Source of the DNA: Vitrella brassicaformis CCMP3155
Lineage: Eukaryota; Protista; Chromerida
Assembly (NCBI GenBank): GCA_001179505.1
Contig: CDMY01000113.1
Location: 124,881 to 188,880, forward strand
Direction: 5' to 3'
DNA: 64,000 bases
The translations under genes were made by a program, and so were the position numbers. This document shows, piece after piece, positions 1-64,000 of the stretch. Numbering within the stretch: the stretch's first letter is position 1; every line of letters begins with the position of its first letter. The notes below the pieces were generated by a model, which did not search any database, was not told the DNA's origin, and worked only from the letters and a program-made list of their open reading frames with translations.

Positions 1-1305
1 GAGATGCCCCACTGCTTCGTCACGGTGGGATTTGAGGTGCTCAAGTCGTCCAAGGCATTTCTCAGAGACGTGACGGTCGTCAGCCCCGCCCTGTACGGGC
101 TCACCTCTGCTGGTGAGAGGCGCAGAGATGAGATGAACCCATGTTGGCATGGACTATGTGTGTCCATCTGTCTGTGGCCAGGTCTGACCAAGGAGAAGCC
201 CGATCGCATCCGTCTGGACATGGTGGGCATCCCCGTCCCCATCCGCGGGCAGCCGGCCTTCTTCACCCAACAGATCCGCCGCGCACTCGACCGGCTCATC
301 AATTACTTCATCATGCTGCTCATCTCCCCACAGCTCATTAAGGGAGCCGTCCACGCGCCCATCCATGACGATACCCAGATGGCGTCATCAGCCCCACCAG
401 TCGCACCCACTTGCCCTCTCGTCAAGGTCGGCTCCCTGACCGAGGCTGACCGCGCTCAGGCCAGCAAGACCATCGCCGATGCCTTTGATGCGATCGCCCG
501 CCATGCCTTCATGGTGATGCACCCGAAGGGCCGCAGACCAGATCGCGATCTGGTGGATGACGACGTGATGATGATGCCCGGCAAGGACGACAGGAACCAG
601 CGGGGCAAGAGGGGCCGGCGGGGCAGCCGCGAGGACCGGCGGCAGTCGAGGGGAGGGGATGGCGCCGGGCTCACTGACGAGCAGAAGGAGCTGCTCGACC
701 TTGCGCACCGAGAGCGGCGCTACAGGCACAAGCCACACGGCGACTTGGGCGACTTTGACGACGAGGAGAACGAAGACGACGACGACAGAGATCTGGAGCC
801 CATCTGGTGGAAGTTCGCTGCGCGGGGTCGCGCGCGCAAGTATGGCCAGCAGAGCTATCGGGGGCACATGCGAGGCGGGCGGGGGAGAGGCCGTGGGAGG
901 GGGAGGGGCAATGGGGGGATGCGACTCGACGAGTATGGCGAAGGAGATGGAGGCATGGACGATTTCGAGCTGCAAGAGGACTTCGCCGAGGACGGGTCGC
1001 CCTCATCCAGCAGGATGTACCGGTGAGCAGACGACATCACGACACAAAGCCAGCACCCCACACAGGTTGTGACTGTATGTTCTTCTCTTCTCTCTCTTCA
1101 CTTCACCAGCCATCGTCGGCAGCGGCAGAGTCTGGATGCGCCTGACAGCTCGCCGGGCCCCATGTTAGTGGAGCGTCCCTCTACGAGCGACGGTGTGAGC
1201 CGCTCGAGGCCGGCATCGGGTGTTGACGAGCCAGACGAGGATGAAGAGGAAGAAGACGAGGGCGAGGAGGAGGAAGATGAGGAAGCCGGTGATGTGTTCT
1301 GGTAG
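1..1305 (+). CDS. 3' end of a probable DEAH-box RNA helicase (DHX36/DHX57-like C-terminal OB-fold region) with RGG-rich and acidic tail; 5' part outside the window
   Basis: FEVLKSSKAFLRDVTVVSP and QQIRRALDRLI resemble the DEAH helicase C-terminal extension. GT-AG introns at 113-181 and 1023-1109 keep the frame and join ORF 4-1026 to the acidic exon ending at TAG 1305. Confidence 0.55.
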
Positions 1306-1606
1306 ATAAATAGATAGCTGGATCATGTGATGGCATTATAGCTGGAGAGTGTGCGTGCCGGTTTTGTGACTCGTCGGTATGCATGCCGCAATTTTCGTCA
1401 AACCATCGCCTAAACTGTCTCAGTGCTGCTGCTCGATGCGTGAATTTGTGGATTTGCCATCACGCCTTGGCACAATGGATTCGATCCACTCCCATCTGCG
1501 AGCTATTAATCGCAGATCTGAGCCGAGGGAGGCGTTTCCAGGCTATCGCCGATGCTAACGCAGCGATGAACTGTATCGTGACGAAGATCTCGTCATCATC
1601 GCATCG

Positions 1607-2371
1607 ATGACGAATCACGCCGAGGAGCAGGAGCTGGAGGTCGAAGCTCTCGAGTCCATCTTCCTCGATGACTTCGAGAAGATCTCAGCCACCGAGTTCT
1701 ACCTGCACCTGGTCCCTGACCCGAGCGCACCGCCAGAAGAGAACCACGTCAAGGCGACGCTGCACGTCACCTACACGCCCACGTACCCCGACGACCCCCC
1801 CTGCTACTCTATCAAGGCGCAGAAGGGCCTGGAGGGGCGGCAGATACAGGCCATGAAGGACCTGGTGGAGCAGGAGATCGACAACAACCGTGGCATGGTC
1901 ATGATCTACACCATCGCCGAGGCGCTGCAGAACTACCTGAGGGAGAACAACAAGCCGCAGCTATCCATGCATGAGGAGATGCTGCTCAGGAAGACGGGCG
2001 ATGACGCAGATGCCGATAAGGAGAACGGCCCGACCGACACGGCAGATGGGGAGGGACCTCAGCCCGAGTTCAAGGGCCTGGCGGACAAGGTGCTGTGTCG
2101 GCCGGATGAGCGCGTCACCGACGAGCAGTTCGCGACGTGGAAGGCATCGTTCAAGCAGGAGATGGTGGCTCTGGGCTACTGGAAGGTCGACACCAAGGCC
2201 GACCGGCTGACGGGCAAGCAGCTGTTTGAGAGTGATGCCACTCTCAAGGATTTCGACGAGGAGCTTCCCGAGGAGGATGACCCCAACGACATCCGCAAGC
2301 AGGTCTTCAATGAGAGCGTCTTTGATGAGGAAGACGAGCTCAATGAAGATGACTTGCTAGAGGACGACTGA
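1607..2371 (+). CDS. RWDD1: RWD-domain protein, RWDD1/Gir2 (DFRP2) family, single exon
   Basis: EEQELEVEALESIF...YTPTYPDDPP...GMVMIYTIAEALQ RWD signature; LTGKQLFESD motif; acidic C-terminus. Confidence 0.85.
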   Translation: MTNHAEEQELEVEALESIFLDDFEKISATEFYLHLVPDPSAPPEENHVKATLHVTYTPTYPDDPPCYSIKAQKGLEGRQIQAMKDLVEQEIDNNRGMVMIYTIAEALQNYLRENNKPQLSMHEEMLLRKTGDDADADKENGPTDTADGEGPQPEFKGLADKVLCRPDERVTDEQFATWKASFKQEMVALGYWKVDTKADRLTGKQLFESDATLKDFDEELPEEDDPNDIRKQVFNESVFDEEDELNEDDLLEDD

Positions 2372-2654
2372 AAGAATGGCTGATGTCGATGTGGTGCACT
2401 GAGTGTTTCCAGTGCTTGCCTTCATTCCTGTCGGATTTTGTTTCGATTGAGCTTTTGAGACTGCAAATATATGCGATACGTTCTTGAACAAATATGATGC
2501 CGGTCTGCCCTTGATGTACTCACACGCACACACATCGACAGACAGACTTGCTTACCACCCTCACCCATGAGCCAGCGCCGCACATTCAACAGACGCATAC
2601 AACAAGGTAGCAACGACTCCCGTACCCATACACAAATACCAGTCAGCCCAGCAG

Positions 2655-5600
2655 TCAGTGCCTGTGTGCCTCTCCCTCGCAGCCCTTCTTCTTACAGCCC
2701 GCTGCCATCCGGGCCCTCCTGTACATATCATTGACTGCGATATCAACGAAAATCGACGGCACATCGTCCACTGGGGGCTGAGACCCAAACACGGATGGTT
2801 GCGAGGCAGCCACGAAGGGCGCAGGGGTCATGTAAGGGGAGGGATGCAGCGAGCGGTGGGATACGGTGTGCCGGGAGGCGAGGCCGCTCTCCGGCGCAGA
2901 AATGGGGAGGAAGACAGGGTCGGGCGGCTGGGGTCGTCGCGGCCATCGCCGCCTGAAGCCTGGATGCGGCAACGTCCGGATGACCTGCTTATATCTGTCC
3001 TTCCACTTGCCCTTCTCGACCACCACGTCAGTCACGACGGCCAACTCGAACTGCCAGGGTGGAGGGCTCCTCTTGTGCCTTCTGCCGCGCGCAATCCTCG
3101 CCTGCGCCGTCTGAGGCCTCGATCGACCCCTTCTCCTCCTCGTCCTCTCAGGTGTCTCCCGTCTCTCGTCAGCGGTGCCTCTCGGCCTGTGATTGTCGGT
3201 GTTTCCATAGACCTGCTCGATGGCGGCCGCTTCTGGCTGCGGGGCGGGGGCCGGTTGGAGCACGTGCACGAGATGGTGTACGCCGGGCGTTGATGCGATG
3301 ATCTGCTCCAGCTCGGGGGGCAGCATGAAAGGCGGCGGGTACATCGAGGGGTCCATCACGGGCAGCGGGTGCACATCGAAGTCAAGATGCTCGTCTCGGT
3401 CCTTCTTGTGCAGATATCTGGTGCCCGAGGAGGCCTCTGTTGGCCACTGATATGGCATGACGCCGGCTCCGTGGGGCAGAGGTACATACGTGCCGGTGTA
3501 GCGCATTGGGCTGGTTGGCGGTGGCGTGGGAGGGGGCGACGGGGGGACGGGAGTGCGGTGGTGGGCGCTCTGGATCATTGCGATGTGTCGTTGGACCTCG
3601 TGAACCTTGTGCAGCATATCATACACCTAGACACCACAGAGAATGAGACATACGTCACTGATCGTTCCATGCTCGCTGTGGCGGACCAGCGAGGCCGATG
3701 ATGGCTGCTTTCTCAGGATTTTGCCCCCAGTAGTCGCGCGTCTGGTCGGGACAGGCCCTGCCGTCTTGGGACGGGCCATCGAGATGCGATCCTCGAGTCG
3801 CATCTGTGCCTCATCCACAGGCAAGCCTTCAGATGCCCGTGAGGGGCTTCGCCGCATCACTGGCTCGTCTATGACCTCTGGCTCGGGTGGAGGGGCGGGC
3901 AGAGCGGGGACAGATGCCGATGTCTCTAGTCGCTGCGACTCCACTTCCACGGTGGGTTGCTCTGGCTCTTCTGGCGGCGCCGGTGGCCCGGGTGGTATTT
4001 CCACTCGTCCGATCGACTTGCCGGTGTCGGTAGGCGGTGGTGACACGGGCGCACTCGGCTCCTCCCTCACAGGCTCTTCCTTGGCCAGGTTCTCTTCTTC
4101 CTCTCGGCCTTCCTCCTCTTTTGTCTCAGGGACCGTCACCTCAGCCGCAGACGTCTCTTCATCCTGCTGCCGCGAGACTTCGCTGTATGGAGTCACGGCT
4201 TCACTGTATGGAGTCACGGCTGTCCAATCGGTCTGAAAGGTCGCCCGTCTCTCCTGGAATGCTTCCGGGGGCAGAATCGGGGGCTCGTGTACTGCTGGCG
4301 GCAGCTCGACCACAGCCGGAGTTTCTTCTTCGCTTCTCTCAGATGCGGGGGACAGGTCGCTGCCCTGCTGAATCACGTCTTCGAGTCTTTGTATGGTGTC
4401 CATGCTGACACTCATCTGGCCGTGGGGGTCGCTGATGAGAATTCGTAGAGGGGCGGGGACGGCTTCAGGAATGGCATCAGGCTCTTGACTCTCTTCCACC
4501 GTATCGATCGTCGGTCCAGGTGTTTCCGGCATGCACCCTGCATCCTCGTCGTCTTCTTGTGTCTCCACCTGGGGGGCAATTGGCTCCACCTTCTCTTCCT
4601 CGACAGGCCCTTCAATCCCTCGGTCCTCTTCAGTCGGGACCCCTGGCAGCTCCTCGTCCGCGGGAGGTGCCTCTGGCGTCTCTGTCTTGTCCTCTGCTGG
4701 CGGCATCTCTTCTGTTTCTTCAGCTGGGCCTGGTGCCTCGAATATTGCTTCCGAGGGCGGCTCGGAAGGAGGAGGCGATTCTTTCTTCTCTTCTTCTTCC
4801 TCTTCCTCCTTTTCTGCAGGCAGCTTCACCTGCTCAGAAGCAGCAACCTCGGCCTCCTCACCTCCAGCAGGATGTGGCTCTGGCGCAGCCGGAGAAACGT
4901 CTTCCTTCGGCTGGGTGACAGCCTCAACCTGCTCTGTTTTCTCTTCTTCCGGTGGACGTTCCTTCTCAGCTTCGCGTGGGGGCTCTGGGGTGGGCGCAGG
5001 GGCTGACGGGGGTGAGGGAGGTGCGGGTGGCGGAGTCGGAGCGGGTGAAGGAGAGGCAGGCTCCGTCGGCCGGGGAGATGGCGGCTCAGGGCGAAAGGCA
5101 GCAGGAAGTGTTGAGCTGAGGCGCCTTTCCCTTTGCTCCGTCACCTCGATGTTGCACTTCTTCAGGGCTGTTTTCCATTTCCCTAGGACTGTCGTGAAGT
5201 CGCTGCCCAGAGTGGTAAGGGAGCGGCGCATCTCAGGAGCCTTGTGGACTTCAAATTGCAGCGCAACAGCAGCCTGACAACGCGAATGACGGACAGTGTG
5301 CTTCTTGCAACGAGTGTAGGATCCAAGCTCACCCGATCTGCAGCATAGAACGTCATGATAGGATATGTATCATCCCGGAGGGTCCTTTTGAGCTGCATCG
5401 AAGGTATATTTGCGCACTGCTCTTCCCACAACAGCTCAGGGGAAGCCAATTGCCTCAGCCGGGCGCCTTTCTCGCTGTCGTCTTCATCGTTCTCGTCTTT
5501 CTGTTCCTCTTCCTCTCCGGACACAGCGAACGACACTCGTGGGCGAGGCGAAGCGGATGAATCTGCTGCTCCCTTCGGTATGGCGATGGTGACACGACGG

Positions 5601-6715
5601 CTCCCCGCCCGCTCGAAAGGCGCAGACATGGACGGCGAATCCGTATGGAGCTGCAATTGCACACAGACGACACCATGTCGATCCGGCAGAAGCCCCCGAT
5701 TCACCCTTGTCCGTAACCCGGTACCTGAAGCCTGTCTTCCTGCAGCGTGAGACACAACAGCCCCCCGAGCTGAGGATCACCCTTGCCTTCCACTTTATCC
5801 ACAGGCCCGTCGATCACCCTGCCCCACCCCTCCGCCAGATAAGTCACTGTCTCGGGTGCCCCGCGGGCAGGGCTGCTCGGCACAGACTTCGCCCCAGAGA
5901 GAGACGCAGGTGTGGAGACGGCGAGCGCCGGTTTGCTCTCTTTTTGAATCCGAAACAGGGTTGACTTTCTCTTGGCTCTGCCGACGATGGCTTCGCTGGC
6001 TGGCGTTTTGGGGGTAAGGGGCACGGCCACAGTGGGGGTCATCCCGGTCACAGGGGCGTCGGTCTTGAGCTCGCTCAGCTGACCAACAAAGAAAGGGGCA
6101 GGGGGATTGGGACTTCGTCTGCTGCTTGCTTACTGTGACGTGGTCGAGCTTTCTTATGGCCCTCCTGGCTTTATTGGCTTCTATATACACCTCAGCAGTA
6201 TCAAAGGTGGGGCCTCGTTGAATCGTCTTGAGCACAATGCTGCTCATACAATGCAAACAGGACCCATGTTCAGTCCCTCGCGGACGATACACACACTTAC
6301 AGCTCGGCTTCTTTTGTCTGGAACTCCATAGACATCGGACACTGGTACGGCGTGCGGACAAACGCTCGCAAGAACGTCGATGTCGGCACGCGCCGCACCT
6401 CTCTCGCCCCTTCTCCCCTTGGCAAGAATGACCTGCAGTCACGAACAAATCGAATGAGAGAGAGACTCCCGCTGCGTCTCTTTTCCTTCATTGTGGCGCT
6501 CACGAGGGGCTGAATTTCTCCGTTTGGCTGAATGATGGCGGTGCATTGCCGTGTGCTGGTGTGTTTGGAGAGCTCTTGCTTGTCCCCGGTAGCGAGATGA
6601 CGAGCTCCTCCTTCGTGAGGGTGATGAGGTGCGGAACCCCTTCATATTCATACATGCCCTCCAGAAGCGGCCTGCCGTCGGCAGTGCCGCCTGGTGTGCT
6701 GACTGCAGATATCAT
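2655..6715 (-). CDS. Large multi-exon Pro/Glu/Ser-rich hypothetical protein with a possible N-terminal PH-like domain
   Basis: ORFs 6500-6895, 6297-6503, 5701-6051, 5183-5755, 3627-5231 and 2655-3626 join through GT-AG introns (for example about 5652-5725). ATG at 6715. Confidence 0.6.
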
Positions 6716-6972
6716 TGTCGTTTCCTGTTTCTTGAGCCTGAGACTCAGTGCGCGCTTGCCGCCAAGACGCCCCCCCAAAATCGATCGGGGAGAGAAGGGG
6801 AGGATTCCCACTGTCAACAATGCGCCACTTGTGGCTCTACACCCAAGCCACAGTTGAAATCTTGCGGTGACGTGCTTTCGCAAAGCCCCGAGCAAAACCT
6901 ACGCGGAGTCAGCGCCCCCTGACCACCTCAGAGCACCGTGAGTAACAAGGATACAAAGAAGGCACCACCACC

Positions 6973-8898
6973 ATGCATGTTGCTCTGCGGTGTGTCCAGG
7001 TGGTGTTTGCAATGGTCCCGTCAACGCCGTCAGCGCCGCAGCCGGGGATCCTGCTCGCCCACCTCGCGGTGGAGGTGGCTATCGTGAGCTCTGCAGTCAC
7101 CCTGCCGACAATATTCCTGCCCCACTACATCAGGAACAAGTTTCGAGTGTCCGAGTACCAGGCGGTCGGCGCCCTCCTCCTGTCCACATACCCCCTCTGC
7201 GAGTTCCTCGTGGCCCCTCTTGTCGTCACCTTTGCAAAGGCATGCGGCCGGCTACCCCTCCTCTATGTCGGAGCCTTCCTGCACGCAATCGCCACGCTTC
7301 TCTATGGTGTTATGGACTATATGGTGCCCGATGACGACCCCAGGCAGCTTGTATATTATTTTCTGCTGGTCTTCTGTATGGCTGTCGGTGCGACAATGGC
7401 AATCACGATGTTCACGGCTGAGACCATCGATGCCTTCTCCAAGAGGGCCACAAATCAGGCGATGGGCGTGAGACAGGCGGCACTATCTGCTGGGGCACTT
7501 CTCGGCATGCCTCTTGGCGGCCTACTATATGACATTGGGGGTTTCATGGGGCCGTATCTGTTTGTCTGCTCTTTCTCGCTGGTGTCCGCTCTGCTTCTGC
7601 CATTCACAGTGGGCCTGCCAAGCTCCTCCAAACAATTCCCCGACTCTCCTCTTCCTCGTCCCTTTGAGAGTCGCGTCATATTCAGGACTCCCTGCACGAC
7701 ACGTCAAAAGAATGGAGACGAGGACCCGCGACAGATCAAGTCGGATGGAGAGGAGCCGGACGGCTTTGCCAAGTGGTACGGCTATAGTCCCGGCGAAGGA
7801 GACACGGATGCCGTCATGGAAGTGGCGACGGAACACACGCCCATTCTCCGCTCGCGTGGGTCTCCTCGCGCTGATGAGGACTCATGCACACCAGCAAGCG
7901 GATCGGAGGACGAGAGAACGAGGAACAGCACTGGCCGTGCTTGCCGTGCTGCGTCGACCGTGACGGTGTCCTCGAGTGCTCTGTGGGCCCTATCGACACT
8001 CAACGACCCGTGTGTGATAGTTGGATGTCTGACGGCGCTAATGAATGGCTTTGCAATGTCATTCTACTGCCCAATCATCGGAGAGCCGCTGTTTCAGTCG
8101 TTGCAGACCTCCTCTCATCTCAACGTCGGCTCACTCACCTGCATGTGAGTCAGAGAAAAGAAGAAGAATCTGAAGAAATCAACAGACGCTGCATTTTCCT
8201 GCCCCATCTTCCGCTTTCAGTATTGTCTTTGCCCGTCTCGTATCGTCTTGGCCCGTGGGTGCCCTGGCAGATCGCATCGGAGGCCTGCCCGTGCTCACAT
8301 CAGGATACATCGTCACAGGTATCGCCTATGGCTCTTTCGCATGCTGGCGCCAAGGCATCCAGTGGGCAGGGCATCCTACCGCCGTCGGTCTGCCGTCAAC
8401 CACGAGGAAGCTGGTGATGATATCCGTATCGGTCTTATCGCTCGGAGCGCTCGGTGTTGGTCTTAGTCTCATTGCAACCCCTTGTCCGGTCGTCATTCGG
8501 GATTTCCTCCTTCGCGAGGGGCTACGTCAAACGGAGGCCTCCATGCTCACGGCTTCATATGAGTGGGGCATGGTCGCCTTGGGCGCTTCGGCACGCTTGC
8601 GGGAGGCGGTATAGAGATGGTCGCCGGCTTCACTGGGGCAACGGCGACGTGTGGTCTTGCCATGTTGCTGTATGGGTTGTTTTTGGTGTTATTTTCCTCG
8701 CGAGTGGCCGACATGAAAAGTGAGCTGCCGCAGACGTATGAGAGGCTTGATGCATTGCAAAAGGGCGCAGATAAGCGTCATTGGCTGGAGCGTGAGGGGA
8801 CGGGATCCACTTATGGATCTAGTGCGCACGCGTCATATGATTCGCTCGACTCATCTGCTGCCATAGGACAGGGGGACAGAAGCGGTGGAGGGGCGTAA
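6973..8898 (+). CDS. Major facilitator superfamily transporter (SLC18/DHA1-like) with an apparent 1-nt frameshift at about 8587
   Basis: Multiple TM segments; GRLPLLYVG and ADRIGG loop motifs; GMPLGGLLYDIGGF; long central loop; intron about 8124-8220. Confidence 0.85.
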
Positions 8899-9779
8899 AA
8901 GGGAATGGATGTTGCTTCTGACGTCTCTGTGTGCGTGTTCATCTGCATGTACTGTACACGCCTCCATCAATCGCATTGTGTACACCTGGCGAGCTAAGCT
9001 TGCCAGGACGAAATTCTCGCCGCGAAAAATTCTCGCCGTCTCCCGGAGACGCTACGGAAAAATGGTGAAAAGACAGGATGGACAATTTCCCGCCACCACG
9101 TCTGCCCGCCTTGGCTTTTCCAACGCTCCTTCTCATTCGTTTCGTTTGTCGGATCCATTTTTTTTTTGGTCGGATCAGCATCTCCCCCCCATCAGCACCC
9201 CACCTCGCCGTTGCCGGCGACTGACGCGGCGACGCCGTACCGACGTTGCACCTACCCGGCGGAAATCGCAACCCTGAGCGCGTGTTGCTGCGAGGACCTG
9301 TCCACGTTTCGTCCATCGACGGAAGAAGAAGTAAGTTGTGCCACGTCTCTTTCATTCAAGTCATCGGAGTGTGCGCTGATGCAAAACAACAATTCTCTCC
9401 ATTCGTTTCGTTTTGCATCAGCGCTCCTGTCCTCGCCGTTGCCGCGACCGACGCCGCACTGTGAGTTCGCACGAGCACAACCCTGTGTGCCATAATCAGT
9501 GTACTCTGTGTGCTCTGTGTGTTGCAGCCTACAGTACTGCTGCACCAGAAAAGGTTGGCGTCGTCACATCCCATCTTCTGTAAGGAGGAAAAGCAACCTG
9601 CTGGCGCCGCCTTTTCCTTTCAATCGCATTCGGGCGGTTGTGGGGTGGCTGTGTGTACATCAGGGTCGGCCACCAAGCCATGCAGCAGGGATAAAGTGAC
9701 GCAAGCAAACAGAATACACTGCCCTGCCTCTCCCTCTGTGTCACATGTCTGCTCAGGCCTATTCAGGCCACGGCCTTGT

Positions 9780-10603
9780 ATGGGCACTAGATCAAAAGAA
9801 CTCGAGCACTCTACGTGCCCTGCCGGTGCCGGGGGATGGCCGTCGCACTGGCCGTTGTTGAGGGACGGGGGGGACCCTCGGGCGTTCATCAGGGCCTTCG
9901 AGAAGCTCTGGAAGGAGAACCCCGAGGTAGGCAGGCGGGCTGCAAAGTGGAGTCTTCTGTCTGATGCCTCTGATGTTCTGGTGCAGGAGTTCGACCTGTG
10001 GGTGCAGAGGAGCGGCGGCCTCGGCATCCTGCTGGAGGCGGAAGCGTGGCTCGCCGACGTAAGTGACGCATGCGAGAGCTTCTACAATGGAAACCTCATC
10101 CGTGGCACACTGTGTAACGCTGTTTCTCTGCTGCTGCTGTGTGTCTGGTACAGCAAATCGCCAGGGAGGCGAGGGCGGAGGCCAAGGAGCTGGCGGCCAA
10201 GGCTGAGGAGCTGATGGCCAAGGCCAACGAGGCCACGGCCAGGGCCGCGGAGGCGAGGGCCATCAAGCAGGGTAACACCATCACCGGCACCGGCACCATG
10301 GCCCGCCCTGCTGGCCCTCACACTCCCGCCGCCTACTCGCCGCCCCAGCCCATCTGCTACTACCACCTGCCCCCGGTCCAGCCCAAGGCGGCGGTGCTGC
10401 CCATGGAGTTCACGGCCTGGGGGTCGGTGGCGGTGAGGGGTCCGCCTCCCGTCTCCTTCCACGAGGAGGGGTGGTACCCCCTCCTGTGGGAGTGGGACGT
10501 TCAGGAGGGGGTGTGGAGGGTGAGGGGCGCCACACAGGACTGCTGGATGCGGTGCGTGAGCGGCTTCTGGTTCGGGCTGTGGGGGCTGGCTGGGGGGAAG
10601 TAA
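9780..10603 (+). CDS. Lineage-specific three-exon gene, a distant relative of the 14-17 kb tandem family
   Basis: Phase-0 introns 9927-9986 and 10059-10153 give GDPRAFIRAFEKLWKENPE|EFDLWVQRSGGLGILLEAEAWLAD|QIAREARAEAK... Confidence 0.5.
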
Positions 10604-10878
10604 TCTCGTCTGTTCTGTATGGCATGACTGGCTGCCTGTCTGTCTGTCTGTCTGTCTGCATTTTTGCCGTGTGTCCCATTGGGGTTTTCTAATGGGTGGA
10701 CTTTTCTAGTTGCCATGTGCATTCCATTGCGTTGCATTTTGTGGTGACGGCAACAATGGCAGGCGAGGGCGTGCCACAGCGTTGCTGGAGAGGCAGGGCG
10801 ACAGAGGTGAGACGCATAGACTCACCACTCACTTAGGAAATGACGTTGTTGTGTCTCGTGTACACGCAGGCTGTTGCC

Positions 10879-10900
10879 GATCGCCGCCTACATTTTATAT
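10879..10900 (+). repeat. Dispersed motif ATCGCYGCCTNCATTTTATAT; other copies at 13819, 17169, 19235, 33308 (minus) and degenerate at about 44607
   Basis: Direct visual match of 21-22 nt at five loci. Confidence 0.85.
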
Positions 10901-11359
10901 TCCGGTGTCTCATGCCCTGTACGACCTCCCGTTGCCCGACAGCGCTGTCTGTCTGGCTGTCTGTCTGACTGACTGGCTGAGTGATGTGAAGGGCATGCCT
11001 GTCCGTCTGCCTGCCCGTGTGCCTGTCCGTTTTCATTTTTGCTTTGTGTTTCAGTGTGGCCCCTCACCCCCACCCTCGCCACCACTACTGCCAGCTTCTC
11101 CGCCGTACGACCACCCCTACCACCCCCATACAACAACAGCATCGCCTGCAGCAGCCTTCATGTCAGCAGCCAGCGCACTTCCCTGTCAGCGCACACCCCT
11201 GTCAGCACCGATCGAGCTCATCCATGGGGCGCTTCCGAGCCTCTCATCGTCAGGCAGCAGGGGGGGTAAGTCCATCCACACACTGCCCCACACGCCAACA
11301 CACACCCCGCCCTTCCATCCATCGACTCTGTGTGTGTGTGTATGTATGTGCATGGTGCG

Positions 11360-12451
11360 AATCCAGCGGCGTGCCGAAGGTGTGGATGCCTAGCACGTTC
11401 TTCTGGCCGAAAGTGGTCAGGGTGATGCCGGGCGGCTACCAATACGACTATAGCGCTGTGAGGCGGTGGAGCAGCCAGGTGAGCAAAGTCTCATATAGAC
11501 ACACACTTGCAGAATGAATGGGTATGGGTTGTCTCATGTGGTGTCACCCAGGCGAACGTCAACGTGTTCGACCTGGATTATCTGATGGTGCCGCTGCATG
11601 ACGGCTATCTGACTAGCGCCGGGTTCGCCGGCACGCACTGGACCCTCGGCCTGATGGACTTCAGGTACACATGTCCGTCTGTCTGTCTGTACGCATGTAT
11701 CTGTTTGTGTGTGTGCCATCACACCGACAGGCGCAAGCGCATCCGTGTGCTGGACTCTCTGGGCGGCGGCGGTACCAACTGGAGCAAGGAGATCAATGCC
11801 ACGTGAGCTTGCACACAGGCACTGATGGCCAACACGCATGGGTGTATGGCGGCTCTGTGAATGGATGTGTTGCCATCTCTGAAGGCTCTGCCAGTACATC
11901 GCCCGCTACCTGCAGGACGAGCACGCCGACAACTCAAGCGTGAGATGCCGGACATCGCACAGTCGAGCAAGGAAAACGAGGTCAGTGCTTGAGATGCCAC
12001 CCATCCATTCACCCCTCCGTCCACACCCCGCGCACACCTATCTATCTATCTACTTGATGCAGGCGCAGCTGCCGCAGCAGACCCACAGCTGCGACTGCGG
12101 GGTGTTCATGCTGCTCTTTGCCTTCCGTATCCTCACCAATACGTAAGCACAGAAGGCTCACGAACACTGAGGTATGCGCACTTTGTCCGCGTATCCACCT
12201 GTTGCTGCGTATGTGCAGGCCGCTGAAGGAAATAAACTGCGAGAGGAGCGGGTCATACGCCATCTATGCGACCGGACAGCGCGACCTCGATCAGGCCGTC
12301 CTCATCACAAGGGCGCGGAGGCTGCTGGTACGGACATAGACGCCCTTGTGTATATGTGTGGAACAGCCACACGAGATGTCTGTGTGTGTGCTGTGGTGTG
12401 CTGCAGGCGTTGAGTATCATGAGGGGCGAGCTGCCCATGTACACATACTGA
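11360..12451 (+). CDS. Ulp1/SENP-like C48 cysteine protease domain (possibly 5'-truncated)
   Basis: STFFWPK...VRRWS, VPLH...HWTLG, RVLDSL and QQTHSCDCGVF give the His-Asp-Gln-Cys catalytic set across about 7 short exons. Confidence 0.85.
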
Positions 12452-12859
12452 TGTGCGTGTCGGCGTCAGCACAACCCTGCCGCTGATGGGAATGCACTGA
12501 GGCCGCCTGAGCATGCTGATGCATTGCTGCAAACGAGATCCTGGCGAGAAGAGAAACACGTAGAAAGTTGCCGCCATGCCGCCGCCCGAGTTGAGAATGC
12601 CCTCGCCGGCACCAGCAGCAGCAGTTGCACCAGCAGCGGCGACGAGAGCAGATAGAGAGGCGCCGCCGCTCAACCTCATGATGGCGTCCGCCGCTGACAC
12701 TGCCGCCGCGTTCGAAAGCTCAAATTGCAGAGGAGGCGCGCCGTAAGTCACAAGGGAATGCCCGTTAGTCAGCACGCACGAGTGCTGGGTACGGTGCGTG
12801 TGCACGGCTCTTTCCATGTCCGTTTCGGTTTACGATGCAGAACTGATAGAGGTGCCGAG

Positions 12860-13895
12860 ATGGCGGCTGGAGAGTTTCGTCAAAGAGCACCACTATTCAA
12901 AAGTGAGTCTTCAGGCAGCAACAGTGGGGACAATGAACGAGATCCACAATGGTGTCTGTGTGTCTGTGTGCGTGCAGGGGAGTCGAGGGAGTTGAGTGAG
13001 GCGCTCGACCATGCGAGGGCCAGCATCATCAAACTCGAGCAGAGACAGGTGCGACCATGCACAAAAAGTACACCTATGTCGCTCGATGCTCTCTCTCTGC
13101 ACGCGATGCGATATGTCCATCTGCGCATTGTGCATTGATTGATGTGTGCAGACGAGACTCGCGGAGATGGTAGTGCAGCGAGAAGTAAGCAAAGCAGACA
13201 GACCTTCACACACAAGACGCTGGCGCCCCGTACGTCGATCCATCCATCCATCCATCCACATTCATTTGTGTGTATGCTGCCATCCCATCCAGGCCGCCAA
13301 GAAGAAGCTACAGGCGCCATCTGGTCCCGCGTGCCACTCCTCAAGGCCTCAGCACTCAATCTGCCCGTCAAGTGCGACCGACACCCATCGCCCCTGCTGC
13401 AGCAGATCTTAAGCAAATGCCACCGAGTGGCGCTGTTGAACTTCCGGATGAATGACCGACGGACGCGCATCAAGTGCGAGCAGCAGGTGGAGACTGTCGT
13501 GGAGAGCTTCCCTCGACTGCTCGACAACAATGGAGATGGGTTATGACCCTTGGACGGTCATCCGTGAGTCGCCGTGGGCGCAGTCGACTTTCGGGTCGTT
13601 TGTGCTGGACCCTGATGAGAGGGTCTACCCCGCTGCGGCGACGGCCGTGCTTCGGGCGGTCATCATTGGCAGTGATGTGGGCAGGCAGCTCCAGTCGGTG
13701 ACCATCAGCCACTTCGTCCAGGTGAGATCGCTGCGCTCGAACGAGAGGTGCCTACCGCACGCACGACACTGACTGACAGGCATCCCTTCATCTCTGTGCG
13801 TGTGTGTCAGGCCTCGAGAATCGCTGCCTTCATTTTATATTGGTTGGGATCGATTGCCCCCTGCCCCGCACCAGAACGGCCAAGAAGAAAAGGTA
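12860..13895 (+). pseudogene. Frameshifted lineage-specific gene relic
   Basis: Canonical introns (12903-12977, about 13050-13150, 13184-13291, 13722-13810), but the protein-like frame shifts near 13315 and 13535. Confidence 0.45.
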
Positions 13896-14164
13896 AACAT
13901 AGAGAGGAGGGGGAGGGAGAAAGAGAGCAACATATTGTTCTATCTCTCTGTCTCTGTACGGCTGCTCGTCGCCGCGGTTGTGAAGAAAGCGGAGTAGCCA
14001 CCATGCCAGTGGCGTCAGACGATAGCCGCTACCGCGGCTCGCCCACATAGGTATGCGCAACTGTTCGTGAGCTGCGTATGTGTGCAGGCCCCTAAATGAG
14101 AAGCGCGTCGTACGCCATTATCCCGATCCTGAGATCGGAGAGAGAGAGAGAGAGAGAGGAAAAA

Positions 14165-17100
14165 ATGCCCGCTCGCACGCCTGCCGCCGCTGCCATAAGG
14201 CAGAACCTCATGAGTAATGGGATTGACGTCCCCGACGTCTACGCCGACTCCAGGGGGGTTTTCGTGTCCAGGTACGTATCAGCGCATCAAGCGCGAGCAC
14301 CCAACAGTGAGCAAGGATGTCAGACACACCGGTACACTGGCAGGCAAGAACATCAACAATTCTTGTTTGCGCACGTACTGCAGGAGTGCAAGGCCTTCCT
14401 TGAGTCGGTCCGGGGGACGCTGGAGGGGCAGGACATGAAGATTATGATCAACAAATACAAAGATGACATGGAGAAGGTACGTGCCTACATCATGCGCACA
14501 TCAATCCGGTCACACAATACTTGAGGCTCTGAACTGTGCTGTGCTGTGCTGTGCTCTCTGGGCAATCCGCCGTTCTGCAGAAGGAAGCTGCCAAGACCTC
14601 CACCGCCCACCACAACCAGCACCAGCAGCAGCCTGCCGGCAGCCCTGCTGGCAGCACCAAGAAGGTGCTCGTGAGGGCTAAGGAATGGGGTGATGGCGCC
14701 GATGGCTATTATGCCAGCGCCCTCACCCAGTGGGACCTGGGCCACTGGGAGCGGCAGGGCGGCTTGTGGGTGGTGACGTGGACGCCGCCCACGGCCGCCT
14801 GCTGCTGCATGGAGGCGGGGAGGGCGGTGGTGAGGGGCGGAGTTCGGGAACAATGCAGCAAAATGAATCGTCGGCTGCGGATGCGTCAACCAGGGGGTCA
14901 ACGGGTTTGAAGGGTATCTTGAAGAGTGCGGCTACCAAGCCATCCATTCAGCGAGTATGCAGCCGTACTCAGACAGGTCAGCTCACCATCAGGCCGTCTG
15001 TGAGGCATGCAAACAGTCTTTCTTTCTCGCCTGTGGTTCTTGCAGCAAGCGATTCGGCTGTACCACTATCTCCCCCCCTCTCTCCTGCAGCAGGCGCACA
15101 CCCTCCCCAACCCACGCGAGCCCATCCCAATCCCCCTCCCCCCCACCGACAGACGACGCACCAAGCCAAACGACGCCACTACCAGCACCCAATGCGTTTC
15201 GTTCTGCGGCCGGCTGGCCTACCGTCTCGCCGCCGCTGCTGCTGAGAAGGGTCCGCAGCGCAGTGACCGTGCCAGTGACCGAGGCAGCAGCCGGCTGCCC
15301 CTTCTCATCCCACCGCCCAACCCCACCTGCGCCCACCACAGCGGCAGCAGGTGGGGCGCAATTGTGAAGGAGAAGGAGAAAGAGAAGGAGAGAGAGCAAA
15401 GACGATGGCCACACGCACAGCCGCCGCTGCCGCCATAAGGCAAACACTCTTGAATAGGGGAATTGCTGTGCCGAACATATACAGTGACGAGCGCCTCGCG
15501 TTCACGGAGAACTTCCTTCGGTTCAAAAAGGACCACCGTGAGGTGAGGAGGGCAGAGGGGCGCATGCGCTATTGCGCAATGGCACCAGGGGCATCGACGA
15601 CATTCATTCGTTTTGTTCTCTCACTGCAGGAGTACGCCCAGTGGATGGGCTCGCTGCGCCGCACTCAGGACGGGCGGGATGTTGGCGTGACGCAACTCGA
15701 GAACCTTCAGCGACATGAGAGGGTACCAACATCAGGCGCACATCCAGCCACACACCCAGCACCTGACACGCTGTGCTGTGCTGTGCTGTGCCGTGCCGTT
15801 TTGCAGAAGGCCGCCAAGGCCGCCAAGGATGCCACTGCCAGCACCACCCGCCAGCAGCAGCAGCAGCACACGCAGCAGCAGGCCACACCAGACGCCACTG
15901 CCGTTAGGCCACACAGGACCCCACCCACCATGTGTGGCCCCACCATCACCATGCCGCAGCCATACCACCGCCTCCCCCCACCCCTCCCCCCCACAGACGG
16001 AGGCACCGAAGCCGCGCAGCCCGGTCCGGGCTATTATGTGCAGGAGGTGTTGGTGGACAACTGGGGGGAACCAGTGGCCAACTCTTGAGTTGCCCGATGT
16101 GTATGCCGATGACCGCCGCGCCTTCACCAAGAAGGTCCTTCGGTTCGAGCAGGACCACCCGAAGGTGAGGAGGGCAGGGAGGCGCATGCAGCATTGCGCA
16201 ATAGCTCAGGGGCATCGACGACATTCATTTGTTTGTTTCCTCACTGCAGGAGTTCGCTCAGTGGATGGAGTCCATGCGCGGCACTCAGGAGGGGCGGGAG
16301 TTTTGCGTGAGGCAAGACGAGTACATTGAGCACCTGCAGAAGGTACCAACATCATGCGCACATCTAGCTAGACACGCCAACACGTGATACTCTGCGCTGT
16401 GCTGTGCGGTACCATTTTGCAGAAGAAAGCTGCCAAGGCCGCTGCCAAGAAGCTCAGCCCCACCCACCAACAGCACACCAGCCAGCAGCAGACCACCCAG
16501 TCACCAGCAGCCCACACAGACCCCCGCCCCAGCAGCGGCCACCAGCGACCCCACCATGCGCCCAGACGCCACTGCCGTTAGGCAAAAACTCTTGAGTAGG
16601 GGTTTTGACGTGCCCGATGTGTATGCCGATGACCGCCGCGCCTTCACCAAGAAGGTCCTTCGGATCAAAAAGGACCACCGTGAGGTGAGGAGGGCAGGGA
16701 GGCGCATGCAGCATTGCGCAATGGCTCAGGGGCATCGACGACATTCATTCGTTTTGTTCTCTCACTGCAGGAGTTCGCCCAGTGGATGGGCTCGCTGCGC
16801 GGCACTCAGGAGGGGAGGGACGTTGGCATCATGTTGGTCAAATTCAAGGAGGACCTGAGAGAGAGAGGTACGTCAGACGCACATCTACCCACACACGCAA
16901 CACCTGACACTCTCTGCTGCGCTGTGCGGTCCCGTTTTGCAGATGAGGGAGGCCAAGGATGCCACTGCCAGCAGCACCACCCGCCAGCAACAGCAACAAG
17001 AGACGGAGAGCCGCGAGCGTGAGCGTGAGCATCCGGAGCGTCAGCATTCGGCCCCCCTCGCCGCCTTCGTGCACCAGGGAGCTTCAGGTACGCACGCAGA

Positions 17101-17166
17101 CACAGCGCCCGTGTTCCGTCCGTCTGTACACATGTATTCATATGTGTGTGTGCAGATGGCTGTTGA
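14165..17166 (+). repeat. Tandem array of four related three-exon units (copies at 14165, 15405, about 16082 and 16556)
   Basis: Repeated AAIRQxLLxxGxxVPDVYADDRxAF...KDHRE|EFAQWMGSLRGTQ...|KAAK units with near-identical introns. Copy 1 is frameshifted at about 14275 and copy 3 is 5'-truncated. Confidence 0.9.
15405..16088 (+). CDS. Apparently intact member (copy 2) of the tandem family
   Basis: ATG 15405, introns 15543-15629 and 15723-about 15806, stop 16088, all in frame. Confidence 0.55.
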   Translation: MATRTAAAAAIRQTLLNRGIAVPNIYSDERLAFTENFLRFKKDHREVRRAEGRMRYCAMAPGASTTFIRFVLSLQEYAQWMGSLRRTQDGRDVGVTQLENLQRHERVPTSGAHPATHPAPDTLCCAVLCRAVLQKAAKAAKDATASTTRQQQQQHTQQQATPDATAVRPHRTPPTMCGPTITMPQPYHRLPPPLPPTDGGTEAAQPGPGYYVQEVLVDNWGEPVANS

Positions 17167-19575
17167 TCAATCGCCGCCTACATTTTATATTTCGATGTCT
17201 CGGTAGTCTGTTTGCCCTGTTTGGGAGCGAACGGCACTTGCGGCGTTTGGAGATAGCCGGCAATACCGCCACCACCACCACCACCAGCAGCTGCGCCAGG
17301 TAAGTATCAGGACACACTGAGGGAGAGGTGCGTGAGAGTGCAGCACCACAGGCGAGCAAAGGACACAGGCGTACCTTACTGCGCGTCATCTGTCCATCAT
17401 CGTCGTGTTTGTGTGTGGGCTGTCGGTCTGTCAGGTCAGTCGAGAGGACTTCAATAGCAGCAGCAGTAGCAGCAGCCGCCAGCCCAATCGGAAGCCATTC
17501 ATGCCCCCCACCGCAGCAAGAACGAGTGGTTTGAGATACACAGCACGGCACCACATGCTGCAGGTATGAACCAGAGAGGACACAGTGAGGGAGAGGTACA
17601 TGAGAGCATCTCATCTATCTCGCTATTCCGTCGTGTGCGTAGGCGCCCACCCCAGCGGTGGCCTGCCGACGTTGATGGGGCCGGGCAGCTCTCGGAGCAG
17701 CACGGCGGGACCACCAGGTTGACTCAAGGAAGGACAAAGACGATGACAAGTACAGGAATGAAAGGACTGACTGCCCATCTTTGTGTGTGCAGGTCCGGGG
17801 GTGGTACAGAGGCCGTCCCCCTTCTCTGCATCGGCGCGAAGCGGGGCCGCCCATCTGGTCTCATGACATCCGCCCATCATCCTCCGACGGCAGGAACGAG
17901 CCCCCTCGCCTCCGGGGCCTCCGGCGCCCCTCCCGCCGCGAGACAACAACAAGCCTTACTACGGAAACAAGAAGTAGATGGCGTGAGTAGAGCTGCTGGG
18001 CCGATAGGTAAGAGAGACGAGCAGTGCACATATGGAAACAACGGAGGGCGGGACGAGGGAGGGAGGGAGGGAGGGAAGGAGGGAGGGAGGGAGGATGAAC
18101 GGACTGGTTCGTGTAGCCGTGATGGAGGCACTACTATGGAGCCCAGACGCTCTCCTCACGTGATGGAAGCCCACTCGCCCCAAGGGCGGGCCTCACCTCG
18201 ACACGCCATCATACCAGAAAGCAAGGCAAGGCAGGGCAGGAAGGAAGGCCATACATTACATGTCCAACACCTACATAGCTATCTGTGTGTCTATCGATTG
18301 GCAGGCCAAGGGACATCTCCATCCCGGCGGTACCGGTGCGGCCCCGTCGTGCAAGAGAGCTGATCGGGCTCCACCTGCTACGGCCTCTCACGCTGACGCC
18401 CAGAGCGACCCAGCAACCACATGAGCCGACCAAGGGCGGCAAGCAGCAGCAGCACCATCATCTCCGCAGCAGGACCCCCCCACCCTCTTAAGCTCACCAA
18501 CGATCCACCAGGCCCGACGTGACGACCATGCACCTACAGCAGCGCAAGCGCGAGGCGGTCGTAGAGAAGGGCCGACGAGAAGCACCCCACCCACCACCCA
18601 CACCACATAGACAGAGGGGAGAGGATGGCTGTTTCTTGTTTTTGTCTATCTATGGTATGGATGTATGGTACTTAATTAGTGTATTGTATTGCTTTTGAGT
18701 CATCAGCCCTACTCGGCCTATTCTTTTTGTCCCTCCGTATGGTGCGTGACGATACTTTTTTTTGTGCCTGGGTGTGGTGTGTGGCTGTCCTCTCCCCGTC
18801 TGTTTGCTTATGTGCGTCGGCTTTAATGTCGTTGACCATCCGAGTGGTGTGGGTGGTGGTGCTTCTTGTCTGTCGGGGGCGAGGGATCTACGGGCTGGTG
18901 GTGGGTGGATGGGTGGCCAAATGAGTGGTGTAAAACAGGGGCCTGCCGGGGGGTGTAGGCAGGGGTGTCTGCCTTTTGTTAGCTCTCTTTGCTCTCTTCT
19001 TCCAAACTGACCTTTGATGCGATGCGTGAGATGAGCTGCGTGGAGAGGCGTGAGCGTAACGCCATGCCATGCCATGCATGTGTCGTGTGCATCCGTCCAT
19101 GTCATGTCGACCGACTTACTACTGACTGACTGACTGCGTGGTAAGCGCGTCCCTGCTCACACAGGCAGCTCAGAGCCCGACAGGTGGAATGTCTGTCTGG
19201 CTGTCTGGATGGCCTGCCGGGGTTGCTGCTTTCAAATCGCCGCCTACATTTTATATTCTATGGCTGTGGTTATACAACTGGATGAGACACAGTGTGTCTT
19301 AATGCTTGACGGATGTATGTGACGCCGTGTGGATGGAGATTATAAAGATGTGAAGAGCATGAAATTTAAACTTGCATTGGCTACAGATCAGCTACTGAAC
19401 AGACGGCAGCATTGATGCAGGGTGTCATGTCGTGTCTCATCGTCTTGCTGGGCCGAAACCAACAGACCTACAGGCAACCACGGGAGCCACCAATACTCAG
19501 CGGTGCATACGCGATAGGCTTGCTTACCCGCCCAGCAGCTGCTCATATCTCTGGAAGCCTCCCGATCGCACCGTG

Positions 19576-22500
19576 TCAGTGCCCTTGAACGCACTCATTT
19601 TGCTGCTGATCCTGCTGCCGTGCCGAGAGCCCGACCGCCGGCCGCGCGATGCCTTGGATGCACGAGACGCACCGCTGCTGCCCTGCACGCAACAGACACA
19701 CATGAACACACAACATCGACCACCACGTAGACCGTTCACCGACCTGCGAGGCTGGTCTCTTCTCGTATCTGCTGCCAGGACTTGAGAGCCGCTCAGTGAC
19801 GCTGCCGCCCAGTGTGCGGCTGGTCTTGATGGCCAGCTTCTCGTGCAAAGGCAGGTCTATTCCTGCAGGCGGGGCGTCACGAATCTTGGCCAGGTCGATT
19901 TTCGGAAACTGGAACTGAACCTCCGTCACCCCAGCAGTGGGGGAGAGCTCCTCTGCGAAGACACCAAACGTACCGGGACATACATGTGCTGGCAAGGAGA
20001 CATGTACTTTGTGTCTCTCTTTCACCTGGCCGTATGAGTTCATGTTGCAGCCGGCTCCTGGGGCTTGTGAAACCGACCTCTGGCGCACCGTGGTCGGCGA
20101 ATGCTGGCTTTGAGCCTGACGGTGTGATGTTCTTGAAGCTGATCGACGGGCGCATGTTGAATCCTGAGGAACGTGCAAGTCGACAAACTCTGTCTTTTGC
20201 TGCGCAAAGCCTACCTGGTGTCTTCCTGAGGTATCTGAGTGTCCCGTCCAACTCATCGGCAATCTCATCAATCGAAGTCACCGGCAGACCCCTACATTCA
20301 CGCGTCAAGACAGACGGAATATTCCCATGTCTTTGGAGACCGAGGGGCTTACCTGTGTCCTTTCTGGTCCTCCTCGGTCACTGACATCAGACAGAAAGCG
20401 AAACCGTGTCTCCCTTGCGGTGTGTCTTCTCCCGGCGCTTACACAGTGCATGCTTGGACCGTCTTGCCTCCTTTTCCACGTCCATTGCGGCCGACGTGAG
20501 GGCGAGGGCACCGCCAGCTCCCACCAGACGGCCTGTGGGAAAACCAGAGGTCGTTGTCGCTGCCATTTTTCTGTCTCATCACACACCAGGAGTTTTCCGG
20601 GGACCAATGGAGAAGGAGCTGTAGGTAGGCTTCACATCGGAGTAAAACGTCTGTACACCAAACCCATACAAATCTACCTGCCTGTCTGGGTCTGCGCGTC
20701 TCGCCTTCCCCTCTCACCGTCGCCTTCTTGTTGACGATCGCATCAAATAGCCGCGGCCCATTCTTCATGTTCGCATGCTCAATGAGGTCTGACGTCCATC
20801 TCTTCCGCGCCCTCTTGGGGGCCGCCTTGCTGCTCTTGAGTTTCATGTGCACCTCGTGAGGCTCCAGACGCGACGGTCTCTTGCCGGCTGCAGGGCTCTC
20901 ATCCCCCCCTGCCAGCGGCTCGATCGGCGCGCCTTCGATGGCCAGCTGGAAGGGCTGTGGCTTGAAGAGGGGGGAGGGAGGGGAAGGCTCCTCGGCTGCT
21001 GCAGGAGGCGCAGGCTCTTCCTGTAGAGGTGGCTTGGGGGATGAGGCCGGACGCCACCATGGGTTTTGTGATGTAGTGAAGCCGGGGATCTCTCTCGCCT
21101 GAGGCCTGAAGTGGGCCTCGTTGTAGGCTAGCTGCTCGCACTTCTGCTGCTCCTGAAACGCAGCGAGTAGACGAAGTGTGTGAACGTTGCTGTCTGTTGG
21201 TGTCTCACTTTAAGCTTGCTCCTGGTCTTCTCTTTGGGTGGCGGTGGGGAGTATCCCAGCGCCTGCTTTACTCCGCCTCCTGCGGGAATAAGTTCCAGTG
21301 CTGCCTCGTGAGCCCTTGTCGCCTCTGCACAGACACAGGCGATCGATCGCATGCGACTGCCGGTGCGTGTTGCACCTTCGATCTGTCTCCTCATTTGCGT
21401 GCGTCGCTCCTCCAGGCATTCGGTGCGCGTGCGCCCAGCGGCAGGGATAGTGGATGCTGCAGCAGCGGCAGCAAAGATGCAGGCGGGAACGTGAAGGTCA
21501 CCATTGAGCTCTTGATATCTCCCACTGTCTCACTTGTGCATTCGAGGCGTTCCTTCTCAGCCTCCCTCTGAGGGTCAAGTGGGGCCGGCAGCTGCGAGAG
21601 ACCTGACAGGAGGAGAAGAAGGATATGGACACACGTGCCCACCAGTGGTTGAAGACTTTTCTCTCTATCTGACCGAATCTGGGTCGGAACGATAGCTTCT
21701 CAGCGTTGAGGCGCTGACGAGGATTGACACCCCTGATGGACAGCAAAGATGAACATTAAACTCGCAAAGCTGAAGATCAACTCACGTTGGCTCCTGTTTG
21801 AGATCGGACTGCTGTGCCGGCGGCTGCGGGACGAGGGGAGGGTGCTCCTGCTCCCACTTGATTGCTCGTGCCTCAGCTGTCTGCTGCATCTCGGCCTGCA
21901 CACACCCATATGCACACCCACACAGACACCAAGACTCCCAAGGACAAAATGAACAGGCACCTTTCGCTGGCGAATGAGGTCGCCCCTGGTCGCATGGCGA
22001 GGAGTCTTCTCGGACAGCGGATGGGGCGGGAAAGAGGCTAAAGGGGAACAAGGGAAACACCCGCCCGCACCTTCTTCATTCAGCTTGCATAGTTGTCCGA
22101 CCTCACCGAGTGGGTCGGTGTCTTTGCCGTCGGGGAGCTCGCCTAAGGATTGCACCACGCCCTGCCGCTGGAACACAGGGTAGGGCCGCGAACTGCCCAT
22201 CTTGTCCCATCCGAACTGATACTTGGACAGCCAACCCTGCACACAAGTGAGAGCCATGAATCTCACATGTAGGGCATGAGAGAGCGATACAGGCCCTAAA
22301 ACCTACGTCATTGAGAGCCTGTTTGCAGGTCTGCATCTCCTGCTCGTTAAGCACGCCATCTCTGTCGGCGTCAAAGCACTTTGCAATGAAGAAATCCTTG
22401 CCGGACACCCCGCCATCGCGGTCTGCAGCACATCCGACAGATCATAATGTCCTTTTTTTCCCTCCTGCTTTTCCATCCATACCTATGTCAAACGAAGGGT

Positions 22501-22672
22501 GGGGAATCGTCTCGGCTCGTCTTTTCTCTAGCAGCTGCGTCCTCGTTGCAATGGCAGGCTGCCTCGTCCATTCCTCCTTCGGCTTCTCGCTGAGCACTGC
22601 CCCCTTGTCCTTGAGCGGCACACGGGCGTGCGTGTGGCCATAAATGGTGTAGTTGGGCACCAGCACCTTCAT
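19576..22672 (-). CDS. Multi-exon protein with a tandem EF-hand pair
   Basis: MKVLVPNY...PHPSFDID|RDGGVSGKDFFIAKCFDADRDGVLNEQE contains two DxDxDG loops. Further exons run down to about 19576; the 3' end is approximate. Confidence 0.7.
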
Positions 22673-22880
22673 CGAAAAGAAAAAGGGGAAGGGAGAAGAA
22701 GACTGGGGGCGAGCTCGCCAGCCCCCGGGGCGAGCCTTGACTCAGAAAGGGCTTGAGGGAGGCCACAATCGGCGTTTTGTGGTGGGCAGAGGCGCGGACG
22801 CGATAGGCGAACCGAAACACGAGCTGAATTCGCGAGAACCAAGTGACTGCCGCCTCCGGACTCGACACGCAGCGTCATCC

Positions 22881-25134
22881 ATGGGGGGTGTGTGTTCAAG
22901 GAACGAGGCCGCAAGCAGGGCTCTTTGGCGTTCCCTCTCTTGCCACGCCTGCGTGTCGCTTATCGTCGACCCCAACGTCATCGACGATGCGGCATTCGCC
23001 TCCAGCCGGCACGAGGAGGGCGCCTACGAGTATGAAATCAACGAAGAGGAACAGCTTGAGGGGCGGGGGGACACCGACCAGAACAGGGATAGGCGGCTGA
23101 AGAGCCAGGCCTCGCTGCGTCAAAGGAGGGACGAGGCCACCCCCAGGTGCTTCATCTTCGCGGCTGCCTTTGAGCAAATCAAGTTCTGCCTCGTTGCTGA
23201 ATTCACGTGAGTTGAGGGGCGAGGGGAAGAGGGGAAGAGGGAAATGCGTCCGTGACTTGGCACGCCATTCGTGTGTTTTTGTGTGTTGCTGTGTGCAGCC
23301 ACTCGCGCTACCGTGCGATCGAGATTCGCGAGTATGAGACCTCGCAGGGCCGCGGACACATCGTCATCCTTTACGTGAGGGCAGACGTGACAATCCCCTA
23401 GGCACGCATTAGGGGTGTGTGTTTCAACGGGCGTGGCGTGTCTGTGTGTTTGTGCAGCCCACCCTTCCCTCAAGCAAGCCTCCCACGCTCTCCCACTGGT
23501 CGACTTCCTCATCGCTCAGTGACCCCAGCCCCAACACATCACCCGTCGCGGCACCCTTCACACTGCCCCTCGTGTACAAGTCTGAAGGCTTCGACATGCA
23601 GGACCTAATCGTGGACTGGTCAGACGCACCCGTCACCCCCGTGGACAAGGCCATGCGCATCCGGTGGGACTACACGCCGCCACTCGGTATCTCGTTTTCC
23701 TTCTCGATGCGCCTCGACAAGAACGTTGGGGACAGCGACGTCGACGACCGCAAGTCGGTGCTGACCTCCGTCAGCCACACGGATAGCAAGGGAGCCGGCC
23801 TGCTGCTGGGCGACGGCGACTTGATCGAGTTGGTGGTCAATGAGAGCCATCCCGTCACTCTGGGCGACATGGTCAACCCGTTTGGTGGCCTGACGAGCGA
23901 GCTGGGTGACAAGGAGTCGGACGGGGGCGCGAGGGCGGGTTTCCCACTCTACTTCTGGGGCCGTGCCCGGCTGGTGAGTGAGCGTGCCAAGGAGGTGTCG
24001 GTGAGTGTGGGCGGCCGGCGGTGCCAGGTGCAATGCTACGATCGCTTGGTGGATAACGAGTGGAGCCTCAAGGTGGGCTACTCCCTCAGCCCACTGCTGC
24101 ACCGATGGACGCCACAACATGAAGGTGAGGAGGGCGGATGGAACGGACAAAAAGATATGCACCGAAAGCGCTCTCCCTTGTGTGCATGTCAGGAATGATG
24201 AAGCAGCGAAGTGAGGTTTTGTACCGCTACAACGACCTGTTTGAGCTGGAGCGCGTCGAGGCCCTCGACCCGTCCCCTCTCTCGCCCCCACACAGCCGCA
24301 CGTACATCCACTTCGGCCCGCCATTCCCTGACCTCTTCCGTCTCAAGATCGGCACCGCGGTCAAGGGCAGGGCGGCTTTCGGCGTGGAGTTCTTCTCGAT
24401 GCCAGCCAACTTCACCCACAGGTGTCCCCCGCACCCCATGCTGTCCATCCCCCTCTCGCCCGGCATCCCCATCACATACGACTGCAATGAGAATGACGTT
24501 ATTGACGAAGACGACGACGGCATGAGCGGGCCGGAGGGCGCGGCGGGGTTCTTCCCGCCATCGCCCAGCCAGACCAACCATGCGGGCGGCGACGTGGGCG
24601 GCGGCCTGCCCCTCTCGCCAGCCTCGTCGCTCGTCAAGACTGCGCAGAAGAGGGCGGACGTCCAATCCTGCCTGGACCACGCCTACGCCGTGGACAACCT
24701 GCTGCAGTGCACCACGACCACCATGCGGGAGCAGGAGGCCGAGGCCAAGGGGGACGTCTGCGGAGGGGGCGACGCACTGCTCACGCGTTACCACATGAAC
24801 GGTCGGTGTAGCCCAGAACACAAGAGAGGAATGGGGAAACCGCTGACGCGAAATTGATCCGTCTGTGTGACGCCCGTGTGCAGGTATGGACATCTCGGGT
24901 GTCATGGCGGCGAGGTACTCGGTGGTGCGTGTGAGCGAGGGTCGTGTGGAGGTGGAGCTGCGGCCCCTCAAGACGTTCCAGGTGGAGCACAAGTACGACA
25001 GCAAGGGCAACAGGCGGCAGTGGGTCAACCAGTGGGTGTGGAAGTGCGCCATCACCGCTCTCAGCGGCTCCCACTCGCCCTCCCAGGGGTCTCGCCTGTA
25101 CGTCAACGGCCACTGGGAGAGAGAGGTGCTCTGA
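22881..25134 (+). CDS. Hypothetical protein with an N-terminal myristoylation/palmitoylation motif (MGGVCS) and beta-rich domains
   Basis: Five exons join in frame (for example donor about 24125, acceptor about 24193, GGA junction); stop 25134. Confidence 0.6.
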
Positions 25135-25820
25135 CCGATAGGATAGGTCGTCGCATTACGTCACGTCATGTCACGTCACGCGTCCAGCCGCTCTGTCTTC
25201 TCTCGTCTGCCTGTCTGTCTGTCTGTCTGTCTGTCTATCGGTCTGCGCAAAGTATGCTGTTGATGTGTCAGCATGTGTGGCCGGTTTTGCTCGTCTCTCT
25301 CTGTGTCCGTGCGTACGTCCGTGCCTGTCTGTCTGTCTGCCTGCCCGTCTGCCTGTTGTGTGTGGCTGAAAGGTGGTTGCTTGCGGTTCTCGGGAAAAGC
25401 CCCGGGCCGCACATTTGAGCGAGTTTCGTTTCTGCGTGTGCATGGCGTGGCGTGGCTGCTGATCGTATGTCTTGGGTAAGAATTGACTGGCTGGATGCAT
25501 GGGGGAACGAGACACTGAATGAATTGCAGTGGTCTGTCCATGTACCCTGTTGTGTGTCCCATCACCGCAAGCCTGGCCATATCCGGATTCCATGAGGGAA
25601 CGAGGCGCTGAATGGATTGCAGTGGCTGTCTGGCTAATCGCAACAAACAGCCTGGCCAACCTGGCCGATCTGCCGTTAACGCATCGGCACAGCGTACAAG
25701 TGGAGGAGTCTTTTTGTCGGTCGCTTTCTGCGAGCATCGCATTCGCTAATTAGAGGCTTGTCGCGGCCAAAAGGCAGGAAGGTGCATCGCTCTGTATTTG
25801 TCGTGTCGCATCAGCGAACC

Positions 25821-27736
25821 ATGGCGGTCCTCCTCACGACCATGGTCGCCGCCCTGGCTGTCCTCTCGGCTGCAGCAGCGTCGCCCTTGCGGCGCCTCGC
25901 ACCGTCAGAGGAGGTGTGCAAGAAGACAAACAAACAGCAGGTGGGAACGACGACCGACTCACTCTTGATGTGACCAGAAGAAGAGGCCTGCCTCTGCTGC
26001 TGCCATCGTTTGTGTGTCAGTCTTTGGCCCTCCAGATGGGCTGTTTGACAGCAGCGTCGTATGAAGACACTACAGCCGAGGACTACGCACAAGTAAGCCG
26101 AAGGCAGGAAGCTCTCCCCGTCTCTGGAACTCGCCACACCCCTCTTGCCGATCCGTCGCTTGGCAGGAGTGGCACCTGGCTCTCCCAATCGTGTCCAAGG
26201 GCGATGCGGCCATTGTATGGGTGAAGCCCTCGCCCAAGCCATCCCGTGCACCCACCCCCGAGCCCCCCTACTCCCGCATGTACCCGAAGGGCCGTCTGGT
26301 GGACGCATTCTTCCAGTCCCCGGACGAGTTTGAAGCACCAGAATCGCGGGGCTGGGACGCCTTGAGGATTGAGCTCGACGACGAGACGTGGGACGAAGCG
26401 GAGTGTGCCATCTCATTCGTGGTGGGTGGACAGACAGGGGAGAGAGTGGATGTCTAGGTGCTCTGATTAGCACGGGTTGATGGGCGTGTCTGCACACAGG
26501 GGAGCAACGACCATCAGGACCTGTTCAACTCGTATCACATTGAGCCATACGAGCCCGTCACAGACCCACAAGGCAACACGTAAGCAAAGCGGATCCGATT
26601 GTCGGCATCCATCCATCCATCCATCCATTCTCGTGCGCTGTCGTGCAGATACGAGGTGCACGCGGGCTTTTACGAAGAAGCCATGGTACGTGAACGTTCG
26701 GTGTCAGGCCCGGCATGGGCATCGCCATGAATGGATATTTCTCCATCATCATGTATGCAGTCGTTGATGGAGAGCCCCGAATGGGAGGTCTGGGACGTCA
26801 TGCGGAACAGCAGTGTTTGCTCTATGGGCATCTACTTCACGGGCTTCTCACTCGGGGGTGCGCTGGCGTCGCTCTTTCACCTGCAGCAATACGGACCCTG
26901 GAGCGATAAGGCCACAGTAAGGACGGAGGGCGGAACACCACAACCAATACCCCACGCACATGCTCGACCGCGTGTGTCTGTCCGTGTCAGCTCATCACCT
27001 TCGGCGCTCCACCTGTCGTCACCCACCGATCCTTCCCTCCTGAGCACACTGACCAAGATGAATCGCCCCCTTGTCACAGCAATGGCGTGCACTTCCAGTA
27101 TTCCTCCTTCTGGGCGGGCAGCGACCCCGTCCCCCGGCTGTTCTCGTCCTCCCTGCGGCACTTGGAGAGAATCGTCGACCTAGAGAGAGGCGTCACCAAT
27201 CGGGCCAACTATGAGACAGCAGGGGGCGACATGTGCGCAAGGCGGCTGGCGGCCGAAGGCCTCCCCTCTTCGTCTGCCAGCGATGACCGGAGATCCCTCC
27301 TGCTGCTTCAAGGCATCTGGAATCCTTGGCAGGTGTGCGGCACGGCTGAGAAAGATTGATGGCTGTGCATGCTGTCTGTCCGTCTATCTGTGTGTGTTAC
27401 CGGTTTCTCTGTCAGCACTACCTCCGGAACTACGTGACGATGTTCGCGGAGCTGCAGAGGGTGGTGCCGAGCCCCGTGACTGATAGCAACGAGAGCCAGG
27501 AGACGTGCAGCTACGATACCCGTGGCACGTGCTTCCTGCTGCCCTGCTGGGGCTATGGCAGCAACGTGTCATGCCAAAGGGGCAGGTGTCTCTGTCGAGA
27601 CAATTTTTGTTTCAGCGGCGGGCAGTGCCGCCCTGCAGCACCGGTGGCGCAGGAGGCGGCAGAGAAGGGGAGGCTGAGCGCTGAGGCTCTTCTGAGCGTG
27701 CCTGCACCCGTCCTGCCACTGGTAAGGGACGTGTAG
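25821..27736 (+). CDS. Secreted class 3 lipase-like alpha/beta hydrolase with a C-terminal Cys-rich module
   Basis: Signal peptide MAVLLTTMVAALAVLSAAAA; VHAGFY; IYFTGFSLGGALA nucleophile elbow; LITFGAPPV; DPVP; HYLRNY. Confidence 0.85.
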
Positions 27737-28224
27737 TGATGTGTATATGGATCCCATGCATGTGTGCATCCACACATACATGCACAGTCAGCCTTACGTG
27801 TTTCGTACTTTTTGTCAAAAGCAAGCCGCGTCGCCCATAAATGTGCTGGCACGTTTCGTGTGTGTGTGTGTACTATGTCACGTGTGTGTATATATGTGTG
27901 TGTAGGCGTGTACCGTACGCATGTGCAATGATGGCACTCGATGGGCTGGCTGTAGTCATGTTTCTCCTCCGGATCCTCCACTCCATTTGTATGTTTGCGT
28001 TGATCCTGACACGACACGCTCATCGGTTGCTTTGGCCTTTAGGGACGTACTACGTGTGTCCATGTTCATGTGCATCGCACCAACGCCGAGCAAGTGCGTG
28101 TGTGGATATGAATTCAACAGACGGCAGTCCACCACATCGTGTGTGCCTCGGTGATTTGCCTCACCCATATAAGTGCATCGTGGTGTACTCATCCCCGCCG
28201 CGGCGAGAATGGCGTCGCGCGAGA

Positions 28225-30210
28225 ATGACCTCGCAGCAGCGGTTTCACGCAGATCGAGACTCGCGAAGCTTTCCGTTGAAGAGGGAAAACCAGCTGTGCG
28301 ATATGTCAGCCAAGCTGGTCATCGGCCGCGGACCCAGGGCCCGCACGATCGTGTTTGATAGGGAGCAGGCGGAGCTGGGCAGCGGCGGGACGGCACTCGT
28401 CCTCAAGGGCGTTTTGCCGCGCGAGGACGGCAGCGGTGGGGACGAAGTAGCCTTCAAGATAGCCCGGCTACAGCCCGACGCCGACGACGACGAGTTCGGC
28501 GAGGACAGCGAGTCGGACGACAGCAGCGAGGAGGACCCCGAGGAGGATGATAGAAGGAAGGAGGAGAGCAGAGAGGAGGATCTGAGTCGGAGGAGACCAG
28601 GAATGCGGCAGGAGCTCAAGCGGCAGCAGCATCTGAGAGCGTTCCAGGGGAGGGAGGTGCCGGCCAGGGTGGTGACGGAGAGGGAAGGGCCGAGGAGGTC
28701 ATCGACGCAGCCATGGTGGCGAAGGTGCTGGGCGTGGAGGCTGATCGCATGCGCCAATTCGGCGGCCAGCCTCCGTTCGTCAACCTCTACGCCGCTGAGG
28801 TGGACCCGCAGTCGCCCGCCACCTACACCAACACGAGAGGGGATGCCATCCCGGCCCTGTGCATAGCCATGCCGGTAGTGTCTGGTGAGCTTGCTTCCAC
28901 ACCCCACACAGATGCGCACATGCCCGAGGTCCTCATTTCTCCTTGTGTTTCTGATTGATATGTAGGTGGTGCTGGTGAAGAGCACCGGTTTGTCGAGTTG
29001 GGCGATATGTCGGGCTGGCTGAACAACACGGTGATGCATTCCGACAAGGCGAGGAGGGACAAGGGCAGCATCGACCCGCAGGAGAGAAAGGTGCTGAGGC
29101 GCGTCAGCATGCTGACCAAGGCCCTCCTGTGCACCGCCAAAACCCACAAACTCGCCATGCGCCGCGCTCTCTGCATCGACCACTTTCACAACAACGTCAT
29201 GCTACCCAAGGCTGCCCTTGAGAGCCCCAGCAGTGCCCTGCAGCAGTCCGACACGGCCGCCGGCACAGTGCTGTTGGACCTGGCCAATACCCTCACCCCC
29301 ACCCCTACCCCCTCCCTCCCCTCACCACCACCTGCCTACTTGGGCCCCCACGTCGTCGTGCTGCCCCTGGACAAGGCCGCCCAAGCCGCCCAAGGGCAGT
29401 ATCCCGAGGGCTGCACGCCCTGGCACGTGTCGCCGGAGCTCTGGGTGGCCATGAAGGGGCCGCCGGTCGACGACGAGGCGGACGAGGAGGCCGCGGGAGC
29501 CACCGGCCGCATCAATGCCGGCTTCAACAGAACGCGGCGGCAGCTGAGGGCGGAGGGGCTGCTGGTGGGGGAGCGCAAGTCAGAAGCTCTCATGCTCGGG
29601 GAGCCGACCATCGTCGCCGGCATCGCCAAGGCCATGAGCGTCGTCATGAGGGCGGACTTGAAGGTGAGGACCGCCATCAGGGACGCCAAGGCGCTGGGGG
29701 CAGCTGAGGAGCCTCGTGCGGCCGAGGAGCTGCTGCTGGCCGACTGGGACCACTACACGGCCACCATCATCACCCAAGACGGCCGACCACTCGAGTGCCG
29801 CAAAAACAAGCCCGTGCGCCCCGTGCCCTACGAGGAAGTCCTCACAGCGTGCCCGGGGCTCGAGTGGTTCAGCCAGTGGCAGCAGATCGTGGGACGCGCC
29901 GTGGCCAAGGGGTTGAGAGGCAGACAGAGCGAGCGGGGGACCATCGCAGACTTAGAAGAGCAGCTGGTCCGCGCCCTGCAGCTGCTGGAGCTGGAGCAGG
30001 TCAAGCAGGCCACGGAGAAGGGCACCAGCCTGCAGGTGCCCGTCGCCCTGCCGGCCAGCACAGGCCCTCCCGCCGTCGCCAAGCCCCGCTACTGCTGCTG
30101 CGGGTGAGTCACGTGTGTTGTATGTGTTGTGTATGTATGGCATCCATCCGTCCATCTCACTTCCCTCCATCTGTCTGTCTGTCTGTCTAATCTATGTCAG
30201 TTGCTGCTGA
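28225..30210 (+). CDS. Atypical protein kinase-like gene with one internal frameshift and a terminal CC motif
   Basis: LGSGGTALV Gly-loop, VAFK, CIDHFHNNVM (D..N at kinase spacing), LLDLAN, SPELW. Introns about 28885-28965 and 30104-30200; frameshift within 28553-28730. Confidence 0.7.
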
Positions 30211-31396
30211 AGATTCAGGCAGTGACACGGCGTCAGGGGAGATTAGCGCCTCCCCGACTCACTTCAAGGATGGGAGAGGGTTCGGTTCTCTTGCAGGGAG
30301 GGACCCGTTCATGTCATGTCGTATGTGTGTGAGTAGCCAGCTGTACAGAGAGACACAGACCACCAGCACATAAATCTTACGTCATTCATGCAATGGTCAT
30401 GTCACTCACCATGAACGAACATCTCAACGAACGAGTCACCAATCAACACATGGATGGACAGACGCAGCAAGGAGATACGGCCGCCTCAGAGACCAACGCA
30501 TCACAGCACGATGCCGGCCGGTCCGCCCGCTCACCGGTCAGGTCGGCAGGTGAACGACAGAGTGTATCTCTCCCTCCCTCCCTCCCTCCTCTATGTCCGT
30601 CTGTTGTGCATCTATGTAATTTGCCCGTCGCCCTTCAACTAGCTATGTACACGCCCGCCGTCCGTTGGCTATCTGCCTCTGTCGCTGTGTGTGTCTTGCT
30701 TGACCTATAGGTCAGCGGCGCTTGCCCAAGACAGCATCCCAGGCAGCTAGGATAGGCATCCACTCGTCCAACGAAATACGCGGGCCTTCCTTCTCGCTCC
30801 CCCACTCCTTGCCGCCCTCCCTCCCTGAGGAAGTCAATGGACGGATGGACAGAACACACGACTGAGTGAGTGGGGCGGCGCAAGAGAGTTGTGCGTTCGG
30901 TCCAGCAACACCCTTCATGGCACAGACAGACAGACGGACAGACAGACAGCGATGGATGTGCGAAGGTGGCATCTGTCCAGTGCAGTGTACCTGCTGCTGT
31001 CCGCTGTCATGGGTCATCGGAACGGCTATTTGAGGCACGCCAAACAACTGCATCTGAACACACATACACGACTCATACACACACAAAATGAATGCGACTT
31101 ACCTCGTGAAAGACGTGAGTGATTCTCTCCCAACCTTACCTGTCCAGGCGGCAATGGGTAGAGAGCGGTATCGCCGGGTGCTGCCGGTGCAGCAGGCACC
31201 CACCCATCGCTAAAAGGACCATCACCACCGCTTTCCGCTGTCTGCCAGCCGCTTGCCGACGCACCCATACCTCTACTGCTCACGGCATGGCCAACAGCAA
31301 ACGCGAGGCAACGCCAACTCTCCAGAGCCCTCGGTGAAATCTTGCGAGCGCTGGGCGAAGGCGATCCATCCCTGAACAAGGGACAGCATTCTCGAT

Positions 31397-32977
31397 ATGG
31401 CTTCGGATGCTGCATCGTACGACGTCAGCTGTCAGGTGCAGCACACGCTGTTCAGGCTGTACTTCAAAAACAGACCACCGAAGGTCGTCAAGGCCGGCGA
31501 ATGCTTCGCTGCTGAGGTATGGTGGCAGCATGAAAGACACTGTCGTCTGACTCATCGCATCATGGTGTAGTGCCCTTTGCTGTTTGTTTGTCTATCTGTG
31601 GCAGCTCTATCTTGCGAACGAGCTGGTACGCTTGAACTGACCATTGGGGCCATAGTAGCCTAGAAGAGCATGTGTGTGTGTTCCCGTTCTCGTTTGGTTG
31701 TCAGGGCATGAGTCATGCAATGGTGCCCTCTGACTCATCATCCACACCATCCAGCAGCAGCAGCAGCAGGCAGTCTGTCGGCCTGCAGCTCACGGCCATC
31801 CCATGGACGCCAGTCACTGGCAGCCATCAATCCCCCGCCCCACCCTGCCAGCTGCATGTGGCTGTCAAGAACCCAAGAGACCTCCTTGTCAGGAAGAGCG
31901 GCAGTGCCTCGCTGCAGGTGGCCATCTACATGATGCCGTCCATGGGCAGGCGGCCGTCTTCTGTGCTGTCCGTCACGGCCGTCCTAGTGGTGCAGGTGGA
32001 TCCCAAGTGCGTGGCTGGCGGCGGCATTCTCAGGGCCGCATCGCTGCCATTCACTCTGGTGACCAACAACACGGCGGCAGGAGGGAGTAATGCCCTTGTT
32101 GATGCGTGGGATGGTTTCAGCGGCACTCGGCTGCTCGACCTATCACCCATCGGCCCTCTAGCCCTCATTTTGGAGCAGTCGGCTTACGAGGTGCTCGGGG
32201 GGAAGGTGTGGGATGCCGGATGGATGGTGGCGGAGTGTTTGCGGCAAGAGGGCTACAGAAGGTTGCTGCATGACCATGATGCTGGAAGGCACGCTTGCCT
32301 GGAGCTTGGGAGCGGCACGGGGGTCGGTGGCATCGCGTACTATCTCAGTGGCGGGATGCGGCAGCCGATGGTCGTGTGCACTGACCTACCTGACGTGATG
32401 CCCATCTGTGAGGCCAACCTCACTCTCAACTTTGGTGCAGGTAATTGATGGATTGCACACAGACGTAGCGATCGAAGGCATGCCCAGTGTGCGGTTTTAT
32501 CTGTGTGCAGAGTCTGATCGCAAGGCAGACATTCGCGGCCGCCCTTTGCCGTGGGGCGACGACGCGGCCCTGACGGCCGTCAGTGACGAGTTCGGCCCCT
32601 TCTCGCTCATCATGTTATGTGACGTCTTGTACAACAGCGACAGCTACGGGCCGCTAATCGCCACACTCCGACGAGCCATTGACACCAGCCATCCCCCAGC
32701 CATCCTCCTCAGCTACCGCTATCGAGACCCGTGTGTGGGGCAATTCTTCCAGCAGCTGGGCGACATGTGTCACATCTATGACATCACCGATGTGCCCCTG
32801 CCGGCGGATGAGCGGCGCATCGACGCGCCTGAGAGGCTGGCGGCCCCGCGAAGGCGATCCAATGTGCTGCGGGCGGCGCTGATGCGCGCTGGTAGTGATG
32901 GTGGTGATGGGTGTGGGGGTGGGGGGGCTTTGGTATCGTGTGAGGACATCTGGGTGCTGTGGTGCGTGCCACAGTGA
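31397..32977 (+). CDS. METTL21/Methyltransf_16-type protein lysine methyltransferase with an N-terminal extension (copy 1)
   Basis: GGKVWDAG, CLELGSGTGVGG, CTDLPDV, LPWGD, MLCDVLY and LSYRYRD motifs. Confidence 0.85.
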
Positions 32978-33241
32978 GGGAGGGTTGTGTCCGTGTCCAT
33001 ATGTACAGGGGGTACTGTCTGCATGGCGTTGTAAGTGAAAGACTAGTCTTGCTGCTGATGTCTTGTTGCATGATGTCTTGTGGTGTTCCTTGTGAAAGGC
33101 ATCGCAGCGGACAAGGATCGCGCCGGGCAATCAGACAGACAGACAGACAGACAGAGGCAGTGCACGTCAATGATCGATATCGCAAAGACGTTGATTGAGA
33201 CGGCAAACAAAGAGACAAACAACCTGTCCGACCATGTACCA

Positions 33242-33885
33242 TCATGCTCCAAGGTCGCTGCATGTAGCAGACGTAGGTACGGAGACATGAGAAATCGATA
33301 CCGACAGATATAAAATGGAGGCAGCGATTTTGGGACCTGAGAGGCATACAGAAGGCCAACCAAGCAAACTAAAGGACGAATGGACAGGCACCGAAGCCAT
33401 CTCCCATCTCCCCTTTCCCGCCTGCCTGCCTGCCTGCCTGCCGGCCTGTCTGTCTGCGTACCCCAGTCCCGTCACGTCGCATACGAGTGGCTGCCCAAGG
33501 ACCTCCACCGAGAGCTCGTAGCTCCAGTACACGCTCGCTACAACGACGTGACTTTCATCCTCACAACACTGAAACAGACACACCCGAATCCACACAGCAA
33601 GTTATGAATCACGGGCCAAGATCCATGCTTCTGCGGTGCTTATTTCTTACCCGGCGACGGCTCCCAGGCACAGCAACGTCAGGATGCATAGGAGCTGTCC
33701 AAGGACCTCCACCGAGTGATCATAGGTCCAATATACGGCGACTACGAGCACGAAGAGGGTCGTGCAGGTGGTGAAGAGGCGGAGGGAAGTGACCTCCATC
33801 CTCAGCTGGCCTCCTGAGGTGGCCTGTACGTCCTCAGGTGGGCGCCAGGGCGGCGCGTCGACGTCCGTCTTGTCGCCGCTCTGCT
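33242..33885 (-). pseudogene. Relic carrying one full and one partial copy of a two-helix hydrophobic module; paralogue of the formin first exon
   Basis: MEVTSLRLFTTCTTLFVLVVAVYWTYDHSVEVLGQLLCILTLLCLGAVAG|VVRMKVTSL*, with an 82-nt intron (33569-33650) nearly identical to 38913-38994. Confidence 0.75.
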
Positions 33886-34499
33886 ATCGTTGCCGACCAG
33901 TGGGATGCCGATGGTACTTGATGACAGCTGCCTACTGAATCTCGATTGAGGGAGCCTTGCAGGGCCGTGCAGATACTGAAGAGGCCGAAGGATGTTGGCT
34001 TTATCCTCAGCTGGCCTCGGATGCTACGAAGAGCTCCCAAGAGGCAGCTGGTGTCACCGCCGGGTGGCGCGTGGACGTCCCGTCGCTGCTGTCTGTCGAT
34101 GACGATGGATACAGCTGCCAACTGAACCTCTACTTGCGGCTCGGCTCAAGGGACTACTCCCTCCTCACGAGCCGCATCGGCGGCACCATGGCGGGGTGCG
34201 GCAGGGGGAAGTGTCGGGGTGGTGCTGCTGCTCGTGAGGGTGGCCAGGGGTGGCGGGTTGGTGCTGCTGCAGGTGAGGGCAGGGCGTGTCGGGGTGGTGC
34301 TGCTGCGAGGGGAGGGGGAGGGAAGGGGTGCTGGAGTGGGAGGGGCAGGTGCAGGGCTGGTGGTGGGAGGGGCACGAGCCGGGGGGCGACGTGGGACGGG
34401 GGATGAACGAGATGAGGAGGCACCATCATCGCCCCACTGCCTCTCGGTCCACTGCCCATCCACATGTCGATGCAGGTGGCCTGGGACCGTCTCGTCAAC

Positions 34500-34990
34500 A
34501 CTACGAGCGCCTGCATTCACGAAGATGTTCTTCCCCCTCAACGTGTTCATCATGTATGTCATCTTGCGTAGTGTACCTTCGGTACGTATTCCAGGAGGAG
34601 GAAAATGTGTCCACAGTGTCGGATGGAGCGGTGCAGGCGGACAATGTTGCGGGGATCACACCGCCGGTGCAACTGACACGTTGACAGACGGCACAGGCAC
34701 ACATACACACGGACACATGTGATGCCGCCCGACCCATGAGTGTTGTCTCTGTTGTGTCGTGTGTGCCCCATCCTTCTCTCCGTACCTCCACCTCGCGCTG
34801 CAGCTGGCTGACCATGGCTCTGCTGGTGTAGTGCTCTATTTCAATCTGCACAGACAGAAACAAACACCCACCAATGGATTTCGGACGGCTCTGTTTCTGT
34901 GCTCTGTTTCTATGCGATGGGGGATTTGATGGTCTTGTGGCGTAGTAGCAGCACTCTGGCGTACGCCCCCGCCTGCAAGCGCGACATGGA
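34500..34990 (-). pseudogene. Aurora/CAMK-like kinase N-lobe relic
   Basis: GAYARVLLLRHK...IA*K; QLQREVE; RNIVRLHRSIRHCGHIFLLLEYVPK(G)TL. It has an in-frame TAG and a 1-nt deletion, and no HRD/DFG was found downstream. Confidence 0.6.
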
Positions 34991-35725
34991 GAGGGATCAA
35001 CATTACATGGCCGATCGGAATGCTGCCGTGCACTGCACATTGTGTGTGTGTCGGTCCGCACTTACTCCCAGTATGTGTGTGTTGGGGTTGTGGTGGTCCC
35101 TGGGCAGTTTGTACTCTGCCAGCTCCGCCGGCACCTGAAGGTCGGGCAAGAGCCACAGATACACTGCAGAAAGGCCAGTGGAGCAGCAGATATGAACTCG
35201 AGTGCATCTGCCTTTCACGTGTCATTCTCACCGATGGTGGGCGGCAGCCAGCGTTGCTACGGTTGGAGCCACGTCAGCAATGGGCGACAGGTACAGCATT
35301 CATCCCACCATCATGACACATGGTAGTACTAACCTTACAGAGGTTTTCTCGAGAAAGGAGAAGACACGCGCACACTTTCCAGACGGTAGTCGCCAGCCGC
35401 TCGGGAGAAGGCAAAAAGTCACCGGCTGAGGCCTCGGGCCCGGGGGGCACGGCGGTACATGAAGGAAGGGGCAGAGGAGGAGCGGACCGGCCACATGAGC
35501 CAACAGACAGCCAGAAAGACGAGGGAATGAAGGATCTGCGACTGAAACAAAGGCTGGAGGCGAACAGCGACTGAAAATTGTGGAATAGACTAAAATCGAC
35601 AGTTTCGCGTCTCCGCGTCTCGTCGCGAAAATCTCGCCGCACACTCCGCTTCTCTTTAGTTGCAACAACTTCTGCACCAGCCACTTCACTCAATGCCATG
35701 CACGCATCAACCCATCCATCCGCTA

Positions 35726-36889
35726 TCACCAAAACTTGAGTGCCACGTGGCGGCACGCGAGAGCATACGACACACCGCTCCACACGATACAGTAACTGAG
35801 CGGAGCACGACACACACAGCTGGTTTGTGGGTTTGTGGTTGGTTGGCTGGTCCCCTGGCCAGCTTACAGCACGAGTATCGCGAATGCGGTCGCCGGCGGT
35901 TGCAGCAGCGTCTGCATGGTTACATTCACCATACCCGTCAGCTGATTCGCCTGACCGACACAGAGAGAAGCCATGGACGATCGGCGCCACGCCGACTGCA
36001 GTGCGTTCCGACCAGTAGAAAGATGGCCAGCATGTTCTTCTGCACGCCATCGAGAATGAAGATCCGCTGACGACTGCCTGCACAATACATGCAAAGAGCA
36101 CAACATAGACTACTCGTAGATCAGTGGCCGTACCAATGAATAGGTTAGCGGCGAGGCAGCATGCGAGCTGCCAGGAATGGTGGCTCACGCACAACAACAC
36201 AAAGGGCAGGTTGCTCTGGAAGACAAGAAGACAGGTATGGATGGATGGATGAATGAGCGTGCGAGCGTCCGCGTACGACGGGCTGCTTACTGACCAGTCT
36301 CCTTGACGGCATCAGCCCCCATCTCTTGTCAAGGTAGACCACCAAAAGAAACGTCACCACACACCAACTGAACCAGAGGACACACGCACCACTCATTCTC
36401 ACACGAACAAACCGTCTGTGGCGTGGTGCGGTGCCCGTGCGGTGCGTGTGTACCCCAATAGCTTGGTCAGCGTGATGCGGGTGGGTGGCGCCCTGACGAC
36501 AGGAACCGCAAACACACAGACAGATAGGTATGCACAGACATCTCCGTGTGTGTCGGCCGAGCACCTTTCCGGTTTGAGGATGCGCCCATGGCCGACGCCA
36601 ATCAGAAACAGAGACAACAGACCTCAACACCACACCGCACCACAAAACGCGCACGTCGATCCGAGAGTAAAGTCGGCGCGCGTAGCCTGTGTCGTGTATT
36701 CCTCACTCACCGATACTGCCCAGAATGCCTTCGCGATTGGCACTGAAGAAAGCTGGAGACACACAGGCAACCATACAAGTCAGTCAACACTTGGTGCAAC
36801 CAGTCGGAGCGCTCCTGATGTACATGTTCTTTCGGCATTGAGTATGAAGCCGCCCACACCGCAGTTCAGCACCAACTCGTACACTGCAT

Positions 36890-36920
<31 letters not shown>

Positions 36921-38480
36921 GAGGAGATGCATGTGTGCGGGAAGGAGCCACACAGCAGGTAGGAAAGGTACCCGCAGCTATGATGAGTCCAGCCGCGTCG
37001 GCCCACTCGGCGGGGAACAGACGATTGACCACCAATGACGAACCTGGCACGACACACATCCCAATCAGCAGACATATATGGCTGGACTCACTGGCCACTG
37101 TTGCTGTACCTCCCCACCTAATGTCACCAGGGCGATAGAGAAGAAGAAGTTCCAGTGGACACCGTACTCAGAAGTGGGCACCTGCACACACACGACACGC
37201 CCATGGCGGCATCCGTTTAGCCGCGCCGCCGTCCTTTCTCATGCTCACGTGGTAGTCGACGCCCCACACGAGGATCAATCGAATGGCGCCCAGCAGTAGG
37301 AGGGGCCACAGGCTGTAGGCTGTCACGCGAAGGGACGTTGGCGCTCTGCTGCCTGTGCAGCACACGCAAACACAGATGTAAAGCCACACAAAGCCACACT
37401 AATGCGTATGGTGCCTAAGTACCTCTGGCAGCTTTGGAAACCATGCCGCCCGCTAGGGTGAAGAAACCGACGCCCCCGTCCATCTGACGGAACAAGAGCG
37501 TGGACAACGCTCATCCACGGATGGATGGAGGGGAGAGGCGGTATGTTAGCCCTCAATTACTCACCACAGAGAATCCGTAGTTTTCAGTCTTGGCGAGCCG
37601 CCGCGGGTAGATGAAAAAGTCGACCGCAAGAATGGCTGACACATCCATCCATCCATCCATCCATCGGTATTCCGATCTTAAAGATCTGCCGGCGAACCAA
37701 TGTTTGTTCCAATGGCGCCAACAGCCCGATAGTCAGATATGTAGCACGGACGCCTGTAGAATCCACACACATGATCCAGGCACAGCCTTGTGTGGCCGTC
37801 ACAGCCTTCATTCTGCTCACTTTGGCTCTGCACAATGCGGCCGCGTTTCAGCTGACCTTCCTTAGGGAAACACACAACACAGACAAACAGACAAAGAAAC
37901 AAACAGGCAGGCAGGCAGGCAGACGGGAGCATCAACCAAGAGCAAAGTGCCGGTCTCTCTTCGACTACTTGTGTGCGTACCAGAAGTCGCTCGTGCGGAA
38001 GATCCGTCCATCAGCACCACTCGAGGCCTTTCGCCTCTCCGTCATGACAGCAATGGCGACCACGCCCAGCTGGCCGCACATGACGCTCACAGACAGGCGA
38101 GGCGCACAGAAGAGCACCAGCAGCGGCATCACTACCGCAAGGAACTCCAGTACAAAGCGGAGCACAAGGGAGCTCGGCCACCGCAGCAGCACCATGAGGG
38201 CGTGGCAGAAGAGAATAGACACCTGCAGACAGACAAGATACCAACCGGCACACGCACACAAGGGAGGGAGAGTGAAACACCGTCGTGTAGCTTTTGGGTG
38301 CCTCACTGCTGGAGATGCGCCGATGAGGAAGAGTTCCAGGTGTGCTGCGCCGGTCTCGTTGACATATGCCGTCTGCTGGATCTGGCTGTACTCATCCCTG
38401 GACACTCTGGTGCGGCAGACGCCATCATCAGGTGACAGCGCCACAGAAGGGCATTCGAACCATTCATGAATGAAACTCAT
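35726..38480 (-). CDS. PIGW: GPI inositol acyltransferase PIG-W/Gwt1, about 14 exons
   Basis: Spliced motifs AILAVDFFIYPRRLAKTENYG, MDGGVG, SEYGVHWNFF, FFSANREGILG, SRRL|SNLPF, KNMLAIFLL|ANQLTGMVN, ending LKFW*. Confidence 0.92.
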
Positions 38481-38553
38481 TGCTATAGCATCTACAAACC
38501 TTACTGGCTCTCACGAGATCCTCAGCGCCTCAGATCTCGAACGTCATTCGAAT

Positions 38554-38587
38554 TTGGAAGCAAGCTCGCATTGGAAGCAAGCTCGCA
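38554..38587 (+). promoter_or_regulatory. Tandem 17-bp repeat TTGGAAGCAAGCTCGCA x2 in the PIGW/formin divergent intergenic region
   Basis: Exact direct duplication; contains the AGCTCGCA motif also seen upstream of other genes. Confidence 0.5.
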
Positions 38588-38763
38588 TTTCGGAAACTCG
38601 TTTTTGGCCCTGCAAGGCTTCTTAGTCGAGGTTCAGTAGGCCGCGGAGTCAGCGGAACCAGAGAAGAAGCCATCGGCTCGACAGAAGAGCGGCGACAAGA
38701 CGTCGACGCGCCGCCCTGGCGGCCAGAGGACGTTAGCTCTTTAGCCTCGGAGGCCTGGTGAGG

Positions 38764-40078
38764 ATGAGGCTAACGTCCTTGGGCCTCTTCAGCACCTGCA
38801 CGACACTGTTCGTGCTCGTAGCCACCGTGTACTGGAGGTTTGAGCACTCGGTCGAGGTCCTCGGGTACCTCTTATGCCTGCTGACATGCCTGTGCCTGGG
38901 AGCCATCGCTGGGTAAGAAATATGCACCGCAGAAGCATGGATCTTGGCCCATGATTCATAACTCGTTGTGTGGATTCGGGTGTGTTGGTTTCAGTGTTGT
39001 GGGGCTGATGTGTGACATCATACGGCCACCAAGCCGTGTCTCTGCCCACCCGCCAGCCCATGGCGTCGCCAGCAACACGGTTCCGCTTCAGACGAGCCAC
39101 CTCGCCCACGGCACACCCATCCTCTGCTCGCACAACCCGGGCACAGACGTCATGAGCGTGAGCAGCACCCACCGCACCATCGCCACCTGGACAGCACCGC
39201 TCACTCTCACCCCACAGCACGCGTCACCCACCTCCGGCAACGTCAGCAACACAACTGCTCTCTCCTCTCCCGCTGTGCCCGAGTCTCCCCCACGCGCCGT
39301 CGGCCAGCCCGACGCAGAGGGGTTCTACGACGCCATGAGTGCCACCAAGGCGTCGGTGGGCTGCCAGGCGACCTACCTGTGGGTGGCACACCGTGGCAAG
39401 CAGGAGAAGGCGCAGACCGTCAAGGGGCGGGAGGAGGTGCAGGACCCGACGGTCCCTACCCCATCGCCGCAGCGGCAGCAGCGGCCACCGTCCAAGGACA
39501 AGAGGAGGAGCACCAGGGAGGGCGGCATCGGGGCGGACGTGCGGCGCCACAGCAAGATAGCGGACATGGCTGCCTACTTCTTGCCATTCCTCGCCAAGCA
39601 ACTGGGGGTCAAGAAGCTCAAGGACCTTCCCAACACACTCACCGGTCTGGCCAAGGCGGTGGCCAACCAGGACAAGACGGACACCAAGACTGACAACAAA
39701 CACAAGCCCGCCAGTCCCCCCAAGCAGACCACCCAGCCCCAGCCCGCTCCCGCGGCGGCTGGCACCGACACGGCCACTGCCAAGAAGCCCGCTGTGGCCA
39801 AGCCCAAGAACGGCATCCCTCCCCGGCCCAAGGGGAAGCTGCCCCCTCCCCCGCCGCCCCGGGGCAAAGGTCCGCCCATCAAGAAGGCGTCGGCTGCCAG
39901 CAGCGGTGCGCTGGTCAAGGCCAAATCGGCCGGCGGCGCGGCCCTCCCGCTGGGCAAGAAGCTGCACGTCACTAGCATACCTGACGATAGGTTGGAGAAG
40001 TCTCTCTTCAAGGTGAGTGAGGGGAAAAAAGGGCGGGTGCGAAGCGAAGCGGGAGGGAGGGAGATGAATGAATTGTTC

Positions 40079-40109
<31 letters not shown>

Positions 40110-43100
40110 GTGTGTATAGGAGACAGCGTTGGACGAGACCAAGTTGCGGATGGTGTTGGATATGGACGCCTTGCGGTCGGTGTTTCGGCCCGACCCGCCG
40201 GCCAAGCGGCAGGAGACGAAGCCGCACCACATTGCCGAGAAGGACCGCACTCAGCCACAAAAGAAGAAGATCCTCACTGACGGACGCGCACAGGTGGGCG
40301 TGAGGGAGGGAGGGAGGGAGAGGCCCACACCCCACGACCACACAACACCGATACCCGCAATGTTCCTCTATGTGCACGTGTGTGGTGCAGAACCTGTTCA
40401 TCACCGTTCGCCGGCTGACGTACAAGCCAGGCATCCTGTGCAACCAGATCCTGCTGCCGCTCAAGATTCCCCTCAAGCTCGATGCCATCGCACCCACCAT
40501 GCCGACCCCCCTGGCCATCCTCACGCAGCCCAACCACACCCCTCCGCCCCAGGCCGCCCTGCCGGAGGTGTCCGAGTCCCTGCGGTGCAGCGGCAGTGTG
40601 GTGTCGTTTGGCGCCCCGTCCAACAGGGGCAGCGAGCAGCGGGAGGGCGACCGCGAGTTGGGTTTGTTGCTGTATCGACTGCGGGACATGGTGTGTGGTG
40701 AGGGGGAGAGGAAGGCGTTTGAGCAGCTCAAGAGGGGACTGGCGGAGGACATAGAGCGTCTCAACCAGGCATTCCTGTGCCAGGTGGGTGCATCAGGCGG
40801 GATGGATGGACGTGAAGGACATACTCTATCCCTTCTTGTGGCCATCGTGTGTTGCGTGCAGGAGGAGATTACAGCGTTGAGGGCCTACGAGGGGCCCCTT
40901 AATGAACTGCGGGAGATGGAGCAAGAGGTACGTCACACACACAACACTCACCTGAACACACACTACGGAGGCCCGCCCTCTCACTCTGTGGGTGTGGTGC
41001 GAGTGGTGATGTGTGCAGCTCCTCCCATTTGCGTACGTCGAGCGGCCCCAGGCGCGCATATCAGTGCTGGAGATCGCTCTGACTGTCGAGCCTCGTTGCG
41101 CCGAGGTACTCAAGGAGATCCAACGGCTGCAGGAGGCATGCAAGCAGGTAACACACAGACAGATGAAGCAGACAGCAGCACGCGCCACTCCACCCCATAC
41201 ATTCTGTGTGTGTGTGCAGTTGCTGAGTTCCGATAGTCTCAAGCAGCTCTGCCACTTCTGCCTCCACCTCATCAACTGCATCAACGGGCACACAGGCACA
41301 CAAGCCAAGGTACGCACATAACACCAACCCCCCCCACACACATCACAACACATGTCTGATGTATGTGTCCATCCATGCAGGCACCTAGTGACACGAACCA
41401 CCCCTTTGGGCCCTCTCGCGCCCTCCCGCCGTCCAGCATCCCCCGTCCACCATTCACAGCAAAGTCCAAGCTGCCACCCCCACCTCCGAAGGTGCGGCCG
41501 CCCAACCACTCTGCGCGCAAGTCGCCCCCCACGCCACGCGAGGAGCTGCCAACACGGATCCCCGGGCCCTCCGCCACCACCAAGGCCAAGAATGGCGGTG
41601 GCGCGGCCAGCACTGCTATTAATGGCGGCAGAGAGGTGCATGGCGGCATCCGGGGTTTTCACCTGGGCGATCTGAAGAAGTTGGCGGATTACAAGGACAA
41701 GCGTGGCAGCACCAAGGTGACCCTGCTGCACGCTGTGGTGTGTGCGTTGACCGAGGTGGCGTACCAGCGGGAGGGGGGGAAGGGCATCGATACCAAGTGG
41801 CAACAACAGCAACAGCACAATGTCGACCAGGCGGTGAGAGAGACGCACAGGAAATGGGTGGGCGTGTCCATGGACAGCGCATCACAATGAATGCTGTGTG
41901 TATGTCGCAGGATGTCTATTCGGATATGGACGCGTCGCCGTCATCTAGTCGTTTCGGTTGGACCCCCCAGAGGAAGGCCGAGCTGCCTTTCCCCCCGTTC
42001 GTCACCAAGCTCAAGGAGGAACTGGGCACCCTCAGACTCGTCACACGGGGGCTAGGAGGTGCGTGACACCAACACACTCACTCACATACAAACACACGTC
42101 GATCCATCACATGTGTTGTGTTTGTCTTCCTTTCCTTCAGAGGACATCGACGGCCGTCTGTTGGAGCTCAAGCAGTCGCTCAAGTTCCTGGAGAAGGAGA
42201 TATCCATGCACGCCCGATCATACCGCCCCACGGCAGTCAACCTCTCGCCCACACAGATCACCAGCACCCCACCTCCCGTCATCCCAATGCACCAGCCCGT
42301 CTTCCACCAGCAGAGCAAGACACCTGCATTCGGTGAGCAGAGCGCCACGCCGCGCAGCCCGCCCATGAGCATCCGGATTGTCGAGGCGCCGAAAGACCCC
42401 GAGAGCCCCACCCGGCTCGCCAAGCCAGCCGTCAGTCCATCGCCCTCTCCAGATCTGCTGTCGCCCATCCCTCCCAAGCCCACCAACCAGCAGCTGAGCG
42501 GCGCCGAGGCCATATCGCCCGATGCTCTGTCGCCTTTGCGTCAGCCGTCCCCCTCCCCTCTGCAGAAGATGGCGGCCATGTCGCGTGAGGCCGCTGCGAT
42601 GGCGGCCAAGATCAAGTCGCCCAGGGACTCGATGCAGTCGGTGGCGTCCATGGCCAGCGCCATGAGCGGCGGATCGGCCGATGGGGGGCTGTTGGAGATA
42701 ATTGAGGAGGGAGAGGGAGAAATGGAGGGGATCACCAAGCGGGAGAAGAATGCACTGGACCGACTGATTGAGCTACATGACTATGGTAAGACAGGCAGCT
42801 AAGCAACACTGCACACCGGACCGACAAGAGGCCCTTGCCTTGGTGTGTCTCTGTGTTGTTTGTTCCTTCAGTTTCTGGCCAACTCAGTGAGATAACGTTG
42901 CAGTATGACGGCGTGGTCAAGGCCTGCCGTCGTGTCCTAGAGTGGTGCGCCGAGGAGGAGCCCTCCGACATCGCACTCCCCCACCCGCCTCCCAAGGCCA
43001 CTGCACCCACCGAGGGCGGCAACGGCGGCCCCGAGACGACGGGCGGTGGCGCGAGGGATGAGAAGAAGGAGACTAAGATCACCAAGAAGAACCTGCAGGT

Positions 43101-44264
43101 GCTCGACTCGGCCTCACGGCTCATCATCATGACCACTGACCTAATCAAAGCGTTTGAATCTGCCTGGTCAGCATGGAGAGCCACATGCGGGGGAGAGGGA
43201 AGATGTGCCGTGCTGATTGGTTTGGTTGTCTTGTCTTGTCGGTCTTCGTGTATGTGTGCAGGCGTGACGTGATCCGTTCGCCGGCATCGTATGAGAGTTT
43301 GGTGCCCACTGCGGGCTTCATCCGGCTGCTCAAGTTGCCGTCCCCCCCGCCAGCCAGAGCCCGACTCTCGCGCACTCCCAGGACAGCCATCAAACGACCA
43401 GCTCGCGAAGTACGCATACACACCACACACAACGCGACACACCACACAACACAAAACCCGCGCTCACGTGCTCTTTGTGTGGTTGCCGAATGTTCAGCTG
43501 ACGCCCCAGACGGCCCGCCCGTTGTTCGGTGACAGGTGCAGCAACAACTCGGTCGAGGACCGATTTCCCGTGCCGTTCGCCCTTCCCCTCGCCCAGCAGC
43601 AGGAGTCCCCCGCCATCCGTGTGGACGGTGCTGGTGACATCGACGAGCACCCGTCGCCCGAGGTGCCGTCCAAAAGCCGTCGCGTGTCGTTCGGCCCCAG
43701 CAAGATCCCTCTCCTGGACCTGACGCGACTGAGTGCTGCTGAGGCGGCCAAGGGCGGGCAGGTGGACGGGGGTGGCGACGAGGCGGCTAAGCTGCGCATG
43801 TCAGTGCCTTCACTGGTGCAAGCCTTCAACAGAGGGGCGGCACTCAGACCTCCCAACGCATTCGCTTCTCGCATCGTAAGCAAACATGAGGGCAGGGAGA
43901 GAGGGGAGTGATGACTCCCATGCATCCCTATCTCTGTGTGTGTTGTGTGTGTGTGTTGACTATACAGCCGGTGCGTGTGACTCCCCGAGACGAGAGCCGC
44001 CGTGCGCCCCTGCAGATGTCCCCCCCGCCCCAGGTGTTCAACATAGCCGCCAGCGACACCGACCAGGGCCGGGAGGAGCTGCCCGAGTGGAAGGACCACT
44101 TCTGGTCGCCGTCCGGCAACCCCAGTGCGGCCGCATCGGCATCGGCGTCTGCATCGGCATCATATCCGGCGTCGCGCACCGTGAGCCACATGGAGAGTGA
44201 GGTGTCGGGCCACATGGAGAGTGAGGTGTCGGCGGAGGACCCTGATGCGGCCGAGGCCGACTGA
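38764..44264 (+). CDS. Formin (FH1+FH2) with a predicted N-terminal two-helix membrane anchor
   Basis: LPPPPPPRGKGPP FH1; KKLHVTSI; DGRAQ|NLFITV (conserved Ile); GFHLGDLKKLADYK...TLLHAV. First exon 38764-38912 is spliced in frame through intron 38913-38994. Confidence 0.85.
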
Positions 44265-45132
44265 CCGACTAACGCAGCCGTGCATCAGTACACACATACA
44301 TGTACATGTGCAATTTATGTATGTGAGCAGCCTGTCAGGAGGGAGGGGAGAGGGGAGGGATCCATGAATCGATGGATGGATGGATGGCCTGCGTGTGTGT
44401 GTGCGTTTGGATGGATGGTGACCAATGCTTTTATTCCCATATGTGATACAGACGGACGGACGGACGGTGGACGGCCTACGCATCTTTTTTGCTCCAAAGG
44501 CTGCGGTGGATTGTTGTACATATTACAGGGGTGTGTGTGGTCGTGTGGTACCTTTATTTTGGGCCGGCAGGCTGTGTTCGCTTATCTACTGGCTGTTGGA
44601 TGCCCGCCCGCCGCCTGTTTTTTTTATATTCAGGATGGCTGGCTGCCGGGTCTGTTGTGTTTTATTATCAGAACGAGTGCACACACACTGCTGACTGACG
44701 CGATGTGCTGAAAGATGATGCCAATGATTGACACACAAGAATCTTTCAGCACACCATGTCCGGACATCACACACGAGCCGAGGGCACTCAAAATCTGCAC
44801 CCAATCCATTCCAGCTCATCTCACCATTGCAATGACCTGGGCAGAGAATAAGGGTACCCTACACGGGCGGATCTGCCGGAACCATGATTGCAAGCTGTGC
44901 ATGCGATCTCGCGACAAAACGGGAAAAAACCTCTGGTGTTGGTATCGTTGCATCGCGCGGCAGCGGCCAACATCTTCTGCCATTTGCGAGAGCAGCAGTT
45001 GCTGAAGTAGCGCCGACATTGGCTGAGGGTCACGTCGAAAGGTGAGGACCTGGGGTGAGGAATGCACCAATCGGCTTGATGCCTCCTGTTGTGCCTCGTT
45101 TGCTGGCCAGGCGAGTAATTGTGTCTGTCGAG

Positions 45133-45846
45133 ATGGCGGCGGCCTCTGTGAGCGAGTCGACGACGTGCTTCAAGTGTTGTGGCAAGTTTGAGATGACCTA
45201 CTCCTCGGAGAGGGAACCGCAAAAGCTCCCCTGCGGTGAGCAAGCGAAAGAAACGCGGGAGCGAGCAGAGCAGCATTCCTCATGGGATTCTGCGTCTCAC
45301 TCAGGTCACACACTCTGTAGGGAGGTACGCATGGGTGCGTGGGTGCATCCATCCATCGTGCAGTGAGTGCATTCATGCATCCACTGCCGTGTCCGCGCCT
45401 CGTTTTGCAGTGCGTTGCCTGGCTGCTGCGCGAGACCTCCCACGGCGTTGCCGTCGGCCATGGCCAGTACGCCTGGGACATTGGCGAATGCCCTGCCTGC
45501 CAGTACGCACACACGTCCCTATCATACGCACACAGACGCACCCACCCAGCCTTTCCTTTGTTTGCTTGTCCGTGCGTTCATCAGGAAGGAGTTCGCCCTG
45601 TTTCGCGAATCGCCAAAGAGCACGCACCACAAGTTTGTTGCGCCCATCTCACCAGGTGCGTGCGTGCGTGCGGGCATACACACACCGTGCACGTATGTGT
45701 GCACCAAACAAAGGAACGGTCCGGCACGTGTGCGTGCGTTCATTCGCTCAGGTGGCAAAAGTGGTCCGACGCAGCCCGAGGCAGAGGATGGGGAGGATGA
45801 CTTAAAGGCCTGCATCGAGGCAGCGTTCAACTTCAGGTGCAAGTGA
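45133..45846 (+). CDS. Small RING-HC (C3HC4) zinc-finger protein, putative E3 ligase
   Basis: Spliced CFKC...PQKLPC|GHTLCRE|C...CPACQ over five short exons. Confidence 0.75.
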
Positions 45847-46292
45847 TGAATCGATAGCGAGTGGGGAGTGGTGTGTGGTGTGAGGTGGAGGGCAAGCTAG
45901 CTAGCGAACCGAGGGCAGGTGCGTGTACATAGCTGATGGGCGGGTGCAATGGAAGGAACACACACCGACAGACAGTCGCTGACTGTATGCATGTCCATCG
46001 ATAGATGGAGGACAGACACACAAGCAGGCTTTCCCTCTGCCTTCTTGACTCCCTGCTGCTGCATGGATACGTACGTGTGGTGATCGGTGACCTCTTCGGT
46101 GCAGTGTGTGGGTGTGTTGATATGATGACTGACCGGACCAGTGCATTGCCACGTATACCCAATCGCCGGATGCGTTGAATTCATCTTCACACGGTGTGCT
46201 GGTACAGCTAGCTACTCACAGACGGTCGACAAGACATGTCCTGGCCGAATGACTACTCACCCACCCCCACCACGCCCCTTTGTGCTATCTAT

Positions 46293-47753
46293 CTACATCG
46301 CTGCTGGCACCCTCCTCGCGATGACCGCTACGTCCGACTCGCCAACCCTCTCGAAGCGCACGGTGAAGCCTGCGGGGAAAGGGACTGAAGGCCGATCGAC
46401 GGCACCTGAGATACCGTTGCGGATGCCGTCGTTGACGGCGCCTTCCTCGATCTCTATCTTGATCTCCTGAATCCCCGGCAGCTTCGCCAGCGACCGCACC
46501 GTCTGCTCCACGAACAGCCGGCCAGACAGAGGGGGAACTGCACACACGCACCAACGAACGAATGCACGCACACGCACGCGCGCGCGACACATGAATGAAG
46601 ATAGATGATCAGCTGTAGGTGTTTCCTTAATTACCGTTAGGCTTGATGTGAAAGGATTCGATGTTTGGCAGACCTGCGACGTCCTGGTCGCTCCACTGCA
46701 CCACCGCGTTGCCCCTGGACGGATCCATGACCCCTGCAAGCTTCCCCTTGTGCAGGTGCCCTGCAAGCATCCGCAGCACGTGGAGCGCATCGTCGTGACG
46801 CACGCCATAGCGGCCAGCAGCCAGACGGAGGTTCTTGAGCGACAGCATCCTCTTGGCGACGGCTGGTATGGGTTCGTGACGATCTGCCGGGCGGCTAACA
46901 ATGAGCGTGGTTGCGTTGGGGAATGCGTCGGGGGCCAGGTAGTTGTCTGGATCGATTGGGTGAGCCTGACCCGCCCCCGCCGGAACGGCCCCCCCGCGCC
47001 TCAATTCGCGCCTCTGCAAGACCACGGCCTTCGCCGAGCGGAAGTGGAGCTGCTTGGCGAACTCACTGGCGGCCGGGGAGAGGGCGGGAGAGGGGTGCAC
47101 GACCACAGCGGGTGCAATGCTTGCGATCTTCTTGACCCACTCCTTCATGTAGGGGGAGGGCGGAGGGGCCGTGGGGAGGGCGGCAAGGATCTTGCACAGG
47201 TCGAGTCACATCGGGACCCAGTTTGTCCACTCCTCTACGGCTGGCGGCTCTTCGCGGACGAACTCCACCAAGGGGTGTCCGATGGCCCGTTTGAGCTCCT
47301 CCAGACGGCGGAGCGAAGGCAAGACGTCCTTGCCAAGGAAGAAGCTAGCCACGCCACTCCCATCGACGTTGCCGTGGTCCTCAGGCACAAACATGACGTT
47401 GACCTGCTCCACAGCCATGCACCCTCGCTCCGCCAACGCATTCTGAATGAAGGACAGACAATCAACACACACATCCAGCCGTGTTGTGCCGGTCCACCGC
47501 CATGCACCCACCATACCTTCAGTTCCACGAGCCCCTGTTGGTTCGCTCCGCCATGTGGCGAAAGCAAGATGCAGATGGTCCTGATGCGACTGAGCCAGTC
47601 GGCCTCCCCGTGGCCGGTCCTGGGATAGCAAGTCCGGACAGACCGGGCCATCTCGCCAGGCAGCCGACCATCAATGACGTCGGGCAGCTGGACGGGGAGT
47701 TGCCCTCCTCCCTGCTGCGGAACTAGCTGCGGCACGTTGCCGCTGGCCGCCAT
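46293..47753 (-). pseudogene. Lineage-specific gene interrupted by a single in-frame TGA (47206-47208)
   Basis: ORFs 47206-47631 and 46627-47148 are in the same frame: WVPM*LDLCKILAALP...YMKEWVKK. Confidence 0.55.
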
Positions 47754-48055
47754 CTCAATGGATTAGAGGCAGCTAGGCGCCGCCAGCCACCCTGCACACA
47801 ACAGACAGACAATACAGAAAACATGAATCCATGAGTTGCCAACGCCTGTCATCGCATCTACCTCGCAGTTGGCTTTCGGCCAAGGACAACGGTACGCTAC
47901 ACACGTGCAGAAGCACACCCGAACGGCAACGGGTTTCGTTCGATCCTACGTGCGAGCTTGTATGCGTGCGCCGCAAACGAAAGAGGAAGGGCAGCGGTTG
48001 AACAGCCAAGCGGCAATAAGGAGAGTACCGGCTTGGGCGAGATCTGCATCAGATC

Positions 48056-50120
48056 ATGGCGCAGCTGCGGCAGATCTCTCAGAGGACGCCAACATCAGAG
48101 CCCAGCGACGCCTTGCAGCCACGCCGGCCCGGCCTGCGCTTCCTCCCACTCCCTCTCGCCCTCTTCCTGACCACCCTGTGGCGTGCAGCTGCTGACCAGC
48201 TGCCGACAGAGCTCTTTCGCAACCATCGAAGCGCCGGCCGCAGGAAAGGCAGGACCCATGCATCCCTAATGTTCATCCCCTCTCTCCGCCTGTCCTCTCA
48301 TCAACGCAAAGCGTCGGCGAGGACAGACGCGGCTCGGCTCCCGCCGCTGGGTGGCTGGATGCCGATGACGTCTTCTTGTGTGCGTCTGCATGTGGTCAAG
48401 GAGCCAGAGGTGGCCGTGATCAGAGGTCTGAGTGAGGGTGAGATGGCGCTGATGCGGAAGCTGGAGAGCGAGGAGCAAGACTACCACGACCTGCAGAAGC
48501 AGCTTGAGAACCCTGACGTGTTCGCCAACCCACAGGTGTGTCACCTTATAAGAAATAAAGAATGATCAATGATTGCAGACTCAGTGTGTGTGTGTGTGTG
48601 ATTGTGTGTGTATGTGTGTGCGTCTGTGTGTGGGTTGGTATTGGGGTGCGTGTCAGGAGATGGCTCGGATCCAGAAGGGCATCGCAGCCAAGGAGGAGTT
48701 GATGAGCACCTTCCAGGAGTGGCGCAAGGCGCTGCAAGACCTGGACACCACAAAGGAACTGCTCTCGGCCGAATCAGGGTGAGCAAATGAGTGGAAATCC
48801 GATGACATACACTGCAGAGGACCATGGGGATGCACGGTGTGGTGTGTTGTGGGTGTCAGTGAGATGCGTGAGTTGGTGCAGATGGAGCTGGATGAGCTCG
48901 CGGAAAGGATACCAGAGCTCAAGCAGAAACTCGAGGTCAGTCATGGTGGGAGTGGAAGGAGGAGGGCAACATAGGCAGCATGCAAGTGCGTTGGTCTATT
49001 GGTTGGTCGGTCGATCAGATATTGCTGCTGCCGACGGATCCGAACGACGACAAGAACATCGTCATGGAGATCCGGCCGGGCACGGGCGGCGACGAGGCCA
49101 GCATATGGGCACAAGACCTGCTGCGGGTGGGTGAGGTGCATGGCGTCATCCAGTGTGGGGAGGGAGCATGGCCGTCCTTAGCCCACTGCTCCCTGTTTGT
49201 TGCTTGTGGCAGGTGTACCAGAAGTATGCCGGTGACCAGGGGTGGCGGTGCAAGATCGTATCGGTGAGTGAGAACACAACGCCAGCCAGCAGCGAGCCGG
49301 AAGAAGTGCACGTCTGCTGGCGTGTCTGGCTGTCCATTCAGGAGGAGCCACCCATGATGGAGGTGGAGGGCGACAAGGTCTACAGCAAACTCAAATTCGA
49401 GTCTGGGGTGCACCGGGTGCAGCGTGTTCCCGTCACCGAGACTCAGGTCGGCGGGGGATCAGCGCAGAGGAGCCGTCACGCGACATACACAACGCTTTCT
49501 CTCTTCTGTGTGTGCGTGTGGTTGCGGGTGTCAGGGCCGCATCCACACGTCCACCGCGACCGTGGCCATCATGCCTGAGACGGATGATGTGAGCGTGGAG
49601 CTCAACATGGATGACGTCGAGCTCAAGACGGCTCGGTCCAGCGGGGCGGGTGGGCAAAATGTCAACAAGGTCGAGACCGCCGTCGACCTCTTCCACAAAC
49701 CCACCGGCATTCGCATCTTCTGCCAGCAGGAGAGGTAAATACGACCTCTCCCCTCCATGCAGACATCCATCCATCCCCGTGCGGCGCGGTGCTGTGTGAA
49801 TCAGGTCTCAGCTGAAGAACAAGGAGACCGCCCTGAAGATGCTGCGGTCGAAGCTCTATGCGATGGAGCTGGAGCGTCAGCAGGAGGAGATCGCTTCCCT
49901 GCGGAAGATGCAGGTGGGCACCGGGGCGCGGTCCGAGAAGATCCGCACCTACAACTACAAGGACGCTCGTGTGACCGACCATCGCCTCAAGAGGAACTTC
50001 TCGCTCGACCAGTTCCTGGGCGGCAACCTGGAGGACTTTGTGGCCGCGTGCATCTATGCCGACCAGCAGGAGAAGCTGCAGGAGCTCAACGAGGAGACCA
50101 AGCTGGTGTCGGCTGCATGA
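48056..50120 (+). CDS. prfA: Nucleus-encoded organellar (probably plastid) peptide chain release factor 1
   Basis: [27 protein letters not shown]|GRIHTS (PxT), [26 protein letters not shown]; about 120-aa N-terminal leader with a hydrophobic stretch. Confidence 0.95.
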
Positions 50121-50455
50121 GATGAGTGGAGAGACCGTGTATGTGTGCGAGTGTGATGATGCGTGTTTTGTCGACTGGACGGTTATTTTGATCCAGTTCG
50201 GCTGGGCGCGTCGCATGGGGTGACTTCCGTTCATTCCATCTGTGTCGTCATTCAATTGCATGCATCGAACGGTCCGTCATTCGGTCAGATATCATGAGGA
50301 CACTTACGTAGACACAGGAGCTATTTACATAAAGATAGATAAGCAGGGCCGCCAGAATGAGGGTCCGCCGTACCTGTCTGAGGACAAATGAGAGGATGGA
50401 GCGTCGCTATACGCCCCCCTCCTCCATGTGTCCACACGCACGTACGAGCGGCCCC

Positions 50456-53400
50456 TCACTCCTTGCCTCCTTCATCACCGCTATGCTGAGACTCAGTTAC
50501 GTCCTCTACGCGGACGACAGTCTGGTTCTGCTTGCTCTTGATGCGGGCACCTACACTACCACCTGCCCCTTCACCGCTACTGTCGCTAGTGTGTCTGTCG
50601 TCCTCTGTTGCCCCGCCAGCATCAGGAGCGAAGCCCATGCCGTAGTAGGCCAGGTCACGCATGTCGTCGCTCAAATCAACCGCCACCGGGGGCCTCTGAG
50701 GCGCGCACACACACACGGCCCAATGCAATGTCTGTGTGGGGTGATGGTGGGGGAGGTGTGTTGGTCTTCGTTGCTCACTCACTCCGTCGTAGAAGACCAG
50801 CTTCTGCTGCGCAACGGGGAGGCCGAAGAGCCGCGCACAGAGCGTCTTGAGATCTCTGCGCACCGCATGCCATGTAGCACCAAAACACAGGGTGAGAGCT
50901 TGGCCGAGAGAGAGATCATTGTACCTGACGAGGAGTGTGGACGGGAGTTTCTTGGTGATGGGCGGCTTGTGGATGATCGAACTCGCACCGGCCTCCAACG
51001 TCACACCTGAAGAAGGCACAGAATACTTACATGCTGGCGCGAGCCTATGCCTCCGATCATTGTGTGGGATCCGTTTCATCAGTACTGATGAGTGTTTGCG
51101 CGATGGTCTGCGGCTGCCCCGACGCCGACGACACTGCACACACACGCAAACACGGGATGAAATTTGCTCGTCCGTCGCGGGGTGGGGTGCGCACCTACGA
51201 GTACTTCTCCATGGATTTCCCTCAGGCGCTTCTCGTTGACACCGCCCTGACACGACACACGCGCACACACGGACACAAATCAATCACGTGACATGCAGCG
51301 CAGCACTCGCACTGTGGTTGCCTGCCTGCGAGTCTGTTTACCCTCTCCTGTGGGTCTAGCTGCTTGACGGCGGGGTGGCCCTGTACGGCCAGCGACAGGA
51401 AATACCGCTCCGCACTCGTACGCTCGCGCGAGTCCACCTGACAGGGAGGGGTAAGATACTGAGCAGACTGTGTCTATCCGTGTCTGCTCACCTCGCCGCC
51501 GTTGAGGCTCCTCAGTTGCGGCAGCATGGCTATCAACAACTGAGAGCAGCAGGATACATACCATGATACGAGTTGCCTCACAATCATCAAGCCTCGAGTG
51601 AGTGGTTCCCTCACCTGTCTGGCCAGTCTGAGTCCGCCCTGCTTTGCGTCCTCAATGATGGGGTTGTGCTGCAGGCGCAACACACGCAGCGAGCTGAAGG
51701 CCGCACACACCTCACCCAGACTACTCCTGGCCATACAACACATGCACGTGGCGCGAATTTAGACAGCCTGCTGGTGTGGTGTGGTGTACTCACCAGTCCT
51801 TGATGCAGTTGTCTTCGAGCGAGAGCACGGATATGCGCCCGAAGACCGCCTGCACACCGGGGGTCGTGCCGAGGCATGATGACTGGGATGCCCCAGCTTC
51901 GCCCAGCCGGTTGTGGTTCAGCTGCAGTGCCTCCAGGCTGCACACATAAACGAACGAACACCACAAAGAGTGATCTCGTCTCTAATCTGTGTGTGTGTGT
52001 GTGGGGNNNNNNNNNNNNNNNNNNNNNNNNNNNNNNNNNNNNNNNNNNNNNNNNNNNNNNNNNNNNNNNNNNNNNNNNNNNNNNNNNNNNNNNNNNNNNN
52101 NNNNNNNNNNNNNNNNNNNNNNNNNNNNNNNNNNNNNNNNNNNNNNNNNNNNNNNNNNNNNNNNNNNNNNNNNNNNNNNNNNNNNNNNNNNNNNNNNNNN
52201 NNNNNNNNNNNNNNNNNNNNNNNNNNNNNNNNNNNNNNNNNNNNNNNNNNNNNNNNNNNNNNNNNNNNNNNNNNNNNNNNNNNNNNNNNNNNNNNNNNNN
52301 NNNNNNGGGGGGGGGGGGGGTCTGTTTGCTCGTCTGTTTGCTCGTTATACCTGTCCATGTGTTGCAGCTGCAGCCTGTCGAAGAAGTCCCAGCTGCTGAT
52401 CAGATTGTCGTCCAGATCAAGACACCTCAGGCCGCCAAGGTGGCCCTCCACATGAGGCCCCTTCTGCTGTGTGACGGTCTCCCCCAGCCTGTTTAGCTTG
52501 AGATGCAGCTCACGCAGAGAGGGGAAGTGGCCTGACACGCGACACACCTGACACACATACCCAGCACGCAGACGCACGGCCACACACATAAAGGAGCTAG
52601 CTAAGTCATCCACCCGTTGTGCGCCGACCTCAGTCCACTTGATGTGTGTGCCGTTGAGTGAGAGCATCTCCACTGAGGGGCAGCTCACGTGTCCCTCGGA
52701 GGACTCGTCGATGGCTTTGAATCGGTTGCGGTTGAGGCTCAGGGACCGCAGGTTGGGCATCGACTTTGCAATACGGAACACCTCGCGCCAGTCGCACAGC
52801 AGATTGTCGTCCAACACGAGCACCGACACGTCTGACGTGGCAGAGAGGGAGTGAGAGAGGGTTGAATGGATCAATCGTGCGCCACAAGTGTCTGATGGAT
52901 GGATGGCCTACTTCCGAGTGTCGATGGGTGTGTGAGGCCATTTGATGCATCGCCTGCGGCAGGTTGCTGGCATGGCAGTGATGCGGTGCTGATGCTGCAG
53001 TTGTCGAGCAGCAGCTCCTCGAGGTTCTCGTAGTGGGAAAAGTACTCCCGCGCCTGACGTCACAACAAACACACAAGTGGGTGCCGGTGTGATGAGATGA
53101 CGATCCTTCTTCTCCCTGCCTGCCTGCCTGCCTGCCTGCCGGTCTAAGTGCGCACCTTATCTTGCCCGACGAACTGCATGGGTTTGGTCCTGCTGGTCTT
53201 GGCATCTACCACCGTCAAGTCACCCTCCACATCTGACAAATGACATCCAGCAAACGCCACGCCATGGCATTCGCATCAATCAATCGAGTCCTTCTACTGT
53301 CGCGTGCCGTGGCTGACCTTCTCCCTGCATGGCGTATTTGTCCACCAATGCGCTCAGCAGATCCCGACCGCCAGACACCTTGCCGGGCTTGACGAACGAC

Positions 53401-53621
53401 GCTGCCGTGTGTGGGTGCTGCGCATACTCACACGTGAAGTACCGGTCGCCTTGGAAGGTGCCCTCGTGCCGGCCACGTGACGGATCATCCCACTCGACGC
53501 CTACCCATTCATTGCCAGATGCCGAAACGCCGTCAGCCTGATCTCGCTTGAGAGGACCGAAAAAGCGAACCGTAGCGACGGACCCATCGATGGACACACG
53601 CTGGCCGACAGAGAAACTCAT
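50456..53621 (-). CDS. TBCE: Tubulin-folding cofactor E (CAP-Gly + LRR + C-terminal Ubl)
   Basis: WVGVEWDDPSRGRHEG CAP-Gly; LRRs (LVLDDNLL, LSLNRN, LDLDDNLI); C-terminal KKLPSTLLVR|DLKTLCARLFGLP...DLSDDMRDLAYYG. Confidence 0.9.
52007..52306. other. Assembly gap of 300 N inside TBCE, flanked by (TG)n/G runs
   Basis: N run, followed by 14 G at 52307-52320. Confidence 0.99.
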
Positions 53622-53649
53622 TGACGCGGAAAGAAGATGCAGATCTACC

Positions 53650-53659
53650 CAAGCTCGCA
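53650..53659 (+). promoter_or_regulatory. CAAGCTCGCA candidate promoter element in the TBCE/TUBD1 intergenic region
   Basis: The same 10-mer occurs at 38561, 38578 and (minus) 47951, all between divergent genes. Confidence 0.45.
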
Positions 53660-53734
53660 AGCAGAAAGAATTTACGAACGACCAAAGGGGATTAATAGCC
53701 GCGGAAGGCCATTCTGCGGCAGATCTGATCCATC

Positions 53735-55673
53735 ATGTCTACGGTGACGGTTCAGCTTGGCCAATGCGGCAACCAGCTGGGCCAGCAGCTCTTCCAGCTC
53801 CTCCACACGGAGGCCACCACCGCCCCGACCCAGACAAACACCGCCAGCAGCAGCCTCAGCAGCAGCCTCCCCGCGTCCACCATCTCCCCCTACCACTCGT
53901 CGCTGCTCGACACCTACTTCTACCAGCCGCAGACCAAAGATAGGCACAATGACGCGTGGACGGCCAGGGCGGTGCTCATCGACATGGAGCCCAAAGTGGT
54001 CGAGCAGTGCCTCCACTCCACACACACCAAGCGGCCGCCCACACTCCTGTCTGCTCGACATCCACATCCCTCGAACAAGGCTGCCGCTGGTATCGGTGGG
54101 AGCGGTGGCGCGCCTTCGGGTCAGTGGCGGTACGACGCCAAGAGTGCGGTGTGTCAGCAGAGCGGGAGTGCCAACAACTGGGGGTACGGGTACTTTGTGC
54201 ACGGCGAGCGCAACAGGGAGAGGATAGCCGACGTCACGAGGCGACAGGCCGAGAAATGCGACAGGCTCGACAGCATACACCTGATGCAGAGCCTCGCAGG
54301 TCAGATCTGCAGGCAGACGAACAGATGAAGCGGTTGGCACACTCTTTTAAAAGAGTGTTTGTGTTTGTATTTGATAGGTGGCACCGGTAGTGGGTTGGGT
54401 GTGTATGTGTTGGATTTGTTGTGCGACGAGTACCCCTCTGTGTCGGTCCTCAACACGTGCGTGTGGCCTTTCAAAGCGGGCGAGGTCACGGTCCAGTGCT
54501 ACAACGCATCCCTCTCAATGGCCAAGATATACCAGCAGAGGTCAGCTAGGCCATTTTCCATCCATTCTCTCCCTGATGTGCGTGTGTGTGGTGCAGTGAC
54601 GGCATCCTGTTTGTTGAGAACGACCGGTACCGGTCTCTGTGCGAGCGTCTGTACCACATCGACCACCTGTCGTTCCCCTGCCTCAACGAGGCCATCGCCA
54701 ACGACCTCATGGGCGCACTCACACCCCTAGACGACCCCGCACTGTCGGCATCTGTGGGCTGGCGGCCAGCCATCCCCCTCATGCTCAGACAGTGCTGCAC
54801 TCACCCCGCATACAAACTCCTCACCATGAGATCCGTCCCGCAGGTCAACACCATCCATCCATCCATTCATCCAACATGGCAATGATCCCATTCATCCGTG
54901 TCTGTCTTTAGGTGCCGGTATCTTCTGTTCCGTATCACAGCGACGAGTGGTCGGGGCTGCTGAAGCGGCTGCATCGCATGTGTGGCCACCAGCTGATTCT
55001 CGACTTCGAGGGCGCTACCCCACATATGGAGAGGGGCTGGGGGAGCTCATGGGGAGGGGGAGGCGGTGGGGGCGGGGGCATGCACAAGACATCGCACCCC
55101 GACGCACCGCCGGCAGGTGCATCGCAGCAGCCGTGGGGTGAGGAGGACGACCAGCAGCGGTGGGGCAACGTGAGTGTGGGCAGCCAGCTGGTGCTGCGGG
55201 GCGTCGACACGCACAGGGCCGACCCGGCCCCACTCATGAAGAACGACAACTTCTGGAGCCTCGCGCTCGACCCCATTGTGGTCCGTCCCCCACACAAGCC
55301 ACAGAGGCAGAGATGCTCGCTCCATATGTGTGCCATGTGTGTGTATGTTTCTCTGCGTGTAGGTGTATCAGAATCCGTTTCCATTCCGTGGTCTGCAGCG
55401 GTCGGCGTCGCTCATAGCCAACGACCAATCGCCGCTGACAGCCCTCAAAGAGTGAGGGAGTGAACACCCCTGCAATACAGATCATACACCATGCATGCGT
55501 GTGTGTGCGGGGGTGCGGTATGTGGCAGGATGTTGCATCGCGGCTTGGGCATGCTGGTTGGTCGAGCGTATGTGCATCAGTATGAGGCGTACGGGCTGGG
55601 GGAGGAGGCCATCGGCGAGGCCATGCAGTGCCTCACACAAATCATTCACTCATACCAGCAACTCAAGACATGA
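53735..55673 (+). CDS. TUBD1: Delta-tubulin
   Basis: MSTVTVQLGQCGNQLG; ARAVLIDMEPKVV; SGSANNWGYG; SLAG|GTGSG; VWPFKAGEVTVQCYN; C-terminal RAYVHQYEAYG...QIIHSYQQL, typical of the delta class. Confidence 0.9.
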
Positions 55674-56003
55674 TTGACCTGCCAGGCCAGCTGTGGACAT
55701 CCATCATATCACAATACTTTTCGTGATGTTTGCCCGTTGGCCACCTAAAGTAACATCTAGACCCTCTTTCTTTGCTTCTCTGCATCCGTTAACATGCACT
55801 ACCGCAGCCTGTCTGTGCTCGGCCGGCCCCGTGCTTGGTGTTTGTGGTGTCTCGTCGGATTGGGATGCCTCTCAGACGAGACACCACAAACATCAAGCAG
55901 GAACAGAGGGAACAGAGTCATCAGCAGCGACGTTCAGTCAGTTCGACGCAACAAACACTGTATGCGTATTGACATCAAAACATCCCATCCACACAACCCT
56001 CCC

Positions 56004-57612
56004 TCACTTTGGCACGCACCACAGCACCCAGATGTCCTCACACGATACCAAAGCCCCCCCACCCCCACACCCATCACCACCATCACTACCAGCACGCATC
56101 AGCGCCGCCCGCAGCACATTGGATCGCCTCCGCGGGGCCGCCAGCCTCTCAGGCGCCGTCGATGCGCCGCTCATCCGCCGGCAGGGGCACATCGGTGATG
56201 TCATAGATGTGACACATATCGCCCAGCTTCTGGAAGAATTGCACCACACATGGGTCTCGATAGCGGTAGCTGAGGAGGATGGGTGGGGGCCGGGTGGCAC
56301 AGTCGATGGCTCGTCTGAGTGTGGCAATGAGGGGCCCGTAGCTGTCGCTGTTGTACAAGACGTCACATAACATGATGAGCGAGAAGGGGCCGAACTCATC
56401 ACTGACGGCCGTCAGGGCCGCGTCGTCGCCCCGCGGCAAAGGACGGCCATGAATGTGTGCCTTGCGATCAGACTCTGCACATGGAACCACGACCAAGCAC
56501 GATAGACAATGACACACACTGGGCATGCCCTCGTTCGTTCCGTCTGTGTGCTGTTCATCAATTACCTGCACCAAAGTTGAGAGTGAGGTTGGCCTCACAG
56601 ATGGGCATTACGTCAGGTAGGTCAGTGCACACGACCATCGGCTGCCGCATCCCGCCACTGAGATAGTACACGATGCCACCGACCCCCGTGCCGCTCCCAA
56701 GCTCCAGACAAGCGTGCCTTCCAGCATCATGCTCATGCAGCAACCTTCTGTAGCCCTCTTGCCGCAAACACTCCGCCACCATCCATCCAGCGTCCCATAC
56801 CTTCCCCCCCAGCACCTCGTAAGCCGACTGCTCCAAAATGAGGGCTAGAGGGCCGACGGGCGAGAGGTCGAGCAGCCGAGCGCCGCTGAAACCATCCCAC
56901 GCATCAACAAGGGCATTACTCCCTCCTGCTGCCGTGTTGTTGGTCACCAGAGTGAACAGCAGCGATGCGGCCCTGAGAATGCCGCCGCCAGCCACGCACT
57001 TGGGGTCCACCTGCACGACTAGGATGGCCGTCACGGACAGCACAGAAGACGGCCGCCTGCCCATGGACGGCACCATGTCGATGGCCACCTGCAGCGATGC
57101 ACTGCCGCTCTTCCTGACAAGGAGGTCTCTTGGGTTCTTGACAGCCACATGCAGCTGGCAGGGTGGGGCGGGGGATTGATGGCTGCCAGTAACTGGCGTC
57201 CATGGGATGGCCGTGAGCTGCAGGCCGACATACTACCTGCTGCTGCTGCTGCTGCTGGATGGTGTGGATGATGAGTCAGAGGGCACCATTGCATGACTCA
57301 TGCCCTGACAACCAAACGAGAACGGGAACACACACACATGCTCTTCTAGGCTACTATGGCCCCAGTGGTCAGTTCAAGCGTACCAGCTCGTTCGCAAGAT
57401 AGAGCTGGCACAGATAGACAAACAAACAGCAAAGGGCACTACACCATGATGCGATGAGTCAGACGACAGTGTCCTTCATGCTGCCACCATACCTCAGCAG
57501 TGAAGTATTCGCCGGCCTTGACGACCTTTGGTGGTCTGTTTTTGAAGTAAAGTCTGAACAGCGTGTGCTGCACCTGACAGCTGACGTCGTACGATGCCGT
57601 GTTCGAAGCCAT
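56004..57612 (-). pseudogene. Inverted duplicate of the METTL21-like gene (copy 2) with a +1 frameshift and premature stop at 56149
   Basis: Exons and introns nearly identical to 31397-32977; reads GACGGCGCCTGA where copy 1 reads GACGCGCCTGAG. Confidence 0.8.
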
Positions 57613-57773
57613 ATCGAGACTGTCCCTATGAATTGAAGGCTTCAAGCTCGGCATTCTAGGAAGGCTCCGTAAAACCGCTGCGGGATCGCCTGCTGGCTCA
57701 CTCTGAAACCGCTGGGGATCTGATCTGCTCTGTTGACGGCTTGGCGTGACGGCTGGGGCGGCTGGTGGGGACG

Positions 57774-59086
57774 ATGGCTGCCCATGAGCACCCCGTCAGC
57801 CACTTGTTTGTCGGCAGCCGAAGCCATCTGCCCGACATCGTCACGGTTGCCCGCCTTAGGGCCACATCGAAGAGCATCCGGGCTGCCTTCACCATAGCTG
57901 AGCTGCGCACCCGCCTCGCCAACTCACTGAGCCGTGACGGAGATGGCATCAACACTAAGCAGCTGCAGCTGGTGCGGTTCGACCCATCGCTGTGGATAGG
58001 TGAGCTGATGGCGGCGGTGTGGATAGCCGAGGAGGGCGGGCGGTGGGATGAGACGGGGGAGATGCTGCAGTGGGCCAGCCAGTGCGGCTGTTGTCAGCTG
58101 CCCCTCAACCTCACGGCAGATGACATTCGCACACACGCCAACAAGACGGTAAGGCACACACACACAGGGAGGCGGGAGGGAACAGAGAGGCCTCAGTCAT
58201 TCCTCTGTCTGTCTGTCTGTCTGTCTGTGTGGTGTAGGCGTATAGATCGGTAGCTCGTGTGTTGGCGCAGCTCATGGTGGTCGGCCGCCACGTGGCCTTC
58301 GGTGATGGCAGCTGCCTGCGGATCTTCCGCCGTGCCAATGGTGAGGTGCGGGCCATCAAGAACGATTTCTGGTTCCGGCTGGACGACGTCGACCCGCCCC
58401 TCCCTCCCCACCATCTGTATCAGCGGCACCGACTACAGCATGACCCACCAGTGGAAACCGGCATCGCCTACTTTGGTGTATGGCGGTCGAGCTTCCTGTA
58501 CGAGTATGCGTCATTGTCGTCATTTGCCAAGAAGATGATCCTCGACCACTTCTACTGCACTCACCAGCCCTCTCGCACATCGATACGACTCAACAGGTAA
58601 CACACCAATGGCACCAGTGGCGAGAGTGGTGCGTGTTTGATTGTGTGGTTTGTTGGTTCAGGCGTGTTGGCGGCGGCCGTCTGGATGGCCTCCTCATTCA
58701 GTCGCCACACACACCGGTGGCCGGATGCACCACCACACTCAGCTCGGACGGCCGTGTTGGGCGGTACCTGGTGCTCACCAGCAGCAGCCACACCTTCGTG
58801 GCGTGGATTGCCATTTCGAATTTGGGGGACAACACCGGTCACGCCGACAGACAGCTCTGCTGGTGGTCAAATGTCATGTGTTGTTCTCTCTCGTCTGTCT
58901 GCAGTGAGGGTTACTGTCCACACGACCGAGGCGCCTGTGCCGTGTGTGAGCGGTTCCTTCAAGGACCGCTTCCCGGTCACGACTCAGCTGGCCCGTGTGG
59001 CGCTGGGTCGAGTGACGCCATACGTCTTCGACGGCCAAGTACAACAGCAGCAGCACGACGACAGCGACGATGACGGTACAGACTGA
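57774..59086 (+). CDS. Member of a large Vitrella-type lineage-specific hypothetical family (4 exons)
   Basis: HLFVGSRSHL...VARLRATS...FPVTTQLARVALG pattern; introns at about 58149, 58598 and 58870 keep the frame. Confidence 0.7.
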
Positions 59087-59642
59087 GGGAGGAATGTGTG
59101 TGTGAATGGATGCCGTGCCCTCTCCCGGTGTGTGCGTCTGTGTTCAGGAGGATACCTGTAGCTGGATTGCATTCAACTGGCGCCATAGATAGCTGCCGAT
59201 GACCCATCCAGGCTGGCTGTGGGCTGAGGGGCTGGGGTGGGTCTGTCTCTCCGGTCCTCCGGTCTGTCTGCAGAGCTATGTGCATGTCTAGCTGTCTCTC
59301 CCCCTCCCTCTAACCTGTCGATGTATATTGATGAATGGCTGGCCGACTTTGTCCGCTGTGGTGATGCATGTATTCTCTGATGAGCGTGACATTGCCCAGT
59401 ATGCATGAGTGTGTGAATAGTATTGAGCGTCCTTTTCGTGTCAAATCCCATCAAAATCCCATCAAAATATGTCTCATTTCATTTGGCCCATGGTCGTGTC
59501 AGTCAATGTGTGTCCAGCGACGAGTCAAATTCCATCAAGACACGGCCGGCCATCGGGCAACAGGCCGGCTATCTGCAACAGCGCGGTTTCTGCGAGCTTT
59601 GCAGGGGAGAGGTCGCTTTCACGCAGTACCCCAACTCCATAG

Positions 59643-60915
59643 ATGAGAAGCCAACTCCTCCCTCGACGATGGGCAATGAATGAGGTGCTGCCGTCCGTAT
59701 GGCTGGGGTCGATGCATGCCGGTAGGCCCGAAGAAGAGCCAGGTGTCAAGCAATAGGTGTCAAGCATGACGGTCTGATGCGTGTTTGTGTGTGCGCAGCT
59801 GTGGACGAGACCTTTCTGGCTGGTGTCGGGATCACACACATCTTGACAGCCGGGAGCGGCCTTTCTATCACAGCCCCTTCATTTATCAAGCATCACATGA
59901 CGCTGGAGCTGGCGGACACTGTATGGGACAGCGTTCTGCCGCACGTTGAGGAGGGCGTCGCGTTCATGGATGGAGCCGTCAAGGAAGGAGGCAAGGTGCT
60001 GGTTCATTGCGCCGCTGGGAGTACGTTGACTACGCAAACGCGAATCGTTCTATGTCTTCTGCTGTCTGTCCCTGTCTTGTGTGCATGGTTTTTTCAGTGT
60101 CGCGGTCGCCGAGCATCTGTATCGCCTATGCGATGAAGGCGCTGGGAATGACGTATTTTCAAGCCTTCAAGACAGTCAAGAAGGTCAGACCGATGACGTC
60201 ACCCAACACGGCGTTCAGAGCACAGGTGAGGGAGGGAAGGAGGGAGGGAGGGAGGAGCAAGCAGGAAACAGCAGCCCCGATCAGACCGATGTATGTATGT
60301 GTGCGCCTGTCACATAAGCTCCTCCTGTACCAGAAGCACAATTTTGATGTGAAGTCGGCTTCTAACGAATGGTGGGCATTGCCACGCACACAAGCATCAC
60401 GTGAATGGTCGGTTCCCTTGCCTTGGCTTTGTGTCTCGTCAGGGGTCGGTGTCTCGATTCCTTTGGCATCAGGCTCTACCGCGATCCGTCCGATGGCTCG
60501 CCTACCAGCACTGCGGCCACGCAGAGACACATGGAGGTTTTCTACCGCTTCGATGACGTGTCGCCGCATTCACACGCTGAGGGACACATACACGAGGACC
60601 TGGAGAAGGCACTGGGGCTGGAGGGCAGTACGGCCATGCCATTGGAGGGGGGCTAGCTGATTGAGAGACCTCTGTTTTGTGTGTTCTCATCTTGAGTGTC
60701 GGCATGTACAGCTTTGGGTCGGTGGGAAGTTACATTCCATCGATTCAAGAGACAACACCATGACGAGTCAACAGCTTTGGAACGTACAAATGGAAGTTAT
60801 CTCATCTCCATGTGCGGCATGCATCGCTCCCCCCCTTCCCCACCCTCTCAGTCTCTCTCAGACACTCGATCTCCTCACTAAGTGCCTGGAGCTCCCGCCG
60901 GAGGGGCGAGGATAA
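59643..60915 (+). CDS. Dual-specificity protein phosphatase (both ends uncertain)
   Basis: VLPSVWLGS, GITHIL, LADT, spliced VLVHCAAGMSRS, VKKVRPMTSPNTAFRAQ|L. Confidence 0.85.
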
Positions 60916-61018
60916 GCATGGACAAGACGGAGACAGCGGTCGGGGTGGCAGTGGCGACAAAGAGCCTGGTTGTGGTGCGGCAGATGGCTGAGGGGCGACA
61001 GGTGACATGATGCTCTGC

Positions 61019-63744
61019 TCAGCCTGCAACAGACAACCAGAAAGAGGTTGCTGTCCTGACATAACCCCAGCGCTCCTTAGGTTGACCGACCTGTGCCTCC
61101 CTCTCCTGATCTGCCGCCCTTTCACTCCTTTTTTCTTGCGCGGCGACGCTGCGACGCCTCAGCAGTCGTGACCTGGGCCGATCCAGCAGCCTCTCCAGAG
61201 CAGCCGCATGCTCCACGTGAGCCTTAAGCAGCTCTGGCAAATGACCAAGCACCGAGCTCAGGCCCCTACCAGCCGCCCCCCTTGCGCGCGAAGTGCTCGC
61301 GGGCGACTCGTGGCGGTCACACAGGGGAGTCGACGACTCGTCGGCCTCTCCCCTTCTCGAGCACGCGTCCATCTCCGAGAACGCTCGTCGCGATGTGTCG
61401 ATTGAGGCTGGGCACGGCGGATGGCTGGTTGGTGCCTTGCTGGGGAGACGGGTGCCGGTTGTGATGCGGCGCCTCAACGGAGTGGGGTTGGGGGTGGCGG
61501 GGCCTTCACCTTGGGGCTCATTCTCGCTGTCTTCTGTGGCCACTGCCGCGCTGATGGACGTCCGACAAGTGCTCTTGAGCAGAGACAAAGCCTAAAGAAG
61601 AGAGAAACAGGCGGTGCACGTGTACGAAACGATTTGATACGGATGCGCACCTTTGATCCAGTCCGCGTCCCAGCCCTCCGTTCATCAGCCATCTTGAGAA
61701 CGGGAATGTTGTCTAGCGCTAAAGGCGGCACCGCGCAAGCCCCTGCCCCTGGATCCTGAGACGCCCTACTTGATGGCATCGACCCAGAGGACGACCCCCC
61801 CCAGGACCTCACTGATGCCGATCGATGCATCCTGGCAACGTGGGGCGAGGCATCACTGACGTCGACGGCAGCGGGGGCCGGCGGGGATGGGGGCTGGTGT
61901 TTGCGGATCGATGGAATGGGCGCCGCCTCCTCAACAGCATGATTCGCCGATATGCACGCCATGGCGTCGCCATGTGCCAGAGCCCGCAGAGGTGCGCTGG
62001 GCTTTGGCTTGGCAGACGTGGGAGGCAGCGGGGGCCGCGACAAGTGCGACGGAGACTCCATCTTGGCACCCGGCTTCGAATGACCAGCAGACGCCGCAGC
62101 AGCATCCCCACTGCCATCGCTCCGCTGCTGAGGAGCAGCGAGGGGCGACGGTATCTGCAGGCTGCATGGCGGAGGGGGCTGTGGACGAGGAGGAGTGGAA
62201 GGGACCGGCGGTGGACTGAAAGGCCTGACAGAGAAACCGGACAGAAAGAGAAGAGACGAGCTGTGTTGCTGTGGGTGTGTCTCTCCCCCTCTCTCTTTTC
62301 TACGTACTCGTTCTTGAGCTGGTAGAGCAGCTCACAGGTCGCATCACACGTATGCCCCGGCAGCCAAGCGTCCGGACACTCATCGAATGGCCTGTCATCC
62401 ACCCGAATCAGTTCTTCAACCCTCCCCCAGTCCCTCACACGACCCCTCCCCTTGTCTGACGCATCAAAGTGCGGCTCGGCCGTCGGCAGCACCGGCGAGA
62501 CCGACAAGGCCCCCATCCTCTCTTGCTTCATGGGCACAGGGGATGGCGGCGGCCCAACTCGCCACTTCTTGGAGAAGAGGGGGATGACCTGTGGCGAGGG
62601 GGAATCGTTGCCGAAGGGAGAAGGAGAGGCGAGGGACTGGTTGGCAGGATGAAGTGGCGTCTCGACCACAGTGTATTGGGTCGGCAGCCGATACAAAGGG
62701 CCATCGGCAGGCCTCAGTGGGGAGGCGTTGCTGACAGGCTGTATAACACACAGACACGGAGCAAGAGAAGTGTGGCGGCAATTGAATCCTCGTTTCTCAG
62801 TATCCTACCTTTGCTCTTGCATCGTCTCCTCTACCACTCTCCTGTCCCCTCCTCGCCCTTGTGCTACTCACGGGCTGCGCCTCCAAGACCTCTACTGGTG
62901 TCCCATGACCCCTGGGCACCTTCGGCGGTAAGCCTACCACTCGTGGAATCGGCCCCGTCCCATCCTGTGGCCGGTGCGACGTCTGCGTGCCGAAGCGCTG
63001 CCTCGCAAGCCCAGCCAGATCACCGCTTTCTTGCCTCGATGATGAAAGCACTGAGGGTGGCCTGGTTTCCGGCGGCGATTGGCTGGATAAGGCAGAGAGG
63101 GGAGGGGATGGTGTGGCCTTCTGGATGCCCTTGCTCGCATGTGATTGGTCTGTAGCTGCCCTGCGATGGAGGTCCAGGGGTGGCGGGAAGAACAAGGCCT
63201 GCCCTCGATGCACCATACGAGCCGACGACAAAGCCATTCTTCTCGGCTGATCTCTTGAGCCATGTTCCTGAATGGCTGAAGACGGTCTTGTAGCAGCAGC
63301 ACTCTTCGCGTCGCGGTGCTGCTGGCCCTGGTGGGGCGGTAAGCTCCTGCTGTCGTGCAGCGGCGCCCATCGCCCACTATCCCCTTGTCTATCTTGCAGT
63401 GGACGAAGCGAAGGACTTCTAGAAGTGACGGGCGTCGAGGCGCCTGAGGTCCTCGGCCGGATGGGTGCATGAGGGACGGCAGAAGCAGGAGGACAGGAGT
63501 GGTCATCCAACGAAGTGGGCAAACGAGTAGACGGCGTCGCGTGCTGTGAAGAGGGTCGGGGCGCGGAAGAAGAAGTCACCTTCGGCCTCACATGGAGCCT
63601 GTCAACGGCACACATTGCATCATGCATTGTGTTTGCACTGGTGAGAATGCGTTCTGCCCACCTCTCATCCCTTTCAATGGCAGCAACGATATCTTCAGCC
63701 CTCATGTCCAAGAGAAAGGTCTGAATGACGTTGTCCTCAGCCAT
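61019..63744 (-). CDS. Ser/Pro-rich multi-exon hypothetical protein
   Basis: Long minus-strand ORFs (62797-63744, 61809-62696, 61474-62061, 61019-61588) linked by probable introns. Confidence 0.45.
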
Positions 63745-64000
63745 GGCGTTCGCGCGAAAGGAACCAGGGAAAACCGCTTCTCAGCTTTTGAGCTCGCAAA
63801 TGCGATCATCCCCATCTGCTTTAGAAGACAAGGACTCGGTACCTACCTACCTACCAACCTTTCCCTCTCTCCCGGTGTTGAAGTGCTATCGCGTTCTCCT
63901 CTGATCCTCTCCGCGCTAAGCTCATTGTTGAGGAGGACTTTCGAGACCCTCAGCTGAAAGGACCGACCGAAACCCCATCCCACTCTACCAGGTGTGCGCC

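Follow-up and report, generated by a model that had tools for sequence, protein, structure and literature searches.

Does a formin from an alveolate carry its own membrane anchor? The question is raised by a locus of Vitrella brassicaformis CCMP3155 within a 64,000-nt stretch of genomic DNA (contig CDMY01000113.1, positions 124,881 to 188,880), hereafter the window, to which all coordinates refer. A sequence-only reading of this stretch had proposed a short first exon, spliced in frame onto a long open reading frame with FH1 and FH2 regions, that would equip the encoded formin with two N-terminal membrane helices.

Transcript evidence for the first exon

Nine sequencing runs from four studies were found, and four of these runs were compared with positions 37600-43500 (5901 letters). 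Contigs of X3 and X4 cover this region without any joint and read through intron 1, hence both runs behave as genomic DNA. In X1 (study P1) and X6 (study P4), thirteen joints with GT..AG or CT..AC ends were found, indicating that these runs behave as cDNA assemblies. The features at the start of the formin gene are as follows:

38599-38763, + strand: 5′ leader of the formin mRNA, devoid of ATG; RNA-type contigs start at 38599 (X6) and 38690 (X1)
38764-38912, + strand: coding exon 1 of the formin, 149 nt (49 codons plus 2 nt), encoding Met1, hydrophobic segment 1, a loop and the first 18 residues of hydrophobic segment 2
38913-38994, + strand: intron 1 of the formin, 82 nt, phase 2, GTAAGA...TTTCAG, skipped in X1 and X6 and kept in the DNA contigs of X3 and X4

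The ATG at 38764-38766 and the in-frame TAG upstream at 38734-38736 stand where the sequence-only reading had placed them, and exon 1 opens with MRLTSLGLFSTCTTLFVLVATVYWRFEHSVEVLGYLLCLLTCLCLGAIAG, as had been read. Intron 1 is indeed a phase-2 intron that maintains the frame: its donor GTAAGA lies at 38913, its acceptor TTTCAG ends at 38994, and the joined GG/T encodes Gly50. Across the exon 1/exon 2 boundary the spliced message reads ...GAIAG-VVGLMCDIIRPPS, in which the frame of the long ORF is retained. In X1 as well as in X6, precisely 38913-38994 is absent from the contigs, with matches on the shorter side of 222 and 255 letters, respectively, and no mismatches, which establishes the predicted 38912/38995 junction.

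The transcripts start upstream of the ATG and not downstream of 38995, the contigs beginning at 38690 (X1) and 38599 (X6), although assembled contigs are blind to the true transcription start site and to rare or minor isoforms. An ATG scan of the + strand found none in 38551-38763, hence ATG 38764 is the first AUG of the assembled formin mRNA, and translation presumably begins there. The same junction contigs of X1 and X6 continue through exon 2 to 40012, skip a GT-microsatellite intron at 40013-40119 and run through exon 3 into exon 4, that is, into the start of FH2. Each junction contig has roughly 50 further letters; with intron 3 taken as 40294-40390, these correspond to 3 nt at the end of exon 3 followed by 48 nt of exon 4, and the resulting exon 3/exon 4 junction reads ILTDGRAQ/NLFITVRRL, a recognisable FH2 motif. 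Because the same contigs run from exon 1 to exon 4, exon 1 is physically linked to the beginning of FH2.

Gene model and identity of the formin

The transcript-based model comprises 12 exons encoding 1276 aa, and its frame remains open over 11 GT..AG introns. Downstream of intron 1, it consists of the following features:

38995-40012, + strand: exon 2, with the end of segment 2 (to 39022, ...VVGLMCDII), the linker, FH1 and, from 39953, the first FH2 residues
Exon 2, between segment 2 and FH1, + strand: P/A/T/S/K-rich orphan linker of about 265 aa
39815-39880, + strand: FH1, IPPRPKGKLPPPPPPRGKGPPI, aa 324-345, 25 residues ahead of the start of FH2
About aa 370-1190, + strand: FH2 region, with two long low-complexity inserts
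40120-43271, + strand: the part of the FH2 region in exons 3-12, with GT..AG joints in X1/X6, Pfam matches in E6 and E8 and ESM Atlas matches in E8
40120-40293, + strand: E3
40391-40783, + strand: E4
40862-40927, + strand: E5
41019-41147, + strand: E6
41220-41309, + strand: E7
41381-41833, + strand: E8
41911-42058, + strand: E9
42141-42785, + strand: E10
42872-43166, + strand: E11
43262-43532, + strand: E12, the last exon, provisional together with its stop at 43532, the transcript comparison extending to 43500

The proline-rich FH1 lies directly N-terminal of FH2, and the FH2 motifs GFHLGDLKKLADYKDK...TLLH and ILTDGRAQNLFI can be read by eye downstream of it. Pfam scans for FH2 (PF02181, gathering score 34.8 bits) were performed on single exons and not on the spliced protein. 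E6 matches positions 155-192 of the profile with 13 bits alone and, with read-through into E7, with 19.8 bits (E 4.7e-4); E8 matches positions 214-254 with 16.8 bits (E 0.004). These scores (13-19.8 bits) fall below the gathering score because the exons were scanned singly; the two matches are independent, belong to one family and are co-linear along the profile. Furthermore, in the ESM Atlas, all 30 named matches to the C-terminal half of E8 (aa 75-151) were FH2 clusters, with a top score of 0.94. E4 and E11 gave no family match in Pfam and no usable match in the ESM Atlas, hence this FH2 is very divergent, and a PDB sequence search with E8 and E4 returned no meaningful match. Taken from its sequence, the gene is almost certainly a formin, and its product presumably nucleates actin.

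Several observations concern the low-complexity parts of the gene. The Pro/Ser/Thr-rich inserts in FH2 are located at 41381-41640 (E8) and 42200-42700 (E10), and the first of them contains a second poly-proline tract, KLPPPPPKVRPP. In exon 4, the stretch 40439-40529 has non-zero depth and is spanned by none of the contigs listed, the longest ones, for the four DNA and RNA runs; the assemblies are probably split there by low-complexity or repeated sequence. At 42530-42742, in the low-complexity insert of exon 10, one DNA contig of X3 carries 8 substitutions and 2 one-base deletions relative to the window, which the remaining runs match exactly; allelic variation, a difference between strains or a second copy could account for it.

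The predicted membrane anchor

The N-terminus of the spliced protein contains two hydrophobic segments separated by a short loop:

38770-38835, + strand: hydrophobic segment 1, aa 3-24, Kyte-Doolittle 1.69, marginal
38836-38856, + strand: loop RFEHSVE, aa 25-31, 7 residues with a net charge of -1
Ending at 39022, across intron 1, + strand: hydrophobic segment 2, aa 32-59, Kyte-Doolittle 2.56, strongly TM-like

Hydropathy was calculated with the Kyte-Doolittle scale over 19-residue windows and complemented by a crude Hessa sum. The latter is -2.5 kcal/mol for segment 2 and about +1 for segment 1. By hydropathy prediction, segment 2 provides a TM-like helix N-terminal to FH1-FH2. Segment 1 is marginal, as is typical for a signal peptide or for a weak helix whose insertion depends on a partner. 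The Kyte-Doolittle threshold for transmembrane helices is exceeded by both segments, strongly by segment 2, in agreement with the earlier reading of the pair as a TM hairpin or as a signal peptide plus TM. The remaining ~1200 residues of the formin have no other hydrophobic part, their highest window reaching a Kyte-Doolittle value of 1.24. As a background, 944 stop-free chunks of 64 aa were taken from all six frames of the whole window; six attain the value of segment 2 and not one equals the pair, whose hydrophobicity is thus greater than composition would produce.

Charged residues are found at the N-terminus (Met-Arg), in the loop and past segment 2 (Arg60 and Arg64). This distribution would fit an orientation with the N-terminus in, the loop out and the C-terminus in. 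Concerning the two-segment N-terminus that had been proposed for this formin, the exon, its splicing and its hydrophobicity are thus borne out, and insertion into a membrane is what the hydropathy predicts. On these grounds the protein is very likely a membrane-anchored formin, whether as a hairpin or through a signal peptide followed by a transmembrane segment. Either topology, insertion itself being a prediction, would place FH1-FH2 on the cytosolic side, where a functional formin has to act.

Relatives of this N-terminal part were sought in several ways. A word-index search with exon 2 (339 aa) found no relative among candidates of 186-593 aa. An exhaustive HMMER search with exon 2 against 1.84 billion representative proteins gave 0 matches, the self match included, and says little on orthologues; because the self match is missing, the proteins of this genome seem to be absent from the library. 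Metagenomes scanned with exon 1 and with the conserved part of FH2 in E8 yielded no confirmed relative.

Genomic neighbourhood and a paralogous cassette

The locus has a GC content of 59% and introns of 70-110 nt. A neighbouring gene is arranged head-to-head with the formin on the - strand (37600-38550), with CT..AC introns at 37754-37820, 37857/37861-37980 and 38223-38306, the second of which has a boundary that differs by 4 nt between X1 and X6 (37857 vs 37861). The transcript contig of this neighbour ends at 38550, about 50 bp from the start of the formin contig, and because of this proximity the two genes may share a bidirectional promoter. Other genes nearby (1607-2371, 6973-8148, 31672-32977 and 49358-49735) belong to ordinary, ubiquitous eukaryotic families according to Pfam; the families among the neighbours include an RWD/DFRP_C protein, an MFS transporter and a Methyltransf_16 lysine methyltransferase. 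An exon of a bacterial-type peptide chain release factor, with its GGQ motif, was also recognised by eye among the neighbours, and a scaffold gap of 300 N is located at 52007-52306.

About 5 kb away from the formin lies a second version of its 5′ end:

33494-34108, - strand: three inverted copies of the formin 5′ module, arranged as a degenerate tandem array with a period of about 205 nt
33966-33555, - strand: middle copy, with leader, exon 1, intron 1 and ~14 nt of exon 2
34108-33960 and 33541-33494, - strand: truncated units flanking the middle copy on either side

The middle copy is 79% identical over 419 nt to the formin 5′ module (leader from 38606) and retains the ATG, an open frame, both splice sites and both hydrophobic segments. 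Its frame stops nine codons past the intron, leaving an ORF of 59 codons. Between the exons of the copy and the formin, differences by codon position number 9/6/17, mostly at the third, dN/dS of the exon 1 peptide is 0.39 (p 0.02), and the motif HSVEVLG at the loop is identical. The paralogue therefore offers independent evidence that selection at the protein level acts, or once acted, on the exon 1 peptide. A chance ORF in a GC-rich leader was also considered for exon 1 and is ruled out by the background test, the in-frame splice and the dN/dS.

Intron 1 is more similar between the two versions than the exon. The introns (38913-38994 vs 33569-33650) are identical at 76 of 82 positions (92.7%) and the exons at 117 of 149 (78.5%; p 0.005). 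The conservation of intron 1 likewise far exceeds that of synonymous sites (p 0.0002), the dS of the exon being 0.49. A structured RNA hosted by the intron was rejected, with 0 Rfam matches and folding z-scores of 0.06 and -0.93; a gene-conversion tract or a regulatory element is a possible cause of the conservation.

Formin exon 2, moreover, begins much like an exon-1 unit, as is the case in the array. This similarity points to uptake of part of such an array by the formin or to derivation of the array from it, the sequences being silent on the direction.

Topology and alternative explanations

The explanation favoured here, which we regard as probable, is a hairpin-anchored formin of 1276 aa translated from the first AUG at 38764. 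The mRNA would start near 38599, and exon 1 together with the first 9 codons of exon 2 would encode two close hydrophobic helices with the 7-residue loop between them. Segment 1 would serve as an uncleaved signal-anchor at the ER and segment 2 would re-cross the membrane, so that the two helices would form a hairpin whose N- and C-terminal ends both face the cytosol. Candidate sites for palmitoylation are five cysteines that lie within or next to the helices (12, 38, 42, 44 and 56). Through the hairpin, the disordered 265-aa linker, FH1 and FH2, which together make up the cytosolic part, would be held at a membrane surface. There, FH1 would recruit profilin-actin and the FH2 dimer would nucleate and elongate filaments, such that actin would grow from the anchoring membrane. 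We infer both the hairpin topology and which membrane is used.

A rather unlikely alternative is a cleaved signal peptide in segment 1 followed by one stop-transfer transmembrane segment in segment 2, which would give a type I protein with an ectodomain of ~8-12 residues and a cytosolic FH1-FH2, an arrangement of signal peptide and transmembrane segment that plant class I formins use (PMC2386819). Segment 1 does lie at the extreme N-terminus behind Met-Arg with only moderate hydrophobicity, and small residues near Ala20/Thr21, noted by eye, form a possible cleavage site. However, its h-region of about 22 residues is long for a cleaved signal peptide, and HSVEVLG, the motif of a loop of only 7 residues, is the best-conserved protein stretch between the paralogues, which fits a structured hairpin turn. 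It is because of the length of this h-region and the conservation of the short loop that the hairpin is favoured over the signal peptide.

The two other explanations would dispense with a membrane-tethered cytosolic nucleator. Exon 1 could be mainly leader, with functional translation from Met103 (39152) or later and a soluble formin as the product. The base at +4 of AUG 38764 is A rather than G, and the linker is orphan sequence that need not be under constraint. Such a downstream start is nonetheless improbable: AUG 38764 is the first of the mRNA and has a purine (A) at -3, a phase-matched splice keeps it in the frame of the whole ORF, the exon 1 peptide is under purifying selection relative to the paralogue, and the next in-frame AUG, Met55, falls within segment 2. 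Least probable of all, and only barely credible, is that the N-terminus is a secretory or plastid signal leading into a lumen or that FH2 is degenerate. The S/T/P-rich region past segment 2 would agree with the former, and the divergence of FH2, its long inserts and its sub-threshold family scores with the latter. Against them, a strong second hydrophobic segment directly after the first does not follow the pattern of a signal plus transit peptide, the C-terminal bulk remains cytosolic when two segments are present, and FH1 stands directly ahead of co-linear FH2 matches. A bipartite plastid signal in particular is ruled out by the architecture, the second strong hydrophobic segment occupying the place of the transit peptide.

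Comparison with known formins

According to a 2024 review, there is no current evidence for integral-membrane formins outside plants, and this architecture is a plant synapomorphy (PMC11194305, Box 1), in agreement with the sequence-only reading, which had taken integral-membrane formins as the hallmark of plant class I. Rare non-plant formins with a signal peptide and a transmembrane segment, possibly convergent, had been described by Grunt et al. 2008 (PMC2386819) in Caenorhabditis, in Helobdella and, twice, in Naegleria. The updated records of these cases no longer carry signal peptides (PMC11194305, Box 1). The Vitrella formin resembles these putative formins in being predicted to be membrane-inserted outside plants, and differs from them in that its anchor exon is backed by spliced transcripts from two studies. 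In a full-text literature search, the terms "transmembrane formin" and "integral membrane formin" occurred, apart from incidental mentions, in plant papers only, and no report from stramenopiles or alveolates was found.

Homologues of FRM1 and FRM2, the only formins mentioned, were reported in both chromerids by Woo et al. 2015 (PMC4501334). The apicomplexan and chromerid formins FRM1, FRM2 and FRM3 share with the Vitrella formin described here the FH1-FH2 nucleator organisation and the same broad lineage. FRM1-3 are targeted by soluble N-terminal regions (TPR-like, PTEN-C2-like), whereas the N-terminus here consists of hydrophobic, TM-like helices. In mammals, INF2-CAAX is a formin that is held permanently on an endomembrane, where it nucleates actin; its anchor is a C-terminal prenyl group, in contrast to the N-terminal helices of the Vitrella formin.

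Plant class I formins, such as Arabidopsis AtFH1 and AtFH5, are the closest parallel in having an integral-membrane anchor N-terminal to a cytosolic FH1-FH2, which in Vitrella is predicted, and presumably in their insertion at the ER and vesicular delivery (PMC11194305, PMC2386819). They possess a cleaved signal peptide, a Pro-rich ectodomain that binds the cell wall and one transmembrane segment, whereas the Vitrella formin has two hydrophobic segments 7 residues apart and an N-terminus for which no sequence relatives were found. A Pro-rich extracytoplasmic domain between the segments is absent, RFEHSVE being all that separates them, hence the protein lacks an ectodomain and could not bridge to a wall. 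Because this ectodomain is missing and the anchor has no detectable relatives, the Vitrella formin was not filed as class I. A separate origin from plant class I is plausible, judging from the missing ectodomain and from the 339 aa of exon 2, for which no relatives were found among 1.84 billion representative proteins.

Possible origin of the anchor and implications

A more far-reaching proposal, which is tentative and more doubtful than the anchor itself, is that no integral-membrane formin outside Archaeplastida had transcript support before this one and that its anchor was gained by capture of a ready-made 5′ module and not by slow drift of the N-terminus. It is likewise conceivable, with no greater confidence, that the captured module consisted of the leader, the hairpin-coding first exon and the intron of a locally duplicating cassette, of which the two-helix ORF of 59 codons would be the other copy. 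If this is true, a single step, the capture of an exon by way of an inverted segmental duplication, would have turned a soluble actin nucleator into a membrane-anchored one.

Formins in Apicomplexa drive organelle inheritance and motility. If the anchored formin of Vitrella is borne out, the direct insertion of an actin nucleator into a membrane would have evolved more than once, here with a design different from that of plants, namely a hairpin without an ectodomain. It would offer a simple test case for actin nucleation on endomembranes in the lineage leading to Apicomplexa, and the nearby paralogous cassette would make visible how the anchor may have been gained.
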